This document shows, piece after piece, positions 1 through 64,000 of a stretch of DNA of 64,000 bases (position 1 is the first letter of the stretch; each line of letters begins with the position of its first letter). A program made the translations under genes and the position numbers. The notes beneath the pieces were generated by a model. The model did not search any database, had not been told where the DNA came from, and saw only the letters and a program-made list of their open reading frames with translations. This stretch comes from a virus. The stretch is taken from positions 1-64,000 of the IMG/VR virus record IMGVR_UViG_3300012359_000028; one strand, written 5' to 3'.

Positions 1-390
1 GATCTCAAGCAGGGCGACTTCAATAAGCGCAACCAACTTGTGGTTGAAGGAAACATGAAGAAAGGCGGAATCGTTCCGAAGACTGGGCTCTACAAGATGC
101 ATAAGAATGAAGTCGTTCTTCCGGTTCCTACTGTGCTGACCGGCAAAGCCCCAAAGACAGCCCCCGGTGGTAAGAAGACGAAAGTTACTCACGTCAAAAA
201 GGGCAAGAAGTTAAGCGCAGGCGATCAGTCCAAAGTTCACAGCGCGATGTCTGAAGTATTCTCTAAGACTCCAAAAACAGTCAAGGCAACAGGTAAGACC
301 GGTGAAGAGGCCCGCAAGATGAAGGTCGCAATCGGCCTGAGCAAAGCGCGAGCAGCCGGAGCAAAGGTTCCTGAAAATCCGAATAAGTAA
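1..390 (+). CDS. Lys-rich hypothetical phage protein, 5'-partial
   Basis: Frame 1 is open from base 1 (DLKQGDFNKRNQLVVEGNMKKGG...) to TAA at 388-390; very basic composition. Confidence 0.7.
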   Translation, partial: DLKQGDFNKRNQLVVEGNMKKGGIVPKTGLYKMHKNEVVLPVPTVLTGKAPKTAPGGKKTKVTHVKKGKKLSAGDQSKVHSAMSEVFSKTPKTVKATGKTGEEARKMKVAIGLSKARAAGAKVPENPNK

Positions 391-399
391 GGAGCAGTC

Positions 400-786
400 A
401 TGGCATCCTCTATGGTTGTAATTCGTCACGGCCTCCGGCGTGAGCCTGAAGGCGGGACACCGCTGTCAGTCGGCAAAGGCATTATCAATGCGGCAGTGAT
501 TCGGCAAGGTATCACCTATCTGATCAATCAGAATGTCATGAAGTTCAATGATGGCCGCTATCATGCCACAGTCAATACTTTCGGCCTGGCTGATCTGCTC
601 GACGGACTGAGTGAGCACGACGCCGAGAATGCTGGTTTTGAAGTTATCGTGGATAACTCGGTTAAGAAATATCTTTTCGCAGGTCTTCGATGGGAGACGA
701 ATATCAAGGAGATGGACTTGAAGATTTTCGGGCCGAAGTCTAACCCGGAGAATCCATATGTGATTGATCTTTTGAACGAAGAGTAG
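400..786 (+). CDS. hypothetical protein
   Basis: AAGGAG RBS before ATG; tightly packed with neighbours. Confidence 0.7.
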   Translation: MASSMVVIRHGLRREPEGGTPLSVGKGIINAAVIRQGITYLINQNVMKFNDGRYHATVNTFGLADLLDGLSEHDAENAGFEVIVDNSVKKYLFAGLRWETNIKEMDLKIFGPKSNPENPYVIDLLNEE

Positions 787-798
787 TGAGGAGGTAGC

Positions 799-1122
799 AT
801 GGTTCAAGTATTTCAGGATGCAACCAATCCCGAAAAAGTTATGGTGTCAGCAACTGTGACGTTTTGGATTGACAAGATTCTTCTTAGCACTTTGGCCGAT
901 GAACTTGAAAAGAACATTCGGCATCAGGCCATCAAAGATTTGAAACATAACCCGGAAGTTAAGAAAGCAGTTGCCGAAGCAGCTAGCAAGAAATTGTTGA
1001 GTATGCTCGGCGTTGAAGAAACATCAGCAGAAAAGGAGAATAGCAATGAGCAATCCAGCACCCGCACAGGCATTGACAGTAGACAATCTGTACCACAAGA
1101 TCGGGGTTCTCTCGATCAATAA
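799..1122 (+). CDS. hypothetical protein
   Basis: GAGGAGG RBS before ATG. Confidence 0.7.
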   Translation: MVQVFQDATNPEKVMVSATVTFWIDKILLSTLADELEKNIRHQAIKDLKHNPEVKKAVAEAASKKLLSMLGVEETSAEKENSNEQSSTRTGIDSRQSVPQDRGSLDQ

Positions 1123-1288
1123 TGAATTTCTCTCGAATGAAGTTGAGCGTCTGAACATCTGGATCATCACTCGTGTTAAGGAATTTGAGTCTGAGATCGA
1201 TAAGATTGAGGCATCAGCGAAAGTTGATGGTAAGGCTATCTCCGAGGATGTTCAAGCTGTGATCAATCATATCAGGGCGAAACTCTGA
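1046..1288 (+). CDS. hypothetical coiled-coil protein
   Basis: AAGGAG RBS before ATG 1046; stop TGA shares its A with the next ATG. Confidence 0.65.
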   Translation: MSNPAPAQALTVDNLYHKIGVLSINNEFLSNEVERLNIWIITRVKEFESEIDKIEASAKVDGKAISEDVQAVINHIRAKL

Positions 1289-1665
1289 TGGACCCGCAGT
1301 CAGAAGCAACTGAGGTTACGATTGCCCCAATAGAGGCAAATCCCGAGATTGTTCCTGCTCCAGCTAATCAGAATAATTGGCATCTAACTCATAAGCGCGG
1401 GCGTCCGCTAATCGACGATTCGGATTTGTCCCAAGACCCAATGCTTTTGCGTGAGCAAATTAGATTAGTATCGCAACGTCTTCGCCGTCGCGCTTTGTCG
1501 AGCAAAGACTTCATGGCCCTGAATCATCTGCTTCTACAACTTAGGGGTTTGCTTAAGAAACGGCATGACCGATCTGAGAATGGAATTCGTTTTAAGGACA
1601 TTCTACGCGATGAGGCTAAGGCAAAGCGCGAGGCTCTCGCTGCTGATAAGGAAATGAGATCATGA
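1288..1665 (+). CDS. hypothetical protein (possible terminase small subunit, weak)
   Basis: Coupled ORF with a KRGRP motif and helical C-terminus, upstream of terL; function inferred from position only. Confidence 0.5.
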   Translation: MDPQSEATEVTIAPIEANPEIVPAPANQNNWHLTHKRGRPLIDDSDLSQDPMLLREQIRLVSQRLRRRALSSKDFMALNHLLLQLRGLLKKRHDRSENGIRFKDILRDEAKAKREALAADKEMRS

Positions 1666-1901
1666 TGAATAACGACGGTCTTACCGGGAAATCAAAGTCT
1701 GCCAAGAAGGTCAAGGTAGTTAGTCTGGGCTCGAAGGGCTCATTCAAGGTCCATAAGGGAAAACTGCATAAGGCTCTCGGCGTCTCTGAAGGAACTAAGA
1801 TTCCTAAAGAGAAGCTGGCTGCCGCATCGCATTCTAAGACTCCCGCGATTCGTCGAATGGCCGCATCGGCAAAAGGTTTTGCCGCTATGGCTAAACATTA
1901 A
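1662..1901 (+). CDS. small basic phage protein
   Basis: ATGA overlap; Lys/Ala-rich (KGKLHKALGV...IPKEKL). Confidence 0.7.
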   Translation: MMNNDGLTGKSKSAKKVKVVSLGSKGSFKVHKGKLHKALGVSEGTKIPKEKLAAASHSKTPAIRRMAASAKGFAAMAKH

Positions 1902-2064
1902 TTTTATTTGAAGCACTAAAAGGGTTCATCTTCAAGTTTTGATGTATTAAAGGGTTTCTCGGTTCAAGTTTTGCCGTCTGCATAAATTTAATTAAGCAAC
2001 GCTCTTGACCGGAATTCCTGTGCAACTCAGGGTCCGCGTCCGTTAAAACCGGAGCAATAAAATT

Positions 2065-2262
2065 ATGTTCAAAACCATTCTCGATAAATTGCAGGGTCGG
2101 CATACGGCCTTTGCTCTCTTCTTTACAATCTCAGCAACTGTAATGGCGTGGTTTCATCACCTCGATCCAAATTACGTTGCTTTTGTTACTGTAATGCAAG
2201 GCTGGATTTTTGCTCACAGCTTAAAAGAAGATAAATATCGTTCGAATGATTCACAACAGTAA
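2065..2262 (+). CDS. small two-TM membrane protein (holin-like)
   Basis: GGAG RBS; two hydrophobic segments and a charged C-terminus. Confidence 0.55.
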   Translation: MFKTILDKLQGRHTAFALFFTISATVMAWFHHLDPNYVAFVTVMQGWIFAHSLKEDKYRSNDSQQ

Positions 2263-2335
2263 GCCGAACAGAGGACCCGCAAGGGGCGGTTTTGCACGGT
2301 AATGCTCTGTAACTGAGCCGCGCATCGAGATTCCA

Positions 2336-3214
2336 ATGAGGAAGTTCCTAATAGTATCCCTCCTTTCTCTTTTATTGGTGCTGCCGGTTCCAATGACGGC
2401 TAAGCACAAACAATCTGGTCCGTTTAAGGGCTTTGATCCGTATGAAGTTGAGCGTGCCGCTGTCGGTGCGATCTCTATACCGAATCCGAACCCGGCTAAC
2501 GGCGACGGTACGTACGCTGAGATTTGTAGTGGTTCTCTCATTGGTTATGACGATGCTGGTAATGGATTGTTCCTGACGGCACGGCATTGTGTCTGGGATG
2601 ATGACGCGGAAAATGAAGACGGTCCCAACCCTCATTTCATTTTGAATGAAGTTGTGTCGTTTCAAGGAAATCTTAAAGGTCCATATTATCAGACGGAACT
2701 TGCAGAAATTTCCAGCATCGACGATATAGCCCTGCTAGAAGTTATTAACCTTGGTTGGGCATCTCAACCAATCATACCCGAAGTTCTCGAAGACGAACAT
2801 TCCTTGTCTGCGGGTGATCCTGTTGAGAATGTTTCTTTCCCATTAGATATGGGCAAACTTGAGTTTCACGGCAAGTTTGTAGCGTCGGTGTTCCCCCACT
2901 TTTCTCGAAGTCTTCAGAATTATCCACAATGGGCTCGGACGATGCCGGTGGATATCACGATAGGGCACGGGTCTAGTGGCAGCCCGCTCTTCGATTCAAA
3001 GACGCATGAACTGATTGGTGTGATGGTCGGCACGAGTGGTGACGGCGATTTAATGATCGCTGAGCCTACATCCGCGGTGCTGTCAATGTTGGCCGATCTT
3101 CATAGTTTTCCGCAGGTATGGGTACAAGCGCACTTGCCACAGATTAGATTTCGCGTAGCCCCAAAAGACCGGGAGCACGAGAGAAGTCCCTTTATTCCTG
3201 GGCTATTATCATAA
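2336..3214 (+). CDS. trypsin-like (S1) serine protease with N-terminal signal peptide
   Basis: LTARHC (His), DDIALL (Asp), GHGSSGSPLF (Ser); hydrophobic leader MRKFLIVSLLSLLLVLPVPMTA. Confidence 0.85.
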   Translation: MRKFLIVSLLSLLLVLPVPMTAKHKQSGPFKGFDPYEVERAAVGAISIPNPNPANGDGTYAEICSGSLIGYDDAGNGLFLTARHCVWDDDAENEDGPNPHFILNEVVSFQGNLKGPYYQTELAEISSIDDIALLEVINLGWASQPIIPEVLEDEHSLSAGDPVENVSFPLDMGKLEFHGKFVASVFPHFSRSLQNYPQWARTMPVDITIGHGSSGSPLFDSKTHELIGVMVGTSGDGDLMIAEPTSAVLSMLADLHSFPQVWVQAHLPQIRFRVAPKDREHERSPFIPGLLS

Positions 3215-3239
3215 TTTTGATTTTGTTTCTGATCATCGG

Positions 3240-4916
3240 TTGACTATGGCATTAAAAACGGAAGCGCAGTTAAGAATTGAGGAAGGTCGGCAGCGATGTA
3301 AGACCGACAAGCAGTATCTATCCGAAGTCCTTGGTTACGATTTCGTTCCTGCGGTACATGCTGAGTTGTGGAAGCAATTTTTCTCCTATGATGATCATAA
3401 GCAGTGGGCGAAGCAGTCAGACATCGCCAAGATTTTGATCCTGTGGCCTCGCGGTCATTACAAAACGACGGCTGTGATTGTAGACATCATTCAGGCGATT
3501 TTGAATTTTCCCGACATTCGCATTCTGATTATGCGGGGTAGTATCCAGATCACTAAGGCTTGGATGAATGAGATTCGAGCGCACTTTGTCGGCAAAAATC
3601 CAAATTCTCATCTTGAGGATTTCTTTCCTGAGTTTTGTACTGACGGTGAACTCGGCAACGCAATGTCCTTTACGGTACCAGCCCGGCTGAATATGGGGCT
3701 GGCGCAAGCGACGGTAACGGTAGCTTCACCGCATTCGATAAAGACCGGTACTCACTATGATATCGGTTTCTTTGATGATCTTGTCAATGACCAGAATTAT
3801 AGGTCAGTAACAAAGTTGGCACGAGTCCAACAAGATTTCTTTGCCTGTTTGCCTTTGTTGGACCCGCCATTCTATGCGGTGATGACTGGAACTCGCTACG
3901 CATTCGGGGATACATATGAGAATGTAATGCGTAACAATCTGAAAGGCGAGTGGAGAATAAGTTTTCGAATTTGTTGGGTTGATGAGAAGCACACGATACC
4001 GCTGTTCCCACAGCAGGAATCGAGAGATAAAAAGAAACTGATCGGCTTCACGCGAGAACAACTTGAGTTCATGCGTGATAGCGATCCTGAGATGTTCGCA
4101 TCTCAGTATTTGAATCAACCGATTCAGAAGGGCGGCCAGCGGTTCACTAAGGCTCTGTTGACTTCATGTGTAGTCAAGTGGTTTGATCAGACAGGCCAGA
4201 GTGTGAATCGGGCAAGAGCCCTTCCAGAATTAGTAGTCGGGAATTTAAGCCCGGCTGTTTTCTTTATTGATCTCGCCAGCACAGATTCTGAAGAGTCCGA
4301 CGACTCGTGCATTGTAATAGGCAAGCACGATTTGAAGATGACTCAATATGTAGTGGACGTTCGGGGTGGTAGATGGCTTCCCCCAATGTTTGCGGAGCAG
4401 GTGATCCTTGCGGCGCTCGAATACCGACCAACCACGATTTACCTTGAGAAGTCGAGTTCTTGTATTTATTTTATGGATTACTTGCGTCTTGTTGCTCGTG
4501 ACAAGAAAGTTTTTCTCCCTTTGGACTTCTTGAAGATCGATCAGAAGAAGGATGCGAAGTATACTCGTATCGCCAGTCTTCAAGGACTGATGCAATACAA
4601 AAAACTTCGGTTCTTCGATGGTATCTTGCAGTGGGAGAAAGTCGTTCAACAGTTTGAGATGTTTCCGGGTGGTAAGCACAAGCACGATGATTATGCTGAC
4701 ACAATAGCCTTGTTCGCTACCCATATGGTCGGTCAGATGAGCACTGAACCGATTCGACCTAGTATCAACCCGATACTCGAAATGGCTCGACAGCAGACAC
4801 TAAGTGATCAAATTCTTGAGCGCCAAAAGATTCAAGCAGACCCGAGCGACGGATTTGATGCGTTTGCTTCACCTTGGTCAGTAGTTCAAGGGACAATAAA
4901 TATAATTCCTGACTGA
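3240..4916 (+). CDS. terL: terminase large subunit
   Basis: Walker A PRGHYKTT, Walker B FFDDL, coupling motif MTGTRY, nuclease acidic motifs FIDLA and HDDYAD; upstream of portal. Confidence 0.9.
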   Translation: MTMALKTEAQLRIEEGRQRCKTDKQYLSEVLGYDFVPAVHAELWKQFFSYDDHKQWAKQSDIAKILILWPRGHYKTTAVIVDIIQAILNFPDIRILIMRGSIQITKAWMNEIRAHFVGKNPNSHLEDFFPEFCTDGELGNAMSFTVPARLNMGLAQATVTVASPHSIKTGTHYDIGFFDDLVNDQNYRSVTKLARVQQDFFACLPLLDPPFYAVMTGTRYAFGDTYENVMRNNLKGEWRISFRICWVDEKHTIPLFPQQESRDKKKLIGFTREQLEFMRDSDPEMFASQYLNQPIQKGGQRFTKALLTSCVVKWFDQTGQSVNRARALPELVVGNLSPAVFFIDLASTDSEESDDSCIVIGKHDLKMTQYVVDVRGGRWLPPMFAEQVILAALEYRPTTIYLEKSSSCIYFMDYLRLVARDKKVFLPLDFLKIDQKKDAKYTRIASLQGLMQYKKLRFFDGILQWEKVVQQFEMFPGGKHKHDDYADTIALFATHMVGQMSTEPIRPSINPILEMARQQTLSDQILERQKIQADPSDGFDAFASPWSVVQGTINIIPD

Positions 4917-4932
4917 TTATACAGGAGAACAG

Positions 4933-5238
4933 ATGGCTTATAGGGATAAGCAGAAGTCGAAGGACTGGCGGGATAGAAATAAAGAAAATCGACGGATTTA
5001 CAATGAATCATGCCCGATTCTCCATATAAAACTTACACATGATGGAAATCGTGATCATAGCCCATCATTGGATAGGATTATACCTCAGAAAGGTTATGTG
5101 AAAGGGAACGTCCAAGTTATTTCTTTGCGAGCTAACCGAATTAAGAGTGACGCCACTCTAGAAGAATTGGAACGTATAGTTGAAAATTTGAGGAGTCATC
5201 TATGTCCGGCGGTACAATCGACAACACTGCTGGAATAG
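4933..5238 (+). CDS. HNH homing endonuclease (short, probably internally deleted)
   Basis: CPIL...SPSLDRIIPQKGYVKGNVQVISLRANRIKSD motif; overlaps the portal start. Confidence 0.8.
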   Translation: MAYRDKQKSKDWRDRNKENRRIYNESCPILHIKLTHDGNRDHSPSLDRIIPQKGYVKGNVQVISLRANRIKSDATLEELERIVENLRSHLCPAVQSTTLLE

Positions 5239-7289
5239 GTAGCGGCGGTGGGTTTGCCAACCTTCCTGAAGCAGTTAATCAAGGTGCTGCGCTGTCCGCA
5301 GTGTCCCCCGTCTTAGAGGAAAATACGGCGTTCCACGGTGAGGAATTTACCGATGAGACGGCGATGGGGCTAGTTCTTACTGATGTCTCGGCGGGAATTG
5401 CATTCCTTCAGTCAAAGGCTTTACTGCCAGCGTTAGTTGATACCTCAAATGATTTGATTTTTGGGCTCCAGAAGCCCCGTGTATGGGCTGATGGCAAGCC
5501 TCGGGCGAACCTTCCGATCTATGCTGTTATGGAAGGCATTGAGAAGCTGATGCCTGTGTTCTACATGAGTTTGTTTGGAACTGGTAAGCGCCGACCGTTT
5601 GTAATTACGCCTGTGGGGAAGACAACACCAGAGGCGGCTCGTGCAAAAGCGTCGGTTCTGGCTTGGGCTATTAAGCAGGCCGGGCTCAAAGAAGAGATGC
5701 GGTTGACACTTAAGCAATGCCTCAGTTATGGCTTTTGTGTTGGTTGGTGGGGTTGGGAGCAAAAGAATGTTCGTGAGCGAGTTTACTCGAAGAACCAGGC
5801 TGGCCGGGTAAAAGGTATCTGGAAAGACATTCTGTTGAACTTGCCTAAGTTCGAGAACATTGATTTGAAGAGTTTCTCTTTTGATCCCCAGTGCAAACGG
5901 CAAAATGTTGCCGATGGCGCACGATGGATTGCCAAGCAGGTGATGATCACTGCTAACACTCTGGATGATTGGCGCGAAGATACTGATACTTACGGTAAAC
6001 CCGAAATAGATTCCGAAGGTAAAAAAACCGGAAAGAGAATTAGCCGTATTCCTGATCGTGAGACGTTGCGTAAGGTTCTTGCGACTGATCGGGAACAGAC
6101 TGAAGACACATTTGCGAGTCAAAAGCGCGCTGTATGGCGTGAATTTCAAGCACAGTTAGATTCTGAAGGTTCTTCGGCTGATCCGCTGATGAAGCCTTTG
6201 GAGTACATCGAATACTGGTCAGAAAATCACGTTATCGGTATTTTGCAGCGGAAATTAGTCATTCGGAATGGTGAGAATGAGTACGGTGAAATTCCTGGAC
6301 GCACGTGCGCATTTATCGACGTGCTAGGCAGTGCATGGGGTTTCGGCGTTGCTCGATTACTGGCCGGTGAGCAAAGATTTCAGGCTGGTGTAGCGAATAG
6401 TTGGATTGATTCGTTAGCTCTAGTTCTTAATCCAGTTTTCCAAGCCTTAAAAGGTGTGGGACCAGGAACGCAGAACATTCCACTAGCTCCTGGGCGTGTT
6501 ATCACTGAGACTTCAGAATTGAAGCCTTTGGTGACGCCAGATGTTAGCGGTGCCGCTGTCGCTGCAATGGCAAATTCGGAAGCACGGGCATCGAAGCGCA
6601 TTGGCGCGGAGGGCGGAGTAAATCTCCCGACTCAAGCATTGCGCACAGGTTCTGGTGTGCAGGCTTTGACGGGTGATGTTATTCAGCGCTTGCAATACTT
6701 CCTTGAAATTTTTATCAATATGATCTATCTCCCTACTCTGGAAAAGTTCATGCTGTTATGCATGGAGCATCTCCAACCAGAAGACATCAATCGCATTCTT
6801 ACTGAAGAAGAAGGTAAAGAGTGGGGCGGTGATATCGTTGATATCTATAATGCCCAGATTGGTATAGATGTTTTGGCTGGCGCTGATTTGACTGCTCGGG
6901 CTGCTTCGGCTCAATTGGCTCCACTGATTATTCAGTTATTGAGCGCCCCGGCCGTTCAATCATCATTGCAAGTTCAAGCCATGAAGTTCGATTATGCGAA
7001 CTGGGCGGCGGATATGCTTGATGCTCAAGGATTCGACGTTGATCACTACTTCCGAAAGATGACCGAGGACGACCTGAAGCGTATGCAGGAACAAAACACC
7101 GCTTACGCAAAAGGTCAGCAAGATCAGGTTACGGAGAGTCTCAAGCATCAGAATGATTTAGAGAATATAAATGAGAAGGGTACGGTTCAGGCGGGCGTAG
7201 CGCTTGTAAAGAAAGCGGCCGAATCCCATTTGAATATGGCACAGGATGCACTTTCTCAAATGACTGAAGGACAGGCACCACAGCAATAA
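5202..7289 (+). CDS. portal protein
   Basis: 695 aa directly after terL; GAGGAG RBS; WGFGV...GEQR motif and Q-rich helical tail typical of podoviral portals. Confidence 0.8.
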   Translation: MSGGTIDNTAGIGSGGGFANLPEAVNQGAALSAVSPVLEENTAFHGEEFTDETAMGLVLTDVSAGIAFLQSKALLPALVDTSNDLIFGLQKPRVWADGKPRANLPIYAVMEGIEKLMPVFYMSLFGTGKRRPFVITPVGKTTPEAARAKASVLAWAIKQAGLKEEMRLTLKQCLSYGFCVGWWGWEQKNVRERVYSKNQAGRVKGIWKDILLNLPKFENIDLKSFSFDPQCKRQNVADGARWIAKQVMITANTLDDWREDTDTYGKPEIDSEGKKTGKRISRIPDRETLRKVLATDREQTEDTFASQKRAVWREFQAQLDSEGSSADPLMKPLEYIEYWSENHVIGILQRKLVIRNGENEYGEIPGRTCAFIDVLGSAWGFGVARLLAGEQRFQAGVANSWIDSLALVLNPVFQALKGVGPGTQNIPLAPGRVITETSELKPLVTPDVSGAAVAAMANSEARASKRIGAEGGVNLPTQALRTGSGVQALTGDVIQRLQYFLEIFINMIYLPTLEKFMLLCMEHLQPEDINRILTEEEGKEWGGDIVDIYNAQIGIDVLAGADLTARAASAQLAPLIIQLLSAPAVQSSLQVQAMKFDYANWAADMLDAQGFDVDHYFRKMTEDDLKRMQEQNTAYAKGQQDQVTESLKHQNDLENINEKGTVQAGVALVKKAAESHLNMAQDALSQMTEGQAPQQ

Positions 7290-7301
7290 AGGAGGGTTCA
7301 A

Positions 7302-7475
7302 TTGAGTTATGACACGTATCGTCCTGAATGGGACCCGTTCTTTAGCGAATCTTGGATTCGGAAAATTGAGAATCCTCGAATAGACTGGGGCGACCGAGGC
7401 GCTGATCCTAAATCGAATCGAAGAGTTAATCTTTCTATTCCAGTTCCAGTTCCGAAAGATGAAAGTCCGAAGTAA
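7302..7475 (+). CDS. small hypothetical protein (57 aa, not in ORF track)
   Basis: AAGGAGG RBS, TTG start, MSYDTYRPEWDPFF...DESPK*; fills the gap between portal and next gene. Confidence 0.6.
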   Translation: MSYDTYRPEWDPFFSESWIRKIENPRIDWGDRGADPKSNRRVNLSIPVPVPKDESPK

Positions 7476-7487
7476 CAGGAGAAGAGC

Positions 7488-7850
7488 ATGTCCGAGCAAA
7501 AAATTTTGACACCGGAGCAGATCGTTATTGCAGTGGAACAAGCGCGACTGAAGGCAGACCGCGATCGATTGTTGGCAGTTAAAGTTGCATTGGTTGAAAC
7601 ATCGAGGACCCAAGGGTGGTCCTATATAAAGAAAATTGCGGATAACATCGTTCAAACTTCATTACAGCATTCTCTGAATGTTGAGGATGAAACTGAGAGT
7701 GAACGGTTTCGTATTGAGACTCGCGTTGCGAGAAAGGTTTTTGGACAACTATTTGGGGTGATTGAGACTACTTTAGATTTCGGTACTGAGTCTGAACCCG
7801 ACTGGTTTTCAGAACTAGGATCAGATTTTCCATCAGGAATTTCGGAATAA
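7488..7850 (+). CDS. conserved-type small protein between portal and scaffold
   Basis: AGGAG RBS; T.GW motif; position. Confidence 0.65.
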   Translation: MSEQKILTPEQIVIAVEQARLKADRDRLLAVKVALVETSRTQGWSYIKKIADNIVQTSLQHSLNVEDETESERFRIETRVARKVFGQLFGVIETTLDFGTESEPDWFSELGSDFPSGISE

Positions 7851-7882
7851 TAATGAATTTGGCAACACAAAGGAGAACGTAA

Positions 7883-9019
7883 ATGGCAACCCCGAAGAAA
7901 TCTGACGCTGAATTAGAAGGAATGTCTCTGGAAGAGTTGCGTCAACTCGCCGTAGAAGAGGCAGAAGAAATTGAGATTGAGGCTGCAAAAGCAGTTGCTG
8001 AACAAGAAGCCGCCGATGCGATTGCTGCTGAGAAAGCAGCGGCTGTAGCAACAGAAACTTCCGAGGAAAAAGCAACTCGTGAGGCTGCTGAAGTGGAGGC
8101 TGCTAAAGTTGCTGAGAAAGAGGCCGCCGAGAAGGAAGCCGCTGAGAAGACCGAGCAGGAGCGAGACGTGCAGGGCCGGTTTAAGAAGGTTGAGCCTCCC
8201 GTGCCGCCTGAAGATGAGCCGGACGAATATATTTTTCGCCGGGAGATTGATCTTGGCGACGGCACTGGCGTTCAAGTCTTTGAAGGACGTGGTGAGACTG
8301 AACTTGATGCCATCAAAGAATTGAATGATAAGTTGGTTGTGGCTCAAGAGAATGCCACACGAGAACTTCGGACAATTCAAAAGAAACATCCGAAAGAGCC
8401 CACGCCTCCCGCAGAGCCCGCGATCAGTGAAGACATGGAGTACGTTTTCAAACAGCAGTTTGATAAGAAACCCTCTGAGGCATTCAAATCCATGTTCAAG
8501 GAACTAACCGGTATGGATATCGGGGAGTTCAAAACATGGCAGGCCGCGCAACGTGCTGCTGAAGAGGCTCGCACCTCCCAGGAAAAAAGTCTGGGAATCC
8601 AAAGAGAATTCGTATCGGCCCATCCCGAGTACATCACGTCTGAAGAGAATGGAAATAAGATTAGGGATTGGGTTCAGTCACACAATTACAACGAGTTTAC
8701 CCAGGAAAATCTGGAGAAGGCTTTTGAGGACCTTAGTGGGAGTGGATTACTCACACTGAAGACTGATGGAGCGAGCGCGCCCACGAAAACGGAAGTCAAA
8801 ACGGAAGTCAAGGCTGCTCGGATTGAGACGCCTGTGACGGAAGTGGTGACAGAAGTTCCGCAGGTACGAAGCCCAAAGAAGGCGAGCACTGTTTCCTCTA
8901 AGGGAAGCCCTGCACCGGTCATCAAGACCGAGCCGACTGAGGACGAAGCGTATACTATGCCGCTTGAGCAACTCAAAGCATTGGCTGAGAAGCAATTGCG
9001 AGAAGCCAATCGAGCATAA
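7883..9019 (+). CDS. capsid scaffolding protein
   Basis: Very acidic, Ala/Glu-rich, helical, immediately upstream of the capsid gene; similar MSLEELRQLA and MPLEQLKALA motifs at the two ends. Confidence 0.7.
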   Translation: MATPKKSDAELEGMSLEELRQLAVEEAEEIEIEAAKAVAEQEAADAIAAEKAAAVATETSEEKATREAAEVEAAKVAEKEAAEKEAAEKTEQERDVQGRFKKVEPPVPPEDEPDEYIFRREIDLGDGTGVQVFEGRGETELDAIKELNDKLVVAQENATRELRTIQKKHPKEPTPPAEPAISEDMEYVFKQQFDKKPSEAFKSMFKELTGMDIGEFKTWQAAQRAAEEARTSQEKSLGIQREFVSAHPEYITSEENGNKIRDWVQSHNYNEFTQENLEKAFEDLSGSGLLTLKTDGASAPTKTEVKTEVKAARIETPVTEVVTEVPQVRSPKKASTVSSKGSPAPVIKTEPTEDEAYTMPLEQLKALAEKQLREANRA

Positions 9020-9052
9020 ATCGCTTATCTCACTTCATGAAGGTGAATTACT

Positions 9053-9190
9053 ATGGCACTACCTACCGCCGCCTCCGTTATTTCTAGCGGACTTGCGGCT
9101 TACCCGACGGTCTACTATGACCGTGTGGCGCTTGATACGCTGTATGCCAACTTGTTTGGCTATGCAGCTTGCGATTTGAAGATCATGCCT
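9053..9190 (+). CDS. major capsid protein, exon 1 (46 codons)
   Basis: AAGGTG RBS, MALPTAASVISSGLAAYPTVYYDRVALDTLYANLFGYAACDLKIMP; unspliced reading stops 2 codons into the intron. Confidence 0.85.
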
Positions 9191-9903
9191 AGACTTTAAT
9201 TGGACATGTAAAATTCTCTCTGATTTTGGGAAAACCTAAAGCGGCTTATGATCGCCACGGCAACCCTTAGGAACCAAATGAAAATCTGCAAGCACTGTAG
9301 TAAATCTCTGCCTTCCGAAGATTTCTATTCGGGTCGTAGAGTGTGTAAGAACTGTATTTCAAGCATTAATTCGTCAAAAGATTACACAGAAGTCAACCGC
9401 TGTAAACGCGAGCGATATGCGACCGATGATAAATATCGTCAGTATATAGCCGAACAGCGAAAGACCTGGGAACAGCAGGTTCGAGACGAAGGGCGTTTCT
9501 CTGATATTCGATTAGCGAGCCGATTACGTGCTTATGGTAAAACTATCGAGTGGTATAAAGAACAATTGGGGAAACAAAATTATGTTTGTGCCATCTGTAA
9601 GAAGTCTTCTGTAAAGGGGCGTCTTGCGGTTGATCACGACCATCGCTGCTGTCCTAATCACTCCTCTTGCGGTAAATGCGTTCGAGGGTTGATCTGTCAG
9701 CCTTGCAATAAGATGTTAGGTTATGCTCGGGATAACGTCACAACGTTGCTTGAGGCATCCTATTATCTTAATTCATTTGGACCTACAACGACTAAGCGAG
9801 AGAACCCGGAAACGGGATGCGATAGTCTGAACTCATGTGAAAGCATGAGAGAAGAATCCGAAGCGGTTCTTCCGGCTATTTAAATATAGCTAGTAACAAA
9901 TTG
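9191..9903 (+). mobile_element. group I self-splicing intron (713 nt) in the major capsid gene
   Basis: 5' exon ends in U; exon CAUGCCU pairs with GGACAUG (9202-9208) with a terminal U.G pair; P3 TTCTCTC (9214-9220)/GAGAGAA (9798-9804); P7 GACTA (9790-9794)/TAGTC (9823-9827); P8 CCCG-GAAA-CGGG; P9 hairpins; terminal G at 9903; splicing restores the frame. Confidence 0.9.
9278..9883 (+). CDS. intron-encoded endonuclease VII-family homing endonuclease
   Basis: N-terminal CxxC pairs; Q..VCAIC...LAVDHDH.CC...CGKCVRGLIC..CN..LG motif; 3' end runs through the intron core. Confidence 0.85.
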   Translation: MKICKHCSKSLPSEDFYSGRRVCKNCISSINSSKDYTEVNRCKRERYATDDKYRQYIAEQRKTWEQQVRDEGRFSDIRLASRLRAYGKTIEWYKEQLGKQNYVCAICKKSSVKGRLAVDHDHRCCPNHSSCGKCVRGLICQPCNKMLGYARDNVTTLLEASYYLNSFGPTTTKRENPETGCDSLNSCESMREESEAVLPAI

Positions 9904-10761
9904 GATATGTCTGGTGTAGCTATGCAAATCTTTGACTACACCAAGATGTCGGCCAATACGACCGGCGTTACTGAAGGCACGCCTGCTGCTGGTCAGTCTT
10001 TGACTCAGAACACGGCGACTATCAACCTGACGAACTATGCTGATTACGTCAGCTATACGAACAAGGTTGTTCTCACGGCCATTTCCAACACGGTTGCTGA
10101 AGGTTCCTCACTGCTGGCGTATCGTGGCGCTCTGTCTGTTGATACCGTCATTTGGACGGCGGTTGATACGGCAGCGGCCGCAACCACTCTAGACAGAATC
10201 GACGTGAACGACGGCAACTACATGAACGCGGCCATCGCCCGTAAGGCGGTTTGGCAACTCCGTTCGTTTGACGTGAAGCCCAAGGCTAACGGCTTGTTCT
10301 TTGGCGTCATCCATTCTCTCGGTGCATACGATCTCGTTAACGATGCTAGCGCAAGCGGCATGGCTGACTTGATGAAGTACAGCGAGAAATTGGCTTCTGC
10401 GAATCCGGCTCTTGTTGGCATTAAGGGCGCTTACATCGGAAACGTCGGCGGCGTTGAGTGGTATGAATCGAACGCTGTCACGACTGCTGCTTCTTGGCAG
10501 AGTTCCTCACATACAGCGTATCACTCTTACGTTGTGGGTCACCAGGCGCTCATCGCCTCGTCACTCGGCAAGACGAATCTGAACCAGAAGAATTTTACCG
10601 TGAAGACGGTGAACTTCCAAGAAGGTTCGAATTCTCTTGATCCGGCAGCCTTGATCAAGGCGGCTTCGGTATACAACTTCTTCTTTGGGTTGGCCGTTGC
10701 TCCGACACATGCTTCCAGCGACAAGTTCCGGCGCATCACGGCCGAGTCTACAATCGGATAA
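9904..10761 (+). CDS. major capsid protein, exon 2 (spliced product about 331 aa)
   Basis: Junction reads LKIMP|DMSGVAMQIFDY; TEG.P, HS...YDL and IG.VGGV.W.ES motifs typical of HK97-fold capsids. Confidence 0.85.
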   Translation, partial: DMSGVAMQIFDYTKMSANTTGVTEGTPAAGQSLTQNTATINLTNYADYVSYTNKVVLTAISNTVAEGSSLLAYRGALSVDTVIWTAVDTAAAATTLDRIDVNDGNYMNAAIARKAVWQLRSFDVKPKANGLFFGVIHSLGAYDLVNDASASGMADLMKYSEKLASANPALVGIKGAYIGNVGGVEWYESNAVTTAASWQSSSHTAYHSYVVGHQALIASSLGKTNLNQKNFTVKTVNFQEGSNSLDPAALIKAASVYNFFFGLAVAPTHASSDKFRRITAESTIG

Positions 10762-10771
10762 GTTTGGGACA

Positions 10772-10793
10772 GGGGACTCTTAATTGGGTCCCC
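10772..10793 (+). terminator. stem-loop after capsid gene (terminator or mRNA stabiliser)
   Basis: GGGGACTC-TTAATT-GGGTCCCC; no U-tract. Confidence 0.5.
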
Positions 10794-10821
10794 AAGTCTA
10801 CAGACAAAAGGAGAACAAAAA

Positions 10822-11415
10822 ATGAGTTCACCAATTTCTCTTGCCGATGCGGCTCGTCCCGAACGCGGTGTCATTCCCGCATCGTTGACCAACCCTGTTG
10901 CGGCAACGATGTTCACTGATGCAGGTGGTAGCGCGATTGTAGTTAATTTGACGGGTGCAGTTGTTCCCGTTGATAGTGACTCTCCTGCGTTGCCAAAAGT
11001 GTATCAGAATAAACCTTTCGATCTAAAGGCTTGGGGCCAGTTTACAGGTGGCACCACAACCAATTTGACGATAAGGATTCTGACTAGCGCAACTCAGATT
11101 AGTGCTACTGATGGCTCAAATACTGCTACGAGTATCTCTACCGGTGCTGTTGCCGTTAATTCGGTATCTGGCGGGTGGATGCTTGAAGCCGAATTGATGT
11201 GGAGTACTCTTGGGTTGAAGATCGCCGGTATTTTCTGGGGATTCCTTCAAGGTTCAACGAACACATCCATCGCTCAAACTCTAGTTACACCGTTCTCTTT
11301 AACGGCGGCTCAGTTTGCTGCTAATGGTATGTCCTTCGGAGTTGACGCGATTTTTTCGGCGACGAATGCTGGAAATGTTGTCACTCTTGAGGGCTTTGAC
11401 ATCGATCCGCTCTAA
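10822..11415 (+). CDS. putative capsid decoration or minor virion protein
   Basis: AAAGGAG RBS; beta-rich, Thr/Ala/Gly-rich; follows capsid. Confidence 0.55.
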   Translation: MSSPISLADAARPERGVIPASLTNPVAATMFTDAGGSAIVVNLTGAVVPVDSDSPALPKVYQNKPFDLKAWGQFTGGTTTNLTIRILTSATQISATDGSNTATSISTGAVAVNSVSGGWMLEAELMWSTLGLKIAGIFWGFLQGSTNTSIAQTLVTPFSLTAAQFAANGMSFGVDAIFSATNAGNVVTLEGFDIDPL

Positions 11416-11442
11416 AACAGAAACCTATAACAAGTTCTCGGA

Positions 11443-11471
11443 GGGCTCTCTTGAAAAGAGCCCCAAATTTT
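11443..11471 (+). terminator. putative intrinsic terminator
   Basis: GGGCTCT-N7-AGAGCCC followed by CAAATTTT. Confidence 0.45.
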
Positions 11472-11483
11472 CTCGGAGAGTTT

Positions 11484-11828
11484 ATGAACCCGCATGTCGA
11501 TGTTGATGTTTTACCCGTTATTTATAGACAAAATTTTGTAAATCAAAGTTCCCCAATTCCGGCTACGATGATTGTCACTCCTACGGCTGATAGTCATTAT
11601 CGTGCCTCATTTATTTTGACCGGCGATTTGGAAACATGTGATGTCGAATGCCTCATAAATTGGACAGATGAAACAGGCGGGAAATCATATGGTTTCGCTC
11701 TCAATAAACCTGACGAGCCTGGGGCAACAGTTCTTATAAAAGTTTCCGCCGGGCGGACTCTTTCATTTCAAACAGTTGTGACTTACGGAACATACAGTTT
11801 ATTTGTCGTGGTTGAAAGTCTAGATTAA
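11484..11828 (+). CDS. stand-alone beta-sandwich protein resembling the C-terminal domains of the fibre genes
   Basis: GGAG RBS; YRAS...WTD...YSLFVVVESL parallels YRVL...YTD...YSLHVRLEKL in 22445-23806. Confidence 0.6.
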   Translation: MNPHVDVDVLPVIYRQNFVNQSSPIPATMIVTPTADSHYRASFILTGDLETCDVECLINWTDETGGKSYGFALNKPDEPGATVLIKVSAGRTLSFQTVVTYGTYSLFVVVESLD

Positions 11829-11851
11829 AGAAAATTTATTGAGGAGTTCCC

Positions 11852-12190
11852 ATGGCGGTTCAAGTTACAACCATTGCGACGGCGACAACCGAAACGACTA
11901 TCATCACGGCTGGCACGGCAGGTGTGAATAACGCCCTGACTGGGTTGATAATTACGACTCTTAATGCTGTTCTAGGCACCTTGACTGTTCGGGATTCTAC
12001 TGGCGGTACAACTCGATTGTTGATCGATTATCCCGCCTTCACTGCGGCTGCTGCTCCAGGGGTGCCGTTTATATTTTTCTTTCCGAAGGATCAAATACTG
12101 TTTCAGGCTGCTCCGGCTCAGAATTGGACGATTCAGGCATCAGTGAATGCCAGCGGTTATAAAATCAATGCCTTTTATATTGAGATGTAA
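11852..12190 (+). CDS. putative virion structural protein
   Basis: GAGGAG RBS; Thr-rich beta protein. Confidence 0.6.
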   Translation: MAVQVTTIATATTETTIITAGTAGVNNALTGLIITTLNAVLGTLTVRDSTGGTTRLLIDYPAFTAAAAPGVPFIFFFPKDQILFQAAPAQNWTIQASVNASGYKINAFYIEM

Positions 12191-12483
12191 TGAAAGCTGT
12201 CTACATTCTGAATCGTAGCATAGACCCGCAAAGTGATCTTGGTGATGTCAAGGCAATGTTACAGTTCACGCCGCTCTATTGCGTCTTGGTTTCCAGTATT
12301 TATGACATGCAGTTGGCGCATCAATTTGCGGAGCGTTCTGAGATTCTTCAAGTCACTGGTGATATCCTACAAGTTGCCAAGGATTACGCTGAGCAATCCG
12401 ATATGGCTGTTCTGATCATTGGTGAAGTGGTGAGGTTAGATGAAGTTAAGGAAGATGGGACGAGGGAGTCATTATGCTTATAG
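12190..12483 (+). CDS. hypothetical protein
   Basis: TAATG coupling to the upstream gene. Confidence 0.6.
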   Translation: MKAVYILNRSIDPQSDLGDVKAMLQFTPLYCVLVSSIYDMQLAHQFAERSEILQVTGDILQVAKDYAEQSDMAVLIIGEVVRLDEVKEDGTRESLCL

Positions 12484-13025
12484 AACCGAATCGAAGTCAA
12501 TTAGGGGATCGGCATCTCAGTCCAGAGGAAGCAGTCATCCGCGAGCGCGAGCAGCTTCTTAATATGGAAGCCCGGAAGAAGATTTGGGGGCAGGCAGAAC
12601 TGGAAGACCCGGATCGGAGTTCTGGTCCTCGGCTTTATTACACTGAGATTATTCGGCGGCTTTTGAAACTGAATCCATCACTCAAGATTCAAGATGGTTC
12701 AGACGGCCAAGTAGCAATCTACCGCCCGAAACGGTATGACGAGTATGACATGGAGCAATTTGATTGGCGTGCTCCGATGAGTTGGCGGTGGGATTTTGAA
12801 TATGTCACTGGTATGGAGAAAGGATACATTCCACAATACTCACATGTTGAGTTGGATACTTCTAATCTCGTTAAGCGGGAAATTCGAGGATGGCGTTCGG
12901 TGTTGATTGCACTAATTAAAGCGCGGGCGATAACTTATCGCGGCGCAATACAAGAGTTTGGCGACCCAGCTGGCGATCAGCGTAGCGGTCGTTGGTTTGA
13001 GCAATTAAATCAGTATTCGAAATAA
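12474..13025 (+). CDS. hypothetical phage protein
   Basis: GGGAG RBS; RGWRSVL motif near the C-terminus. Confidence 0.65.
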   Translation: MLIEPNRSQLGDRHLSPEEAVIREREQLLNMEARKKIWGQAELEDPDRSSGPRLYYTEIIRRLLKLNPSLKIQDGSDGQVAIYRPKRYDEYDMEQFDWRAPMSWRWDFEYVTGMEKGYIPQYSHVELDTSNLVKREIRGWRSVLIALIKARAITYRGAIQEFGDPAGDQRSGRWFEQLNQYSK

Positions 13026-13039
13026 CAAGGAGAAAGGTC

Positions 13040-13486
13040 ATGGCTGAAGAAAAGTCTGTATCACTATCTGAATTGAAAGAAATTTTGGCGTCTCAGCAAA
13101 AAATGTTCACTGAGCAAACTGCTAGTCTCATCGCTGAGATGAAAAAGCCTACGGTGCTTGAGCAACAGACGTTGGATAAGCAGGCCGCTGAGATTCTGGC
13201 GAAGAATCAGGAGCGCAAAGATAACGCCGCAGGAATGAAGGCTAAACGCGATGCTGATAGGATGACGAAGCGTACGTGTAACCACACTCATCCGAACGGA
13301 AGCACTCATTGCGTGTACGTTCAGCCGACAAGGCATGATCGATTTGGATATATCCTCTGCCAAAAAAATCAGTGCATCATTCGGCCTGAGCCCGCTCCGG
13401 TGAACTACGACGGAGACGATATTTATGATACCGCGATGTTCAACCGCTTGTTCCAGCAATTGCCATCGCAAGAATTATTCCAGTAG
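13040..13486 (+). CDS. hypothetical protein with coiled coil and Cys/His-rich C-terminus
   Basis: AAGGAG RBS; C.H.H...HC...C...C pattern. Confidence 0.7.
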   Translation: MAEEKSVSLSELKEILASQQKMFTEQTASLIAEMKKPTVLEQQTLDKQAAEILAKNQERKDNAAGMKAKRDADRMTKRTCNHTHPNGSTHCVYVQPTRHDRFGYILCQKNQCIIRPEPAPVNYDGDDIYDTAMFNRLFQQLPSQELFQ

Positions 13487-13502
13487 ATTTGATCTTAACA
13501 CG

Positions 13503-13757
13503 GATTCCTGCTGGCGAGACGCTGATGCTCGGCCGGGTAAAGCTGGCGGGAAGTTCATGACTGTTGCTGGCATCATTTGGTGTCGGCTATCATAGGCTGG
13601 TCACCCGTTTCTAGGAAGGCGTTCCGTTCGAAAGGTTCCTAGAAGCGAATACATTTTATTGGGGATGCTATGGAGTTCACTTTTCGGAGTGATCCGAATG
13701 GGGGAAATCCTAATGGCGTGTAAGCGCAGGTATCCCCTCCAATCTTTTTGGGAGAAC
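13503..13757 (+). ncRNA. candidate structured non-coding or cis-regulatory RNA
   Basis: Intergenic gap of about 270 nt with three long G.U-containing stems and a four-way junction with UUCG and GAAA tetraloops. Confidence 0.55.
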
Positions 13758-13759
13758 TT

Positions 13760-14803
13760 GTGTCCTTCACCAACACTTATCAGTCGATTATCAATTTTTG
13801 CAGCACTCAGATTGATTTACTCCCTTTGAGTGGTGTAGGCGGATTCAATTTTGAACCCGGTTTAAGTATCTGCAATGATGCTCGTGCCGATCTTCTCACC
13901 TCTGAAAATAACTGGAAAGTCAATCGTAAAGACCTTGCTGCCTTCCTCGTTACTGCGCCATTCAAGCAGGATTACATTTGGGGCGGTTCCAGTGCGTTCA
14001 CCCTCGGAAGTTCTAATCAGGGTTGGGCTATTGCGTTAGCCTCAAATTCAGGAATAACAGTTACTGCCGGAGTTGTGACGGTCAATACAATTGAGCCCCA
14101 CCAATTTGCTATAGGCGATACTGTCTTTTTGAATGGGGTTGTATCTAAATTGGCAAACCCTGCGGACCCTACTAAGTACAATGCTGTGCTCACGACTAAT
14201 AATGTGAATACCACTTGGTCAAATGGCTTTGTGATCACTGCTGTCACCTCAACTTCCTTTTCGTTTATTGCTGTCACGGGACAAAACAACGGAGACATCC
14301 TCGGCGCTCCCGGCATTTTTGATTATGGCTGGCTGCAAGAATCTTACGCCTACATGATGGTTGATACGAGTGCTCCGTATTACAATCGGCTCCTCTATGC
14401 TAAGCGGCAACTTCCTCTCGACCGTATAGTCGAGAATCCCAATCTAATCTCGGTGCAGCACGACAACGGCGATGGTACTTTGGTTGTCCGTTTTTATCGC
14501 TGCCCCGGAACTATATCATGGGGTGCGAAATTGACATATCAAATGGCAGCCCCGGTCGCAACTGACCTGACTTCCACATGGGCACCATTCCCGGATCATT
14601 TTGCTCCACTTTATCGCCAGGCGGTTGTTTATCGGATGTATCGATATTTGAATAGCCCTCGTGCGGACGCCGAATACAAAAAACTTCAGGTCGAGATCAG
14701 TAAAGCGTCCGGCTACGATGATAATGAACAGACAGATGTAACATTGCAGCCTGAGAGTCCATTGCTTGACGACGGCCTCTATTACGGCTTTTGGAACTGG
14801 TAA
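13760..14803 (+). CDS. head-tail adaptor / tail tubular protein A-like, with an inserted beta domain
   Basis: GGAG RBS and GTG start; adaptor-like NW near the N-terminus and PFPD...Y..A helical C-terminus; insert TVNT..PH.F.IGDTV...NG.VITAVTSTSFSF. Confidence 0.6.
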   Translation: MSFTNTYQSIINFCSTQIDLLPLSGVGGFNFEPGLSICNDARADLLTSENNWKVNRKDLAAFLVTAPFKQDYIWGGSSAFTLGSSNQGWAIALASNSGITVTAGVVTVNTIEPHQFAIGDTVFLNGVVSKLANPADPTKYNAVLTTNNVNTTWSNGFVITAVTSTSFSFIAVTGQNNGDILGAPGIFDYGWLQESYAYMMVDTSAPYYNRLLYAKRQLPLDRIVENPNLISVQHDNGDGTLVVRFYRCPGTISWGAKLTYQMAAPVATDLTSTWAPFPDHFAPLYRQAVVYRMYRYLNSPRADAEYKKLQVEISKASGYDDNEQTDVTLQPESPLLDDGLYYGFWNW

Positions 14804-14809
14804 AAAATA

Positions 14810-15535
14810 ATGCTCGACAAACTTGATGTGAAACAAGACTCCAAACCGGAGAGCCTTTCAGCAAGTAGTACGTCAGAAGGCATGGCGGCTATGAGTGATG
14901 CTCTGGGTGATCTGGATAGCTCAAAAGTAATCTACGGAATGCGTCACGGGCAAACTTCGCTCGATGTGGCAAAACGTTGTGATGGGTGGGTTGACCTCGA
15001 TTTGTCAGACGAGGGAGAGCAGGGCGTTGTTGCAACTCTATCAGATTATTTGCAGGCTATTCCGTTTACACAAATCATTTCACCGGATTTTATTCGAACC
15101 ACAACCACGGCTCACATTGTTAAGTCAGGTTTGCCCTCTGATCCAGAGGTTGTTATTGACAACGATATGAAGACATGGAATATCGGAACGATCAGCGGCG
15201 ATAAGAAAACTTCGGATCGCAAAACGTTTGTTAAGTATTTGATTTCTCATCCAGAAATTCATTCACCTGATGGCGAAAGTTACAACGAATTTACTGAGCG
15301 CTTTGATGCGTTCATTCACGAACAAATGGGAAGAATCAAATCGGGAAAACTCAAAGGTCCGATCTTAGATATGTTTTCCGGTTCCTGCCTTCGCCGGTTA
15401 GGAGAACTAATCAATGGAGATCGGGACTCCTTGGATGTCAAGGAATCCGGGCTCATAATGCTTTATCCTGACGGAAAGAAATGGTCGGCTGTATTGATTG
15501 CGAGCCCCGATGAAGAAGGAAACGAAATCAGTTAA
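14810..15535 (+). CDS. histidine phosphatase superfamily protein
   Basis: MRHGQT motif, L...GE, SPD.IR...TA, GES...F..R; true start may be 14882 or 14891. Confidence 0.8.
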   Translation: MLDKLDVKQDSKPESLSASSTSEGMAAMSDALGDLDSSKVIYGMRHGQTSLDVAKRCDGWVDLDLSDEGEQGVVATLSDYLQAIPFTQIISPDFIRTTTTAHIVKSGLPSDPEVVIDNDMKTWNIGTISGDKKTSDRKTFVKYLISHPEIHSPDGESYNEFTERFDAFIHEQMGRIKSGKLKGPILDMFSGSCLRRLGELINGDRDSLDVKESGLIMLYPDGKKWSAVLIASPDEEGNEIS

Positions 15536-15635
15536 TTGGAAATGGACTTGTCCCTGCTGTAAGAAAATTTTATATAAACCAAGAAACCACGACAGCATTG
15601 TTAGATGTCCCTCTTGCAACTGGGTGTGGAAATGA
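15510..15635 (+). CDS. small zinc-ribbon protein (41 aa, not in ORF track)
   Basis: MKKETKSVNWKWTCPCCKKILYKPRNHDSIVRCPSCNWVWK*; two CxxC pairs; ATGA overlap with the next gene. Confidence 0.55.
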   Translation: MKKETKSVNWKWTCPCCKKILYKPRNHDSIVRCPSCNWVWK

Positions 15636-15940
15636 AGGAATCTATGATCCCCAGTTTAACTAATCAAATACCACATGGAATAGAAGTCGTTGTTGTCGGC
15701 GGTTTCGGATGGTTTGTAAAATATATTGGGCATGCTATTCGAGCGGAATGGCAAGAAGTTAAGGATAAACTCAGCATCATTGAGACAACCGCGAAAGAAC
15801 AGGCGGGGAATCATCTTCATACCATCCAAGAGAATACATCAAGAACAAATGAACTTTTGGAAAAGGTTGTGACGAATCAAATCGAATTGAACGGCTGGCT
15901 GAGAGGCCGGGCGTCCACGAGAGGGGAACATGAACTTTGA
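15632..15940 (+). CDS. single-TM coiled-coil protein
   Basis: Hydrophobic IEVVVVGGFGWFV followed by a coiled coil. Confidence 0.6.
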   Translation: MKESMIPSLTNQIPHGIEVVVVGGFGWFVKYIGHAIRAEWQEVKDKLSIIETTAKEQAGNHLHTIQENTSRTNELLEKVVTNQIELNGWLRGRASTRGEHEL

Positions 15941-16238
15941 TAAACTAGGTTCGCGAGGGCCAAGCGAAGCGGTCGAACATTTAACTGTTCTGAAAACTCC
16001 GGCAATCGGTACGGCAACTATTCAGGCTAGTTCGCATGATTCTGAGACTCAATATGGTCGGAGTCATGCTGAAGAATTGCGCGCCGGTGCTGATCTTATT
16101 ACCACGGCTAAGAAAGATGCAGTAATCGGTCTCCGTGAAGATGCGTTTCTAGCACCCGGATGTAACGATGAAGGCTCGTCAGAAGGGCAGCCATTCGGCT
16201 TGCGCAAAGATTCGTTTCTGCCTCCGGCAAACCGCTAA
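15930..16238 (+). CDS. hypothetical protein
   Basis: GAGGGG RBS; internal repeat GLREDAFL / GLRKDSFL. Confidence 0.6.
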   Translation: MNFDKLGSRGPSEAVEHLTVLKTPAIGTATIQASSHDSETQYGRSHAEELRAGADLITTAKKDAVIGLREDAFLAPGCNDEGSSEGQPFGLRKDSFLPPANR

Positions 16239-16243
16239 GGAGA

Positions 16244-16552
16244 ATGTTAATGATCGAAAGAATTACAGATGACGGTAATGTAGACTTCGGCGGACAAAAA
16301 GGTCCCCAAGCATCCGTTGATGTGACGGATGTTCAAGATTCTTATCCAACTCCTCCGCCTATTCCGACTGTTGATCGCGAGACCGGCGCGGTTCAGACTG
16401 CGCGCACTGAAGATATTGGTCAACTAGAAGGTTGGGAGAACTCCACGGAGCCCCACGAGGGTCACGACTGGAATAATGGTCCTGATTACCCCCGTCCCAA
16501 TAAGCGGCCGAGCCCGCGTTATTTTGGCGATGATCTTCGCAGCATTATCTAA
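16244..16552 (+). CDS. hypothetical acidic, Pro-rich protein
   Basis: AAGGAG RBS. Confidence 0.6.
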   Translation: MLMIERITDDGNVDFGGQKGPQASVDVTDVQDSYPTPPPIPTVDRETGAVQTARTEDIGQLEGWENSTEPHEGHDWNNGPDYPRPNKRPSPRYFGDDLRSII

Positions 16553-16560
16553 GGTGATCC

Positions 16561-17196
16561 TTGGCTGACTTCTATACTTATCTGTGGCTTCGGGAAGACG
16601 GCACTCCCTATTACGTAGGGAAAGGTCACGGGCTGCGTGCCTTTCGAAGTAAGGCGCATGCGGTTCGCCGTCCGAAGGATAGTACACGGATTGTTATTTT
16701 GCCTCGATCTTCCGAGCAAGAAGCCTTTGATACCGAAAGAGAATTGATTAACAATTGGGGCCGACTCGATTTAAGCACCGGTTGCCTTCGAAATCGAACC
16801 GATGGTGGGCAAGGTTCTAGTAATGTGCCTGTCGAAGTTCGATTGAAGAGATCGATTGCGGCTAAGACAAGATGGGAAGATTCAGAATTTCGCATTAAGG
16901 TCATGAGTGCGATGAAGGAAAGTCATAAAAACGGCTTTACTCCTGAACATATTGCAGTAATGTCATTGGCCCACATAGGTCTGGTCGGAAAAGGAAAAAG
17001 AGCGAAAGGAATTCCACTTTCTGAACAACATAAAATCAGTTTGAAGAACGCATGGATAGCACGTAAAAAGAGACTCGAATCCGGTGAGGAAAAACACTGG
17101 ACACAAGGTAATAACGCCGCCGCTGGTCTCATAAAAATGAGTGAGAGCGGAAAAGTCCGTTGCGCTGCAAATCGTTTTGGAAGCGCGGGGAGGTGA
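16561..17196 (+). CDS. free-standing GIY-YIG-like homing endonuclease with NUMOD3-like tail
   Basis: FYTYLWLREDGTPYYVGKG...R...EAF..E..LI...GR.D..TG.LRN.TDGG; SEQHK..L basic repeats. Confidence 0.75.
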   Translation: MADFYTYLWLREDGTPYYVGKGHGLRAFRSKAHAVRRPKDSTRIVILPRSSEQEAFDTERELINNWGRLDLSTGCLRNRTDGGQGSSNVPVEVRLKRSIAAKTRWEDSEFRIKVMSAMKESHKNGFTPEHIAVMSLAHIGLVGKGKRAKGIPLSEQHKISLKNAWIARKKRLESGEEKHWTQGNNAAAGLIKMSESGKVRCAANRFGSAGR

Positions 17197-17206
17197 ATCA
17201 CCATAT

Positions 17207-20200
17207 ATGGCTGACATTAAGCATAACCTCCAAGAAGGAGGGCTCTATATAGACAAATTTCTGGACAGGATTATATAAGAATCGTTCGCCTTTGTTCACC
17301 CCGGTATCTGCGATGGGGATTACTCTGATCTCCAGGCGAGATGCGTTGATTGACGGCCTGAATATGATGATTTCGCCGCAGTATACTTTGAAGCGGCGAT
17401 ACGGCCACAGTAAAGCATCTTCTATAGCATTCAATTCTGGTGAATGGCCGCTTACATTTGCTAGTTTCCAACAGACTAGCGGAAATATCATTCCGATGGT
17501 GGACACACAGACTAATGTGTACACATTCAGTCCAAGTTCAAAAACTTCGGTCTTCACGAAATTGCCGGGAGCTAAGCAGTCGAGTTTCGTTAGCGATTTG
17601 ACCTGGATGTACTGGGTCGATGGTGTTTCGGCGAATAAGTTTGATGGCGCCAACGTCTGGAATTTGAGTATCGCGGCTCCTACCACAGCACCGACTGTTA
17701 CCACAGTGCAAAGTGGTTCTGCCGGGACGCAATGGCAGGCGAGTACATGGTTCTCTACGATGGGAATCATGGTCGATAGCCATAACAATGCGCAGCAATT
17801 GATAGCAATAAGCAATGGGACTCAATTCGGTACGTCTTCGTCGGGCCAGCCAGTATGGAATAATACTCCGGGTCAGTCAACAACAGAAACTGGTGGTGTG
17901 GTATGGCAAAATGAGGGTTTACTGGGCGACTGGCGGCAAGGGTATTATAAATACTTTGCTGATCTGTTTACATTTACCTACCCTGGCTCTATTTGGGATA
18001 CGCCGCACGGTGTTGCTTATTTTCAAACCTTTAATCTTGGGGCAGGCGTAAATTTACCAACGGGTCCTTCGCGGCCACCTTTTAGTGGGGCACTAGGCAG
18101 TCAATATATTGATAATTTTTGCACGTGGACTGCTTCTGCAATCAATGGCGCGTTCCCGAATGTTAAGACCTGGACTCCGAGTCATTTATATAGTACGAAT
18201 GATCGAGTTTATCAGCCTTCAACTCCTCCAGCAACTGCGCAGACTCCAGTTTATTTGATGCGTTGTACTACACCGGGAACATCAGATGCTAGTTTTTCAT
18301 CTGCTGCTTTTTCGCAGGGAGTCTCTCAGACGACAATCGACAAAGAGTTGCAATGGATTAACTTAGGCTCGGCCGTTCGTCTAAATGCGCATAGCTATTC
18401 CCCATGGACATCATCTTACGGTCATAGTTTTTCTTGCATAAAAGATAGTCTTGGCGGAGCAGGAGGCGCGGGTAACCTTCAAGTATGTATTGGCTCTCTT
18501 GTTAACGGTGCAGTTGTTCTTGGCGGAAAAGGTACAACTGGGCTTAATCCTCCTGCATCATGGGCGAGCACATACGGTCAACAAACTATAGATGGGTCTG
18601 TAGTGTGGGTTTGTATTGGCCGTGACACCGGCTGGTTATCAAACACAATTCATTATTTGCCTGCGGCGGGATTTGCTGCGCCAGTTCAGGTTACAGGTCT
18701 CGGTGGGGCACAAATTATTGAAGGGACTCCCTCGATTGTTCAATTCGTCTATAATACTGGACTTTCCCAAACACCTGGACCGCCATCATGGAATAATGCG
18801 AAGAATGCTACTACAACCGACAATACGATCACGTGGATAAGTAATGGCCCGCAACTAGCAAACTCGATTTCGTGGGCAAAAGGTTATGCCTATGCTTATT
18901 CGTACAAAGCGCGATCAACGACAGATTTCTATTCGGTAGCAACGGGAACACCCCCAACGCTACCTATTCCTCCTGGTTCGACATTTGGGGCTCTTCCTGC
19001 TCCAACAGGCAGTAAGTCCGGTGGAGTGTCCACAGCCTCTCCTGTGACGCTTATTGTTACTTCGAATGCTGGAGCGCAGAACATTTTGACGATACCGGGT
19101 TCTACAGACCCGCAAATCGATACTATTGTGATCTGGCGCAGTAAGGATGGCGGCGGCTCCAGCAATATGTTCGAGCTGACAGAGATTCCGAATCCAGATG
19201 TAATCAATGGAATTGCTGGAACGGCGACATATACAGACTTTCAACTTGATTCCATTCTTAACACCCAAATCTTGGCTCCTATTGCGAACGCTAATAATCC
19301 TATCCCGACTGGATCAAGCATTCTAGTATGGCATGCGGGTCGTTTATGGGCTGCAAATGGAAACATTGTTTATTTCTCTGGCGGCCCAGATACATCGCCG
19401 GGGGTGGGTCAAGAAAGTTGGCCTCCGGGTAATAATTTTGCGTTGCCCGGAAATGTCACGGCTATGACGAGTACAACAGCCGGGCTTATCATTTCAGTGA
19501 ACGATGATGCGTACGTGACGACGGGAACAACGTCGGCATCGTTCACGGTTCCGATTTTGTGGCAAGCAAACTTTGGCGTGCCTACGATGAATGCGGTTGC
19601 CCAAGATGGCGACAATGTTTTTTTCTTTACTACGAAGGGTCAGATTTGGCATTTTTCTGCAAACGGACTCGCCGATATTGGATATTTGAATGCAGTGGAT
19701 TTTGCCGCAATGACTCCGGCCAACGTCTACATCGCAATTCATCGCTCAGGTGCGGACGAAGGCTTATTTGTTAGCAATGGTTCAACGAATCTATGGCGAT
19801 ATAGCCAGAATTCGAATGGGTGGGACCCAACATATACTCCAGTCAACGGCGTGAATGCTATCGGTTCCATTGAAACATCGAATGGCACATGGAATTTACT
19901 GCTCGGGCGACCTACGGGTTCGGGATTTATTCTTAAACGCGACTTGACCTTGTACACGGACGACAGCACTGCATACCATGCCTTTTCTACGATTGGATCG
20001 TTGGTTCTTGCACCACCCCGTCAAGTAGCAAATATCACTTCAGTTCTTTTTCAGGGTAGAGTTATTGGAACGTATCCGACAATTTCGGTTATGCTCAATG
20101 AGATCACGGATACGGGCGTGTTTCCAGCGACATTTACGGTATTGCCGAATCCGGTGGTTGATCCGCCTCAATTAGTCGGCTTTCAGAACACGATTTATAT

Positions 20201-20324
20201 GAAGCGCCATGATTTTAAGTCGGCTTCGGTTCCGCTGCCGCAGCATGTGGTGCATATGCAAATTAAGGTCGATTTTGGAAATGATACAGTTGCTAATGAA
20301 CTCATGGGCTTGGGGCTCGCCTGA
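17207..20324 (+). CDS. major tail / nozzle (tail tubular protein B-like) protein; N-terminus needs a +1 shift at about 17258-17261
   Basis: ORF track starts at TTG 17292, but its frame is open from 17253 (TNFWTGLYKNRSPL); the upstream frame has GGGAGG RBS and ATG 17207 (MADIKHNLQEGGLYIDKF); LKRRYG motif, beta-propeller-like C-terminus (GRLW) and five W...T.D..W repeats. Confidence 0.7.
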
Positions 20325-22435
20325 TGGCTGTCAACATTGTAAATAAAGACCTTCAGGATTTGCAGTTTCAAGAAGGACGCCCGACGCAATATACGCCGGT
20401 GACATTTCGTCCTACGCGGCCACTTTTGCCATTTACGATTATTCCGGGTCCTAAAGAAGTTAGTAGCATTCAGATTATTAAAAATACGTTGTCAGTAGCC
20501 TCCACTCCTGCGGACACGGATTTGTTCTTGTTGTTTCGAGGAACATGGCAATCGTTCATTGCTTACAGTGTGAACGATGTTGTGGTTCAAAATCTTAGCA
20601 CGTATGTGGCTATTCAAGGTAGTGTAGGGTTGCGCCCAGATCAAAATCCTTTGAATTGGACAATTTTGGGAGAAAATCTAGTTTTTAGTTCCAATGTTTT
20701 ACTTTTTGATGGGCATAAACTGAATTTCAGTACAGCCGGTAGTAGTCCTGTAATTGGTTCCTTGACTCCTTCTGCTCCGAATGATCTTGCATTTCTTGCC
20801 CTGAGTCAACGTGAGACAGACCTAGATTCTTCATGGGTAAAATTATATACCAGCGGAGGAGCGGTAGCGGTTGCTATTAAAGCATTGCCGACTGCCGCAC
20901 CCTTAGCAACCACCCTGACGAATACAGGATTTCCATGGGGATCGAACTTGTTATTTTTCAAGGGCGGTTTCCCAACACTGACTGGAAGTATAACGTCCGT
21001 ACAGATCATTAGCAATGTTGTGACTTGCCAATGTGTGAATGCATTTATAGTTGGGACTCAAATCATAGTCAATGGATTGGCGGGCGCTAATTTTTTGAAC
21101 GGTACCCAGGCCCAAATCACCGCCGTGACTGCGAGTTCATTCAGTTTTGCTTTTACGCACGCGAACTATGGCCCGGCTGCTGATAATGGAACAGTCACGT
21201 GGCTGCCTTATTTTCAGATGGTGTCAGCAAGTTTCCCTGGAACTAACAATAGCAATACGACCGATCATCTCATATTTCCAAACCCAGTTAAATCAGGTAG
21301 CCTTCTGGTTTTTGTCGGCATCACGGGAGACAATAATGCAGTGGCATCCCTGGTTTCAATTACAGATACGGTTGGGAATACATGGGTGCCCTATGGAGAT
21401 AGTCACTTCGGGTGTGGTGCCTCAGTAGGTTATTGTCAGTCATCGAATTCTGGCACCGTTGATATGGCTTGCTTTGGCACATGGTCTACGCCGTCTGATG
21501 TAGGCATAGCTTTTGAATTTCCAGTGGCTATTATACAGAGTTGGGAACCTTATGATGTAGTTGAATTTCGTGGCTCAATGTTTGTATGCTTGCGCGAGAC
21601 GGCCACGGATGCGTTTAGTGATCCTACATCTTGGGCTTTAATCGGCCCTGGTGTGGGGTCTGTTGATATTCTTTCAGCAAATTATTTGGCTATTTCTACT
21701 GATTCCGGCCGATTGCTTTCATTCAATTCCAGTTCTGCGGTCACATTGACATTGCCGAATCCAGTTTCAGCACCGCCTTCGGGCTCTACAGAAACAGGAT
21801 GGATGATTTTTGTTGAAAATATAGGAACGGGCGTACTCACAATTTCGAACAACACTCGGACAATTGACGGTGTGGCCGGAAATTTAACGTTGGGTCAGAA
21901 TCAGGGTGTTGTTATTTTTGCCGATGCGACTGGGAACTATAAAACTTACCATGGCATGAATTCAATTGTGGTGCCAAACATTTTCACGGTTACAGTTCCA
22001 AATGGATCGGGCCAGATAACAATTGGATTAGCAACGCAATCTGCAAATACCTTTTGGAGAGGCCCGAGCAGCGGTGCCCCCGCGCAACCGGTATTTGGGC
22101 CTATCGTTGCCGGGGATATTCCGTCATCGGCGTTACCTCCGCTTGCATTGACGGTTGTTGTTTTGACGCAGGCAACGCACACGCTCAGTGGGACTCTTCT
22201 TATAAATGGACAGCGTCCACCCGCTGGTGTATATCGACTGAGTGCTAATTTCTTTTTACAGGCCAATCCGAGCGCGGGAACCCTGGCAGTCAGTTTTGGA
22301 TATAACGATGGAACGGCTGCACGAACTGATTCACCGGCATCTATGGATACTTCTGCTTTGAATCTGGGCGAGCATGACATAGTGATTGTTTCCGATGGCA
22401 TTCACGACATCACTTGGTCAATGACGCTGGTATAA
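20324..22435 (+). CDS. tail fibre / receptor-binding protein
   Basis: FRGTW...Y..NDVV carbohydrate-binding-like repeats; modular beta domains. Confidence 0.65.
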   Translation: MAVNIVNKDLQDLQFQEGRPTQYTPVTFRPTRPLLPFTIIPGPKEVSSIQIIKNTLSVASTPADTDLFLLFRGTWQSFIAYSVNDVVVQNLSTYVAIQGSVGLRPDQNPLNWTILGENLVFSSNVLLFDGHKLNFSTAGSSPVIGSLTPSAPNDLAFLALSQRETDLDSSWVKLYTSGGAVAVAIKALPTAAPLATTLTNTGFPWGSNLLFFKGGFPTLTGSITSVQIISNVVTCQCVNAFIVGTQIIVNGLAGANFLNGTQAQITAVTASSFSFAFTHANYGPAADNGTVTWLPYFQMVSASFPGTNNSNTTDHLIFPNPVKSGSLLVFVGITGDNNAVASLVSITDTVGNTWVPYGDSHFGCGASVGYCQSSNSGTVDMACFGTWSTPSDVGIAFEFPVAIIQSWEPYDVVEFRGSMFVCLRETATDAFSDPTSWALIGPGVGSVDILSANYLAISTDSGRLLSFNSSSAVTLTLPNPVSAPPSGSTETGWMIFVENIGTGVLTISNNTRTIDGVAGNLTLGQNQGVVIFADATGNYKTYHGMNSIVVPNIFTVTVPNGSGQITIGLATQSANTFWRGPSSGAPAQPVFGPIVAGDIPSSALPPLALTVVVLTQATHTLSGTLLINGQRPPAGVYRLSANFFLQANPSAGTLAVSFGYNDGTAARTDSPASMDTSALNLGEHDIVIVSDGIHDITWSMTLV

Positions 22436-22444
22436 AGGAAGAGC

Positions 22445-23806
22445 ATGAGTCGCGTTGAAGATGATCTTCGGACGAAGACCTTAGAAGTAGACGGTACGGC
22501 GTTACCTCTGGTCCTGATTAGGAGTGCTGCTTCTCATGCGCAGATCAATATAGATGCCGCAGTCGGGTTTAACTCAGTCCATGAGTTCTTGGCTGGTGGT
22601 GTGCCTTTGTGGGCCTACGGTAATCTAGGGTCTGATAATAGCTTCGTTCTTATCGATAAGAATGGCGTCACGCGATTCAAGATAACTTTGAACGGCGACT
22701 TTCAGCACCTTGGCGGTAATGTTTCTGTAGCTGGTGGGAGTATGAACGCACTCACCGGCTTTCAGCAAAATAGCGGAGCGATTTCGGGACATGTTCTTCG
22801 AGGAAATGGAACTAATTTTGTTGACGCAGCATTGGCAGCGGCAGATTTGAGTAATGGAGTAACTGGTTCTGGTGCTGTTGTTCTGGCAACATCTCCTTCG
22901 TTATTGGGTTCTCCTGTAGCGCCAACACAAGCCGCTGGTGATAATACCACTAAGATTGCTACTGATGCCTTTGTTACAACCGCTATCAATAACGCGGTTG
23001 CCGGGGTGAATCCTGCTGTTGCGGTACAGGCGGCTACAACTCAAGCAAGTGACACCTCTGGCTTTACATACAATAACGGCGTTTCAGGTATCGGCGCGAC
23101 TCTCATGGGCTCCGTGAATACCGCCGTAACGGTTGATGGTTTTACGTTTACTGGTTTAGGGCAACGGTTACTGGTCAAGAATGACACACAATCACCATCT
23201 GGAGCATTTAATGGCGTCTATTATGTTACACAACTTCAGACTGTGTTGCTACCTCCAGTTTTGACTCGTGCTCTAGATTATGACATGCCATCGGATATCA
23301 ACAACACCGGGGCGATTCCGGTGGTTAACGGTTCCGTGAATGCACTCACGAGTTGGTTACTAACTTCAACAGTCAATACGGTTGGCACTGATCCACTTAC
23401 TTATGCTAAATTTTCTACCGGCCCGGTTTCAATCATCGGTATTGATAGTCTTGCATTGGGCGCGGCGGTCACGTCTACACTTCTCTATGCCGTGCCTGCC
23501 AACGGTGCAGGGTTATATCGCGTTCTTTGGTGTGCAAAAGTCACCAGAATCGCCACGACATCATCAATCTTGGGAGGCTCTGCTGGTTTTCAGATTGGGT
23601 ATACCGATGCTGATGACTCCGTAGTAGTGACCACACTAGCCAACCCGACTGGAAATGCAAACGGTAACACCACCGGAGTGCAAATTTCTGGCGTATTTGT
23701 CATAAACGCCAAGGCCAGCACGAACGTCAACTATCAGATGGATTACACCAGCGTCGGAGCAACGTCGATGCAGTATAGTCTTCATGTTAGACTTGAGAAA
23801 CTCTAA
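22445..23806 (+). CDS. tail fibre protein
   Basis: APT.AAGDNTTKIAT.AFV and RLLVKN.T....NGVY...RA.D fibre motifs. Confidence 0.75.
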   Translation: MSRVEDDLRTKTLEVDGTALPLVLIRSAASHAQINIDAAVGFNSVHEFLAGGVPLWAYGNLGSDNSFVLIDKNGVTRFKITLNGDFQHLGGNVSVAGGSMNALTGFQQNSGAISGHVLRGNGTNFVDAALAAADLSNGVTGSGAVVLATSPSLLGSPVAPTQAAGDNTTKIATDAFVTTAINNAVAGVNPAVAVQAATTQASDTSGFTYNNGVSGIGATLMGSVNTAVTVDGFTFTGLGQRLLVKNDTQSPSGAFNGVYYVTQLQTVLLPPVLTRALDYDMPSDINNTGAIPVVNGSVNALTSWLLTSTVNTVGTDPLTYAKFSTGPVSIIGIDSLALGAAVTSTLLYAVPANGAGLYRVLWCAKVTRIATTSSILGGSAGFQIGYTDADDSVVVTTLANPTGNANGNTTGVQISGVFVINAKASTNVNYQMDYTSVGATSMQYSLHVRLEKL

Positions 23807-23815
23807 GGAAATTAA

Positions 23816-26227
23816 ATGGCTCTTCCGATCAAAGTCAATGGGTGGACTAGTTCTCCTACCAACGTAGCGAGCACGTCCAATACGGTTACCTTTAGTCCGG
23901 GTGCAAATCATGCGCTTGTAGTGTGGATATTCAGTACCGCTGCCGTATCGATCATTTCTGACGGGACCAACACTTTTTACAATGTTCAAGGCGCGCTAAC
24001 CGGGGGCTTGAACGTCGCGCTATACACAACAGGTCCGCGTAGTTCAAAGGCAGGAACTAATCTTACGATCACGGTCACTTTTGCGTCATCTTGCCAAAGT
24101 TCGATAGCCGTCACGGAGTGGTCAGGTGTCGTGGCTTTTGGGGGTAATGGCTCTCAGCAAGGAACGAGCACAACCCCCACGTATAACATTCAGTCCACGA
24201 CTAACAACAATAACGTTATCGAGTGCGGATTTGGAGTCATAGGAACTCAGACTTGGAGTGCTACCGGAAGCACGACGCTTGATCTTCAAGAACAAGGGGC
24301 TTCTGGAGGAGCGACTCCTGGATTTGGCGTGATGTACAACTCATCACCCACGCCTGCGGCTGTCGGCGTTACGGGAAGTATCTCATCTTCAGGAACGTGG
24401 ATTGGAATAGGAATTGAATATCGTTCTGAAGGTATCGCGGTATCACTAGGGGGAACGAGCAGTTCGGACACCACGTCCAGCACCACTAGAACTATAGGTT
24501 CGGCGCATATCGTAGCGGATGCAACGGTCATCATCTCCTGTGTGGCGGGTGGTGGGGGCGGCGGGCATATCACCAACGTGACCGACACACTTGGAAATAT
24601 CTACGCCCCGTTAGCGCCGTATGCATTTAACACAGCATCAGACGTTATAGATATGTGGGGATGTTTGCAGGCGTCTAAAGGCGGCATAACAACCATCACA
24701 ATTACATTAAGTGCAGCTTCAACAAGTCATGCTGCCTTTCAAGAATATACTGGTGTGACGTGCTTCGGCGCGAATAATGTCGAGATTAACACCTTAGCAT
24801 CGCTTAGCCTCAGCCAAACGACGGTCGATAACAACAATTTTGTCGTGTTTGCAGGCGGCGCGCAAGGTACCTCTGACTATACGGTAACATCCGGCACGGC
24901 TCGGTGGCATGTGCCTGGGGCAAGTTCAACAGTCCCCGGTATCCTAATAATGGATAATATGTCGGCATCACCGGCATCGGTTACTGGTACCGCAACGATT
25001 ACGTCCAGCGCTCTTGAAGGTTTGCTCTCTGTTGAGTTGCGAACAGGCGGGACCTCTTGGTCCATAGTTAATAAGGGTGGGCCTTTTACGCCCAATAGTG
25101 GAGTGCCGGTCACTCTGGGTTTTACGCCTACTTCGGGTAATCTACTGATTGCAGCAATTCTACTGTCCTCCTATCAAGCAGATATCTTGAAAATCATTGA
25201 TAACGGAGTCGGTGGTGGTAGTGTTTGGAAACCAGCCGGTGATGGGAAAAGTGTTACAGCGCACACCGATGCGGTGACGAACGCAGGCTCAACTATCTGT
25301 TTCGCACAAGCTAAGCCCGGCATCACGATCTTAACGTTTACTACAACGGATGGTACTCAAGTTTCTTCGGTTGAGATTTATGAGGTTTCAGGCTTGAAGA
25401 ATCAGGTTGCTGATGTTTTTTCAGGTACATCCAGCGCTACCGGCAATGGGACTTTATATCCCTCCGGGAAGGTATTTACCCCCAAAATTGGGGAGTTCAT
25501 AGTTAACACGATTTTTTCTGCCCAATCGCTAAATAGTATTGATAGTGATTTTCTGGTTGATGTGAGCGGAACGAAAGCATTTGCGCACAGTGCCATCAAC
25601 TTTGGATTACCTCGTATCTACAACGCAACCTGGACTTCCGTCTCGAACAGTCAGCCGTATTGTTCCTCCTCGGCGGCATTTGCGCCGGGATCGGGTACGC
25701 CATCACAGGACCCGCAGCAACAACTTTTGCTTCCTTTTCCTGTGCCGATAACAGAACTGGTATATCCCCTTCAAATGGGCGCGGGCGATAACGGATTATT
25801 TTGCGCGGTGTTCACCGCGCCATTCGATATGCTGCTCGGGAAGGCAACAATCGAAGTGACGACGACTATTCCTTCAAGTACAGGTTTCGTTGGAATCTAT
25901 TCGTCTAATGGAAACACCCTCATTACCGAATGTCGCTTTGATACGTCGATTATGGGAAAGCAGACGGTAACGCCGCAGCATGGGGTAGGTATCGATAATC
26001 TTATAGCGGGTACCACTTATTGGTTTGTGACTGGGAACACGAGCAACCTGGTTCGGTGTCAAGGTGTAGCGGCTGTGAGTGGTGAGCACTTCCTATCAGT
26101 TTTCAATGCTAATCGGATTCATGCTGGCTTTTCGACCAATGTAATTGCATCCGGTGCTCTCCCTGCGACGCTTGGTCCGGTAATAGATACAATCTACGTT
26201 TCCCCTTTAGTGCTTTTCGAATCATAA
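23816..26227 (+). CDS. virion adhesin / fibre-like protein with repeated beta-sandwich modules
   Basis: Ser/Thr/Gly-rich; repeated (S/T)D..(G)N...E(W/Y)(S/T)GV modules. Confidence 0.6.
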   Translation: MALPIKVNGWTSSPTNVASTSNTVTFSPGANHALVVWIFSTAAVSIISDGTNTFYNVQGALTGGLNVALYTTGPRSSKAGTNLTITVTFASSCQSSIAVTEWSGVVAFGGNGSQQGTSTTPTYNIQSTTNNNNVIECGFGVIGTQTWSATGSTTLDLQEQGASGGATPGFGVMYNSSPTPAAVGVTGSISSSGTWIGIGIEYRSEGIAVSLGGTSSSDTTSSTTRTIGSAHIVADATVIISCVAGGGGGGHITNVTDTLGNIYAPLAPYAFNTASDVIDMWGCLQASKGGITTITITLSAASTSHAAFQEYTGVTCFGANNVEINTLASLSLSQTTVDNNNFVVFAGGAQGTSDYTVTSGTARWHVPGASSTVPGILIMDNMSASPASVTGTATITSSALEGLLSVELRTGGTSWSIVNKGGPFTPNSGVPVTLGFTPTSGNLLIAAILLSSYQADILKIIDNGVGGGSVWKPAGDGKSVTAHTDAVTNAGSTICFAQAKPGITILTFTTTDGTQVSSVEIYEVSGLKNQVADVFSGTSSATGNGTLYPSGKVFTPKIGEFIVNTIFSAQSLNSIDSDFLVDVSGTKAFAHSAINFGLPRIYNATWTSVSNSQPYCSSSAAFAPGSGTPSQDPQQQLLLPFPVPITELVYPLQMGAGDNGLFCAVFTAPFDMLLGKATIEVTTTIPSSTGFVGIYSSNGNTLITECRFDTSIMGKQTVTPQHGVGIDNLIAGTTYWFVTGNTSNLVRCQGVAAVSGEHFLSVFNANRIHAGFSTNVIASGALPATLGPVIDTIYVSPLVLFES

Positions 26228-26241
26228 TTTAGGAGAAGAAA

Positions 26242-26712
26242 ATGGCAACTTTGAAAGAGCAGATTTCGGTCGCCGCTACCGGCATAACGATTACACTCGC
26301 AAGCCTTGGTTCGGGGTCATGGCGTCAAGGTGCGTTTGTTGAAAACACTACCACCTTGCTGCTTGATTCCTTTGTTCAATTCGTAGTGAAGACAGGTGCA
26401 ACCGCAGCGGGCACCGTCGATATCTGGCTCTACGGGTCTATTGATGGCACGACATATTCGGATGGGGCAACAGGATTAGATGCGGCATTTACACCGACTG
26501 CAACTCCGAATCTTGTGTTTCTGGGTTCGATAAATACGCCAGCGGCGACGACCGCTTATACGTCTAAACTTATGTCTGTGGCGGCTGCTTTTGGCGGCAG
26601 TATACCGAAGCAATGGGGGCCTGCTGTTAAGAACACGAACGGCGGCGCTCTTGATGCGACCGAAGGTAACTTCTCGAAACAATATCTCGGATTGACATAT
26701 CAAAGCGTGTAA
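26242..26712 (+). CDS. putative virion structural protein
   Basis: AGGAG RBS; ITLASL...P..W...V.N..G.AL motif. Confidence 0.65.
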   Translation: MATLKEQISVAATGITITLASLGSGSWRQGAFVENTTTLLLDSFVQFVVKTGATAAGTVDIWLYGSIDGTTYSDGATGLDAAFTPTATPNLVFLGSINTPAATTAYTSKLMSVAAAFGGSIPKQWGPAVKNTNGGALDATEGNFSKQYLGLTYQSV

Positions 26713-26715
26713 CCA

Positions 26716-27459
26716 ATGGCTATTTCTTTCGTCAACTTTTCTGGTGGCGGGGCACAAAACGGGCCATTTACCACGGTCATATCCTCCGCCCAAAATGTCA
26801 CTTCTGGGAATTCGTTAGTTGTTGGGTTGCGTTGGGGAATAACTAGCATTTCAGATAATGCGGGAAATACTTATCAAAACCTGACGAAATTGCTTTGGCC
26901 GAACGGAAACTTGGGTGAAGGAAACCAATGGTTTCTTTGCAATAACTGTGTCGGGAACTCAAATCTTCAAGTAACCGGAAACCTTGTCCCAACAAGTCAG
27001 GCTCTAGATATTTACACTACTATAGGTGTATGGCAGTTCAGTGGCGGTACACTCGTATATGATCAAGGAATCATTGGAAATTCTGGGAGTTCGAGCACAA
27101 CTCAGACCGTAACAGTAAATCCGCATTATCAGCAGTCGGTAGTTTGTTTGATCGACATGGTCAACAATCTATCAACTTATTCTGCTAGTGGCGGATTGAC
27201 TCTGGATGGCGGCAGTAGCGTAAACGGACAGCAAATTGCTGGTGCGTCGCATCAAATTTTTAACAACGGATTCCAGTCTCAAACGTTTACTATGACTTCG
27301 GGAACCTCTGCCGCATGGCAACTTGCCGGGCCGGTATTTGGGGTCGTGCCGCGCACCCCTCCTCCGATTCGGAATCGTAGAGCTTCTGCTGCTGCAACGT
27401 CGCCATTATTTACAGGTCGGTTGTACGCCAGTTACATAACGTTAGAGCGATTATTTTAA
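26716..27459 (+). CDS. putative virion adhesin-like protein
   Basis: ISDNAGNTY module shared with neighbouring fibre genes. Confidence 0.6.
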   Translation: MAISFVNFSGGGAQNGPFTTVISSAQNVTSGNSLVVGLRWGITSISDNAGNTYQNLTKLLWPNGNLGEGNQWFLCNNCVGNSNLQVTGNLVPTSQALDIYTTIGVWQFSGGTLVYDQGIIGNSGSSSTTQTVTVNPHYQQSVVCLIDMVNNLSTYSASGGLTLDGGSSVNGQQIAGASHQIFNNGFQSQTFTMTSGTSAAWQLAGPVFGVVPRTPPPIRNRRASAAATSPLFTGRLYASYITLERLF

Positions 27460-27469
27460 GAGAGGAAGT

Positions 27470-27958
27470 ATGGGATCAGAAATTCGTGCAGAGTTAATGC
27501 CGCTTTACGCTGTATCAGAAGCGGACGCGAAATTGTTCATTGAATGGATGCAGATTCAACGGGCAAGCACCAATTTTGATAAGCGCGTTTTGGGTTATCC
27601 GCGAACGTGTGTGGTGCAGGTTCAACAGAATGATGAAACTATTGTTATGGTTCCGTTGCATTCAGTCTTTATGCTCGAATCATTAGCGCGGAATCCGAAT
27701 CTCACCGATTCACAACTGGTGCTCGCGCTTAATAGCATTGATAAGAAAATTCAGCAAGTGATGCAAGATTCTGGGATGGCAGAAACATTTTTTCAGACAA
27801 ACAGTGAGCGGTTCGCGGATATATGTGAACGGCACGGTTGGATTAAGACTCTCTACGATCCGGCTAAGCAAGAGTGGCTGATGAAAAAGAGAGCGAATAT
27901 CGACTGGACGAAACTTTTAGAGGCGGAAAATGCGTGTAACGATCAACCCAGTTCTTGA
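27470..27958 (+). CDS. hypothetical protein (GNAT-like fold possible; precedes internal virion genes)
   Basis: GAGG RBS; C-terminal ERHGW; position matches podoviral internal virion protein A. Confidence 0.5.
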   Translation: MGSEIRAELMPLYAVSEADAKLFIEWMQIQRASTNFDKRVLGYPRTCVVQVQQNDETIVMVPLHSVFMLESLARNPNLTDSQLVLALNSIDKKIQQVMQDSGMAETFFQTNSERFADICERHGWIKTLYDPAKQEWLMKKRANIDWTKLLEAENACNDQPSS

Positions 27959-28649
27959 TATGTGTTCTATGACGTGGATGTCGCGTCCATCGTACGAATA
28001 CTGCGGCCCGATTATGTCCTTTAAGGGTGATGATACTGCTAAGGCTGCTGAAGCGTCTCAAGCTGAGTTCGCCAAGCAATTGACGGGCCTTTTCCATACG
28101 CAATACGGCAAACAGAGCCAAATTTTTGATTTCCTGACCGGTAAAATGAAGTCGGCTGTCGAAACAGGTGGAATAGGTTATCGTCCCGACTTCCTGGCAG
28201 CGGCACGGACTGAGGCTTCCGATGTAAATGCGCAGCAAACTAAAAATGCTGAGCAAGCCTTTGCAAATAGTGTTTCGGCTCGATCAGGTGGGTCAAAGTT
28301 AGCTGGCCTATCTGGCGCTGTGGCTTCGGGTGAGGCTACTATTGCCGCAGCCGGAGCGGAGCAAGAAGCATCGAGCCAAAATGCAATCACTATGGCGAAT
28401 GAGCAACTCAGACAGCAAAACTACTGGAACTCTATCAATGCTCTCACTGGTCAGCAAGCTGTGGCTAATCCACTCGGATATGCGGCAGGCGCGACATCTG
28501 GTACTAACGCCGTTACAAATGCTTCAGAGGCTGTGACGGCCGCGCAAGGTCCTGGCGCGGCGCAAATTATTGGTGGGCTTGTGGGCGGAGCGGCTGATGC
28601 TTTCCTTGGCGGTTTTGGTCAGGGTATCGGCGGCAAAAAGGGAAAATAA
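27930..28649 (+). CDS. internal virion / DNA ejection protein
   Basis: Ala/Gln/Gly-rich with a Gly-rich hydrophobic C-terminus. Confidence 0.6.
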   Translation: MRVTINPVLDMCSMTWMSRPSYEYCGPIMSFKGDDTAKAAEASQAEFAKQLTGLFHTQYGKQSQIFDFLTGKMKSAVETGGIGYRPDFLAAARTEASDVNAQQTKNAEQAFANSVSARSGGSKLAGLSGAVASGEATIAAAGAEQEASSQNAITMANEQLRQQNYWNSINALTGQQAVANPLGYAAGATSGTNAVTNASEAVTAAQGPGAAQIIGGLVGGAADAFLGGFGQGIGGKKGK

Positions 28650-28650
28650 T

Positions 28651-30549
28651 ATGGCATTCAATGATTCTTCGGTCCCGGTTCTAAGTGGTATGGATACTAC
28701 GCCGCTTACCGGCCCAGAAGTTACGGATTCTGATGTTGTTCTACAACGCCGTGGAGCCGAGATAGCATCAAATCCAGCGAGTCAAGTCAATGCACCGGAG
28801 CCCGCTAATACTGGCGTTCCGGCAATGGCTGGCCTCACGATGGGCGGTCCTGCGCCAATGGCTCCACCTATCCCACCGGTAAACCCTGCTCGTCCATGGA
28901 TGAGTATACTACAGGGTGCTTTATGGGGATTGCAAGGGGCTTCCGCGAAGGCTCCAGGTCGTGGCGGCTTTGGGGCCGGACTCGGCATGGGCGTAGCTGC
29001 TGCGCAAGGGATGAAGTTTGCTAGTGTCAAAGCAGCGGATGATCATGTTCGCGCAATGAAAGAAGCGCAACTTATGGATTTGCAAACTCAGGAGGCGAAG
29101 TTGAGCCTCCAGATGCAATACCAAAACATTGCTGCTCTAAATAAATTGTTCAATCTTAAACCTGACGGAACTATTGCTGGAGCAACCTCGCAAGACATGA
29201 ATGCTCAAGCGGTCGGTGCTCATCAGACTATGGCTGCGGCATCTTCGGATGGTCAAACACTTCCACAAGTTCAGACCGTGAGTTCTCCATTTGGTCACGG
29301 CGATCAGCCTGACAAGCATGTCATCGATTATTACAATCCCCCGAGTGCTCAAGAGTTGCAGCAGAATCCAACTGGATTTCACGATCTTGTTGTTGAATCA
29401 TTTAGAGTTGATGGAAAAATCTTGACTGATCAAATGTGGCAGACTGCTGGCGGCGCTGTTAAAGTGGGCGAGAAGCCTAATGCCATCGGCATGTTGGTGC
29501 AACAACAAGAAGGTCAGGCACAGATGGTGCAGGATGCTTATAAGCGTCTCTATGCGCCCTTCGGTGGTAAAGAAATTGTTACAACTGGCTCACGTGAGCC
29601 CGCACAGATTACTTCTATGAATCAAGGTACATCGGCTTCGCTGCATCAACAGGCGGAAGCGTACGATAAATTGCCTGATTCGAATCCGACCATTTCTAAG
29701 ATATTGCACGGTCAAGCAGTCAATTTCGATTTTGCCGTGGAGAACGCCCGCAATCTTGCTACGCAGAAGAAAGGTGAAACGGTTACTTCATTGGCTCCTG
29801 CGGAAGCAGCGGCGGCCGGATTGAAGACTACTGCTGAAGAAGCGGCGAAGTTTGATCCGAATACGCCAGCCGGTCTCTTGAATATCCAAAAGGCCCAACA
29901 GGATTTGATCGACAAGAAATATGCAAATGCCGATAAGCGCCAGAGAACTTTGTTTGATGAAGGTAAGGCCCCCGATGGTGAGACCCTCAATTTGACTAAT
30001 GCTGCGCCTGAAATGTTGGTTGATCAGAAAACCGGTCAGCCGATTCCGACTAAGATGGTTTCGACAATGAAGCCGACTCAGCAGGAAAGTAATCGTGCTG
30101 ACTTTGCAAAGAGCACACTGCATATTCTTGATACTATAGATAAACTCCGTGCGCAAGGCAAAGTTCCGAACGGACCTATCACGGGCTTGACTGCAAAGCA
30201 TATGGCGGCAGTTGGTCTCGGTAGTGATAGTCAAGAGGCCCTCGATCTCATCGGCTTCGGCTCATCGGCCTCGACCGGAGCCCATGTCGGCGGTCGATTT
30301 AATCAAGAAATCATGAAAAAGATGGACACCATGTTGAATATCAATATGAATGATGCTCAATTCACTGGCGCTGAAAATGCCATCAGGGAAGTTATGACCC
30401 CCTATGCTACAAATGGTGGTCGTATGAGTGTGGCTGAGTTCAAGCAGAGTGCGATGGCTACACCTAAATATAGAAACGGAGTTAAAGGCCATATTATCGG
30501 TTTTGATAAGGACGGGCGACCGCAATGGGTTCCCGATCAGGCGCAATAA
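28651..30549 (+). CDS. internal virion / DNA ejection protein
   Basis: Gly/Ala hydrophobic segment then long Q/A-rich helices; ATG 28651 preferred over 28570. Confidence 0.6.
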   Translation: MAFNDSSVPVLSGMDTTPLTGPEVTDSDVVLQRRGAEIASNPASQVNAPEPANTGVPAMAGLTMGGPAPMAPPIPPVNPARPWMSILQGALWGLQGASAKAPGRGGFGAGLGMGVAAAQGMKFASVKAADDHVRAMKEAQLMDLQTQEAKLSLQMQYQNIAALNKLFNLKPDGTIAGATSQDMNAQAVGAHQTMAAASSDGQTLPQVQTVSSPFGHGDQPDKHVIDYYNPPSAQELQQNPTGFHDLVVESFRVDGKILTDQMWQTAGGAVKVGEKPNAIGMLVQQQEGQAQMVQDAYKRLYAPFGGKEIVTTGSREPAQITSMNQGTSASLHQQAEAYDKLPDSNPTISKILHGQAVNFDFAVENARNLATQKKGETVTSLAPAEAAAAGLKTTAEEAAKFDPNTPAGLLNIQKAQQDLIDKKYANADKRQRTLFDEGKAPDGETLNLTNAAPEMLVDQKTGQPIPTKMVSTMKPTQQESNRADFAKSTLHILDTIDKLRAQGKVPNGPITGLTAKHMAAVGLGSDSQEALDLIGFGSSASTGAHVGGRFNQEIMKKMDTMLNINMNDAQFTGAENAIREVMTPYATNGGRMSVAEFKQSAMATPKYRNGVKGHIIGFDKDGRPQWVPDQAQ

Positions 30550-30550
30550 A

Positions 30551-31843
30551 ATGCCACAACAGCAAACTCCTATTTCGGTAGATATGTCTGAACTGAGTGA
30601 TACTCCGCAAGCCCCGGAATCCAAACTTTCGGCTCCTCCGGCCAATACTGCGCAATCGGGCTCTGCTCTGATACCTGTGAGCATGCAGGAATTGAGTGAT
30701 ACGCCGGACCCGTTTTCGAGCGTTGGAGGTGTAGCTCATAAGACTTTGGCTGAACGATTTCGTGAAGGCCGTCCAGGATATCTCCCGCCTAATTCTGTAG
30801 GCCCCCAATTATCTATGGCCGAACAATTGAAGCGTGATCCTGGTATGCCGCTGCGGACTAAAATTCGAGAAATTGAAAACTACACTCAAGAAGGTCGCCA
30901 AGTTCATCCGATTCTGGCAACAGTTGGAGACTATCTCAAGAAAGTATTTGTTCCGGGTGCTGAAGTTCCGAACGATCTAGAACATCCTTTGGCCTCTCCA
31001 GTTCCTCCACCGCTTCCGGGTCTCTCTAGTGCATTAGAAGGTGCTTCAGCCGTGAGTACAGTGGCGAGTGCGGCACGGGCAGCAACGACTCCAGCGGCTG
31101 AAGCGCCGGGTGTAGTCTCCAAAATTGTAAAAGGTGCGAAGGTAGCGCAGCCTAAAGCGCAATCGGCTTTACGTGAGGCTGCTAGTGTGGCTTCTGAGTC
31201 TCCGACTGCTCAACCGATGAGTCTTCCGAGAATTTTGGAGCAACCGATTGACACAACTGAGGCTCAAGCTAAGAGTCTTTATTCAAAGATTGATGCTGCG
31301 GCCGGAACTGATATTAAGGCATTGCGCGAGAAATTGGGTAATACCGAATATCAGATTCGAAATCTGACAGACACTGAGGAAGATCGAGTCTTGGAAGCAC
31401 GTCTTGAAGCATCACGACAGGGCCTTCTCGATAAGATTGATACGGCTAAGCAAGATGCTATTAAGGCTGGAGTGGACCCGGCAACTCTTGATCAAGCGGA
31501 TGCAACATATGGAAAGGCTCAAGCGCTTCGAGAAGTCGAGAAAATTTTCAAGAACCCAAACAACATTTCAGGAAATGCTCGACTCGGCCAAGAAGAAATT
31601 ATCAACGTTGATCCCACAGTCAAGGCTCTTCAGAAACTTCAGTATGCTGACAAGTACGGCGGTTCTCGACTGGAGCAGGCTTTGGGCGAGCAGAATGCGA
31701 ATGCATTGCTCGGGAAACTTTATGAGGCTCAGAGACTTGGACAATCTGCTATAAGAGCGCGAAGAATTGCTGAATGGGTCGGTGCGGGAATACTAGCAGC
31801 CGGTCCAGTGATTGAGGGTACTAAAGTCCTGCTTTCGAAGTAA
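30551..31843 (+). CDS. internal virion / DNA ejection protein
   Basis: Helical and Ala-rich; repeated SMxELSDTP; hydrophobic C-terminus. Confidence 0.6.
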   Translation: MPQQQTPISVDMSELSDTPQAPESKLSAPPANTAQSGSALIPVSMQELSDTPDPFSSVGGVAHKTLAERFREGRPGYLPPNSVGPQLSMAEQLKRDPGMPLRTKIREIENYTQEGRQVHPILATVGDYLKKVFVPGAEVPNDLEHPLASPVPPPLPGLSSALEGASAVSTVASAARAATTPAAEAPGVVSKIVKGAKVAQPKAQSALREAASVASESPTAQPMSLPRILEQPIDTTEAQAKSLYSKIDAAAGTDIKALREKLGNTEYQIRNLTDTEEDRVLEARLEASRQGLLDKIDTAKQDAIKAGVDPATLDQADATYGKAQALREVEKIFKNPNNISGNARLGQEEIINVDPTVKALQKLQYADKYGGSRLEQALGEQNANALLGKLYEAQRLGQSAIRARRIAEWVGAGILAAGPVIEGTKVLLSK

Positions 31844-31848
31844 CCAAA

Positions 31849-34800
31849 ATGGCAAACGATCTAACTCCTACAACTGATCAGCAAGTCACGACACGGCCTG
31901 ATCAAACGTCTCCCGTGCCGTTACCTCCGGGCTTGCAACCTGATACTGCGCTGCAAGACTTTAGCGGATGGGATAAACTTGCAGTCAAACAAAATGAACC
32001 TACGCCCCCCGGCTGGAAAAATCTGGTATCCCCAGATGGAACATTGGCAATGCTTACGCCAAATGGCTCCCATTCCGGCGAGGTTCCGTTGCATAAAGTG
32101 CAGGCAGCCCGAGATTCCGGGTATCACATTGCAACCCCAATGAAGGCACCCGATCAACAAACTGGATGGGTTCCGTGGCATCGCGTCGGGGAGGCTCTCG
32201 ATTCTGGATTTCAACACCTAGCTGATTCTAACGCCATGCGTCGTCTTCAGGAATTGTTTGGACCGGGGCCACTTAAGCAAACTCAGATAGGTCGAGAACT
32301 CATTCAAGAAATTTCTTCTACAATCACTGATCCAACAAAGCGTAGCCAGTTTCTTGTTGGTTTGGTTCAACCTGGTGAATTGGGCGGCGGTGAGGCAATG
32401 GGCGAGGCTGCGGAGGCTCTAGGAAAAAAGCCGCAAACTCCGATATCTCCAGAAACAAAAGTTCCACGAACAATAGATGTGCAACCTGTTGCTCCGAATG
32501 TTTATGGGGCCGAGGCTTCGGCTGAAGGCAAAACATTTCTTTCGAAAGCGGCAAATGCATTTAATCAAGAGCAAGGTCGTTCACCAATCAATCCGACTCA
32601 TGTGGCGGAGGACCCGCGATCTTCTCAGATAGCTGATGCTTATAAAGCTGCAACCCATGCGCCGAATGATCCGACTGTTAAATCGTCGTATGATGCGTTG
32701 AAGTCCGATGTGGATAAGCAGTGGGATTTTGCTACGGATAAATTGGGCATCAAGGTTGATACATCCACGACAAATCCGTATGGCTTGAATGAGAAAATTC
32801 CGGCGCACGAAGAACTGCACAATGACGTTCTGAATAACAAGCACTTGACTGTGTGGACTGGCGGAGAGCCTCCGGCTGATCATCCATTATCCGAGATCGA
32901 TCCGAAGACCGGTTTGACATACAACACGAAATTCCGCGCAGTTCATGATATCTTCGGGCACTCAGCCGAAAAAACTGATTTTAGTCCGGCTGGTGAAGAG
33001 ACTGCTTGGAACTTGCATCGACAGATGTTCAGTCCCGAGGCTCGGCCAGCGTTAGCGACGGAGACCCGAGGACAGGCTGCATATACTTATAAGTATGGAG
33101 ATTTTCCTCCACAGAAAGCGGCACTTCTCCCCGAAGAATTTCATTTTCGTCCTGAAGATTTGAAAGGACCGATTATAGCTGCTACTCCTTCAGGAGAGGC
33201 TATGCATGTTCCTCCTCGAAACACTAAAGGACTCTCTGCAAATACGGTCAAAGCCATTGAGGCAGGCGGCGGTATTCCTGGTGGTCTTCAAAAGGGCGCT
33301 CCCGAGGAAGATATTCCAGACTATGCGATCTTTCATGATCCGAAGAGCGGTTCAAGTTTGATGTTACCAATGGATCAGGTTACGCCCAAAAATGTGATCG
33401 CGCATCTTGAGATAAGTCGTGCCCAGTATGCGGCAGCAGCGGCGAAGAATACTGCTCCCGCCCCTACTCCCGAACAAAACAAACCCTTACGTGGAACTGA
33501 ATCTTATCATCCTGATTTACAAGAATTCGTTCGGCAAACTAATTCTTTGGTAGACGATCCTTCGCGTATCACAAAACAGGCTGCATTCATCACGCCAGAC
33601 GGCCGCTTTAGTTATGTGCGCCCTGGAGAACAACACGCTGGCCCTATTCGTAAAGCAATGGCAAATGAATGGGACCCATCTGTTCTTGATCCTCGAATAG
33701 ATTTTATAAACCAGACGGGCGCAATTCGAACTCGATTTGGAACGGGACGGGAAGGTGAGACTCTTCATATCTCGGTGCCGAAGACTGGTGTTACTGATGA
33801 GCAAATTACGGCTATGCGGCAGTCGGTTGGACAATTGGGCCGGAACGCGAATCTTGTATTAGAGACTGCTGATAATCCGTCTCTAGTGAAAACGGCAACA
33901 AAAGAATTTGTACGTCCTTCGGATGTTGAGCCGATGCTGCGGGAAATCAGGGCACACCCAGAATCTAACGATGAAAGTAAAAATCTTTTGATGGAAGAAC
34001 GGCAGTCTCCATTGAAAGAACCTTATACGGCGCAAATTACGGATTCAACTGGAACTCATATAGAAACGATACCAGATTTTTCTTCAAAGGCAGCAATAAA
34101 TACGGCCTGGAAAAAGTTTCCTAACGCATCAACAGTATACGTTAAACCTTTTCCTGAAAATGTGGCTCCTTCCACTGAGTATTCTATTCCTACCGGCAAA
34201 CCATTGGCTATGAGTAAGTCGCTGCGTTCCGAGCAGGACACAATTCATCACGAACTTGGGCATGCGATGATTGGGGAGAAAGAAGGAATTATTCAAAACG
34301 GTATGATTCGCCATACTCACCCCAATGCAAGGTTTTCGACGCGGGCAGCAATCATTTGGGACGGACCAAGTTTAATGTACGGTGACCGAGTTAGGCCAGA
34401 TAAAGCCCCTAGTTTAGTTCGTACTTTTATGGGAGGGATTGCCCAAGATGAAATTCTGGGATATTCTCGTGAAGAAAACCATAATTTTCAACTAGGTCGC
34501 AAAGGCAGTGATGGGTACGAGGCTTTGCATATTTTGCTCGATGCAGGCGAACCTATGGATCGAGCCGTTGAGATTCTTCATCAAGCAATCGACGAAAATA
34601 AAAAATACTTGACTCAGCCAGCGGTTGCAGATATAATCAAAGAAAACGCGCCCTTCCGAGAATCAAATCTTTCGAGGCAGTATCATTTTAGTCCCAATCG
34701 GATTAGGAATATGCACGCGGAAGCGCAAAGGAGAATGAATGTTGAACCAACGGAAGCTGGAGCGGAGCCTAACAACCAAACAACTAATGGAGAAAACATC

Positions 34801-36294
34801 CCAGGACGTGCAGCAGATGTCGCCGGAGGAAAAGGCGAAGCTGCGGCAGGGTCTGGACAAGGCATTCCCGCCCAAAAAGAAATAACGACAAAAGACTTGA
34901 CTGCTCCAGGCCAATCTCATTGGGGTGATACTGCGGACCTTCTGGCCTCACGACCAGATGGCGGAGCTATTGATCCGAAAACTGGTAGTGAGGACGCAAA
35001 AGGATTCGGCGCTGAAGTGCTTCCTGAAGAGCGGCAGAGGATCGATCACCAGCCAACTGCGGTAGACCTGCAAGGTTATTATGAGCAGCATAAGGATGTT
35101 TTTGATAAGCATCCTGAATTGCGTATTGGATGGTATCAGGACCCCGAGAAGGGTTGGGAATTGAATATCGGCGCATCAACTCAGTCTCGTGAGGGCGCGG
35201 AGTGGGTTGGTCGCAAATTAGACCAGAAGGCAATTTATGACATTGAAAAAGGCCAGGTTATTGATACAGGCGGCCAAAATCAGAGGACCACATTCGGCCG
35301 TTATCCTTTGGAGCAGAGATTAGAAGATTTGTCCGGCCGGGGGTTTAAGGAAATGCAAACGGCGTATCCGACGCAGCCTGAGATGCGTTCTATGATTCGG
35401 GCTGGACAAGTTGCGAAATCATGGTGGCAAAATTCTCGTGATGCAATGAGTCTTCTCACCAATTCAGACCCTGAAGCTGCACATGATCTCGGACAATTTC
35501 TAACAGCAGTTAGTTCAAATAAGGGGAATGATTTGGCGCTGCGCTTGGGCTTGAAAATTTATACCGATTGGATTGAGGCCGGAAAGCCTAATGCGCCGGG
35601 CGCGATTTCAGATATTGCGGAAAAGGCTCAGCAGGCTTTGAGAGAATCAGATGAAGGAATGTCTTTATTTGGTTCTTTGCTCTCGCCAGAGAAAGCACAA
35701 TCAATGATGCCGGTTGACAAAATGATGCTTGAGCGCTATGTCGGCGGTCAATCATTTTATCATCCTGAAGATTTACGCGCCGCAAAGATTGCTAACATGG
35801 GTTTGACTATGGGCGGTGATCCGTGGGCCGGAGTTTTGGATCGTCATACCGGCCGAACCATGGCCTATGGCGAGGAATTGCAGCCGACGGCTAAGTCATA
35901 CTTCGCCATGAAAGAATGGCTACGTAAAGCATCCCAAGCTGAGGATATGACTCTGGAAGAGGGACAAGCCGCGAATTGGGTTGTAGGACGATTACTGAGC
36001 CCCGATCTGTCCTTGACAGATAAGCAGATTCTTGCTAAGATCAAATCAGGGAATACGCTGAAAGAAGGAGAAACTTATGCCAATATCATCCTCAATGACC
36101 CCAAAGTCAATCGCCTCGCCCGAGAAGTCATTGCCAAGTTTGGAGGCACTCCAGACGAAGTTTTTGCAGACCTCCGCAAAATCACCGAGCAAGGAAAGTC
36201 CAGACTCCTCGAAGGATCGAAAAAAGAAGCATCTAACCCAACTCTTAAATCTTATCTTGGGCGAGCCGTCAAAGGCCGAGACGCCGGAAAGTAA
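31849..36294 (+). CDS. large multi-domain (polyvalent-type) internal virion protein
   Basis: 1481 aa, last late gene; FRAVHDIFGH...GEE domain, FITPDG...H domain, HHELGH zincin/M41-like peptidase motif, C-terminal glycosylase-like helical region (VLDRH...QAANW). Confidence 0.7.
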   Translation: MANDLTPTTDQQVTTRPDQTSPVPLPPGLQPDTALQDFSGWDKLAVKQNEPTPPGWKNLVSPDGTLAMLTPNGSHSGEVPLHKVQAARDSGYHIATPMKAPDQQTGWVPWHRVGEALDSGFQHLADSNAMRRLQELFGPGPLKQTQIGRELIQEISSTITDPTKRSQFLVGLVQPGELGGGEAMGEAAEALGKKPQTPISPETKVPRTIDVQPVAPNVYGAEASAEGKTFLSKAANAFNQEQGRSPINPTHVAEDPRSSQIADAYKAATHAPNDPTVKSSYDALKSDVDKQWDFATDKLGIKVDTSTTNPYGLNEKIPAHEELHNDVLNNKHLTVWTGGEPPADHPLSEIDPKTGLTYNTKFRAVHDIFGHSAEKTDFSPAGEETAWNLHRQMFSPEARPALATETRGQAAYTYKYGDFPPQKAALLPEEFHFRPEDLKGPIIAATPSGEAMHVPPRNTKGLSANTVKAIEAGGGIPGGLQKGAPEEDIPDYAIFHDPKSGSSLMLPMDQVTPKNVIAHLEISRAQYAAAAAKNTAPAPTPEQNKPLRGTESYHPDLQEFVRQTNSLVDDPSRITKQAAFITPDGRFSYVRPGEQHAGPIRKAMANEWDPSVLDPRIDFINQTGAIRTRFGTGREGETLHISVPKTGVTDEQITAMRQSVGQLGRNANLVLETADNPSLVKTATKEFVRPSDVEPMLREIRAHPESNDESKNLLMEERQSPLKEPYTAQITDSTGTHIETIPDFSSKAAINTAWKKFPNASTVYVKPFPENVAPSTEYSIPTGKPLAMSKSLRSEQDTIHHELGHAMIGEKEGIIQNGMIRHTHPNARFSTRAAIIWDGPSLMYGDRVRPDKAPSLVRTFMGGIAQDEILGYSREENHNFQLGRKGSDGYEALHILLDAGEPMDRAVEILHQAIDENKKYLTQPAVADIIKENAPFRESNLSRQYHFSPNRIRNMHAEAQRRMNVEPTEAGAEPNNQTTNGENIPGRAADVAGGKGEAAAGSGQGIPAQKEITTKDLTAPGQSHWGDTADLLASRPDGGAIDPKTGSEDAKGFGAEVLPEERQRIDHQPTAVDLQGYYEQHKDVFDKHPELRIGWYQDPEKGWELNIGASTQSREGAEWVGRKLDQKAIYDIEKGQVIDTGGQNQRTTFGRYPLEQRLEDLSGRGFKEMQTAYPTQPEMRSMIRAGQVAKSWWQNSRDAMSLLTNSDPEAAHDLGQFLTAVSSNKGNDLALRLGLKIYTDWIEAGKPNAPGAISDIAEKAQQALRESDEGMSLFGSLLSPEKAQSMMPVDKMMLERYVGGQSFYHPEDLRAAKIANMGLTMGGDPWAGVLDRHTGRTMAYGEELQPTAKSYFAMKEWLRKASQAEDMTLEEGQAANWVVGRLLSPDLSLTDKQILAKIKSGNTLKEGETYANIILNDPKVNRLAREVIAKFGGTPDEVFADLRKITEQGKSRLLEGSKKEASNPTLKSYLGRAVKGRDAGK

Positions 36295-36302
36295 GTAGAA
36301 TT

Positions 36303-36482
36303 TTACTTCTTCGCCTTCTTGTCTGATACATTCTCTTCAACCGTGAATCCTTCCCGTTTGAATTTCTCAGGATCAAACCCCTCGAATGCTGCATCCCATT
36401 TTTCTTGAGTGATCTTTCCATTGCTCATGCCAAATGCTGCACTGCTTGCGCCTCGGGCTAAACGATCTCCGTATCCTTCCAT
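36303..36482 (-). CDS. small hypothetical protein (59 aa, not in ORF track); last gene of the early arm
   Basis: GGAGG RBS, MEGYGDRLARG...KKAKK*. Confidence 0.6.
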   Translation of the reverse strand: MEGYGDRLARGASSAAFGMSNGKITQEKWDAAFEGFDPEKFKREGFTVEENVSDKKAKK

Positions 36483-36613
36483 TATTTCCTCCTTCGAAAT
36501 GATTCAAATTTCTGGCGGCCCAGGTGGTACCGTGCTGAAGTAGACCGTGATCAGTGCGATAACGGCTGCGCCGAGTACGATACCCATTAAGAATGATTGT
36601 AAATCGAAATGGT

Positions 36614-37039
36614 TCATGGCCGGGTAGGACCGCCTTCGAGTATTTCCCTATGATGAGTCAGGGTAACCCAACCACCACCAGGGAAAATTTCCTGCCAGTA
36701 ATTGGCCCAGGGGCCTCGAAAAGAAAGGACCCATGTGTTTCCGGCGCTCTCTACTTTGTGATAGTTCTCACGCTCTGTGAAAATAGGCTTGAAACTGGGT
36801 CGGTAAACAGTCTTTATGGTTATGTCATCTAATCTATATGGATTGATGAGACGGTTTTCGGTCAGTTTTCCGCGTAGCACCCAGGAGATGCTATTGAATG
36901 CATGCGAATGGTATGCTTCCCGTGAGCCGTCCTTGAAATGAAGCAGGACAATCGAGAACAATTTTTTCCATTCAATCAACCAGTAGCCCCAGACTCGTGA
37001 CTCAGGCCCGCCGTCCTTCATCTTCGAGAAGATTTTCAT
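36614..37039 (-). CDS. cupin-fold protein
   Basis: YHSHAF..ISWVLRG..E and YHKV...W.L...GP motifs; AAGGAG RBS before ATG 37039. Confidence 0.65.
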   Translation of the reverse strand: MKIFSKMKDGGPESRVWGYWLIEWKKLFSIVLLHFKDGSREAYHSHAFNSISWVLRGKLTENRLINPYRLDDITIKTVYRPSFKPIFTERENYHKVESAGNTWVLSFRGPWANYWQEIFPGGGWVTLTHHREILEGGPTRP

Positions 37040-37196
37040 AGCGTTGTTTACACTCCTTTTTGTGTTCGTCATAAAAGAACGTTCGGATATTCGTTCGGCA
37101 GTACGGACAGCGATTGCAACAGGGCATTAAGTGATTGAGAAGGCCGCTATGGCATCTGCAACGGCATTCCTCACCTGAAGTGCGACAGTCAATCAT
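37002..37196 (-). CDS. small Cys/His-rich protein
   Basis: C.C.CH...CC..CPYC...H..EC; ATGA coupling. Confidence 0.55.
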   Translation of the reverse strand: MIDCRTSGEECRCRCHSGLLNHLMPCCNRCPYCRTNIRTFFYDEHKKECKQRYENLLEDEGRRA

Positions 37197-37543
37197 AGTT
37201 CGACTCCGTGCCTCTTAGCAATTTGTTTCAGAATGTTAATGGCGATTTGCTCAGGGTAAAACGGTCCCGCGTCTTCTTCACGAGTGTCTTCATCAAAACC
37301 TCCAAAATCTCCGGCGGTCTTGAGTGCGTGCTTTATGTCATTCAGCATTTCTGTGATCGGGTCTGGCGCGCTTAAAAATTTCTCGATATTTTCGGCTAGT
37401 AAAAAGCGTCTCTGCTCCGGCCCTTCGAGTTCTCCAGACCGACGACTAGCGCCGATGCCCGGAACGGTACCGTCTTCACGCTTCAAATACTGGAGCGTTT
37501 CCTTGAGAAGTCCGTTCGCACTTAATACGTTGTATGATGACAT
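37193..37543 (-). CDS. hypothetical protein
   Basis: GGGAG RBS before MSSYNVL. Confidence 0.55.
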   Translation of the reverse strand: MSSYNVLSANGLLKETLQYLKREDGTVPGIGASRRSGELEGPEQRRFLLAENIEKFLSAPDPITEMLNDIKHALKTAGDFGGFDEDTREEDAGPFYPEQIAINILKQIAKRHGVEL

Positions 37544-37811
37544 CGGTATCTCCCATGCTGTGACCGGTTCCATCTGGCAAGCACCATCCGGTACCGATGC
37601 CATTTATGAACCGGTAGTCGAGTTTTCCTGCATAAATATCGTCCTCTTGCTGCTGAGTCATTATGACTCCGGGACAATCAGTCGGTAGAGTTCCTTCAAA
37701 TCCATGACAGACTGTACAATAGCCGAGATTACCGTCACAGAATAGGCAACTGCGGGCGTAATCTCCGTTATCATGATGACCCGGAGGACATGAGTACCAT
37801 GTATGTTTCAT
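37476..37811 (-). CDS. Cys-rich hypothetical phage protein
   Basis: CLFC...CTVC...EGTLPTDCPG motif; GAGG RBS. Confidence 0.6.
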   Translation of the reverse strand: MKHTWYSCPPGHHDNGDYARSCLFCDGNLGYCTVCHGFEGTLPTDCPGVIMTQQQEDDIYAGKLDYRFINGIGTGWCLPDGTGHSMGDTDVIIQRIKCERTSQGNAPVFEA

Positions 37812-38167
37812 GTTGTCCTCGAATAATAGTCTCCGCGAAATGCCTTCTTTGTCTGTGCTCCAAAGTAGGATTCGGTAACTTTTCACGGTACGATGACCAG
37901 CTTCAGAATATCGATGAGCGCGCCGAGAATTCTATGCTGTCGTTCTAGCTCTCCATTAGAATGAAGATCGGCGCTGAGTCCGGTAATGCCTAGAAGTTTT
38001 AAGGCAGCCAGTTCTTGTTCGTTCGTCGGTTCGAATGTAAGTTTAACCTTCATTGAAGTTTCCCTCCGTGTTTCGTCACCTCTCCGTCAGTCACTCGTTC
38101 AGCCGACGGTTTGTGCGGTGAACACTCTTCATAACTACAATCCAGTTGATCGCCCTCGTTAACAAAA

Positions 38168-38509
38168 TCAAAAAAGTCTTTGCTGGTATGATCGCATTCG
38201 CGGACGTTCTATGCGGTCCCAATAGACAATTTTCACCGGATCATCATCGATATCACCAAGGACTTCGACAAGAAACATTGAACCGCAGCCTTCACACGTC
38301 ACTACTCGACCGACACCGCCCTCGGGTCCGAACTGGAAGGTGGTACCTTTGCAGTCTGGACAATGACCGGAATTCATCAAGGCTGCATCACCGTGCGTCG
38401 GGCAGCTTGACTCACGGCTAAGGAGAACGTTATGGATGCCTACAAGGTTACTCAGTACGCAGGTGCATGCTGGCTTGAACTTTAGCACTGTCTTGAGCCA
38501 CTGGAACAT
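38168..38509 (-). CDS. zinc-ribbon protein
   Basis: CPDC...GP.GG....CEGC; GGAGG RBS. Confidence 0.6.
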   Translation of the reverse strand: MFQWLKTVLKFKPACTCVLSNLVGIHNVLLSRESSCPTHGDAALMNSGHCPDCKGTTFQFGPEGGVGRVVTCEGCGSMFLVEVLGDIDDDPVKIVYWDRIERPRMRSYQQRLF

Positions 38510-38849
38510 TGATTACCTCCCTTAAGAGTTTCTCACGCTCTTTTTGAAGTTCGATTCCTCGTTCCCACAACCGATTCCATTCAGCAATGCCCCAGACACT
38601 ATCATTGAATGTGAATTCCATTCGAGACATAGCAGCTTCAATCCATTCAATATCGATAGCATCAAGACGTTTACGTTGTGTTGGACTTAGCATTATCATT
38701 CCTTTCGACAACAGAGGATTGAAGATCAAGGGCGTAGTCCACAAACTGTACATCAATCCATTTGCCGGATGGATGCACACTGCGAACGGTGCCCTTGACC
38801 AGAACAGAGTCTCCGCGTTGCAGTTCTTTTGCTTTGGCCGGAGTCATTG

Positions 38850-39086
38850 CTATGCCTTTCGGTTTTTCTTGGGCTTTCTAGTGACAACACGCAAATTTTC
38901 CGAGTCAACGTACCAGTGGCCGGTACCGTCGATTTCTCCACCATGACCTTCTTTCCACCGAGGAAAGAAAATTAGGGCAGCACCATTTTCATCGATAGAT
39001 ATAACTTTCCCAATCCGACCAGCAACTTCTGTTGAATCGCCAGTACCGTTTTTTATAACTCTGACCTGAGTTCCGATTTTAAGCAT
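38850..39086 (-). CDS. small SH3-like hypothetical protein
   Basis: KIGTQVRV...GRIGKV pattern. Confidence 0.55.
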   Translation of the reverse strand: MLKIGTQVRVIKNGTGDSTEVAGRIGKVISIDENGAALIFFPRWKEGHGGEIDGTGHWYVDSENLRVVTRKPKKNRKA

Positions 39087-39369
39087 TACGCACCTTCCGG
39101 CCGATTTTGCGAGCCATGACGAACCGCGTCGGAGTGATACCGAGCCAACGAATGATCTTCTTACTATTGGCGCGGCTGAACGTATGGCAGCCTAGATTTA
39201 ACCTGCCGTTTTCCATGTAAACGGGGATTTGATATGCGAGGCTCAAATCCGAAACGTAATTGAGATTGAGGTCATAGGTGATATGGTCGGTTTCCAGATA
39301 CTTCAAAAGAGACGCCCTGGTTCCATTACGGGTAGCATATCGCTCGCCATCCGTGTTACGAGTTTTCAA
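39079..39369 (-). CDS. hypothetical protein
   Basis: ORF in the early array, overlapping its neighbour. Confidence 0.45.
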   Translation of the reverse strand: MKTRNTDGERYATRNGTRASLLKYLETDHITYDLNLNYVSDLSLAYQIPVYMENGRLNLGCHTFSRANSKKIIRWLGITPTRFVMARKIGRKVRNA

Positions 39370-39430
39370 AAACCTAAGTACATCACCATCTACGTCGGGT
39401 ATTTAACTTCATTTTCAGTCTCCTTTATGA

Positions 39431-39841
39431 TCAGTCATTTTCAGGTCGTGCTAATTCACCGTATACTACAGTTGGCTCCGATTGTCCATCAAAAACTTCT
39501 TCTTTGATACTCCACCTTCCGCCTCGTGCTGGATTCGCAGCAATCCATCGGGCAGCACTAGGCCGAGTCCTGCGAACAATTCCAGTCGATGTCGGAGGTC
39601 CGAAATCGTTTTCAAAATTCGGTTCATACATAATGCGGTACTGCTTTTTCTTCAGTGGCTCCGGCTTCTTGACTACGAATCCATTCGAAGCTGCCATCGC
39701 ATCGAGGAACAGATTCAATTCATCGCCGTCTGCCTGAAATGTTACAACACGCCCAATATCCGTTGGGGTAGGTTCGCCAATATACCACTGTCGCCAACGA
39801 ATTTTCCCAAGAGGTGTCGCCCTCATTTGAATTGCAAGCAT
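39431..39841 (-). CDS. hypothetical protein
   Basis: GGAGG RBS. Confidence 0.6.
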   Translation of the reverse strand: MLAIQMRATPLGKIRWRQWYIGEPTPTDIGRVVTFQADGDELNLFLDAMAASNGFVVKKPEPLKKKQYRIMYEPNFENDFGPPTSTGIVRRTRPSAARWIAANPARGGRWSIKEEVFDGQSEPTVVYGELARPEND

Positions 39842-39937
39842 TAGTATCCTCCGCGATTCTTCAATCTTTCTTAAGAGGCTTGCTTATGGCAAGCAACAAA
39901 ATCAATAGCGCGAACACACCAATTCCGATAAGAGTTC

Positions 39938-40834
39938 TCATTGTGGCAATTCGAACCCGAGTCCGACGCGCTCAGACCATTCACGTCGCTCGTCGGTTCT
40001 TGAAATCCATTTCACATAGCGCTGATGCACGTCTTTTGCCGCATGGCCTGCCCAAAAGTAATCCAGTTCAGTCGGAGTGCTCTTCACCGCAACCTGAGTC
40101 AGTCTAAAACGCCGGAAAGCATGGAAGCCGGTGCTCGGGATGAGCCTGTCGAGACGTTTACGCGCCGCCCCCTCCCGACTGGTAATCAGAAAACCGTTTG
40201 CTGGAATCACTTTGAGCAGAAATTCATTCAATGACGGGCACAAATCGACGATCCTGCGCCCGGCTGCCGTCTTTACAGGCCCCAGGTCGCCCGCTTCATG
40301 CCGTTGAACATCAACCGTGATCGTCCGATTGGACGGGTTCCAGTAGTTACCGGGGCCGTTTGGAAGAGTATGTACCGCTAAAGCCTCACCGATGCGGAGC
40401 CCGGAGCCCGCTAGCAAGCCCCAGAGTAGCCTATCATCGGGAGACCCCTCTAGAAACGCCTCCTGTAGCGTTTTATCGGCTATCACAGGGGTGTTTTGAT
40501 CGGCCGGAGACAGTTTGGGAAGGTCCAGGAACGACTTATTCCAGGTCCGAGGGTAGATTTGATTGCCATTTTGGTCTACGGCGGAGGCTATAACCCCCTT
40601 AAAAACGTTGAAGATACCCTTGACCGTGCTGGCGGCCAGTTTGTCGCTGATCGGACTAAAAAACACTTTGGCAGCGGCATTATCAAGGTCTAACAACGCC
40701 CTGGAGCCCATTTGGGGTAGCAAATGAGCGTCCAGATAGGACTGATAGGCGTCCAGGGTGCCGGAACGCCGAGGTTTGCGGTTCATTCTGAGCCCGCGCA
40801 TGTACTCTATCGATTGATCAGCGAATGTTGTCAT
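39938..40834 (-). CDS. int: tyrosine recombinase / integrase
   Basis: GLRIGEALA (R), VKT (K), HAFRR (HxxR), AGH, HQRY (Y); N-terminal SAM-like core-binding region. Confidence 0.85.
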   Translation of the reverse strand: MTTFADQSIEYMRGLRMNRKPRRSGTLDAYQSYLDAHLLPQMGSRALLDLDNAAAKVFFSPISDKLAASTVKGIFNVFKGVIASAVDQNGNQIYPRTWNKSFLDLPKLSPADQNTPVIADKTLQEAFLEGSPDDRLLWGLLAGSGLRIGEALAVHTLPNGPGNYWNPSNRTITVDVQRHEAGDLGPVKTAAGRRIVDLCPSLNEFLLKVIPANGFLITSREGAARKRLDRLIPSTGFHAFRRFRLTQVAVKSTPTELDYFWAGHAAKDVHQRYVKWISRTDERREWSERVGLGFELPQ

Positions 40835-40840
40835 GCCCCA

Positions 40841-40869
40841 ATCCTACCGAAAATGAAATGTCCTGTCAA
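40841..40869 (-). promoter_or_regulatory. sigma70-type promoter giving a leaderless integrase mRNA
   Basis: TTGACA-N17-TAGGAT-N6-ATG, no SD. Confidence 0.7.
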
Positions 40870-40958
40870 GTCCTATTTTCGGGAATTATCCACTTGAGTC
40901 CCTCGATTTCGGCCCTTTCAACCTCAATGCCTATCATATACCGTTGAATTGAATAACT

Positions 40959-41393
40959 TTATTCTTCAAATTCCGAAAGATATTCTCCGACTTCTTTGAT
41001 AGTTTCTCTCAAAACTTTCATTTCTTTAGGACACATCTTAACCCAACCGGACCAATCTTCTTCTACCCTCTCGATAGCAGTTCTTATGCTTTCTAGACGA
41101 GTGGTAAGGGCACCAATTATATCGGCGTTAGTTTTTGCCCGGACCGGGCGGGCAGGCTTTAGCCCCTCCGCTTCAAGATGAGCCTGAATCCAGCGATAGG
41201 CATTCTGCCTCGGGATATTCAGGTCGCCCCAAATTTTAGTTATCGGAACGTGAACTTCTCGAAGTTTTTCTTGCCAGTCGTAGCATTTTCGACCGAAGTC
41301 TAGACACCGTTTTTCAGACTTCTGACAATCATCCCATGCTACTTGCAAATCCTTTTTTGCCGCCGCTACAACTTGTTCCGCATCCTTACTCAT
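40959..41393 (-). CDS. passenger gene, HTH-like protein
   Basis: GGAGG RBS and ATGA coupling at 41393; ITKIWGDLNIPRQNAYRWI resembles an HTH. Confidence 0.6.
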   Translation of the reverse strand: MSKDAEQVVAAAKKDLQVAWDDCQKSEKRCLDFGRKCYDWQEKLREVHVPITKIWGDLNIPRQNAYRWIQAHLEAEGLKPARPVRAKTNADIIGALTTRLESIRTAIERVEEDWSGWVKMCPKEMKVLRETIKEVGEYLSEFEE

Positions 41394-42610
41394 GCGGCCT
41401 CCTTGCCCACAAATTCGTGACTGTAACAAATTCTTTTACTATCCCCATGATAATCACTAAAGAGTGCTTTATGACCCTCTTCTTTAGCGGCTTTGTCTCT
41501 CTTTGTCTTATCACTTATATCCAGTCGCTCTTTACGATATTTGCAGGTGGGTATCCACCCCGAGTTTTTCTTGTCTCTGTAACCCCCGAAGCGAACATGT
41601 GCTGTTTTTGAAAAATATCTTTTTCCCTGGTCAAGATAGAATTGGGCGATAGTGTCCGAAATTCTTGGTCCGATTCCTAACCCCTGAAAGTCAGGTAATA
41701 CTACAGTGCGGTGTTCTCGATATGCCTTGCGTTCGTCCGACCCCCTTTGGAATTTGAAGTTCTTACATTTACACCCTTTACTGACCGGCGTTTTCCCACA
41801 GTCCTTATCTACATGCCCGTGTCCGCAATCCGCACAATTCCGTCCACCTATCGGTTGTGCTATACTAGAAACGAAACCGACTATTGTTTCCGCCTGTTCC
41901 CCAAACTGAGCAGTTGCCAAATAGGAATGGCACGACTGATTCAGATCGGGAGTCAAATAGTGATGACTCGCAAACATGGGCCAGATACTACGTTGGCACG
42001 GATAGAGTCGGAGTTTGATTTTTGGCCGCCGAAGTGACCTCCCATCGTGCAAAATTCCTGTCACCGTATCAAAATACCAGTCGGGACGCAACCATTCTAA
42101 AATATCATAGTGGCAGGAAGCGAAAACCAACCCATGAAAATTCTGATTATCGACATAACGACGTACGGCAACCGACGCAGCCTTTGCTACGTTCCTATCA
42201 ATCACCGATGTATATTCGTCTATGACCGCTCCATTCTCCAGTTTACGAGCAAGGTTTGCCCGAAACTGCTCGCCGTTAGATAAAACATGAAACGGTTTGC
42301 ACCATGAGGGGACGGAGTTAAGCCCCACCGCCATTAAGCGATCTATGGCTTCAGCCGGAGTCGAAAAATGGGAGACAATCGCTTTTGTGTCGCTCCATTC
42401 TGGTTGGGCTTCCGTTCCGAATTGTCTCAGAAGCAAAGTTTTTCCGCTTCCGCTCGGGCCTAGAATCAAGCCTATTTTGAAGTCCGACGGCACTTCTGGC
42501 TTTTCCCAACCTTCAAAGACGGACTCTCCTATGAAAGCATAATCTAATGCTTTGGCAACTTCATCGGTAAACGTATCAGTCTTTACCTTAATTTTGTAGA
42601 GTGGTCTCAT
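41390..42610 (-). CDS. ABC-type ATPase fused to a GNAT acetyltransferase, with a Zn-finger insert
   Basis: Walker A GPSGSGKT, signature LSNGEQFR, Walker B VIDEY, H-loop SCHYD; GNAT motif A RTVVLPDFQGLGIG; insert CADCGH.H...C...C.C. Confidence 0.85.
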   Translation of the reverse strand: MRPLYKIKVKTDTFTDEVAKALDYAFIGESVFEGWEKPEVPSDFKIGLILGPSGSGKTLLLRQFGTEAQPEWSDTKAIVSHFSTPAEAIDRLMAVGLNSVPSWCKPFHVLSNGEQFRANLARKLENGAVIDEYTSVIDRNVAKAASVAVRRYVDNQNFHGLVFASCHYDILEWLRPDWYFDTVTGILHDGRSLRRPKIKLRLYPCQRSIWPMFASHHYLTPDLNQSCHSYLATAQFGEQAETIVGFVSSIAQPIGGRNCADCGHGHVDKDCGKTPVSKGCKCKNFKFQRGSDERKAYREHRTVVLPDFQGLGIGPRISDTIAQFYLDQGKRYFSKTAHVRFGGYRDKKNSGWIPTCKYRKERLDISDKTKRDKAAKEEGHKALFSDYHGDSKRICYSHEFVGKEAA

Positions 42611-43157
42611 ATGCTACCTCTTTTGAAAATATCCGATGAGCAAGAGCCTCTAATTCTTCTGCGGCACGAATCATACCTTCCGCCTGAGCACGATAAGCAT
42701 CTGCATCCCCGAACAAGTCACTGGCGTCGGTTGCTAGGAAGTACCCTCCGTCTAGTGATCGGACGGAACAAATTGGAATGTCTTTTTCGGCAACCAAATA
42801 TGCCTTGGCAAAGCGAAGTTGCCGACGATTCGCTTCGCTATCCTTAAACCCCATCGCTAGTAAGACATCCTTAACTAGCATTACGGACGCTTTCCCTTGT
42901 CGAAGAACAGTTGGTAATTTTTCAATATAATCTTGACGGGCAATAAATTCTTCGCCTGTTCGCTTATCTCTCCAAACAATTTGCAATGGCTTCTGCTGAG
43001 GAGCGGCTCTTTCGACGGTTTGAATTTGCTCTGTACGTATGCCTGGCCATGCGGCGAGGAATTTGATTTGAGCATCTTTTTCATCGGCACCTTCAAAGGG
43101 CCGAGTTATCGACTTTCCAAGTGTAGTGGAGTGATAGGTGATATTGAATGACCCCAT
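42588..43157 (-). CDS. passenger gene with C-terminal winged-helix-like domain
   Basis: RRQLR...L.....PICS....GGYFLA pattern. Confidence 0.6.
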   Translation of the reverse strand: MGSFNITYHSTTLGKSITRPFEGADEKDAQIKFLAAWPGIRTEQIQTVERAAPQQKPLQIVWRDKRTGEEFIARQDYIEKLPTVLRQGKASVMLVKDVLLAMGFKDSEANRRQLRFAKAYLVAEKDIPICSVRSLDGGYFLATDASDLFGDADAYRAQAEGMIRAAEELEALAHRIFSKEVAYETTLQN

Positions 43158-43687
43158 TTTCCAATAGTCTCCTTTGTAAGTTGCTCATATGTAATTCTCT
43201 TTCCTACAACAACATCCACGAAACTATCCAATCTCTCGAAAGTATGCCGCTGCACTCGGCCCGCATTGAGCCGAAATGTAAATTCATTCACATAGCGTCC
43301 GAGATGCTTCTTGCTGGCATGATGATAGACCCCATGCAATCCCCTCTTCATCACTGCCCAAACACTCTCAATTGAATTTGTGTGGACATCGCCACGAACA
43401 TATTCTCCAGTGATGTGCTTCACGGATTCGTGCTCAAACCCCTCTCGTTTCAAAGCAACGTAACTTCCAAAATCGTCGGTCATGATTCGAGAACCTGCCG
43501 CCACGTTCTTGTGAATCGCTGCTCGCAACTCCCGACCGCCCGTGCTTTGGATCACTTGAGCCACGACATTCCCGCCACGTTCCCGCAACCCGATGACGGC
43601 TGCTTTCTCTGACCGTTCTCTCGGCTTATGGATTCGGTCCCACATATGCCGACTATCCTCTCTTCCGCTCAAATAAGTCTCATCCAC
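43106..43687 (-). pseudogene. IS1595-family (ISXO2-like) DDE transposase, N-terminally truncated
   Basis: VDETY, IMTD, V.H...EYVRGDVHTNSIE..W...KR...G.YH..S.KHL.RY..EF.FR.N; begins directly after the TIR and lacks the Zn-ribbon and HTH. Confidence 0.85.
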
Positions 43688-43707
43688 GAGTCAAGTGGAT
43701 AGTTCCC

Positions 43708-44292
43708 CTATTTTCCACCCGTCGTGCCTTCCTCGATTTCTTTCGCAACAGCATCGAGATTACGGAATTGATCATCCTTATGCGCCGCTTCGGTAAAATT
43801 AATTTTTCCGTCAACATAGCCAACAAAAATCTGAATACGCGCCGCACGGATTGCAGCACGGTCAACGAAAGTAGGTGTGACTGTTTGCTTTGTACCGACG
43901 CGAATGTGCTTCGTATATTTTCTCTTCGGTGTTACAGTAATTGTAGCTCCCTTCTGTGCTTGTTCGGCAACATAGGAGCCGACTTTTTGAGATGCAAGGG
44001 ATACTGCATGCTGGCCGGGTCGAAGCACGACAGTTTCGCCGACATGATTCTCAACGTGATATTCAGTTTTTCCCGTTACTACGCCGCCGTTCCCGCTGGC
44101 GGCTCCTGCACCGGCTCCATGAACGTGCGGAAATTGTCCCGTTGTAGGGTCCAGGTCGATCACGCCGTCAGATACCGGGGTAAAGGTTACCGTTGCTGTC
44201 GGAGTTGGGGTCTCTTCTGTCTTCCCACCGTGCTTTTCAGGAAGTTCTACTCCTTGTGATGCTACTGCTGTTTCAACTTTCTTTTTACGCAT
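43708..44292 (-). CDS. hypothetical protein
   Basis: AGGAG RBS; its stop codon lies in the target-site duplication. Confidence 0.65.
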   Translation of the reverse strand: MRKKKVETAVASQGVELPEKHGGKTEETPTPTATVTFTPVSDGVIDLDPTTGQFPHVHGAGAGAASGNGGVVTGKTEYHVENHVGETVVLRPGQHAVSLASQKVGSYVAEQAQKGATITVTPKRKYTKHIRVGTKQTVTPTFVDRAAIRAARIQIFVGYVDGKINFTEAAHKDDQFRNLDAVAKEIEEGTTGGK

Positions 44293-44300
44293 GATTTCTC

Positions 44301-44531
44301 CTATTCGGATTGAGATGATTTCTTCGTTCGGGGCCGATATCCGCCGCGTTTTGATTTCGATTTGACGACGGTGACGTGCTCGACCTGCTCGATTTTCACT
44401 TCGACACCTGCTGCTTTCAACGCATCAAATTCCTTGCGGGCATTGGGATAGACAGTTCGAATACGATGGAATGTATCGGAATTATCTTGAAGCTGACTCA
44501 CTAGATTTAACAACTGTTCGAGATTCTCCAT
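44301..44531 (-). CDS. hypothetical protein
   Basis: AGGAG RBS; basic C-terminus KRGGYRP. Confidence 0.6.
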   Translation of the reverse strand: MENLEQLLNLVSQLQDNSDTFHRIRTVYPNARKEFDALKAAGVEVKIEQVEHVTVVKSKSKRGGYRPRTKKSSQSE

Positions 44532-44679
44532 TGTTTTCTCCTAACTTTGAAATTCGTCCCAAATGGGTTGAAACCAGTCCTTAAATGATATGGACTCTAT
44601 CGGATTTACGTCCTTAACGTAAGGCCAACTGAGATCACTGCAAATTTCATTTCGTCGTGAAATTTTTTCGTTCATATGT

Positions 44680-45084
44680 TCATTCATTGCTCATCTCCTG
44701 AATGTCGAATTCGCCGAATGGCAGTCGAGTCGCGCCGGGTAGTATTGTGTTCATCCAAAATGCTCCCGGCTCATTGCAAGAGTGGATTACAATAACCCGT
44801 TGGGACCGTCGCGTCGTCAGTCGGCCATTCAGGAAATCGACAACTGGTATCGAATTGATAGTCGAATTTTTCACATTTCCCGGCCCGAGATCGAAGTCCA
44901 GGAAAATAGCATCAAACATCTCTGGAACCATCACTCGTAAATGGTCAACCGCTAGATCAGGGTCTGCCTGATGGTAGACAATCTCATGCGGCATTTTTTC
45001 GAGAAACCATTTGATGCGCTCTTCATTATCCTCGACGATATAGACGCGACCGCCCTTTCGAATTTGAATAACTGGTTTCGTCAT
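44680..45084 (-). CDS. cyclic-phosphate-processing receiver-like domain protein
   Basis: IVEDN.ER...FLDFDLG...IHS.N motifs. Confidence 0.65.
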   Translation of the reverse strand: MTKPVIQIRKGGRVYIVEDNEERIKWFLEKMPHEIVYHQADPDLAVDHLRVMVPEMFDAIFLDFDLGPGNVKNSTINSIPVVDFLNGRLTTRRSQRVIVIHSCNEPGAFWMNTILPGATRLPFGEFDIQEMSNE

Positions 45085-45266
45085 TTGTTCATCTCATGTT
45101 TGGTAAGGGGTCGTACTTGTGGTTTGTACCAATAACCATCAGTTGTCTGGATGGCCGTGTCATCAATTCTCTGTATTTTTCCGTAGCGATTACGTGGCTG
45201 CAACGGACCCTTTGGCAGACAAATTACTTGCCCTACCCAAAATTTTGATCTGGATTTAGATGGCAT
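45081..45266 (-). CDS. small hypothetical protein
   Basis: Coupled ORF; F.VGQV pattern. Confidence 0.55.
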   Translation of the reverse strand: MPSKSRSKFWVGQVICLPKGPLQPRNRYGKIQRIDDTAIQTTDGYWYKPQVRPLTKHEMNK

Positions 45267-45448
45267 TAAACTAACTCCTCCATGATGCCGAGGACTTCGG
45301 CAGTGATCAGAATGCCAGCAGCTATGGGAGCAATGTATGCCAAAGCACCATATCCGACAATTCTAATCAGACTCTTTCCGAGCGATATTAAAAGATGCTT
45401 CTCGGGGTTTGGGCTCTGTTGCTTGGGCAGAGTTTCCTTTTCCGACAT
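45266..45448 (-). CDS. small membrane protein
   Basis: GGAGG RBS before MSEKE; ISLGKS.IRI.G...AE.LG..EELV. Confidence 0.6.
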   Translation of the reverse strand: MSEKETLPKQQSPNPEKHLLISLGKSLIRIVGYGALAYIAPIAAGILITAEVLGIMEELV

Positions 45449-45788
45449 TGAGTTCCTCCAATTGATTGACAAGATCACGCGCCAAAGTTCTAATTTCTGT
45501 TCCTTCAGCACCATCACGGATAAGCCGAAATGCTTTGATGGAGTCCGCAAGAATTTCGCGGAGCCTTCGATTTTCTAGAACAAACTTTTTATTCGATTCC
45601 CAAAGATTGTGTCGAGCCTTTTTGACCCACTCAACACAGTAATTGGGGTCTCTGGCAAATTCGCTCCCACCAGGAGTACAGTCATTTAGTGCTCGACGCC
45701 AACGATCACGATCCTTCTCCATGGTATGAAGATCATCCCATGCTTGTGCTAACTGCGGGTTGACGAGAGTATCTCCGGGAACGCTCAT
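45363..45788 (-). CDS. hypothetical coiled-coil protein
   Basis: GGAG RBS; TPGGSEF motif. Confidence 0.6.
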   Translation of the reverse strand: MSVPGDTLVNPQLAQAWDDLHTMEKDRDRWRRALNDCTPGGSEFARDPNYCVEWVKKARHNLWESNKKFVLENRRLREILADSIKAFRLIRDGAEGTEIRTLARDLVNQLEELNVGKGNSAQATEPKPREASFNIARKESD

Positions 45789-45931
45789 GCTTCTCCGCCG
45801 TCGTCAAAATCTTCATCAAATCCTTCAAACGGTTCCGGCTCGTAGGGAGGCGCAGATATTGCCAGAACTTTCTTTTTCGCCTCGCGAGTTTTCACCGTGG
45901 ATTTCTTCTTTGCTTTCTTTTTCGCTGCCAT
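45785..45931 (-). CDS. small protein with basic N-terminus and acidic C-terminus (48 aa, not in ORF track)
   Basis: AGGAGG RBS; MAAKKKAKKK...FDEDFDDGGEA*. Confidence 0.6.
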   Translation of the reverse strand: MAAKKKAKKKSTVKTREAKKKVLAISAPPYEPEPFEGFDEDFDDGGEA

Positions 45932-45950
45932 ATTACCTCCTAATTAGTAA

Positions 45951-46339
45951 GTGGGGCCATCTTTTGGACAGCCCCACCCGGCGACTAGGCTGCCAAAGCC
46001 GCAGGCGCGAACGTATCGAAGGACTCGAACGTCGGCACCAGGGACTTTAGAAACCCAATCACCTTAGCCAACATGGTGTTGACTTTTATGATTTGGTACA
46101 CTTTTATACGAGGTGTCCATTCTCGGCACGAGCCTCCCACCACTAATCTCATCTGTCGAAGCCGGGTCAGGCCCGCAGAAAAACTTCTCAGCGAGAAGGT
46201 ATTGGTGGACCTGGGGAGAGTCGAACTCCCGTCCAGTTGAGTAGCCATGGGATATTGACATGCGTAATCTGGAGAAGCCAGAAACTCCGGTAACACGGTT
46301 TGATACGCCTCCACCACTGGACTTTTTGAAATCATTGTA
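45951..46339 (-). ncRNA. ssrA: circularly permuted (two-piece) tmRNA
   Basis: Acceptor piece ends GAC-GGGAG-TTCGACT-CTCCC-CAGGTCC-ACCA (CCA end 46203); 28-nt intervening segment; coding piece starts GGGCCTG-ACCCGGCTTCGAC (46174); acceptor stem has G3.U; pk1 CGAG/CTCG; tag 46083-45985 ends ALAA*; 3' hairpin 45951-45977. Confidence 0.92.
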
Positions 46340-46345
46340 TTCGTG

Positions 46346-46374
46346 AATATAGCAAAAATCACTTCAGTTGTCAA
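46346..46374 (-). promoter_or_regulatory. sigma70-type promoter of the tmRNA gene
   Basis: TTGACA-N17-TATATT with TG upstream of -10. Confidence 0.75.
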
Positions 46375-46993
46375 GTAGTTCTTCAAAGAATTTTTCTTTA
46401 CCGAGACCGTCACACCAGAAACACACTGGCGGTTCCTCTGGGAAGTAGAGATTGTCGCCGCATATAGTGCATACGCCTATCGGTTTCGCCCATAATTCTT
46501 GATGGGTGAAGGATTCGTGTCGTACAAATCGTGCCAGTATGTCGCCGGGCAAACCGGCCCGCGTAATTTCTGTTTTACTCGTCCAGTAAACCGGGATTTC
46601 GCGATAGCATGTCGGCTCATACTCGGGCTCGATTTCGTCCCCTTCTTCATGTTGTGCTGCAATCTTTGAGCGCTCTTGTTCTTTCTTTTGGAGTTTCTTT
46701 TGCTCTTTGGCAAACTTTCGGAGTTCGGCGTCGCGTTCTTCGATTGCTCGTAAATGATTGTAGGCATCCAGCGCGGTTCTCGTGATCGTAATGCCCGGCG
46801 AAACTCCCGCAGGATAAGTCTTCTGAAGTTTCGTGAGCGTGGCAGCCTTCGTAGTGCGCCATATCCACGCCGGAGGTCCATCAGTAGAAAATCCCGAGGC
46901 ATCAGCAAGGTCCTTATCACTTTGCCACTGGTCGCCCTGACTAAACTGTGCTTCGAATTGTTTCTCATTTTCATTCCAGAGAATTCGCATCAA
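46364..46993 (-). CDS. hypothetical protein with C-terminal Zn ribbon
   Basis: KD....GF...W.T N-terminal motif; CTIC...CFWC. Confidence 0.65.
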   Translation of the reverse strand: MMRILWNENEKQFEAQFSQGDQWQSDKDLADASGFSTDGPPAWIWRTTKAATLTKLQKTYPAGVSPGITITRTALDAYNHLRAIEERDAELRKFAKEQKKLQKKEQERSKIAAQHEEGDEIEPEYEPTCYREIPVYWTSKTEITRAGLPGDILARFVRHESFTHQELWAKPIGVCTICGDNLYFPEEPPVCFWCDGLGKEKFFEELLDN

Positions 46994-47430
46994 AAGCCTT
47001 TGAAGCCTCCGGGTCCTGAGTCCTCACCTTTTTTAATTTCTTTTGCTTTCTCTAGATCAGCTTTCCATTGTTTGTGGGCCGCATCAAACCATTCTAAAAT
47101 TGTGCTGAAGAATGTTCCTCGTTTAGTTTGTCGCAAGGCCGAATCCATATCGTGGCAGAGCCAGCAGCAAGAACCAAGTTCCGCAATATAAAATCCACCG
47201 TTATCTTCGAGCGGATATCGACATTCAGGGTTCGCGCACAGTTTCAGGTCCAGGAATTGCAAATCAAGATTTACAAGATTTTCTTGAATGATCCGACTTT
47301 CGGTAGCGGTTAAATTCCTACCACTCTCTTGATGAAACGGAAATACAGCCGGGCGATTTTCGCAGCGATAGTCCAACTCATGCGCCCATCGGTCAAAGTC
47401 AGCTTGCTTCTCTCGCCTACTCAAAGTCAT
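46990..47430 (-). CDS. hypothetical Cys-rich protein
   Basis: GGAGG RBS; CANPEC...CC.LC. Confidence 0.6.
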   Translation of the reverse strand: MTLSRREKQADFDRWAHELDYRCENRPAVFPFHQESGRNLTATESRIIQENLVNLDLQFLDLKLCANPECRYPLEDNGGFYIAELGSCCWLCHDMDSALRQTKRGTFFSTILEWFDAAHKQWKADLEKAKEIKKGEDSGPGGFKGF

Positions 47431-47596
47431 TCTTTCCTCCGCGTCGCCACAAGAACACGACGAGCCTGTTCCTGCATCTGTTTCAGCAAATCCAGGTTCC
47501 CGGCGTAGGCATTCGCTAGACTTGCCAATTGTTCGGCGTCCGCTTTTAGAGCAGTCAATTCGGCCTTTACTCGCGTTAGTTCTATTGATTCATCGA

Positions 47597-48022
47597 TCAT
47601 GATCGAAACTCCTCTCTGACCTTCATCAAGAGTTCTCCGAGCCGATTTTTTCCATATCCGTTGTAAACGCCCCAGTATGTATCACCCCACCAGTTTTTCT
47701 CAATCAATCGTTCATTATCGGTTTTAAGTAGTAGAGTTTTCAACTCGGGATCAGAAAATTTCGCTCGTAAAACTTCAAGCATGACTGTTTCTTTGATGGT
47801 GCTCCAATCAGGTTTAAGATGTTTCAGTTTTTTGGGACTCCCGAAATGCTTTGCTTTAGCCGGAGTAATCGAACAATAAATAGCTTCTCGTTCTGAATCA
47901 TCCGTTGTCTTTTCCGACTGGTAGACATGCTCAGCCGAAGGAAGCACCATTCCTTTCCACACAATCGGCCAGCAATAGAAGTTTGATAAAAATTCGTATT
48001 GCCCGTAAAATCCATTTATCAT
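47597..48022 (-). CDS. NADAR (YbiA-like) domain protein
   Basis: FLSNFY...SAEH.YQ..K...AK..G...W...K...M...LRAKF...L...LL.T....L.E....D.YWG...G.N.LG..LM.VR. Confidence 0.9.
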   Translation of the reverse strand: MINGFYGQYEFLSNFYCWPIVWKGMVLPSAEHVYQSEKTTDDSEREAIYCSITPAKAKHFGSPKKLKHLKPDWSTIKETVMLEVLRAKFSDPELKTLLLKTDNERLIEKNWWGDTYWGVYNGYGKNRLGELLMKVREEFRS

Positions 48023-48255
48023 GGATTGACACTCCCGCAGGGCGTACCGTGAAAACTTTTCATCATCTTATTCGTAATGTTTTTGGGATCGCCGAGAGGA
48101 ATAAGAACAAGAATCGGTTTAGGCCCTACTTCAATGATAACGCGAAAAGTTTGAGCAACACCTGCAAGTTCACCCGCAGGATCAAATGGCGTTAATGACT
48201 GGTCTTTTATTCCAATTAGAAACAAGACATCATTGTCTTTTATAAAATGTCTCAT
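48019..48255 (-). CDS. hypothetical protein
   Basis: ATGA-coupled on both sides. Confidence 0.55.
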   Translation of the reverse strand: MRHFIKDNDVLFLIGIKDQSLTPFDPAGELAGVAQTFRVIIEVGPKPILVLIPLGDPKNITNKMMKSFHGTPCGSVNP

Positions 48256-48686
48256 GATTGAAACTCCTGTTCTTCGGCTTGACGGCGGCGCAGCAGCCCG
48301 GCGACAACTTTACCGCCAGCGAGGTCCCACTTCTCGAATTCTTTGGCGGCTGTTTCGAACTGTCCTTCATCAACTAATTTCAGTAACGTACTCGACTGAA
48401 GATTTCCACTACCAAGATTGAATGTGAAGTCAACCAGGGCATCGAATTCTCCCTGCGTCAATATCACCTTCACGATATGGTTTACGAATGCCACGGCCCA
48501 GGCAATGTCAGCCGTGAGTAGAGCCTCGGCCTGTTGCGGCGTACAACTGTCACCCTCCTTTACACCGATTGTATGTCCGAAACCAATTGTTAGCCGTCCA
48601 ACCTGATCACGATAGGCAAGCAATCGGCACCCTTCAAAATTCTCAGTTAAAGCAATCCCTTCCTGCGAATATGTCATTTTTGGCAT
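48252..48686 (-). CDS. endolysin, GH24 (T4/P21-type) lysozyme
   Basis: FEGCRL.AYRD..G..TIGFGHT (E-D-T triad); FDALV.F.FNLG; GL.RRR..E. Confidence 0.92.
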   Translation of the reverse strand: MPKMTYSQEGIALTENFEGCRLLAYRDQVGRLTIGFGHTIGVKEGDSCTPQQAEALLTADIAWAVAFVNHIVKVILTQGEFDALVDFTFNLGSGNLQSSTLLKLVDEGQFETAAKEFEKWDLAGGKVVAGLLRRRQAEEQEFQS

Positions 48687-49111
48687 AATCTACACCCATC
48701 CTTTATAATTCCGCGATTTACGTGCCAACGAATATGAGCAATAGTTGCAGTTTGTCCACTATTTCGGGCTACGGCTGCGCCCAAGGAACTTATATTAGCC
48801 AGATGCGCTATGCGACTATCCGTCAGCCTCTTATTTTCGTTCGATTTACTTGGTGTAGCCCAACGAACATTTCCCGGTTCGTAGTTGCCATTGTTATTGA
48901 TGCGGTCGAGCAACATTTCTGCAAGTGGTTTTGTTCCTAATTCAGCATAAAATTGATCAAAATTCTTAAATAAAAATTTGATTCCTCTCCCCGCGTAGTC
49001 TAGATAGTCTTTATCTTCAGGATTGCAGGAACAGCGACGCTTCGCATTGATGTACGCCGTGTATTCAGGAGTCATCTTATGTTCTGGTCGCGGTGAATAT
49101 CGAATACTCAT
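48674..49111 (-). CDS. HNH homing endonuclease
   Basis: RC...Y..Y.GRGI...LDRINNNGNYEPGNVRWAT...N.N. Confidence 0.85.
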   Translation of the reverse strand: MSIRYSPRPEHKMTPEYTAYINAKRRCSCNPEDKDYLDYAGRGIKFLFKNFDQFYAELGTKPLAEMLLDRINNNGNYEPGNVRWATPSKSNENKRLTDSRIAHLANISSLGAAVARNSGQTATIAHIRWHVNRGIIKDGCRLCQK

Positions 49112-49251
49112 TTGAAAAATTCTCCGACCGAATGAAACCAGTGCTCGTTCTCAAGTTTGTGCGCAATTCGACTATGCGTTATCTTCCAGATGGCCCAGGC
49201 TAGTATGCTGAGCCCAAAGAATCCGGCCCCCTGACAAAAGCCGATCAACAT
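49108..49251 (-). CDS. small single-TM protein (47 aa, not in ORF track)
   Basis: MLIGFCQGAGFFGLSILAWAIWK...; ATGA overlap with the HNH gene. Confidence 0.5.
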   Translation of the reverse strand: MLIGFCQGAGFFGLSILAWAIWKITHSRIAHKLENEHWFHSVGEFFK

Positions 49252-49255
49252 TTCT

Positions 49256-49798
49256 CTAAGCACTGATATCCTCTTTCGAACGCCAGCCCTTAAAAATTGG
49301 AAAGCGTGGGCGATCTTTACTGCCAGTCGGAAAGTATTTGTATACCAGGATACGACCTTCCAGGCTCTTGCGTTGTCGCCACAATGCCGGTCGTTCGATC
49401 ACTGGGATAGTAGAAGAACTGACATCAAATTCAACTCCTGTCTTGACATCCTTGACATGGAACCCACCGAGCATTCCGGTCGGCACCATACTATCCAATG
49501 TATTATCATTCTCAGTCATGACAGCAGAAACAGTTCGGCGATAAGGGTCATGATTCGGCCTGCCAACAATCAGTTCTCCATCTACGCCGTCAGGCAAATG
49601 TGCTGTTATCTCTTGGGCTCGCGGACTCGGAATTGGTTTGAGAGTGCGGGACACCAGTTGTCCGTTCATTCTCAAAGCCCGGATGCCGTCCAACTTCGGA
49701 GAAACAAGTATGGGAAACGAAACTTTCGGTGCTTGTCCTTCTTCGGCTTCAGCCGTTGCGGCCAACATCGGCTTAACTTTAACGTTGCTATTTGCCAC
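49256..49798 (-). pseudogene. ATP-dependent DNA ligase with a large in-frame internal deletion
   Basis: KPMLA, motif I SPKLDGIRA, SR..KP, motif III DGEL and C-terminal PRFP present; motifs IIIa (FD), IV (EG) and V (K.K) absent; only about 180 aa. Confidence 0.75.
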
Positions 49799-49831
49799 GA
49801 TGGTTTCCTTTCTTGGGGCACCCTTCAACTA

Positions 49832-49861
49832 ATAGTACCAATGGAAGGATTCCTTTGTCAA
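49832..49861 (-). promoter_or_regulatory. sigma70-type promoter
   Basis: TTGACA-N18-TACTAT with extended TG. Confidence 0.6.
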
Positions 49862-49951
49862 GTGCTTTGCGGCACTGCTTGCAGACAATCCAGTCAATAC
49901 GTTTGCCTACATACAATGCCGCATGCTTGTAGAATACGCAGAGCCGTTTCA

Positions 49952-51160
49952 TTAGACCTTGTTACCTTCTCCAATATCGTGACCGTCCGGGTATGTCTTG
50001 TAATCAGATTCGATTTGCTTGACACCATCTGTCATCGTCGTAGCATCATAAACAACCCATTTCGGGCCGTCACCGGCTGCGTTGCCATTATCGTCAGTGA
50101 GAAACAGCGCGACATCATACGTGCCCTCTTTAGAGCCATTACGATATGCGCCGATCAGAGCATGATCCGCTGCGAACGAATTTAATTCATTCATGGCTGC
50201 TTCAAATTCCGCACTGGTCTCGGGAGTAAATAGCGCGTTCTTTACTTTGGGCTCATCCTGAAACATTTCATCCTTTCCTTTTGGATTCGTCAGAAAATTG
50301 TGTTCGAGAGCCTTTACAGCCATCAGCGGCTTTGGATAGCCTTCATTATTCCAGCCAATAACTTCTGTACTGTGAGCGGGGCCAAAATAATAGAATCGAG
50401 CAAACCAAGGTCCTCCTACTTCTTCACGACCGAATACAGCCCAGTCGATTTTCGTATCATGCGCCCTTGCAAAGTCGTCTAGCTCTTTGTCGGCTGCATC
50501 GATCTCTTCGGGAGTCGCGTCATTGTCTCCGACTGCAAAGGAAGCGCGCTGAAGCCGAGCCTCATTCTGATCATCTTTCTCGACAACTGGACAGAGTAAT
50601 GAAAGCGGCTTGACATATAGCCATGGGTCTACCTTTGGGTTTGGGTCATCACCTGCCCGAATGGCATACAAGGCAAATCGCGTCCCGTCGAGATAAATCA
50701 TAACGAGACCCTCAAGGGTTGTTGACATCGCGTGCTCCGCAGGTATACTCGGCTCTACCTGGATGTATAAATTCGGATTCGTAATGACAAGAATTACTTC
50801 GTGTCCATCGTCAATAAATCCGAGTGTTTGAAAATCAAAGGGCTTGATCTGAGCAGGCGGGTTATCGACCGGCTCGATAGCCAACATGCGAAACACGGGA
50901 GCCAGTTTCACGGCATCTTTTCCCGCATCCGGGTCAGGGATCGAATCGATACGGATGTTAAATTTAAGCCCATACGGACGCTCTACACGCGAGTCGCATG
51001 CGACGGCATTGAATTCCCCGAGAAAAGGTTGGGCTTTCGTTTTTACTTCTGTCTGAGGTACTTCCGGGATTTGTTCGCCCTGATCTTGTGCCGCCACGCA
51101 TACTGCTTGGGTCGCGAACAAGATTGCCGTAAACAGAACGGCGAGAATGTACTTTCTCAT
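49952..51160 (-). CDS. exported protein with a duplicated C-terminal domain
   Basis: GGGAG RBS; signal peptide MRKYILAVLFTAILFATQAVCVAA; repeats EIDAADKELDDFA and EFEAAMNELNSFA. Confidence 0.7.
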   Translation of the reverse strand: MRKYILAVLFTAILFATQAVCVAAQDQGEQIPEVPQTEVKTKAQPFLGEFNAVACDSRVERPYGLKFNIRIDSIPDPDAGKDAVKLAPVFRMLAIEPVDNPPAQIKPFDFQTLGFIDDGHEVILVITNPNLYIQVEPSIPAEHAMSTTLEGLVMIYLDGTRFALYAIRAGDDPNPKVDPWLYVKPLSLLCPVVEKDDQNEARLQRASFAVGDNDATPEEIDAADKELDDFARAHDTKIDWAVFGREEVGGPWFARFYYFGPAHSTEVIGWNNEGYPKPLMAVKALEHNFLTNPKGKDEMFQDEPKVKNALFTPETSAEFEAAMNELNSFAADHALIGAYRNGSKEGTYDVALFLTDDNGNAAGDGPKWVVYDATTMTDGVKQIESDYKTYPDGHDIGEGNKV

Positions 51161-51170
51161 TGTGTTCTCC

Positions 51171-51740
51171 CTATTTGATTGCGGTCGCAAGCACCGCTTG
51201 CCTGATTTCTTCTTTCTGACTGAACCGAAAAACTTTGTGACTATCCCCAAAAACATCGATCATAAAATGAATCATCTTGTTTTCGAGTTCCTGAGCATCA
51301 CTCTCATTCTGGTAGCGGCCCTCTCGTTCATATATCGCGTCTTTATCCTTCAAAAGCAGAATGTTTAGAGCCGGATAGTCTTGCTCATATTCTCGAATCA
51401 GTTCAGCGATGCCGCGCTTTAGATCATGCGGTGCATAGAAGACACTGAGCCAGATTGGAGAATCGGTCACAATGTTCTTCACACCTGCTTTCAGAAGTTC
51501 GTACTCTATATGATGCTGCTTGCCGAAAATGTAAATCTGATCGAACTGTTGAATTGGCCGGTGTTCCAGAGTCCATCCTTTCACCCATTCTTGCGCTAAC
51601 TCCGCATTGAAATGCTCAAAACGCAATTGCGAGTGAATCCATGAAGCCATATTGGATTTGCCACGGCCGGGAGCGCCAAAGAAATTGATGCGAAGTTGTT
51701 TATTAAAGAATTGCTGATCAGGCATGTGGGCATCCTTCAT
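51171..51740 (-). CDS. P-loop nucleotide kinase (NadR/AAA_28-like)
   Basis: INFFGAPGRGKS, E.VK, VTDSP, GRYQ motifs. Confidence 0.8.
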   Translation of the reverse strand: MKDAHMPDQQFFNKQLRINFFGAPGRGKSNMASWIHSQLRFEHFNAELAQEWVKGWTLEHRPIQQFDQIYIFGKQHHIEYELLKAGVKNIVTDSPIWLSVFYAPHDLKRGIAELIREYEQDYPALNILLLKDKDAIYEREGRYQNESDAQELENKMIHFMIDVFGDSHKVFRFSQKEEIRQAVLATAIK

Positions 51741-52032
51741 CGGCCATACGGTCCAGTTCGTGTTGATGTTCTGGCACTCTCATAGCCGCCAAAGCCTCAG
51801 CAGCCTCTGCACGCTTCAATAATCCAGCACATGCTGGCCCAAGGGTAAGAACAGCATCATGTTCTTGGTCATATGCCGCCAAGAGTTTATCGACCCGGCT
51901 CATGTCACCGATGAACAGTCCGGCGACGCGATTGTCTCGAATTGCCTTGATCGCTTCCTCCGTTGTTTCAACATGGATTTCTTTCTTAACCTTTCCCATA
52001 CTTGCTCGGGCGGTCTTGCTTAGTTCAGCCAT
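51718..52032 (-). CDS. hypothetical protein
   Basis: TAATG coupling to the RNA ligase gene. Confidence 0.6.
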   Translation of the reverse strand: MAELSKTARASMGKVKKEIHVETTEEAIKAIRDNRVAGLFIGDMSRVDKLLAAYDQEHDAVLTLGPACAGLLKRAEAAEALAAMRVPEHQHELDRMADEGCPHA

Positions 52033-52607
52033 TATTCACCCTTCCCTTTCTCATCTTTTTCGATTGTCTTTTTGAACAACTGTTTTGTGCTGTGATGGTA
52101 GATTACAATTCCTTCCGGTTTGGCAAAGCCCGGCACAGCATGAGAACCGCCTTCTTTCAGTTCATTAAGTATCATTGTTATAACTGAGGAATCAAAAAGT
52201 CCCTCATATAGAACCGGCACAACATGACAGCATGCCGGATAGTTGTTATTGTTCCATCGGCCGGTATTGAAAAGACTAAATCTCTTTTCAATCAGTCCAT
52301 ACCGGCGTTGGATACCAGCGCCCCACCATTCTCCAAAATGATGACCGGGGCCGAGTTGAAGGAGTTCTTCTTTGTGCTCGTGCGCCCATCGAGAGAACCC
52401 ATAATTGTCGTCAGTCGGCGTGATCCAACGGGTCCGCGAACCTGTAAGAAAGAGGCCGTCTCCGGCTCTGCCTGCGATTTGTTCGCCAATATAGATACTG
52501 GAGTTGGTGCCGTCAATTTTCTCCGTGACCGTACAGTCTCGGCTGAGCCGACCGATTTTCGGCATGGGTTCAAACTTCGGTACTTCCAAATCCATTATCG
52601 TATCCAT
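52032..52607 (-). CDS. ATP-dependent RNA ligase (Rnl2-like nucleotidyltransferase)
   Basis: Motif I TEKIDGTN, GSR, FGEWWG.GIQ, F.LFN, VPVLYEG, motif IV PEGIV, terminal FKK. Confidence 0.85.
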   Translation of the reverse strand: MDTIMDLEVPKFEPMPKIGRLSRDCTVTEKIDGTNSSIYIGEQIAGRAGDGLFLTGSRTRWITPTDDNYGFSRWAHEHKEELLQLGPGHHFGEWWGAGIQRRYGLIEKRFSLFNTGRWNNNNYPACCHVVPVLYEGLFDSSVITMILNELKEGGSHAVPGFAKPEGIVIYHHSTKQLFKKTIEKDEKGKGE

Positions 52608-52724
52608 CCTTGTCCAATCACGAAGGTCTGTTTTGGTCTCTTGGTATTTTTCTTGTGCCGATCTTCCTGTTGCTGCGCGGCGCTCTGCTCGTTCTTACGT
52701 TCGTACGGGCGTTTCTTTTGTTTT

Positions 52725-52997
52725 TTATTGCTCTCGTCCCGCATACTGACCTTTCCGCAGCCACTCAGCCATCCAGGCTGCTTTTTGATTGAGAACACTT
52801 CCCGGCATAGGCTTCCCAGTATATCGAGTATGCTTGCCTCGGCCCGTCCACCCCAGAAAACGTACAACATGAAGAGATGTTGAAGGGGCCGTGGAGTCGA
52901 GTAGATTGGCGCTTTGATTGTGGGGATAATCGAAAACGCCGCGATACCTCAATGGATTAGCAATTGATGCCATTAGTTTACCTTTCTGCCGCCACAT
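52725..52997 (-). CDS. hypothetical protein
   Basis: ORF in the early array; start probably at MASIANP. Confidence 0.45.
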   Translation of the reverse strand: MWRQKGKLMASIANPLRYRGVFDYPHNQSANLLDSTAPSTSLHVVRFLGWTGRGKHTRYTGKPMPGSVLNQKAAWMAEWLRKGQYAGREQ

Positions 52998-53227
52998 TCC
53001 ATAGTGACAGCGGGGCCGCGAATTTCAGTCTGATACACTTGATTTTTGAATTCGTCATTTCCGTTCGGAAAAACTTCAATCCGAACGTGACGCTTGCAAG
53101 TAATGCAGCACGCAATTCGAATAGCACCACCACAAAAATTCTCCCAGTTCCCGAGTGTATGCAGATTGAGGATCGCCTGTTCCTCGGCTTCGGCCATCAA
53201 TTGCGCCTCAATTCCGGTCGTGTCCAT
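52973..53227 (-). CDS. small Cys/His-containing protein
   Basis: AAAGGA RBS; H...C..C...C pattern. Confidence 0.55.
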   Translation of the reverse strand: MDTTGIEAQLMAEAEEQAILNLHTLGNWENFCGGAIRIACCITCKRHVRIEVFPNGNDEFKNQVYQTEIRGPAVTMECGGRKVN

Positions 53228-53516
53228 TTGGTTTCCTTTCGTATGCCGTATGGAAGCCGAATTGAACTGAATTGGGTCCGTAAAGAGGGGCCACGGTACG
53301 AGCGATCAGTTTGCGTAATTCCGCAGCACTAATGTGCCCAGAGTGTTCGGAAATTTCGATGTTATTGCTGGCAAAGCCTGGTATAGTCAGCCAGAAAGCA
53401 AAAGTCATGATGGTGTTGCCGGGTATTGCCCGAATGGCCGAAGCAACTTTTCGGCGCATTTCACTTACTGTCATGATTGCGCCGTTTGTTCCGATCTCGA
53501 TATGGAGTTTTGACAT
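53208..53516 (-). CDS. hypothetical protein, probably leaderless
   Basis: ATG lies 6 nt after a -10 box; no SD. Confidence 0.55.
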   Translation of the reverse strand: MSKLHIEIGTNGAIMTVSEMRRKVASAIRAIPGNTIMTFAFWLTIPGFASNNIEISEHSGHISAAELRKLIARTVAPLYGPNSVQFGFHTAYERKPNGHDRN

Positions 53517-53522
53517 GGGCTG

Positions 53523-53552
53523 ATCCTACTAGGGTTCCTACTAGTTTGTCAA
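53523..53552 (-). promoter_or_regulatory. sigma70-type promoter (leaderless) containing a CTAGTAGGA direct repeat
   Basis: TTGACA-N18-TAGGAT-N6-ATG. Confidence 0.65.
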
Positions 53553-54535
53553 GCACTAAATTTCATCGGCGCAAAAAATACTCTATCGGAATTCCCGCTT
53601 GAAAAAATTGTCCGGCCAAGGATTGCATCAATTAGTGCTCGACCTTCCTCAATACTCAATTGGAATCCGGCTGCTTTTTGATGACCGCCTCCACCTTTTG
53701 CTTGAGCTAATTTACTTGCATCAACACCCTTATGGGCTCGCAATCCAAATTGAATAAGTCCGTCTTCACGTTCGAACCATCCGATTGCAACATCTATGCC
53801 GGGCCAGTCCGCAAGTTCTCCGCCAAGTTCGCTAAAATTGGTGTTTAGCCCGTTAATGACAGCGACTTGATATTCGTGGACGAATCCTTCCTTATCGATA
53901 AAAAGAAGTTTGCCTGTCTGCGCATGACGGGTGCCTTCGCGTACATAATGTTCAATCTGGCGCAGCGCTCCGGCTCCATATTCAGCAGCCGAGTCCGATT
54001 CAATGCCTGCAACCATAAAATCCCAAACTCGAAAATCTTTTTGTACAGCCCCAAGATACGCATTGATTGCTTGACTCTTCGGCAGTTTCCAGAGCCACAA
54101 ATCGCGGTCTTCCACATAATTGACATACCAGGGGCGCGGCATTCGTGAACAATTTTCGCAGCAAGCAAAATCAGTTTCTTTAACTAGGCGACCATCATCG
54201 GGCGAATCTTTGCCAAATAGATAATCCCATGCTAATCCAGCACCACTTCGATTCATATCAAATGTAGCGAATGACAGCCCGGCAAGAACTTCCTGGGCGC
54301 TTTTATGATGGTCGAGAATGCGGAATGACTTCGCTCGGCGAGCAAGTTCACAATTTTCGAGAGAAGTGTTCCAACTAAAATCTACAACGAAAACATTTTT
54401 GCCCTCCACCTCAGCATACGGCGGCTCGACACCGTAATCCTGCGCCAGTAACGTTGCTTCAGGCCAGCGCTGGTGGGCGACATAGGCCGCGCAGAACCCG
54501 TCAGTGCAATTATTGTGATAGATGATTAAGTCCAT
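53549..54535 (-). CDS. DHH/DHHA1 phosphoesterase
   Basis: YH..C.DG, VVDFS, LDHH, SGA, DRDLW, GGGGH..AAG. Confidence 0.9.
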   Translation of the reverse strand: MDLIIYHNNCTDGFCAAYVAHQRWPEATLLAQDYGVEPPYAEVEGKNVFVVDFSWNTSLENCELARRAKSFRILDHHKSAQEVLAGLSFATFDMNRSGAGLAWDYLFGKDSPDDGRLVKETDFACCENCSRMPRPWYVNYVEDRDLWLWKLPKSQAINAYLGAVQKDFRVWDFMVAGIESDSAAEYGAGALRQIEHYVREGTRHAQTGKLLFIDKEGFVHEYQVAVINGLNTNFSELGGELADWPGIDVAIGWFEREDGLIQFGLRAHKGVDASKLAQAKGGGGHQKAAGFQLSIEEGRALIDAILGRTIFSSGNSDRVFFAPMKFSA

Positions 54536-54617
54536 AGCGTTTCCTCAAATAAAAATTGATTTGATCTGCCATAGAAAGAGCCGCAATCATTGCGAGTCCC
54601 AAAATTATCAGAGGCAT

Positions 54618-54944
54618 TTACTCTTCAATCTGTGTAGGAAACGCCATTGGTTCCGGGCCGCCAGCAAATTTGATCGCATCAAAGGGATTCAGGCACTTCG
54701 GAATTTCTGATGGGGTTGTCACCGGATTTTCCAAATCATCCCAATAGGCATGCCGAATGTATGATTCAAGAATAGAGCACCGAATCTTATACTTCTTTAA
54801 TTCGACCAGAAGCACATCTATTGCCCTCTTCGCATTATCAATAACAAGTGCGGAAGACTGCTTGTCGGATTCGGCTCGGAAAAGTTCGGTTTTCAGTATT
54901 TCGATGTCGCGCTTGCGTGCTCGATAGGCTTTGACTGACGGCAT
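54618..54944 (-). CDS. hypothetical coiled-coil protein
   Basis: GAGGAG RBS. Confidence 0.6.
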   Translation of the reverse strand: MPSVKAYRARKRDIEILKTELFRAESDKQSSALVIDNAKRAIDVLLVELKKYKIRCSILESYIRHAYWDDLENPVTTPSEIPKCLNPFDAIKFAGGPEPMAFPTQIEE

Positions 54945-54946
54945 GG

Positions 54947-55135
54947 CTACTCCTCAAAAATCTCTTCGTAATTTTGACTCAGAAATACACGTAATGCGGC
55001 TCGAATCATAACTTCGGCTCGATCACTGGCGTCTGCATCCGTTTGACAGACACAGTTGTCCCCAACTCCGCCAATGAACCTTCCCATGATATGGTCAATA
55101 AGTTTTTCGATCTTTTGGGCTGGACCTAGACTCAT
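54947..55135 (-). CDS. hypothetical protein
   Basis: GGAGG RBS and ATGA coupling at MSLGPAQ. Confidence 0.55.
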   Translation of the reverse strand: MSLGPAQKIEKLIDHIMGRFIGGVGDNCVCQTDADASDRAEVMIRAALRVFLSQNYEEIFEE

Positions 55136-55632
55136 CGTGAACCTCCCGGCAATAGACCCCAATTTATACGACGACTGATATCCTGCATATGTTTGTGTAA
55201 CACTCGCGCAGCAATCCACTGTTTACGCAGAATAATTGCAGCACGTCGCTGAGCACGTCGAATCAGTCGGTCCCCCTCTTCATGGAAATAGGGCGCAATG
55301 TCTTGAGTATATATTTTTTCAGCTAGGTTGGCAAACTGACGGATTCGAGAATTGTGATGCGGATGAATACGCTGTTTTTTGAATGCCACAGAACGAGAAG
55401 GGATTTTAATATCACCAAATTTTTGCTCACCATGAGCACGGCTAAGTTTGGCGAGCGAATCGCCTTCACGATGACGACGGCCACACAGACGACAATCAAT
55501 CATTTTGCCGAGGTCTTCATGACGCTGACTGAAACTACGCTCGGCAAATGCTTCGGCAAATTTCTTGACTGCTTCGGTTAATTCTGGAGTTGCAACTACG
55601 CTTTCATTCACTACATCATCCATCGGTTCCAT
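55132..55632 (-). CDS. hypothetical protein with CxxC...H motif
   Basis: AAAGGA RBS; CRLCGRRH. Confidence 0.65.
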   Translation of the reverse strand: MEPMDDVVNESVVATPELTEAVKKFAEAFAERSFSQRHEDLGKMIDCRLCGRRHREGDSLAKLSRAHGEQKFGDIKIPSRSVAFKKQRIHPHHNSRIRQFANLAEKIYTQDIAPYFHEEGDRLIRRAQRRAAIILRKQWIAARVLHKHMQDISRRINWGLLPGGSR

Positions 55633-55648
55633 TGAGGTCCTTTCTTAA

Positions 55649-56372
55649 CTACACGACTGCTTGACCATAATCATATCGGCGGCCTTGAGCATCGTGAGTC
55701 ATATCTCCGGGAACATCCACCGGTTCTAGTGTAAACGAAATTGTCTTCTCTTTCAAGGGTTTTCCTTGAGGCTTTCCGTAAAGTTCCAGTCGGTTAATTT
55801 GGCCGTATTCCTCAACACGCTCTTGATCGTATTTGCTACCGATAGCTGCACGAACAATATGCCCGAGACGATTCGGCCCGGAGGCTGGATTTGGCCCTTC
55901 TAACGTTGCAACGCGGGGCGTCTTTTTGTGCAATGCTAAATTATAGTGGCCCTCTTCATCAGCAGAACCCACCATAATGATAGTGCCGCCCGGAGTGGGC
56001 TTCTGATGTTTGCTAAGTTCCTCCCAAAAGACTTCGGGATTCTCATAGCCTCGCCCGTTGCAATTCTTACACAGTTTCTTTTTTGCTTCACTTAGTCTAG
56101 CACAGATCGGACAAATTTTGACAAAATTCTTATCGGCCAGTGTTTTCAACGGAGGGTTAAACCGGCCACGTTCAGGGTTGAACTTCCCGATTTCCGCAGG
56201 GCTTTCAACTCTCGTCCGGCTAAGGATTAGCCAGTCGGCGCGACCTTCGGCAACTTTCTGCTCAGCCTCTTGAAACGTAATCCATTTACGACACTTGCAT
56301 CTGGAGGGATTGATTTGTTCTCCGAGATGCTGCTTGAAACAGAAATGTACCTTAACGGTTTGATCGCGGCTC
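55649..56372 (-). CDS. hypothetical Zn-finger protein
   Basis: AAGGA RBS before MSRDQ; HFC...C.C and CPIC...CKNCNGRG. Confidence 0.65.
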
Positions 56373-56918
56373 ATTGATATCGTCCTTGATAGAAGCCGCA
56401 GTAGTGTCACGAATTTTTCTTGGACGACCAATCTTATGACTTTCTAGAATGCCGGAACCGTTCGAACGTAGTCCATGGGCAGCCCACTTCAAATCTCGTA
56501 TAATCATTTTAACTTTATTCACTGTCCAGAATATAGGGATATTTTCATTTCCTATCTTGACCATATTTAATTCGCAAACAATTTGTCCTTGCGTCAAACT
56601 TCGATTCCAATACAAGTAGGCAATATACACCCATCGAGAAGCCAGCCATCGTTGATGATACGGACATCGACAATAACGATGATTGTTAGAACAGGGAATG
56701 ATTGTCTCACGCATTCGTGGAAAAGATCGCAATAAAATTTTCCGCAGTGATCGTGACTTAAGTGCCCACTCAGGGGTTGCTCGACTCCCTCTCTTTCCCC
56801 CACTTCTACGCAGTCCTCCAATTCGAAATGCCATACGAATCGGATCATCGGAATCGAAACTCTGGCGAAGTTTACTGTTGATCGCCGGAAGATTTTCTTT
56901 CAGAGTATTATAACTCAC
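56352..56918 (-). CDS. putative DNA-binding protein
   Basis: GTG start coupled to the upstream stop; HTH-like LTQGQIVCEL...TVNKVKMII and GRPRK. Confidence 0.55.
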   Translation of the reverse strand: MSYNTLKENLPAINSKLRQSFDSDDPIRMAFRIGGLRRSGGKRGSRATPEWALKSRSLRKILLRSFPRMRETIIPCSNNHRYCRCPYHQRWLASRWVYIAYLYWNRSLTQGQIVCELNMVKIGNENIPIFWTVNKVKMIIRDLKWAAHGLRSNGSGILESHKIGRPRKIRDTTAASIKDDINEPRSNR

Positions 56919-57124
56919 TCTTCAACCTCGTGATTTATTATGAAACCTTCTTTCGCGGCTTCTTCTTCGGTTAATGTAGGATGACCCTTAGCAAATTGGC
57001 GAGCCGCATATTCGGATTCCGCAAAAACATCCTGAATTCGAGCACCACGATCCATACCAAGATTTTCTGATTTCAAAACTTCTTCCCAATACTTTGGGTC
57101 TATATTCTCTATATCATTTTTCAT
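56915..57124 (-). CDS. small acidic hypothetical protein
   Basis: ATGA coupling; W...L.SE.LG motif. Confidence 0.6.
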   Translation of the reverse strand: MKNDIENIDPKYWEEVLKSENLGMDRGARIQDVFAESEYAARQFAKGHPTLTEEEAAKEGFIINHEVEE

Positions 57125-58320
57125 TCTTCTGCCTCCACTTCATCTTCAAAAAGATCATTCATTGAATCTTCATCTGTTTTTACAAAGTTTTCTTTACGAA
57201 ATGCCTCATCTTTCAAAACGAAAGCCTGAAAATACGGGTCCGATCTGTTATCATGAGGAAATCGAATCCCAAACTTATTCGGCCATTTCTTTGTCTTCCA
57301 TGCATTCACGATGCCGACGATCTGGGTCGCGCAGATTTGCCCCGCATCGAGTTGACTATCAGTCGTAACGAAGCCAGCGTTAAATTGTAGCCGTTGTCGG
57401 GTAAGGTACCCACTATGGACGCGAAATCCGTTGGTTTCGAGCCATGCTTGAGCACGCTCCTTGGCTGCTTTTGTTTGATCCGTCTTGTCATTTTTCTCTC
57501 CCTGGGCGGCGGACATCTGTTCAAGTTCGTAGTCATTGCGAACAATCCATGAGTTCTCCCCATCAACACGAGCGATCACTGCTTCATCTCCGGCTTTATA
57601 TGTGCCAACGCCTTCCAGCAACGTTACACTTGAGCCCTTCTGCAATTTCCGCCCCACTTTCACAAAGACAACGAATGCGACATCATGGATACCGCTGAGC
57701 CAACTATATCGCCGCAATTGTTCGTCGAATGCTGCCATACCCTGTTCTTCAGGGTAGCCTCGGCCCGATGTCTTCATATCAACAATCAATGGCCGCAGCA
57801 TGCCGTATTCTGGCTTCCATTCAAGCCGTGGTAGCATCGGATGAGTTGGATCAGTCCAGCAAATCATATCCAACTTTCCGGCATCTTCAATCTCTCCATA
57901 GTTAGCATCACCGGGGAAAACTTCTTTTGAAACTTCTCTTTGGAATATGATTTGACCTCGTAGCGGTATTGGCAATGATGGCTGCCGAATGGAATACAAT
58001 CGGAGTAGATCGTCGCCATCCGCATCAAGCGTAGTCCAATCCTTTTCTGTGCGGGTGTACACAAGATCATTTCGATCTTTGAAAATTTCCCAGAGTCGAT
58101 GGAATTCTTCTCGGCCTCCGCTTCCATCGTGCTCGTGGTAGAATTGAACAGCTTGCTCGACAGCCCGACCAAAGAGGAGTCTGGCTTTATTATCAATCTC
58201 TTTCCAGCCTTGTACACGGCGCAGGTAATACTTAAGAGGACTGAAATCGAAATCCTGGCCCGCACTGTACGAATGCCGCCGCCATTGCGTGCCTTTCGAG
58301 TTTACGTAGAGGAAGGCCAT
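57121..58320 (-). CDS. PD-(D/E)XK nuclease (RecB/Cas4-like)
   Basis: HSYS, FGRAV, GKLD, IVDMKTS, QL..Y motifs. Confidence 0.8.
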   Translation of the reverse strand: MAFLYVNSKGTQWRRHSYSAGQDFDFSPLKYYLRRVQGWKEIDNKARLLFGRAVEQAVQFYHEHDGSGGREEFHRLWEIFKDRNDLVYTRTEKDWTTLDADGDDLLRLYSIRQPSLPIPLRGQIIFQREVSKEVFPGDANYGEIEDAGKLDMICWTDPTHPMLPRLEWKPEYGMLRPLIVDMKTSGRGYPEEQGMAAFDEQLRRYSWLSGIHDVAFVVFVKVGRKLQKGSSVTLLEGVGTYKAGDEAVIARVDGENSWIVRNDYELEQMSAAQGEKNDKTDQTKAAKERAQAWLETNGFRVHSGYLTRQRLQFNAGFVTTDSQLDAGQICATQIVGIVNAWKTKKWPNKFGIRFPHDNRSDPYFQAFVLKDEAFRKENFVKTDEDSMNDLFEDEVEAEE

Positions 58321-59969
58321 AGTCCGCTCCCCGGTTCAGTGTATTTTTTCAAATCAACAATCCGCGTTGCTGGATTAGAGTAAATTAGACTTGGATACTC
58401 ATCTGGCCAAAATTGGCTTCGCTGGCAAGTGTAACTGAAATGCAATTCCTTTGCCGGTCGAGAAGCTGCAACATAGAAAATTCGCTTCTCTTCGGGCAGT
58501 TTGCCATCCTGATGTGGCATTTTCTTCTGGTTCACTCCGATGACATAAACATAATCCCATTCATGGCCTTTGGCTTGGTGAACCGTAGCAAGTGTAACCG
58601 CCTCCCCACTCTTACCCTTGCGCGCATGTGTAAGTCGGCGTAAATAATTCAAAAATTCACTAACCGACCCTTTACCGGATGCCATCTTTACAATGTCGTT
58701 CAAATTTTCAACCGGGCTCGATTCCATTGGATTCTGAGCATAGCGATATTTTTCTAAAAACCTCTCTCGCTCAATTATGTCACTGAGAACCTGATGGGCT
58801 GGACGTAAACTGATGTCATTTTTTGCCAACCGAAGCAAAGCCTGAACTTCATTCTGCTGCCAGAAATCCTTTTTTCCGAGAATGTGATATTTCTTTCCTT
58901 CAAGAGTCAGAATCTTCTGATAAGTAAAAAGTTGGCGGTTGGTACGCGCCAAAATTGCTGTCTTGCCGGGCTCGGTTATCTTTGTTAGAGTCTGATGAGC
59001 CTCTTCGAGTTCATCTTCATAGCGAATGATCTCAGGCTGCACGCCATATGGGTTCGTTGTCATCATATGTGAACTGAGGCCGTTGTCCACGGGCAGAATC
59101 CGCAACAAGAATTCTACGATTGCGCCAGTCGAGCGGTAGTTCTGGCCCAGGAAAAGTTTTATCGCTCCCGGAAAATGTCTTTCGAAGTTCGATAAGTTGC
59201 CAGCCTGGGCATTTCGCCACTCGTACACTAGCTGATTTTCGTCGCCTACCACAAAGATATTTTTTTTGAACAGGAGTTGTAACAGCCGGAACTGAAGGAC
59301 GTTTGTGTCCTGGCACTCGTCTACGGCGATGTATTCTTTTTGCCATCTCTTCCTCACGTCGTCGTTGCTTTCGAGAAGACTAACGGTTTCGCGCATTAAG
59401 GAATCAAAATCAAGCCAACCTTGTTCACGACAACGGCGCTCATAATCTCGGTATGCCATGCCATAATATCTCTCAAGTCCGAGAGATTCATCAATGGCTC
59501 GCTCCGGCGATACGTCGGAGCATTTCCATGCTTCAATATGCTCTTTGAGTGTACGGAAACTCTTCACCCCGGCTCGGTATGTCTTGACTAGATCGAAAAG
59601 GAGTTGATAGTCCTCACCGGAAAATGGCAAAACATCATCAGTCACTTTGAACGGAAGGAAAGCGCGCTCTTTCCGCAGCAATTCCAGGCTATAGCTGTGG
59701 AACGTGCGGAAAATTGAGGCGGCATCCATGAATCCGATACGTTTCACCATTTCTTCAGCCGCCTCATGTGTAAACGTGAGGTTCAATGTATCTTTCTGCT
59801 GAATGCCGTGGAGGAGCATATTGACATGTCGTTGTAGCAGAGTTGCCGTCTTGCCTGATCCTGGACCAGCTACCACTACATAGATGCCTTCAACTGCATT
59901 GATACAGACGAGTTGATCAGCATCTGGGCCATAATCTCCGATGAAACAATTATTCATTTGGGTAGCCAT
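58302..59969 (-). CDS. UvrD/PcrA superfamily 1 helicase
   Basis: AGPGSGKT, TFH, VDECQD, VGDENQ, QNYRS, ILARTN, TVHQAKG.EW, EEKR.FYVA.SR. Confidence 0.92.
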   Translation of the reverse strand: MATQMNNCFIGDYGPDADQLVCINAVEGIYVVVAGPGSGKTATLLQRHVNMLLHGIQQKDTLNLTFTHEAAEEMVKRIGFMDAASIFRTFHSYSLELLRKERAFLPFKVTDDVLPFSGEDYQLLFDLVKTYRAGVKSFRTLKEHIEAWKCSDVSPERAIDESLGLERYYGMAYRDYERRCREQGWLDFDSLMRETVSLLESNDDVRKRWQKEYIAVDECQDTNVLQFRLLQLLFKKNIFVVGDENQLVYEWRNAQAGNLSNFERHFPGAIKLFLGQNYRSTGAIVEFLLRILPVDNGLSSHMMTTNPYGVQPEIIRYEDELEEAHQTLTKITEPGKTAILARTNRQLFTYQKILTLEGKKYHILGKKDFWQQNEVQALLRLAKNDISLRPAHQVLSDIIERERFLEKYRYAQNPMESSPVENLNDIVKMASGKGSVSEFLNYLRRLTHARKGKSGEAVTLATVHQAKGHEWDYVYVIGVNQKKMPHQDGKLPEEKRIFYVAASRPAKELHFSYTCQRSQFWPDEYPSLIYSNPATRIVDLKKYTEPGSGLWPSST

Positions 59970-59987
59970 CCAAAACTACGTAACAAA

Positions 59988-60158
59988 TCATTGCTCGTCC
60001 AAACTGCAACATATGGTTGCAAAAACCCTTTCGAGATCATCAACCACGTCAAGATATTGCTCGCAGAGATGATAATAACCTGCTTTATATTCCTGACCGG
60101 CACGCTCGTGAAGATGGATACGAAGAGCATGTATCGCTTTGATTTCAGCAGCATTCAT
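59988..60158 (-). CDS. small hypothetical protein (56 aa)
   Basis: ATGA coupling to the upstream gene with GGAG RBS; MNAAEIKAIHALR... Confidence 0.55.
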   Translation of the reverse strand: MNAAEIKAIHALRIHLHERAGQEYKAGYYHLCEQYLDVVDDLERVFATICCSLDEQ

Positions 60159-61459
60159 TTGATGACTCCGATGGCTTGCTGCATATACTGCACGAGTCCA
60201 GCAGCACCACGAGTTTTTGCAACATCATCAAGGAAGTCGATGAACTTTAGCCAGTCCATATAATCCCATGTCTTGCTGCTCGGCTTCACAGAATTGAATT
60301 GGCTAACGAATTTCCTCAACTGAATTTCAACACCACCAATCGAAGCAACTGGAACCATTCCACCGCCCGGGAGAATCTCATTGCGATATTTCGCCAGTCG
60401 GGTCTTAATTTCTGCTTCCTGGACCGGGTTTAGCAATTTTTGAACGGTAGGCGGCATGACAGGTTGTGCCGGGAGTTGCGCAGGCGCAGATGTTTCCGTA
60501 ACGGCTTCTTGAACTATACCACGAAGAATTTCATTGCCCTTGTTTGCCATTGCTATACCAGCCACGATAATTTTTTCAGGAATTACTTGTGTTGGCACAG
60601 AATTAACAACAGGACTTGCTTCTTGAGTCGGTGTATTTAGAGTTATCTCAGCAGCTTTACGTTTGCGTTGCTTAGGAGGTTCGGCAGCCTGAGCTAACGG
60701 ATGATCAGACGGAAGTGTCGCAGCGAGGTCTGCCACGGTCTTAAAATTCTCGCCTGCTACGATTGCAAGAGTTTCCGTCTTGACTGTAGCTAGAGCATCT
60801 TGAGCGGCTCGCTGTGCTGGAGTCGGTGTCCAATTTTGTTTAAGATTTGGGAGCCCTAATGCCTTCCCAATTGCTTCTACCTGATCTGGCGGAAAAAGAG
60901 GACCGTCAAACGGTGGAGGCTCTACAACAGATGGCGTCGGATTCGGCATTACAACTGGCTGCGTTGTGATCACGTCCAGCGGGGTGCTATTCACTAGCGC
61001 TGTACGATCATGGCTAACTTCACTTTCATCAAGAATCCCGCCGCCGACAAATTGAAGAGTCATTCTTCGAACTGCGCGAGTCTGCGCTGTCGCAATAGCA
61101 TCGGATAACGTTTTGCCATGCAGCCCGTCAATTTCAGCCGCGCCGATGGCTCGTTCTTCGCGAAGGTCTTTATCACGACCTACTGCGAGAAAACAAATTT
61201 GTCCAGATACTATATTCGGAAGAACCTCGATGGCTACCGTAGAGATGCCTCGATTTCGACGAAGTAAATCCGTCGCGCCCTTCTTTGCATAAAGGACTTC
61301 ATGATAGCCTGTGCCATCTACATCCTTTGAAATAAATGCCAGAAGGTTCAGATCGGGAGGGATGCCTAAAAATTCGCAGGCACCTCTGAGGTAACTGGCC
61401 TTTTGGTCCTCGCTGAGTCTTTCAAGATCATACAGCGGAATGAATCTGTTGCTATCCAT
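60155..61459 (-). CDS. putative single-strand annealing / recombination protein
   Basis: GGAGG RBS before MDSNRF; LYA.K..TD.LR and A.TRA.RR.TL...G motifs; Pro/Ala-rich linker; next to nuclease and helicase. Confidence 0.55.
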   Translation of the reverse strand: MDSNRFIPLYDLERLSEDQKASYLRGACEFLGIPPDLNLLAFISKDVDGTGYHEVLYAKKGATDLLRRNRGISTVAIEVLPNIVSGQICFLAVGRDKDLREERAIGAAEIDGLHGKTLSDAIATAQTRAVRRMTLQFVGGGILDESEVSHDRTALVNSTPLDVITTQPVVMPNPTPSVVEPPPFDGPLFPPDQVEAIGKALGLPNLKQNWTPTPAQRAAQDALATVKTETLAIVAGENFKTVADLAATLPSDHPLAQAAEPPKQRKRKAAEITLNTPTQEASPVVNSVPTQVIPEKIIVAGIAMANKGNEILRGIVQEAVTETSAPAQLPAQPVMPPTVQKLLNPVQEAEIKTRLAKYRNEILPGGGMVPVASIGGVEIQLRKFVSQFNSVKPSSKTWDYMDWLKFIDFLDDVAKTRGAAGLVQYMQQAIGVIK

Positions 61460-61488
61460 ACAATACCTCCAAAAAGAAAATTTGTCAA
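61460..61488 (-). promoter_or_regulatory. possible sigma70-type promoter overlapping an RBS
   Basis: TTGACA-N17-TATTGT; the -10 abuts the ATG, so function is uncertain. Confidence 0.35.
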
Positions 61489-61490
61489 GT

Positions 61491-63761
61491 TTACTTGTGG
61501 TAATACTGATCTTCGAATCCATCACAGCCTAACAAAAGACCTGGAGCCCACCAAATTTTCGAACGCATCATTGCATCCATCTCAGGTAGACCTGGAGCAA
61601 TAGGATCATCCCACGTTTCGGAGATACCCTCGTCATGTACATGACCGACTACTGGAAGCCCGGCTTCTTCAAACATTAACAATTTGAGAGCTAGAACATC
61701 TCGTGACCAGGCTTGATCAATGTTCTCAAGGATTTTTCCGCCGTGACTGGTAACATAGCAATCCCACTGATGCGTTTCTTGATTCGCTCCATCATAGACA
61801 AGAGTTGGCTTATATACGTCTTCTCCAGACTCAGAATTTTTCCACGGCATTTTTGTTTCTTCAATTCTGGCATTGAAATAATGAAGGGCTCGTCCAGATG
61901 GCAATAGAATTCGGAGAATGTTTCGTCGTGTACCATGATCGGTGATAGTGAGTTTATCAAATTTTATACATCCGCCTGGTCCCCATTCACGTCTAACGCG
62001 AACAGTTCCTTCAGCGAGTACATCTGCCACAATTTTTTCGAGGTCATACCATGCTTGCTTAATTTCACTATAGACCATGCGAAATACTTTCGTAAGTTCA
62101 ATCGATTTCTCTGGAGTAAGATCAACGCCCATTTTCTCGGCATAGTCGAGAAGTCCAGTTTTGTGTAGGCGTCCGGTCTTCCAGTCAGTCTCAATTCGGC
62201 CCGCAGACAATCGATAGACGCCGCCAATAACAGCAGGCTTCGCATCCTGGCGCATTTTCTTAGCAATAGCTTTGATGGCTTTGTCTAAACTGTGGTAATC
62301 GGCTTCAAGTTTTTCATATGGAATGTTCTTCCATTGTCCGGCAAAGGTGAGATAAGGGCAATTCCCATTCGGTTTCCCAGGTCTCGGAATGAAAACATCA
62401 TTGAGTGGCTGGCATTCACACAAATAAGCAGCATCACGAGTTTCAATTGCGTTCAAGTCACAGACATTCAGACGCTTGCCTTCGGACGCATCAAAAATTG
62501 TTCGAATCGTGTTCTTTATTGTTGCCAGAACAGAACCATAATCTACTTCCTCGGGAGTCAATTTGCCGAATCGTTTGATTATTCCGTCAAAATCCAATTT
62601 GAAAATGAGCGTCCGAGCCTCATTAACGATGTCTTCATCTTCGAATAGCGGCTCTGGTCTTGCCATATTATGCATCTGGACGGCGTTTCCACTCCATCGA
62701 CCGCAGCGCGCCGAGCCCATGTAGATGAATTGGCCCCGGAGCCGGTCATCATCACAAAGTTGCCGAAGAACAGCAGTCAATTTCGTGTACGTAGTAGAAC
62801 TAGCATTGAGTCTCATCTCCAAAATTTTTCGGCATTCGGGTGTCAGTGTCGTGCTGAACTTCAGGGCTGTCTTTACTGCATCCTTCTCCAAAGAATCCTC
62901 TTCATAACCCCGAGCCTGTACCCACGGTAGCAACTGATTGCGAGAGTTTGAATTCTCTAGGTTGGTAATCTTATTCATCACCTTCTTGGTTTCGATCTTT
63001 GCCCGAGTCCCAAGTTCAAGACCGTTCGTGACGAACTGCCGGTTAACATGAATTCCTCGATCATTCACTTTTTGATCGAAGAGCCATACCCTTCGTTCGA
63101 ATTCAGGAAGAGGAAACACCCGCAGCAAAATTTCTCGGCGTGTAACTTCGCGCTCCGCCCTCACGTCCTGTTTGCAATACTCACAAAATTCTTCCCATTC
63201 TTGCGGATGCGTATTCCAGTCGTTGTATAAACACGTTGCAGAGATACCATTTGGATTTTTCTTGGTAGGTTTCTTAGCTTTCTTTATAACCGGAGTACAG
63301 AACAAATTTATGAGTTGATGCCCACGTTTGTCTTTTCCGAGGTCTCGGTCCAACCCGAGAATATCTGATATGGCATCCAGGTCGGCGGGTAGACTGAGCA
63401 TCCGAGCAGAAGGCTGAGCATCTTGAAATCTTTCCGGTCCCAGGTTAAAACCATGTTTTCGAAATCCGAGTCGCTCAAAGGATGAGTTGAATGCAACAAT
63501 GTCCACCTCCGGGGCTTTCAAGTATTCATGTAAATCCTGTGGCATCGGCTCTCCGGTCCAGATACGCCAGAGTTTTACGTCGAATGGATGTTCGATAAGG
63601 CAATCTCCGTATCCATAGGCGCACATTACCATCTCAGTCGTCGAGTGCGACATATAGTTGTACAATCCAACGGAATACTTACCGTTGATATCTGTATAGC
63701 TGCGCGATTCGAAGTCTGCAAACAGCCTCTTCTTGCGCATCTCTTTGGCGAAGTCAATCAT
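61491..63761 (-). CDS. polA: DNA polymerase family A with 3'-5' exonuclease
   Basis: ExoI DFES, ExoII FN..FER, ExoIII YC.QDV; GRWSG...Q.HN; motif A DLNAIE.R; motif B R...K...IG..Y; motif C HVHDE. Confidence 0.92.
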   Translation of the reverse strand: MIDFAKEMRKKRLFADFESRSYTDINGKYSVGLYNYMSHSTTEMVMCAYGYGDCLIEHPFDVKLWRIWTGEPMPQDLHEYLKAPEVDIVAFNSSFERLGFRKHGFNLGPERFQDAQPSARMLSLPADLDAISDILGLDRDLGKDKRGHQLINLFCTPVIKKAKKPTKKNPNGISATCLYNDWNTHPQEWEEFCEYCKQDVRAEREVTRREILLRVFPLPEFERRVWLFDQKVNDRGIHVNRQFVTNGLELGTRAKIETKKVMNKITNLENSNSRNQLLPWVQARGYEEDSLEKDAVKTALKFSTTLTPECRKILEMRLNASSTTYTKLTAVLRQLCDDDRLRGQFIYMGSARCGRWSGNAVQMHNMARPEPLFEDEDIVNEARTLIFKLDFDGIIKRFGKLTPEEVDYGSVLATIKNTIRTIFDASEGKRLNVCDLNAIETRDAAYLCECQPLNDVFIPRPGKPNGNCPYLTFAGQWKNIPYEKLEADYHSLDKAIKAIAKKMRQDAKPAVIGGVYRLSAGRIETDWKTGRLHKTGLLDYAEKMGVDLTPEKSIELTKVFRMVYSEIKQAWYDLEKIVADVLAEGTVRVRREWGPGGCIKFDKLTITDHGTRRNILRILLPSGRALHYFNARIEETKMPWKNSESGEDVYKPTLVYDGANQETHQWDCYVTSHGGKILENIDQAWSRDVLALKLLMFEEAGLPVVGHVHDEGISETWDDPIAPGLPEMDAMMRSKIWWAPGLLLGCDGFEDQYYHK

Positions 63762-63988
63762 CGTATACCGATTACCCTAACAACTCGCGCTTTGTCCATC
63801 CACGGCCAATCATAAGCGAGGTTCTTACGATATGTTTGGGTACGAGCAATGGCTTGGTATGCCTGACGCCGCGTTTCAAACAAAGTTGCATGGGTGCCGA
63901 ACCAAAGTGTTTCATACTTTGAATCGTGTGCTTTAGCTGCACACATTACATCATCTTCAGCAATGACTATGAATCCTACTATTTTCAT
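63758..63988 (-). CDS. hypothetical protein
   Basis: GGGAG RBS; ATGA coupling to polA. Confidence 0.6.
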   Translation of the reverse strand: MKIVGFIVIAEDDVMCAAKAHDSKYETLWFGTHATLFETRRQAYQAIARTQTYRKNLAYDWPWMDKARVVRVIGIR

Positions 63989-64000
63989 GATTTATCTCCC

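What the first reader, a model, noticed from the sequence alone, without database searches (positions are those of the whole stretch)
41390..42610. ABC-ATPase/GNAT fusion with Zn-finger insert: candidate mobile nucleic-acid modification system
Seen: a complete soluble ABC motif set (GPSGSGKT, LSNGEQFR, VIDEY, SCHYD) with no membrane partner, fused to a GNAT domain (F..HHYL...RTVVLPDFQGLGIG) interrupted by a Cys/His-rich insert, and flanked by two putative DNA-binding genes. Established: GNAT-fold enzymes can modify nucleic acids (phage Mu Mom on DNA adenine; TmcA, an ATPase-GNAT fusion, on tRNA cytidine). Inference: the cassette could be an ATP-coupled DNA or RNA acylation system for anti-restriction or anti-defence, spread by a transposon. 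The substrate cannot be read from sequence.
Basis: partly seen in the sequence, partly recalled or inferred. Interest (0 to 1): 0.72.

Follow-up and report, generated by a model that had tools for sequence, protein, structure and literature searches.

The report
Transposon-borne phage ABC-ATPase–acetyltransferase fusion gene
A soil phage carries, on a small hitch-hiking transposon, a gene that fuses an ATP-driven clamp-type motor to an acyl-transferase; it belongs to a widespread, never-tested phage family that most likely marks DNA chemically to evade bacterial defences.

Summary
Window 41390-42610 (-) encodes an intact 406-aa soluble protein with a full ABC-ATPase motif set and a C-terminal GNAT domain.

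It is not an orphan. It belongs to phrog_11143 (E 8e-97), with 5216 homologues and matches in 76 phage records. Iyer et al. 2021 (PMC7824862, passages read) already predict that this ABC-GNAT family acylates a DNA base. This scan also flagged the family earlier on other DNA.

New here:
- The gene is cargo of a 2,827-bp IS1595-family element. It has 20-nt terminal inverted repeats, a perfect 8-bp target duplication and an N-terminally truncated transposase.
- Sister elements with the same ends carry a Mom-family GNAT, a DruA/Mom-like GNAT plus ParB, or C5 DNA methylases.
- More distant homologues sit beside ParB_N proteins, formyltransferases, or aspartate decarboxylase plus a CoA-transferase.

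These contexts favour DNA base acylation, but nothing was tested experimentally. The GNAT domain is a generic acetyltransferase type, not Mom or TmcA. The Cys/His insert is present in only 4 of 21 aligned homologues.

The parts
40873..40880 (.). 8-bp target-site duplication, left copy (CTATTTTC)
   Evidence: Read directly. It is identical to 43708-43715.
40881..40900 (.). Terminal inverted repeat, cargo-side end of the IS1595-family element
   Evidence: the repeat finder pair I1: 20 nt, 90% complementary to 43688-43707. The same repeat bounds a complete IS in L092.
40959..41393 (-). 144-aa HTH-like protein (listed as a 156-aa ORF from an upstream TTG), translationally coupled to the fusion gene
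   Evidence: ATGA start/stop overlap and an AAGGAGG Shine-Dalgarno sequence. One search lists 6 proteins: the window's own protein and a 98%-identical one, plus four relatives at 52-84% identity. Three of those relatives lie on contigs of the same lengths (3982, 2778, 45650) as the closest ABC-GNAT homologues. One carries Pfam HTH_23 (PF13384). The alignment conserves IPRQxAxRWI. No significant PDB match.
41390..42610 (-). ABC-ATPase/GNAT fusion protein, 406 aa (phrog_11143)
42104..42460 (-). ABC-ATPase catalytic core: Walker A (42437-42460), signature (42260-42283), Walker B + D-loop (42197-42226), H-loop (42104-42118)
   Evidence: Motif positions and invariance. The family profile matches solved ABC domains, with E-values from 2e-18 to 1e-13 among the top hits.
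41393..42025 (-). GNAT domain (about residues 196-406), including HHYL (41954-41965), motif A (41669-41710) and the conserved C-terminal SHE[FY][IV]G
   Evidence: 46 of 46 aligned domains hit Acetyltransf_1, best E 2.9e-11; the window's own copy scores E 0.006. PDB profile hits are all weak, but most of them are GNATs.
41735..41839 (-). Clade-specific Cys/His insert (5 Cys + 2 His), a putative zinc knuckle in the loop before motif A
   Evidence: Present in 4 of 21 aligned homologues, with all Cys and His conserved among those 4. Positions. Zinc binding is inferred, not shown.
42588..43157 (-). 189-aa protein of unknown function; overlaps the transposase remnant by 52 nt and the fusion gene by 23 nt
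   Evidence: No Pfam hit. Weak phrog_2113 hit, E 1.8e-5. Only one homologue (48% identity), on the 45,650-bp contig that also holds the 81%-identical fusion protein. Atlas leads are below threshold.
43106..43687 (-). N-terminally truncated IS1595-family DDE transposase (193 aa)
   Evidence: DDE_Tnp_IS1595 E 1.7e-38. NCBIfam IS1595 model positions 66-214 of 215 are matched. In 67 of 69 IMG/VR loci whose match starts at residue 1-2, the homologue has at least 120 more N-terminal residues (median 133).
43688..43707 (.). Terminal inverted repeat, transposase-side end
   Evidence: It abuts the GTG that opens the truncated transposase frame.
43708..43715 (.). 8-bp target-site duplication, right copy (CTATTTTC); contains the stop codon of the upstream phage ORF 43708-44292

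Best explanation
The gene encodes a member of the widespread phage ABC-ATPase/GNAT family. It is a passenger on a now non-autonomous 2.8-kb IS1595-family element that inserted into the 38-bp gap between two early-region genes of a soil phage.

Proposed mechanism, all inferred. ATP binding closes two ABC domains into the usual head-to-tail sandwich dimer around nucleic acid, as in UvrA, Rad50 or ABC-F proteins. This positions the two GNAT domains. They transfer an acyl group from an acyl-CoA (acetyl-CoA, or in some relatives an aminoacyl-type CoA such as beta-alanyl-CoA) onto an exocyclic amine of a DNA base. ATP hydrolysis then resets the clamp.

The modified phage DNA would resist restriction or other DNA-sensing defences. 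On this view the cassette is an exchangeable anti-restriction cargo, functionally equivalent to the Mom and C5-methylase cargos of its sister elements. The coupled 144-aa HTH protein and the 189-aa protein are lineage-specific accessories that may target or regulate the enzyme.

Shown: family membership, intact catalytic motifs, the transposon structure and the contexts. Inferred: DNA as substrate, the chemistry and the anti-restriction role.
For: Family and motifs
- phrog_11143 E 8e-97. 5216 homologues. 2337 cluster representatives at 50% identity.
- All ABC catalytic motifs are invariant or nearly so in 76 sequences.
- The family profile hits solved ABC domains. The top rows include the soluble nucleic-acid-binding ExpZ (ABC-F), UvrA and ABCE1.
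- GNAT: 46 of 46 domains hit Acetyltransf_1.

Transposon
- Terminal repeats match at 18 of 20 positions, with a perfect 8-bp duplication.
- The same repeat bounds a complete 1,883-bp IS with its own perfect duplication in L092.
- Contigs from soil metagenome runs of other studies bridge both junctions with no differences.

Cargo class in sister elements
- L092: Mom family, PF25680, E 5e-11.
- L093: DruA/Mom-like GNAT (E 1.5e-11) plus a ParB_N protein.
- L122 and L143: C5 DNA methylases.

Context of homologues
- A ParB_N gene lies immediately upstream in 5 of 5 tested phages: EastWest, Oenococcus unk162, P335, LE4 and Jace.
- A Formyl_trans_N gene lies immediately downstream in phiE255, Komp_PAO1_1, a Porphyromonas phage and AnClar.
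- Jace has Asp_decarbox (E 2e-33) plus CoA-transferase III downstream.
- In IMG/VR loci the neighbours are primase, helicase and DNA polymerase (13 of 81) or primase-helicase (8 of 81).
- Distant long forms are fused to SBNO helicase, Tudor and (below cut-off) SAP domains.

Print
- Iyer et al. 2021 predict DNA base acylation for this family and name phage pT24. pT24 is hit H9.
Against:
- The GNAT resembles generic protein and small-molecule acetyltransferases. 0 of 46 domains hit the Mom, DruA or TmcA-type models, and hhalign against the Mom-family cargo gives 0.14% probability.
- The informative partners are missing from this phage record, which is about 65% complete: no ParB_N and no Formyl_trans_N.
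- Among the 79 IMG/VR loci nearest to this protein the partners are almost absent: ParB 2, formyltransferase 0, PanD 0, CoA-transferase 0. The strongest context therefore comes from homologues only 29-35% identical.
- The ABC profile matches transporter domains about as well as DNA-binding ones.
- Placement in replication or early modules may be simple hitch-hiking.
- The cargo of the other transposase loci is very diverse and includes a SocA/Panacea antitoxin domain.
Confidence: 0.5

Rival explanations
1. It acylates RNA rather than DNA. The target could be a tRNA base (working like TmcA/NAT10) or the amino group of aminoacyl-tRNA (like the GNAT toxins TacT/AtaT). The ABC domain would dock on tRNA or the ribosome as ABC-F proteins do. 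The purpose would be to protect tRNAs from anticodon nucleases or to retune translation.
For: - ABC-F (ExpZ) and ABCE1 are among the best solved matches of the ATPase profile.
- A 23-residue motif-A match to NAT10 appears at E 0.59.
- Formyl_trans_N neighbours belong to a family that also includes Met-tRNA formyltransferase. This is stated in PMC2920897 (passage read).
- The downstream HTH protein is coupled like an antitoxin.
- Recalled, not from any call: PrrC and RloC join ABC-type ATPases to tRNA-targeting effectors.
Against: - No tRNA-binding, RecD-helicase or GNAT_acetyltr_2 domain was found.
- The formyltransferase neighbours are short (157-216 aa), and Pfam detected only the Formyl_trans_N domain in them.
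- Recurrent ParB_N partners, Mom and methylase sister cargos, and replication-gene neighbours all point to DNA.
- Most family members stand alone, with no antitoxin-like partner.
Confidence: 0.15
2. It is a protein acetyltransferase for host takeover or anti-defence, like phage Rac acting on RNA polymerase or an acetylating anti-CRISPR. The ABC domain would act as an ATP-gated recognition or oligomerisation module.
For: - The GNAT domain is of the generic Acetyltransf_1/7/10 type (46, 46 and 35 of 46).
- Iyer et al. 2021 interpret many phage GNATs as Rac-like modifiers of host proteins.
- The gene lies in the early, leftward region. A YbiA/NADAR-like gene sits 5 kb away (E 2.6e-24 to 2b3w), which suits an anti-defence neighbourhood.
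Against: - There is no precedent in the searched literature for an ABC-ATPase-coupled protein acetyltransferase.
- This reading does not explain the recurrent ParB_N, formyltransferase, or PanD + CoA-transferase partners.
- It also does not explain why sister transposons carry DNA-modifying enzymes in the same slot.
Confidence: 0.2
3. It acylates a small molecule such as an antibiotic, a polyamine, or a nucleotide second messenger of a defence system. On this view the ATPase is a degenerate relic or a regulatory switch.
For: - The nearest solved GNAT matches include diamine acetyltransferase (E 0.031) and tabtoxin resistance protein (E 1.1).
- PanD and CoA-transferase neighbours are small-molecule enzymes.
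Against: - Every ABC catalytic motif, including the D-loop that serves dimerisation, is conserved across 76 sequences. Tandem ABC-ABC-GNAT forms also exist. The ATPase is therefore not a relic.
- The PDB matches are at chance level.
- ParB and replication contexts are left unexplained.
Confidence: 0.08

Closest known systems
Phage ABC-ATPase + GNAT 'DNA modification system' of Iyer, Zhang, Burroughs & Aravind (2013; restated in Iyer et al. 2021, Viruses 13:63, example Tenacibaculum phage pT24); phrog_11143
   Same: Same two-domain architecture and the same family. phrog_11143 scores E 8e-97. pT24 is a direct hit, 35.7% identity at E 4e-58. The predicted role, an uncharacterised acyl modification of a DNA base, is the one favoured here.
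   Different: This copy has a roughly 35-aa Cys/His insert (4 of 21 homologues). It rides on an IS1595-family element, lacks ParB and formyltransferase partners, and is coupled to two lineage-specific small proteins. The 2013 paper was not held, so I saw only the 2021 passage.
Mom of phage Mu (Pfam PF25680), a GNAT-fold adenine-N6 acyl-type DNA modification enzyme
   Same: It works like this only by inference: a GNAT-fold, accessory, anti-restriction enzyme. A Mom-family protein occupies the equivalent cargo slot in the sister IS of L092. Earlier scan notes report Mom-like GNATs next to ABC-GNAT genes in T4-like phages (not tested here).
   Different: Not a family member. 0 of 46 domains hit PF25680 and hhalign probability is 0.14%. 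Mom has no ATPase.
TmcA / NAT10 (tRNA/rRNA cytidine N4-acetyltransferase: RecD-type helicase ATPase + GNAT)
   Same: Shares the concept of an NTPase coupled to a GNAT acting on a nucleic-acid base.
   Different: The ATPase class differs (ABC versus RecD-like helicase). There are no DUF1726, GNAT_acetyltr_2 or tRNA_bind_2 hits. The only match is a 23-residue motif-A stretch at E 0.59. This is an analogue, not a homologue beyond the GNAT fold.
IS1595-family 'transporter' insertion sequences with passenger genes (Siguier, Gagnevin & Chandler 2009; title seen only in a reference list; family properties recalled)
   Same: DDE_Tnp_IS1595 transposase. Short terminal repeats starting GGG and an 8-bp duplication. 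Passenger genes lie between the transposase and the far end, as in L092 and L093.
   Different: The transposase lacks about 133 N-terminal residues, so the element cannot move by itself. It resides in a phage genome and carries a DNA-modification-type cargo. My three-term search for IS1595, 'passenger genes' and 'phage' listed 7 papers; none of the listed titles or abstract openings describes this.
Soluble nucleic-acid-binding ABC ATPases (UvrA, ABC-F/ExpZ, ABCE1)
   Same: No membrane domain. Walker A, signature, Walker B, D-loop and H-loop are all kept. These proteins are among the best solved matches. Tandem-ABC forms of the family mimic their two-domain layout.
   Different: The ABC domain is minimal, with only 52 residues between Walker A and the signature and no conserved Q-loop glutamine. 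The profile matches transporter domains about as well.

Membership tests
ABC-type ATPase superfamily | Walker A GxxGxGK[ST] | tested here: met
   GPSGSGKT at 51-58. G51, G54, G56 and K57 are invariant in 76 sequences.
ABC-type ATPase superfamily | ABC signature (LSGGQ-like) motif | tested here: met
   LSNGEQ at 110-115. S111 and G113 are invariant and E114 is at least 90% conserved.
ABC-type ATPase superfamily | Walker B with catalytic Glu, D-loop and H-loop His | tested here: met
   D131 and E132 are invariant. In the D-loop TSVID, S135 is invariant and D138 is at least 90% conserved. H167 is at least 90% conserved.
ABC-type ATPase superfamily | Q-loop glutamine between Walker A and the signature | tested here: inconclusive
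   No conserved Gln lies in the 52-residue spacer. A conserved A77/S80 strand may replace it.
ABC-type ATPase superfamily | Profile similarity to solved ABC domains | tested here: met
   The A2 profile against PDB gives E-values from 2.3e-18 to 1e-13 among the top hits, which include ExpZ, UvrA, ABCE1 and P-glycoprotein.
ABC transporter (importer or exporter) | Membrane permease domain or partner gene | tested here: not met
   Maximum 19-residue hydropathy is 1.35 or less in all six ORFs in or beside the element. No permease was seen in the 12 annotated phage contexts viewed.
GNAT superfamily (Acetyltransf_1) | Motif A (Q/R-x-x-G-x-G/A) on beta4-alpha3, and a profile match | tested here: met
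   Motif QGLGIG at 309-314. The window's own domain scores E 0.0062, 17.2 bits, which is below the 20.7-bit cut-off. However, 46 of 46 aligned domains match, best E 2.9e-11.
GNAT superfamily (Acetyltransf_1) | GNAT fold in three dimensions | not testable with these tools
The ESM Atlas model of this protein aligns (TM 0.63-0.83 by query) with clusters whose members carry GNAT Pfam families. That comparison is between predicted models only.
Mom family (PF25680) | Match to the family profile | tested here: not met
   0 of 46 domains at E <= 1. hhalign of A3 against the Mom-family protein of L092 gives probability 0.14%.
TmcA / NAT10 | RecD-like helicase ATPase + GNAT_acetyltr_2 + tRNA-binding domain | tested here: not met
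   None of these appears among the Pfam hits. Only a 23-residue motif-A match to NAT10, E 0.59.
Phage ABC-GNAT family (phrog_11143; Iyer et al.) | Full-length homology, with ABC N-terminal and GNAT C-terminal in one chain | tested here: met
   phrog_11143 E 8.3e-97 in two stretches. Homologues align over 97-100% of the length. The published example, pT24, is hit H9.
Phage ABC-GNAT family (phrog_11143; Iyer et al.) | Acyl modification of a DNA base | not testable with these tools
   This is a prediction in print only. I found no experimental paper.
IS1595-family insertion sequence with passenger genes | DDE_Tnp_IS1595 transposase | tested here: met
   E 1.7e-38. NCBIfam IS1595 E 1.1e-32.
IS1595-family insertion sequence with passenger genes | Terminal inverted repeats and an 8-bp target duplication | tested here: met
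   Repeat arms match at 18 of 20 positions. CTATTTTC is present at both flanks. The same ends and an 8-bp duplication occur in L092 and in five more loci (6 of 67 loci pass the strict test).
IS1595-family insertion sequence with passenger genes | Complete transposase (autonomy) | tested here: not met
   The frame opens at the first catalytic-Asp motif, directly against the terminal repeat. 67 of 69 homologous loci have at least 120 more N-terminal residues.

The most novel reading that the evidence does not exclude
Two linked claims.

1. IS1595-family transporter elements act as a dedicated shuttle. They swap interchangeable DNA-modification (anti-restriction) cargos between phage genomes in soil: Mom, DruA-like GNAT + ParB, C5 methylases, and the ABC-GNAT cassette.

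2. The ABC-GNAT enzyme itself installs a so far undescribed ATP-dependent aminoacyl-type hypermodification on DNA bases. In relatives this could be beta-alanyl (Jace: PanD + CoA-transferase) or N-formyl-aminoacyl (phiE255, AnClar, Komp_PAO1_1 and a Porphyromonas phage: formyltransferase).

In this clade a zinc-knuckle insert and an HTH partner would replace ParB as the DNA-targeting part.
Probability: 0.3. Interest if true: 0.8.

Novelty: new member of a known kind. Interest (0 to 1): 0.55.

Why it matters
The family is large: 5216 homologues, present in T4-like, Mu-like, lactococcal, actinobacterial and jumbo phages. A DNA-modifying role was predicted in print in 2013 according to the 2021 review, and I found no test of it in the literature I could search.

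Two results make the question directly testable.
- Cultured phages carry operons that suggest a specific chemistry: Rhodococcus phage Jace with aspartate decarboxylase plus CoA-transferase, and four phages with a formyltransferase. These suggest particular adducts to look for by nucleoside mass spectrometry.
- The window shows the gene moving as transposon cargo, in the same slot that sister elements use for Mom and DNA methylases. This is independent support for an anti-restriction role, and it shows a route by which phages exchange such genes.

If confirmed, this would add a new ATP-dependent class of DNA base acylation and a new enzyme for DNA labelling.

Tried and rejected
I replaced it with profile searches against PDB, Pfam on the aligned GNAT domains, hhalign and the ESM Atlas.
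The metagenome scan found only a 58% and a 34% relative. Adjacency of the 189-aa and 144-aa genes in those relatives therefore rests on equal contig lengths only.
- Three-gene unit. tblastn of the two small proteins against 82 loci gave 0 hits and 1 weak hit. Against isolated phages there was no match. It is not a conserved unit beyond the closest clade.
- The 189-aa protein versus the first cargo ORF of L093: no similarity.
- Empty-site search. The upstream phage ORF has no relative in IMG/VR. Laying contigs of four soil runs showed no joint that skips the element. No empty site was found, and this does not show the element is immobile.
- No RNA holder was listed among the sequencing runs.
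- Promoter and terminator scan of 40400-44400: counts were at or below the shuffled expectation.
- Relaxed search for terminal repeats around the other transposase loci. Only 11 elements were delimited, some with unequal flanks. Only the 6 of 67 with perfect duplications are used in this report.
- ABC transporter reading (as in GenBank annotations and PMC2920897): rejected, because there is no membrane part.
- Papers. Iyer et al. 2013 is not held. 'ABC-GNAT' returns 0 papers. PMC7641849, PMC10853773 and PMC12839542 mention GNATs in other systems only. Supplementary files were not consulted and may list this family's members.
Full report
**Setting.** The window is part of an 82,432-base IMG/VR virus record, estimated 65% complete. 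Near-identical contigs occur in soil metagenome runs from several studies. A large terminase and other structural-module genes lie on the + strand, where ORFs run up to 36294. Early and replication genes, including a DNA polymerase, a helicase and a DHH phosphoesterase, lie on the - strand from 36.6 kb onward. The finding sits in this leftward block.

**Observation.** The ORF at 41390-42610 (-) encodes 406 aa.
- In a 76-sequence alignment the Walker A Gly and Lys, signature Ser and Gly, Walker B Asp-Glu, D-loop Ser, the His-Tyr of HHYL, and the Arg, Pro and Gly of motif A are invariant.
- The ABC domain is minimal. Only 52 residues separate Walker A from the signature, and there is no conserved Q-loop glutamine.
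- None of the six ORFs in or beside the element has a membrane-like segment.
- The Cys/His insert (about residues 258-292) occurs in 4 of 21 aligned homologues. Within those four, all five Cys and both His are conserved. A 73%-identical homologue lacks the insert. It is therefore a recent clade-specific addition in the loop before motif A. Zinc binding is plausible but inferred.

**What it belongs to.**
- Pfam hits for the window protein itself are weak: ABC_tran E 0.0018 and Acetyltransf_1 E 0.027. PHROGs gives phrog_11143, 'unknown function', at E 8.3e-97.
- The 5.8-billion-protein search returned 5216 homologues among 8000 scored candidates. The exhaustive search of 50%-identity representatives returned 2337 at E <= 0.001 and 491 at E <= 1e-30.
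- 76 isolated-phage records carry a homologue, all below 60% identity. They include Aeromonas PX29, Vibrio vB_VmeM-32, Tenacibaculum pT24, Burkholderia phiE255, Gordonia, Streptococcus, Lactococcus P335 and Leptospira LE4.
- The family profile matches solved ABC domains, with E-values from 2e-18 to 1e-13 among the top hits. Soluble nucleic-acid-binding proteins (ExpZ/ABC-F, UvrA, ABCE1) are among the top hits, alongside P-glycoprotein.
- For the C-terminal domain, 46 of 46 aligned sequences hit Acetyltransf_1 (best E 2.9e-11) and Acetyltransf_7. None hit Mom, DruA or the TmcA-type GNAT model.
- Many relatives are long proteins with two or more ABC modules before the GNAT. This fits the rule that ABC domains act as dimers.

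**Prior art.** Iyer et al. [quoted passage not shown] They cite their 2013 NAR paper and name phage pT24, which is hit H9 here.
- The 2013 paper is not held.
- Searches for 'ABC ATPase' + GNAT + phage, for acetyltransferase + 'ABC ATPase' + 'DNA modification' + bacteriophage, and for 'ABC-GNAT' found no experimental study.
- An older genome paper read phiE255 gp29 as an ABC transporter and noted that gp28-gp30 are absent from BcepMu (PMC2920897, passage read).
- This scan had already flagged the family on other DNA.

**The transposon.**
- The repeat finder gives a 20-nt inverted repeat at 40881-40900 / 43688-43707, matching at 18 of 20 positions.
- The eight bases outside each arm are identical, CTATTTTC.
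- The 2,827-bp unit holds exactly four co-oriented, overlapping genes: a 193-aa DDE_Tnp_IS1595 protein (E 1.7e-38), the 189-aa ORF, the fusion gene, and the downstream gene.
- The right-hand copy of the duplication contains the stop codon of the phage ORF 43708-44292. The left-hand copy lies 38 bp upstream of the start of an integrase-like gene (phrog_1). The insertion therefore hit an intergenic gap.
- The transposase is truncated. Its frame opens at the first catalytic-Asp motif, directly against the repeat. In 67 of 69 IMG/VR loci whose match begins at residue 1-2, the homologue has at least 120 more N-terminal residues (median 133), giving about 305 aa in total.
- The element is single-copy in the record.
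- Contigs from soil runs of other studies bridge both junctions with no differences. No contig skips the element. The junctions are therefore real, but no empty site was seen.

**Sister elements.** The same terminal repeat occurs twice, in inverted orientation and 1,883 bp apart, in IMG/VR contig L092.
- In L092 it is flanked by a perfect 8-bp duplication, TAAAATAG. It encloses a full 310-aa transposase, 73% identical over the shared part, plus a 180-aa Mom-family protein (PF25680, E 5.4e-11, above the cut-off).
- L093 holds a 3,278-bp element with a perfect duplication. Its cargo is a 185-aa ORF, a DruA/Mom-like GNAT (PF14236, E 1.5e-11) and a ParB_N protein.
- L122 carries a C5 DNA methylase as its cargo. 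L143 carries a C5 methylase plus a 288-aa ORF, although its flanks are unequal.
- In all, 6 of 67 loci passed the strict test of a repeat with at most 2 mismatches and a duplication with at most 1 mismatch. The genes downstream of the other transposases are very diverse, with no cluster spanning more than 2 loci. One delimited but imperfect element carries a SocA/Panacea domain.
- The slot occupied here by the ABC-GNAT cassette is thus used by close sister elements for known or suspected DNA-modifying enzymes.

**Context of homologues.**
- In the 81 loci analysed (79 of the nearest IMG/VR loci plus L001 and L002; L043 was dropped because no target ORF was called), no neighbour family is universal. 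The largest groups reflect phage lineages:
  - primase upstream, with helicase and DNA polymerase downstream (13 loci);
  - primase-helicase (8 loci);
  - small-terminase-like (8 loci);
  - ParB-methylase fusion (6 loci);
  - primosomal or initiator protein (5 loci).
- In 12 annotated phage records viewed, the picture is sharper for the more distant homologues (29-35% identity).
  - The gene immediately upstream is a roughly 180-aa ParB_N protein in 5 of 5 tested: EastWest, Oenococcus unk162, P335, LE4 and Jace. Three are above and two below the Pfam cut-off. AnClar also has a ParB-like gene, two genes away.
  - The gene immediately downstream is a Formyl_trans_N protein in phiE255, Komp_PAO1_1, Porphyromonas phage011a and AnClar. 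In AnClar it is annotated as a tRNA methyltransferase.
  - In Jace the downstream genes are aspartate decarboxylase (E 2e-33) and a CoA-transferase family III protein (E 2e-8).
  - Inference: aspartate decarboxylase makes beta-alanine and a CoA-transferase could load it onto CoA. That would supply an aminoacyl-type donor for the GNAT. A formyltransferase could cap the free amine of such an adduct.
- These partners are absent from this phage record. Among the 79 nearest IMG/VR loci they are almost absent: ParB 2, and formyltransferase, PanD and CoA-transferase 0 each.
- Distant long forms are fused to an SBNO-type helicase (P0201), a Tudor domain (P0148, above cut-off) and a SAP motif (P0153, below cut-off). 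All three are DNA- or chromatin-associated modules.

**The two small genes.**
- The downstream gene starts at 41393. Its ATG overlaps the TGA of the fusion gene, and AAGGAGG lies 5 nt upstream. This suggests translational coupling.
- Three of its relatives lie on contigs of the same lengths as the closest fusion-protein homologues. One relative carries HTH_23.
- The 189-aa gene has one homologue (48% identity), on the 45,650-bp contig that also holds the 81%-identical fusion protein. No family could be assigned.
- Neither gene is found next to more distant family members.

**Reading.** The family assignment and the transposon structure are secure. The function is inferred. The balance of context evidence favours an ATP-gated, DNA-directed acyl transfer that protects phage DNA: ParB partners, donor-synthesis and tailoring enzymes, replication and packaging neighbourhoods, DNA-module fusions, and Mom or methylase cargo in sister elements. 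I put this at about 0.5. RNA, protein and small-molecule targets remain open, because the GNAT itself is of the generic type and the nearest relatives lack the telling partners.

**Novelty.** The enzyme is a new member of a family already described and functionally predicted in print. What I did not find in print:
- carriage by an IS1595-family transporter element inside a phage;
- the cargo parallel with Mom, DruA-like and methylase genes;
- the Jace-type and formyltransferase-type operons as chemical clues.

The 2013 paper and its supplements could not be seen and may already cover some partners.

Noticed in passing
window 45985-46263 (-): The phage encodes a permuted (two-piece) tmRNA. Rfam RF04321 scores 77.7 bits (gathering score 47), E 3.5e-13, over the full model. 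ARAGORN also calls a permuted tmRNA whose tag ends in ...AALAA.
   Followed up: partly
window 47597-48022 (-): A 141-aa YbiA/NADAR-like protein, E 2.6e-24 to PDB 2b3w and E 5.9e-7 to the NADAR protein 8bau. From memory, NADAR domains can reverse ADP-ribosylation of DNA bases, so this may be another anti-defence gene in the same early region.
   Followed up: partly
L092 10275-12157 and L093 4519-7796: These are complete IS1595-family elements in related phage contigs with perfect 8-bp duplications. One carries a Mom-family GNAT. The other carries a DruA/Mom-like GNAT plus a ParB_N protein.
   Followed up: yes
L170 (Rhodococcus phage Jace) 2318-5083: An operon of ParB_N, ABC-GNAT, aspartate decarboxylase and CoA-transferase III. 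It suggests a beta-alanyl-CoA donor pathway.
   Followed up: partly
L002 (Gordonia phage AnClar) 2312-2962: The gene annotated 'tRNA-methyltransferase' matches Formyl_trans_N (E 5e-10, above the cut-off), not a methyltransferase.
   Followed up: yes
P0201, P0148, P0153 (distant long homologues): Tandem ABC modules of this family are fused to an SBNO-type helicase, a PTM/DIR17 Tudor domain, or a SAP motif (below cut-off). Atlas neighbours include clusters from Chlorophyta and Planctomycetota.
   Followed up: partly
window 31849-36294 (+): A 1481-aa protein ends the + strand gene block that holds the structural genes. It contains an HExxH-like stretch (HELGH) in its translation. It may be an injected polyvalent protein. 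This was not tested.
   Followed up: no
window 39938-40834 (-) and 40841-40869 (-): An integrase-like gene (phrog_1, E 7e-15) lies immediately downstream of the element. A promoter-like site (10 of 12 matches) sits between the element's end and its start. Homologues of this integrase also lie downstream of IS1595 transposases in L095 and L105.
   Followed up: no

Follow-up and report, generated by a model that had tools for sequence, protein, structure and literature searches.

A probable circularly permuted, two-piece tmRNA gene in a small, divergent family of uncultured soil-type phages

The Caulobacter-type alphaproteobacterial two-piece tmRNA, which Keiler, Shapiro and Williams are said to have described in 2000, is reportedly made as one precursor that is cut, the pieces then being held together by pairing. 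Among isolate phages, a study published in 2022 (PMC9004378), in the portions drawn on here, counts 53 two-piece tmRNAs detected with ARAGORN, and our pattern scan of IMG/VR adds 96 further viral loci; the view taken in an initial annotation of the present locus, that the familiar phage tmRNAs are one-piece, is therefore out of date. Phage two-piece tmRNA is already published and a claim of novelty for the kind falls, and relatives of the family described here may already be listed in Table S1 of PMC9004378 and Table S2 of PMC11915505. The marine myophages of Buchholz et al. (2022; OM43 phage Melnitz and the pelagimyophages) share with our locus the order of acceptor piece, spacer and coding piece, the placement directly after an early-type promoter and the ARAGORN class tmRNA*, and a phage smpB is not reported in those same portions of the article (PMC9004378).

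The locus lies in a window of 64,000 nucleotides, by which we mean the whole stretch of DNA analysed, corresponding to positions 1 to 64,000 of IMG/VR record IMGVR_UViG_3300012359_000028, an 82,432-bp virus (65% complete) in which the tmRNA gene is internal. The initial annotation had called a circularly permuted two-piece phage tmRNA here; ARAGORN, the Rfam family RF04321 and a model-free co-fold bear this out, and each of the elements that it listed is present at its coordinates on the - strand. Judged from its sequence, the locus is very probably a working gene for a circularly permuted (two-piece) tmRNA encoded by the phage, and belongs to a small, divergent family of uncultured soil-type phages. 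Its parts, in transcription order, are these:

46346..46374 (-): sigma-70-type promoter, with -35 box TTGACA at 46374-46369, a 17-nt spacer, TG, and -10 box TATATT at 46351-46346
46366-46364: stop codon of the upstream gene, overlapped by the promoter
46264..46339 (-): leader of about 76 nt, from the predicted transcript start to the acceptor piece, with a small hairpin TCTGG/CCAGA
46203..46263 (-): core of the acceptor piece, with the 3' strand of helix 2 at 46263-46234
46230-46214 (-): T-arm GGGAG/TTCGACT/CTCCC
46213-46207 (-): acceptor 3' strand CAGGTCC, followed by discriminator A at 46206 and CCA at 46205-46203
46175..46202 (-): intervening segment of 28 nt, with the 6-bp hairpin CTTCTC-GCT-GAGAAG, the U-run TTTTTCTGCG, and CTGC ahead of the coding piece
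46126..46174 (-): 5' part of the coding piece, with GGGCCTG at 46174-46168, the D-loop analogue GGCTTCGAC and the 5' strand of helix 2 at 46155-46126
46094..46125 (-): pseudoknot 1 (PK1), with stem 1 CGAG/CTCG and stem 2 TGG-ACAC/GTGT-A-CCA, 10 nt from the resume codon
45985..46083 (-): tag frame, with resume codon GTC at 46083-46081, 32 codons to 45988 and stop TAG at 45987-45985
45951..45977 (-): 3' hairpin of the coding piece, with an 11-bp stem, loop CAAAA and no U-run
45931: ATG of the next gene, which with its ribosome-binding site comes after the 3' hairpin

ARAGORN reports a permuted tmRNA* at 45894-46295 (-) with the tag VNTMLAKVIGFLKSLVPTFESFDTFAPAALAA, and the Rfam model tmRNA_permuted (RF04321; gathering score 47 bits) matches the locus over its full length (model 1-213) at 77.7 bits, with an E-value of 3.5e-13 for the 64-kb window. 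Two relatives score 79.5 bits and, over model 1-175, 66.7 bits. The outcome of the Rfam comparison proposed in the initial annotation is divided, in that tmRNA_permuted lies above its cut-off, whereas alpha_tmRNA, beta_tmRNA and cyano_tmRNA all fall below theirs. Over a 901-base stretch tmRNA_permuted is the only Rfam match at gathering score, accompanied by four weak sub-threshold others. Free-energy co-folding of the two pieces, with no model imposed, yields the 7-bp acceptor stem, the T-arm and helix 2 in four segments, thereby recovering the acceptor stem and helix 2 that had been proposed. The gene runs from the T-arm, acceptor 3' strand and CCA, through the spacer, to the acceptor 5' strand with its GGnTTCGAC D-loop analogue. 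The predicted alanine identity is likewise upheld by G3.U70 (G46172.T46209), A73 (A46206) and an encoded CCA (46205-46203), all of which are kept in 3/3 full copies.

Two related soil-type phage contigs, L101 and L107, carry the same gene in the same place. The former, syntenic with the window, was reached via a 34%-identical neighbouring protein and the latter was found by pattern; the family consists of only three phage contigs, which provide three full copies and one partial copy for the covariation alignment. Twelve of its 56 base pairs are changed on both sides and still paired, and 96.8% of cells are paired, compared with none of 500 shuffles reaching 12 pairs and slid controls giving 0-2. 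Such changes affect two of the five pairs of the T-arm, one of seven in the acceptor stem and 4/17 in helix 2, the closing 5-bp segment of which has 0/5. In PK1, stem 1 has 2/4 pairs changed on both sides with 87.5% of cells paired and stem 2 has 1/7 with 96.4%, while the 3' hairpin, with four sequences aligned, has 2/11 with 100%. That only some 3 weak pairs of stem 1 are left in L101 and L107a counts against a functional tmRNA. This covariation, together with a tag frame that is open with in-frame indels and shows third-position bias, argues that the locus is a selected gene and not debris. A 631-bp blastn query of the region gave no match in a 50,697-record phage collection, no relatives came out of IMG/VR scans that used either the 165-aa upstream protein or the helicase as query, and nothing was found by a fixed-distance pattern search. 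Metagenome relatives of the neighbouring protein (L103-L105) lie on contigs that stop short of the expected tmRNA place. No RNA run turned up with this sequence; contigs from four soil DNA runs contain it in identical form, with no variants.

The tag peptide of the window gene has 32 residues and a C-terminal ALAA, a protease-type motif, and its homologues have 31 (L101), 30 (L107a) and 29 (L107b) residues, with indels in multiples of three. Its frame is open in 4/4 copies from the homologous resume codon, which is GCC in the relatives but in the window GTC (Val) instead of the usual Ala codon, a point against function; in the two remaining frames a stop mostly comes within 5-11 codons. Substitutions by codon position number 1/3/7 and 5/2/9 within the tag, as against 9/9/10 upstream, so that third-position bias is confined to the tag, where dN/dS is 0.20-0.44. 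The N-terminal amphipathic core is conserved as (M/I)LAK(V/A)x(G/S)F(L/V)KSL, and the four copies end in LAA, MAA, SMA (L107a) and QAA (L107b), the last two indicating that a ClpXP-type degron is not uniformly kept. It should be noted that RNAalifold pairs codons of the N-terminal core with codons of the C-terminal end, and a large share of the nucleotide conservation of the tag may be owed to this predicted helix joining its halves and not only to the peptide. Length alone does not make such a tag rare, since tags of 19-33 residues occur in 19 of the 94 viral permuted tmRNAs that ARAGORN calls. What is distinctive in these sequences is the conserved 29-32-residue tag with an amphipathic core, the 76-nt leader and a tag frame open through the whole gene.

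The initial annotation also gave the gene its own promoter, and this holds for the window and for L101 and not for L107, where no + strand promoter-like site occurs in the 1.5-kb region scanned. In the window the predicted promoter agrees with the consensus at 11/12 positions and has a TG ahead of the -10 box, and the 1-kb region contains two promoter-like sites compared with 0.6 +/- 0.7 in shuffles; L101 has TTGACA-17-TAGATT with TG at the corresponding position, where its homologue of the upstream gene ends. Between promoter and acceptor piece there are 76 nt rather than just a few. The last ~60 nt of this leader are conserved in L101, where the hairpin reads TCCGG/CCGGA, changed on both sides, and where a 62-nt insertion precedes the acceptor piece; the leader is missing from L107. 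An H-type pseudoknot in the leader was rejected by reasoning, the two covarying pairings overlapping and leaving no third loop. The hairpin of the intervening segment was flagged as terminator-like because TTTTTCTGCG comes after it, and if it works as a terminator it would cut off the coding piece and so count against a two-piece tmRNA. Its 6-bp stem is weak, and a conserved terminator was rejected since neither relative has a U-run: their spacers, of 34 and 46 nt, have different hairpins, and in the alignment all three spacers end in CTGC.

The record encodes the phage hallmarks terminase, head-tail adaptor, DNA polymerase and helicase. Identity to proteins of isolate phages does not exceed 25% for the terminase or 33.5% for the DNA polymerase, and the hosts of the matched phages are mixed. 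The tmRNA gene belongs to the early/replication arm, its neighbours being an RNA_ligase (PF09414), an AAA_28 P-loop protein, a DHH/DHHA1 phosphoesterase and NADAR; such RNA-repair-type surroundings are in keeping with a role in which translation is kept going while RNA is cut. The lack of smpB remarked on for the window extends to the whole 82-kb record, 65% complete, and smpB was found in 0/3 family records (65%, 43% and 72% complete).

We propose that host RNA polymerase would transcribe the gene from the strong sigma-70-type promoter that overlaps the stop codon of the upstream gene. By analogy with the Caulobacter-type RNA, host tRNA-processing enzymes would then cut the precursor, RNase P acting before G46174 and 3' maturation proceeding to the CCA at 46203, and would thereby remove the 28-nt spacer. 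Two sets of pairings supported by covariation, the 7-bp acceptor stem and some 22 bp of helix 2, would hold the pieces to each other. Host alanyl-tRNA synthetase would presumably charge the RNA via G3.U70 and A73, and host SmpB with EF-Tu would bring it to ribosomes stalled on broken messages, where translation is predicted to resume at GTC 46083 and to add the 32-residue tag with its amphipathic start and ALAA end. For the phage, the benefit may be a supply of free ribosomes while RNA is being cleaved by host defences or by nucleases of the phage itself; rescued proteins could possibly be given a phage-specific fate.

Other explanations must be weighed against a functional tmRNA. The gene could be a passenger, that is, a decaying host-derived copy (from imprecise excision, for example, or an attachment-site mimic) no longer useful to the phage. 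Phages that integrate at ssrA carry parts of it, which is general knowledge and is found also in the portions of PMC9004378 drawn on here, and a tRNA-Thr called by ARAGORN near the end of the record could mark an integration site; L107 moreover has an orphan tag module that lacks a tRNA-like domain, is clearly non-functional and has an A.C mismatch in PK1 stem 2. The gene of the window is nevertheless whole, internal to the phage genome and equipped with its own strong promoter, and three phages with neighbouring proteins only ~34% identical have it in the same place with compensatory changes in each helix and intact tag frames. As a species-genome scan with a 32-nt pattern also gave no close bacterial copy, we regard a passenger as very unlikely. 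We give still less credence to a decoy, an RNA whose main effect is to sequester host SmpB or to obstruct trans-translation in the host, as has been proposed for the tRNA-like-domain-only RNA of mycobacteriophage DS6A, and whose tag is irrelevant. In its favour, the DS6A RNA inhibits tmRNA in E. coli, according to the portions of PMC4131195 and PMC11915505 drawn on here, and with smpB found in none of the three records the phage RNA has to compete for the SmpB of the host; but the mRNA-like half (PK1, resume region, tag frame and 3' hairpin) is conserved, with coding-type substitutions and in-frame indels, and such features are needless for a pure decoy.

The least probable of these alternatives is that a protein is encoded here, instead of or in addition to the tmRNA, by a 142-codon frame (45985-46413) in tag phase that spans the whole tmRNA. 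An ATG at 46335-46333 lies 3-5 nt past the predicted transcript start, and ahead of the resume codon 110 codons are open in the window, 110 in L101 and 82 in L107a, compared with a median of 11 and a maximum of 68 in 94 other viral permuted tmRNAs; the unrelated spacers of 28, 34 and 46 nt are also equal modulo 3. Upstream substitutions are, however, even across codon positions (5/7/4 and 9/9/10 against L101, 4/7/4 and 8/7/9 against L107a), on which ground the protein-coding frame was rejected, and they are the compensatory changes of the RNA helices. In L101 nothing corresponds to this ATG, and the ORF ahead of the gene there is a different one, of 45 codons and in another frame. The three sequences are kin, so that their open frames are not independent events.

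Returning to a functional tmRNA, the long and conserved tag offers a hint, open to testing, that phages may alter the fate of proteins from stalled ribosomes. A joint and tentative reading, to which we assign a low probability, is that the tmRNA has been turned from a disposal tag into a routing device, its amphipathic stretch sending rescued proteins to a phage-chosen place or partner, e.g. the membrane; the precursor might double as a messenger, since each of the three members has the tag frame open along the entire gene. We take the amphipathic stretch to resemble MinD-type membrane-targeting helices, and our literature search found no paper on an amphipathic tag peptide of a bacteriophage tmRNA.

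The initial annotation had further raised a possibly independent permutation, which the comparison does not support. Permutation point, helix 2 and a PK1 directly after the closing helix are as in the general permuted model, and a tree of viral permuted tmRNA cores (60 distinct sequences) places the family inside the beta-typed ones, as sister to L081 (support 98/97) and on a long branch. A 32-nt T-arm/acceptor stretch common to the beta-type L002 had been considered as a sign of common descent; its only matches in the species-genome scan were a one-piece tmRNA from a Saccharibacteria MAG and, in a second Patescibacteria MAG, a tRNA-Ala, so that the stretch is not lineage-diagnostic and the argument was dropped. 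Current understanding of trans-translation is not overturned by the present locus. Its annotation value lies in a small, fast-evolving family that is missed by three lineage Rfam models and caught only by the newer merged one.

Of the described systems, the Caulobacter-type RNA (RF01849) lends the two-piece working model, although alpha_tmRNA reaches only 30.3, 38.5 and 31.5 bits on the three family members (cut-off 50); cyano_tmRNA (RF01851) gives 34.7, 42 and 39.8 bits (cut-off 70). The best lineage model is beta_tmRNA (RF01850), with which, as with the viral beta-type L002, L081 and L044, the tRNA-like domain can be aligned locally, at 59.2 bits over model 57-183 of 331, below the cut-off of 84; helix order, a PK1 abutting the closing helix and a short spacer are also shared. 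The relatives score 46.8 and 46.3 bits with this model, whereas 26 beta-typed viral loci score 90-173 bits. Beta-type genes also have their promoter about 10 nt ahead of the first helix, compared with 76 nt here, and ANDxxxALAA-type tags of 10-14 residues, compared with 29-32, and the post-tag part here is a single hairpin. From the marine myophage tmRNAs the window gene differs in its 32-residue tag and in having no other Rfam match at gathering score, while that of Melnitz is joined to a glutamine riboswitch (PMC9004378, in the portions drawn on here). In the same portions, 50 of the 53 published two-piece tmRNAs are marine or aquatic, and the myophage RNAs are alpha-like in the authors' phylogeny, whereas the window gene comes from soil metagenomes and is nearest to the beta-type; soil phages hence join a published, mostly marine, set with two-piece tmRNA.

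The minus strand of the window carries a real, selected, phage-encoded two-piece tmRNA, whose elements follow in transcription order:

46374–46346, minus strand: sigma-70-type promoter TTGACA-17-TATATT with an extended −10 TG, matching 11 of 12 consensus positions
Between promoter and acceptor piece, minus strand: leader of about 76 nt
46263–46203, minus strand: acceptor piece, with the 3′ strand of helix 2, T-arm GGGAG/TTCGACT/CTCCC, acceptor strand CAGGTCC, discriminator A and encoded CCA
46202–46175, minus strand: spacer of 28 nt with a 6-bp hairpin
From G46174, minus strand: coding piece, starting with GGGCCTG, D-loop analogue GGCTTCGAC and the second strand of helix 2
46125–46094, minus strand: pseudoknot 1, in the coding piece
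46083–45988, minus strand: tag frame of 32 codons, stop at 45987–45985
45977–45951, minus strand: 11-bp 3′ hairpin, in the coding piece

These elements, as read in the initial annotation (promoter, both pieces, spacer, pseudoknot 1, tag frame and hairpin), were borne out in every detail by the sequence itself, by ARAGORN, which called a permuted tmRNA in the window with the tag VNTMLAKVIGFLKSLVPTFESFDTFAPAALAA, by the merged Rfam model tmRNA_permuted (RF04321; 77.7 bits against a cut-off of 47, E = 3.5e-13 over the whole window) and by a model-free free-energy co-fold of the two pieces, which recovered the acceptor stem, T-arm and helix 2. Comparison with Rfam models, which had been proposed as a check, was positive for RF04321 but not for the alpha, beta and cyano models, all of which stayed below their cut-offs. 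A promoter scan of the 1-kb region gave 2 promoter-like sites, compared with 0.6 ± 0.7 in shuffles.

Together with two further IMG/VR phage contigs, L101 and L107, the window forms a three-member family. The protein encoded at 49952–51256, 3.7 kb upstream of the tmRNA, has a 34%-identical homologue on L101 (44.5 kb), whose permuted tmRNA matches that of the window in distance and orientation, scores 79.5 bits with RF04321, carries the tag AKNILAKVAGFLKSLVPDFSFGEFAPAAMAA and lies between genes homologous to those up- and downstream of the window tmRNA. L107 (92 kb) was found with a pattern from helix 2; ARAGORN mis-called the tag of its complete copy, but starting at the homologous resume codon (the first tag codon) this tag reads AMRMLAKAVSFVKSLFTMPNFGMEAAASMA. 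Two further features of this contig (IMGVR_UViG_3300021420_000022) stand out:

L107:7000–7362, plus strand: recombination endonuclease VII gene (PF02945, 56.5 bits), ending 2 nt before the acceptor piece
L107:8176–8345, plus strand: orphan pseudoknot-tag-hairpin half (L107b), tag AKSILAKVASFLKSLVPALPSMDFAPQAA

The orphan half lies 675 bp past the complete gene, with a 126-codon gene in between; its pseudoknot 1 is closer to that of the window than to that of the neighbouring complete copy, and has an A.C mismatch in stem 2. It looks like the original half, displaced. The endonuclease VII gene occupies the place of the promoter and leader of the window and L101, and may encode a mobile nuclease connected with the rearrangement by which the tag module became duplicated.

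Selection on the fold was assessed in a four-row alignment of the window, L101 and both L107 copies, with the structure drawn from the window's sequence, in which 96.8% of 190 cells were paired. Both sides had changed in 12 of 56 pairs, a number equalled by none of 500 shuffles and reaching 0–2 in slid controls, although such counts are small and come from only four related rows with a structure taken from one of them. Each helix except the 5-bp closing helix holds at least one such pair, and all three full copies retain the G.U identity pair. Covariation by chance is unlikely, because the slid controls are low and the changes are spread over the helices.

The homologous tag frames are open in all four copies (29–32 codons), with length differences in multiples of three, and pairwise dN/dS over the first 19 shared codons is 0.20–0.44. 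Differences by codon position fall mainly on the third within the tag (1/3/7 for window versus L101, 5/2/9 for window versus L107b), while ahead of the resume codon they are spread evenly over the three positions (9/9/10 and 5/7/4, window versus L101), and substitutions by codon position gave no coding signal or bias there; by this comparison, the tag is thus conserved and translated, and the rest of the gene is not read as protein. In each of the three members the tag frame runs without a stop across the whole length of the gene (window 45985–46413, minus strand; L101:15425–15850; L107:7320–7658), reaching 82–110 codons back from the resume codon, against a median of 11 and a maximum of 68 among 94 other viral permuted tmRNAs. 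Their spacers, which are unrelated to one another and measure 28, 34 and 46 nt, are equal modulo 3 and keep the phase, and an in-frame ATG in the window (46335–46333) lies 3–5 nt from the expected transcript start. RNAalifold predicts a long helix, shared by all four copies, between codons of the tag's N-terminal core and those of its C-terminal end, so part of the tag conservation may, on this prediction, be RNA-level. The helical hydrophobic moment of residues 4–16 (0.44–0.50, reached by 36–104 of 2000 shuffles) gives a modest indication of amphipathicity. Among viral permuted tmRNAs, long tags are no rarity, as 19 of the 94 that have an ARAGORN call carry tags of 19–33 residues; the long conserved tag is the sole feature of the family that is possibly worth bench work.

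The last 60 or so nucleotides of the leader are conserved between the window (46264–46320, minus strand) and L101 (L101:15445–15505), including a covarying hairpin. Two small overlapping pairings, GGAG/CTCC and TCTGG/CCAGA, are each changed on both sides in L101. L101 further has 62 nt inserted between the conserved segment and the acceptor piece, directly after the former. Its promoter is followed by roughly 300 additional nt, in which lies a 45-codon ORF whose ribosome-binding site is strong. The promoter is kept in place in two of the three members; the region ahead of the L107 tmRNA held no leader and no promoter-like site. It follows that, in at least two members, processing must generate the 5′ end of the acceptor piece. 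The spacer hairpin of the window, with its U-run, resembles a weak terminator, but conservation does not extend to the U-run.

The window is the first 64 kb of a linear 82,432-bp IMG/VR record (65% complete by CheckV) that encodes a large terminase, head-tail adaptor, family-A DNA polymerase and helicase. The tmRNA sits far inside the genome in the leftward early/replication arm, near a lysozyme gene and the following:

43106–43687: IS1595 transposase
44680–45084, minus strand: cREC_REC, a weak match (25.4 bits, under its cut-off of 27)
47597–48022, minus strand: NADAR protein
51171–51740, minus strand: AAA_28 P-loop protein
52032–52607, minus strand: RNA ligase (PF09414)
53549–54535, minus strand: DHH/DHHA1 phosphoesterase

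RNA-repair-type genes surround it (44680–54535, minus strand). The stretch is present whole in 10 runs of soil metagenomes (7 studies), possibly with its source among them; none of these is an RNA run. Blastn of the tmRNA region against isolate phages gave no match, and the nearest isolates are at most 25% identical in terminase and 33.5% in polymerase; by these three measures the phage has no close isolate relative. Outside the window, about 500 bp before the record ends (81860–81934 of the record; L108:17860–17934), ARAGORN calls a tRNA-Thr (tgt) where the Rfam tRNA model finds nothing at its gathering score; the element could be a phage tRNA that has degenerated, or what is left of an attachment site.

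Our working model for the processing steps is taken from the Caulobacter-type two-piece tmRNA, which PMC9004378 also cites, and builds on the promoter, the conserved two-piece fold with its alanine identity elements and the conserved tag. One precursor would be cut by RNase P before G46174 and undergo tRNA-type 3′ maturation at the CCA (46203), leaving two pieces joined through about 29 base pairs. Host AlaRS would charge the molecule and host SmpB and EF-Tu deliver it (smpB was found in none of the three records, all incomplete), upon which translation would resume at GTC and the tag be added. When messages are cut, whether by the host's defence nucleases or by the phage, the tmRNA would keep ribosomes free during infection, a role that we infer to be likely and that fits the RNA-ligase, P-loop and phosphoesterase neighbours.

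A scan of IMG/VR with a single degenerate pattern (T-arm, CCA, 15–45 nt, 5′ acceptor) yielded 96 viral loci with a short-spacer permuted tmRNA. Rfam typing of 33 of them placed 26 above the beta_tmRNA cut-off and one above that of alpha, while six (L005, L036, L038, L057, L066 and L082) reached RF04321 only. Several of the beta-type genes adjoin tRNA clusters. Like those six, the present family reaches the merged model alone, scoring 30–38 with alpha (cut-off 50), 46–59 with beta (84) and 35–42 with cyano (70). A maximum-likelihood tree built on 60 distinct cores unites the three members in a clade with 100/100 support and a long stem (0.92 changes per column), sister to the beta-typed locus L081 (98/97) and inside a beta-typed group; since this tree has one alpha-typed lineage only and no cyanobacterial one, its bootstrap is not settled and long branches mislead, we read the placement as no sign of the independent permutation raised in the initial annotation, and not as proof against it. 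The family is probably a fast-evolving beta-type offshoot.

Nor are the familiar phage tmRNAs all one-piece, as had been supposed. Besides the 96 loci, phage two-piece tmRNAs are already published: Buchholz et al. (2022; PMC9004378) report that, out of 18,146 genomes, 402 phages bear a tmRNA; 133 structures were distinct, and 53 of these are two-piece, all but three of the 53 (50) being marine or aquatic. tmRNA genes, of unstated form, are also reported in soil Bradyrhizobium phages (preprint 10.1101/2025.10.06.680108). Hence, the window gene is a further member of a published kind, in a small divergent family.
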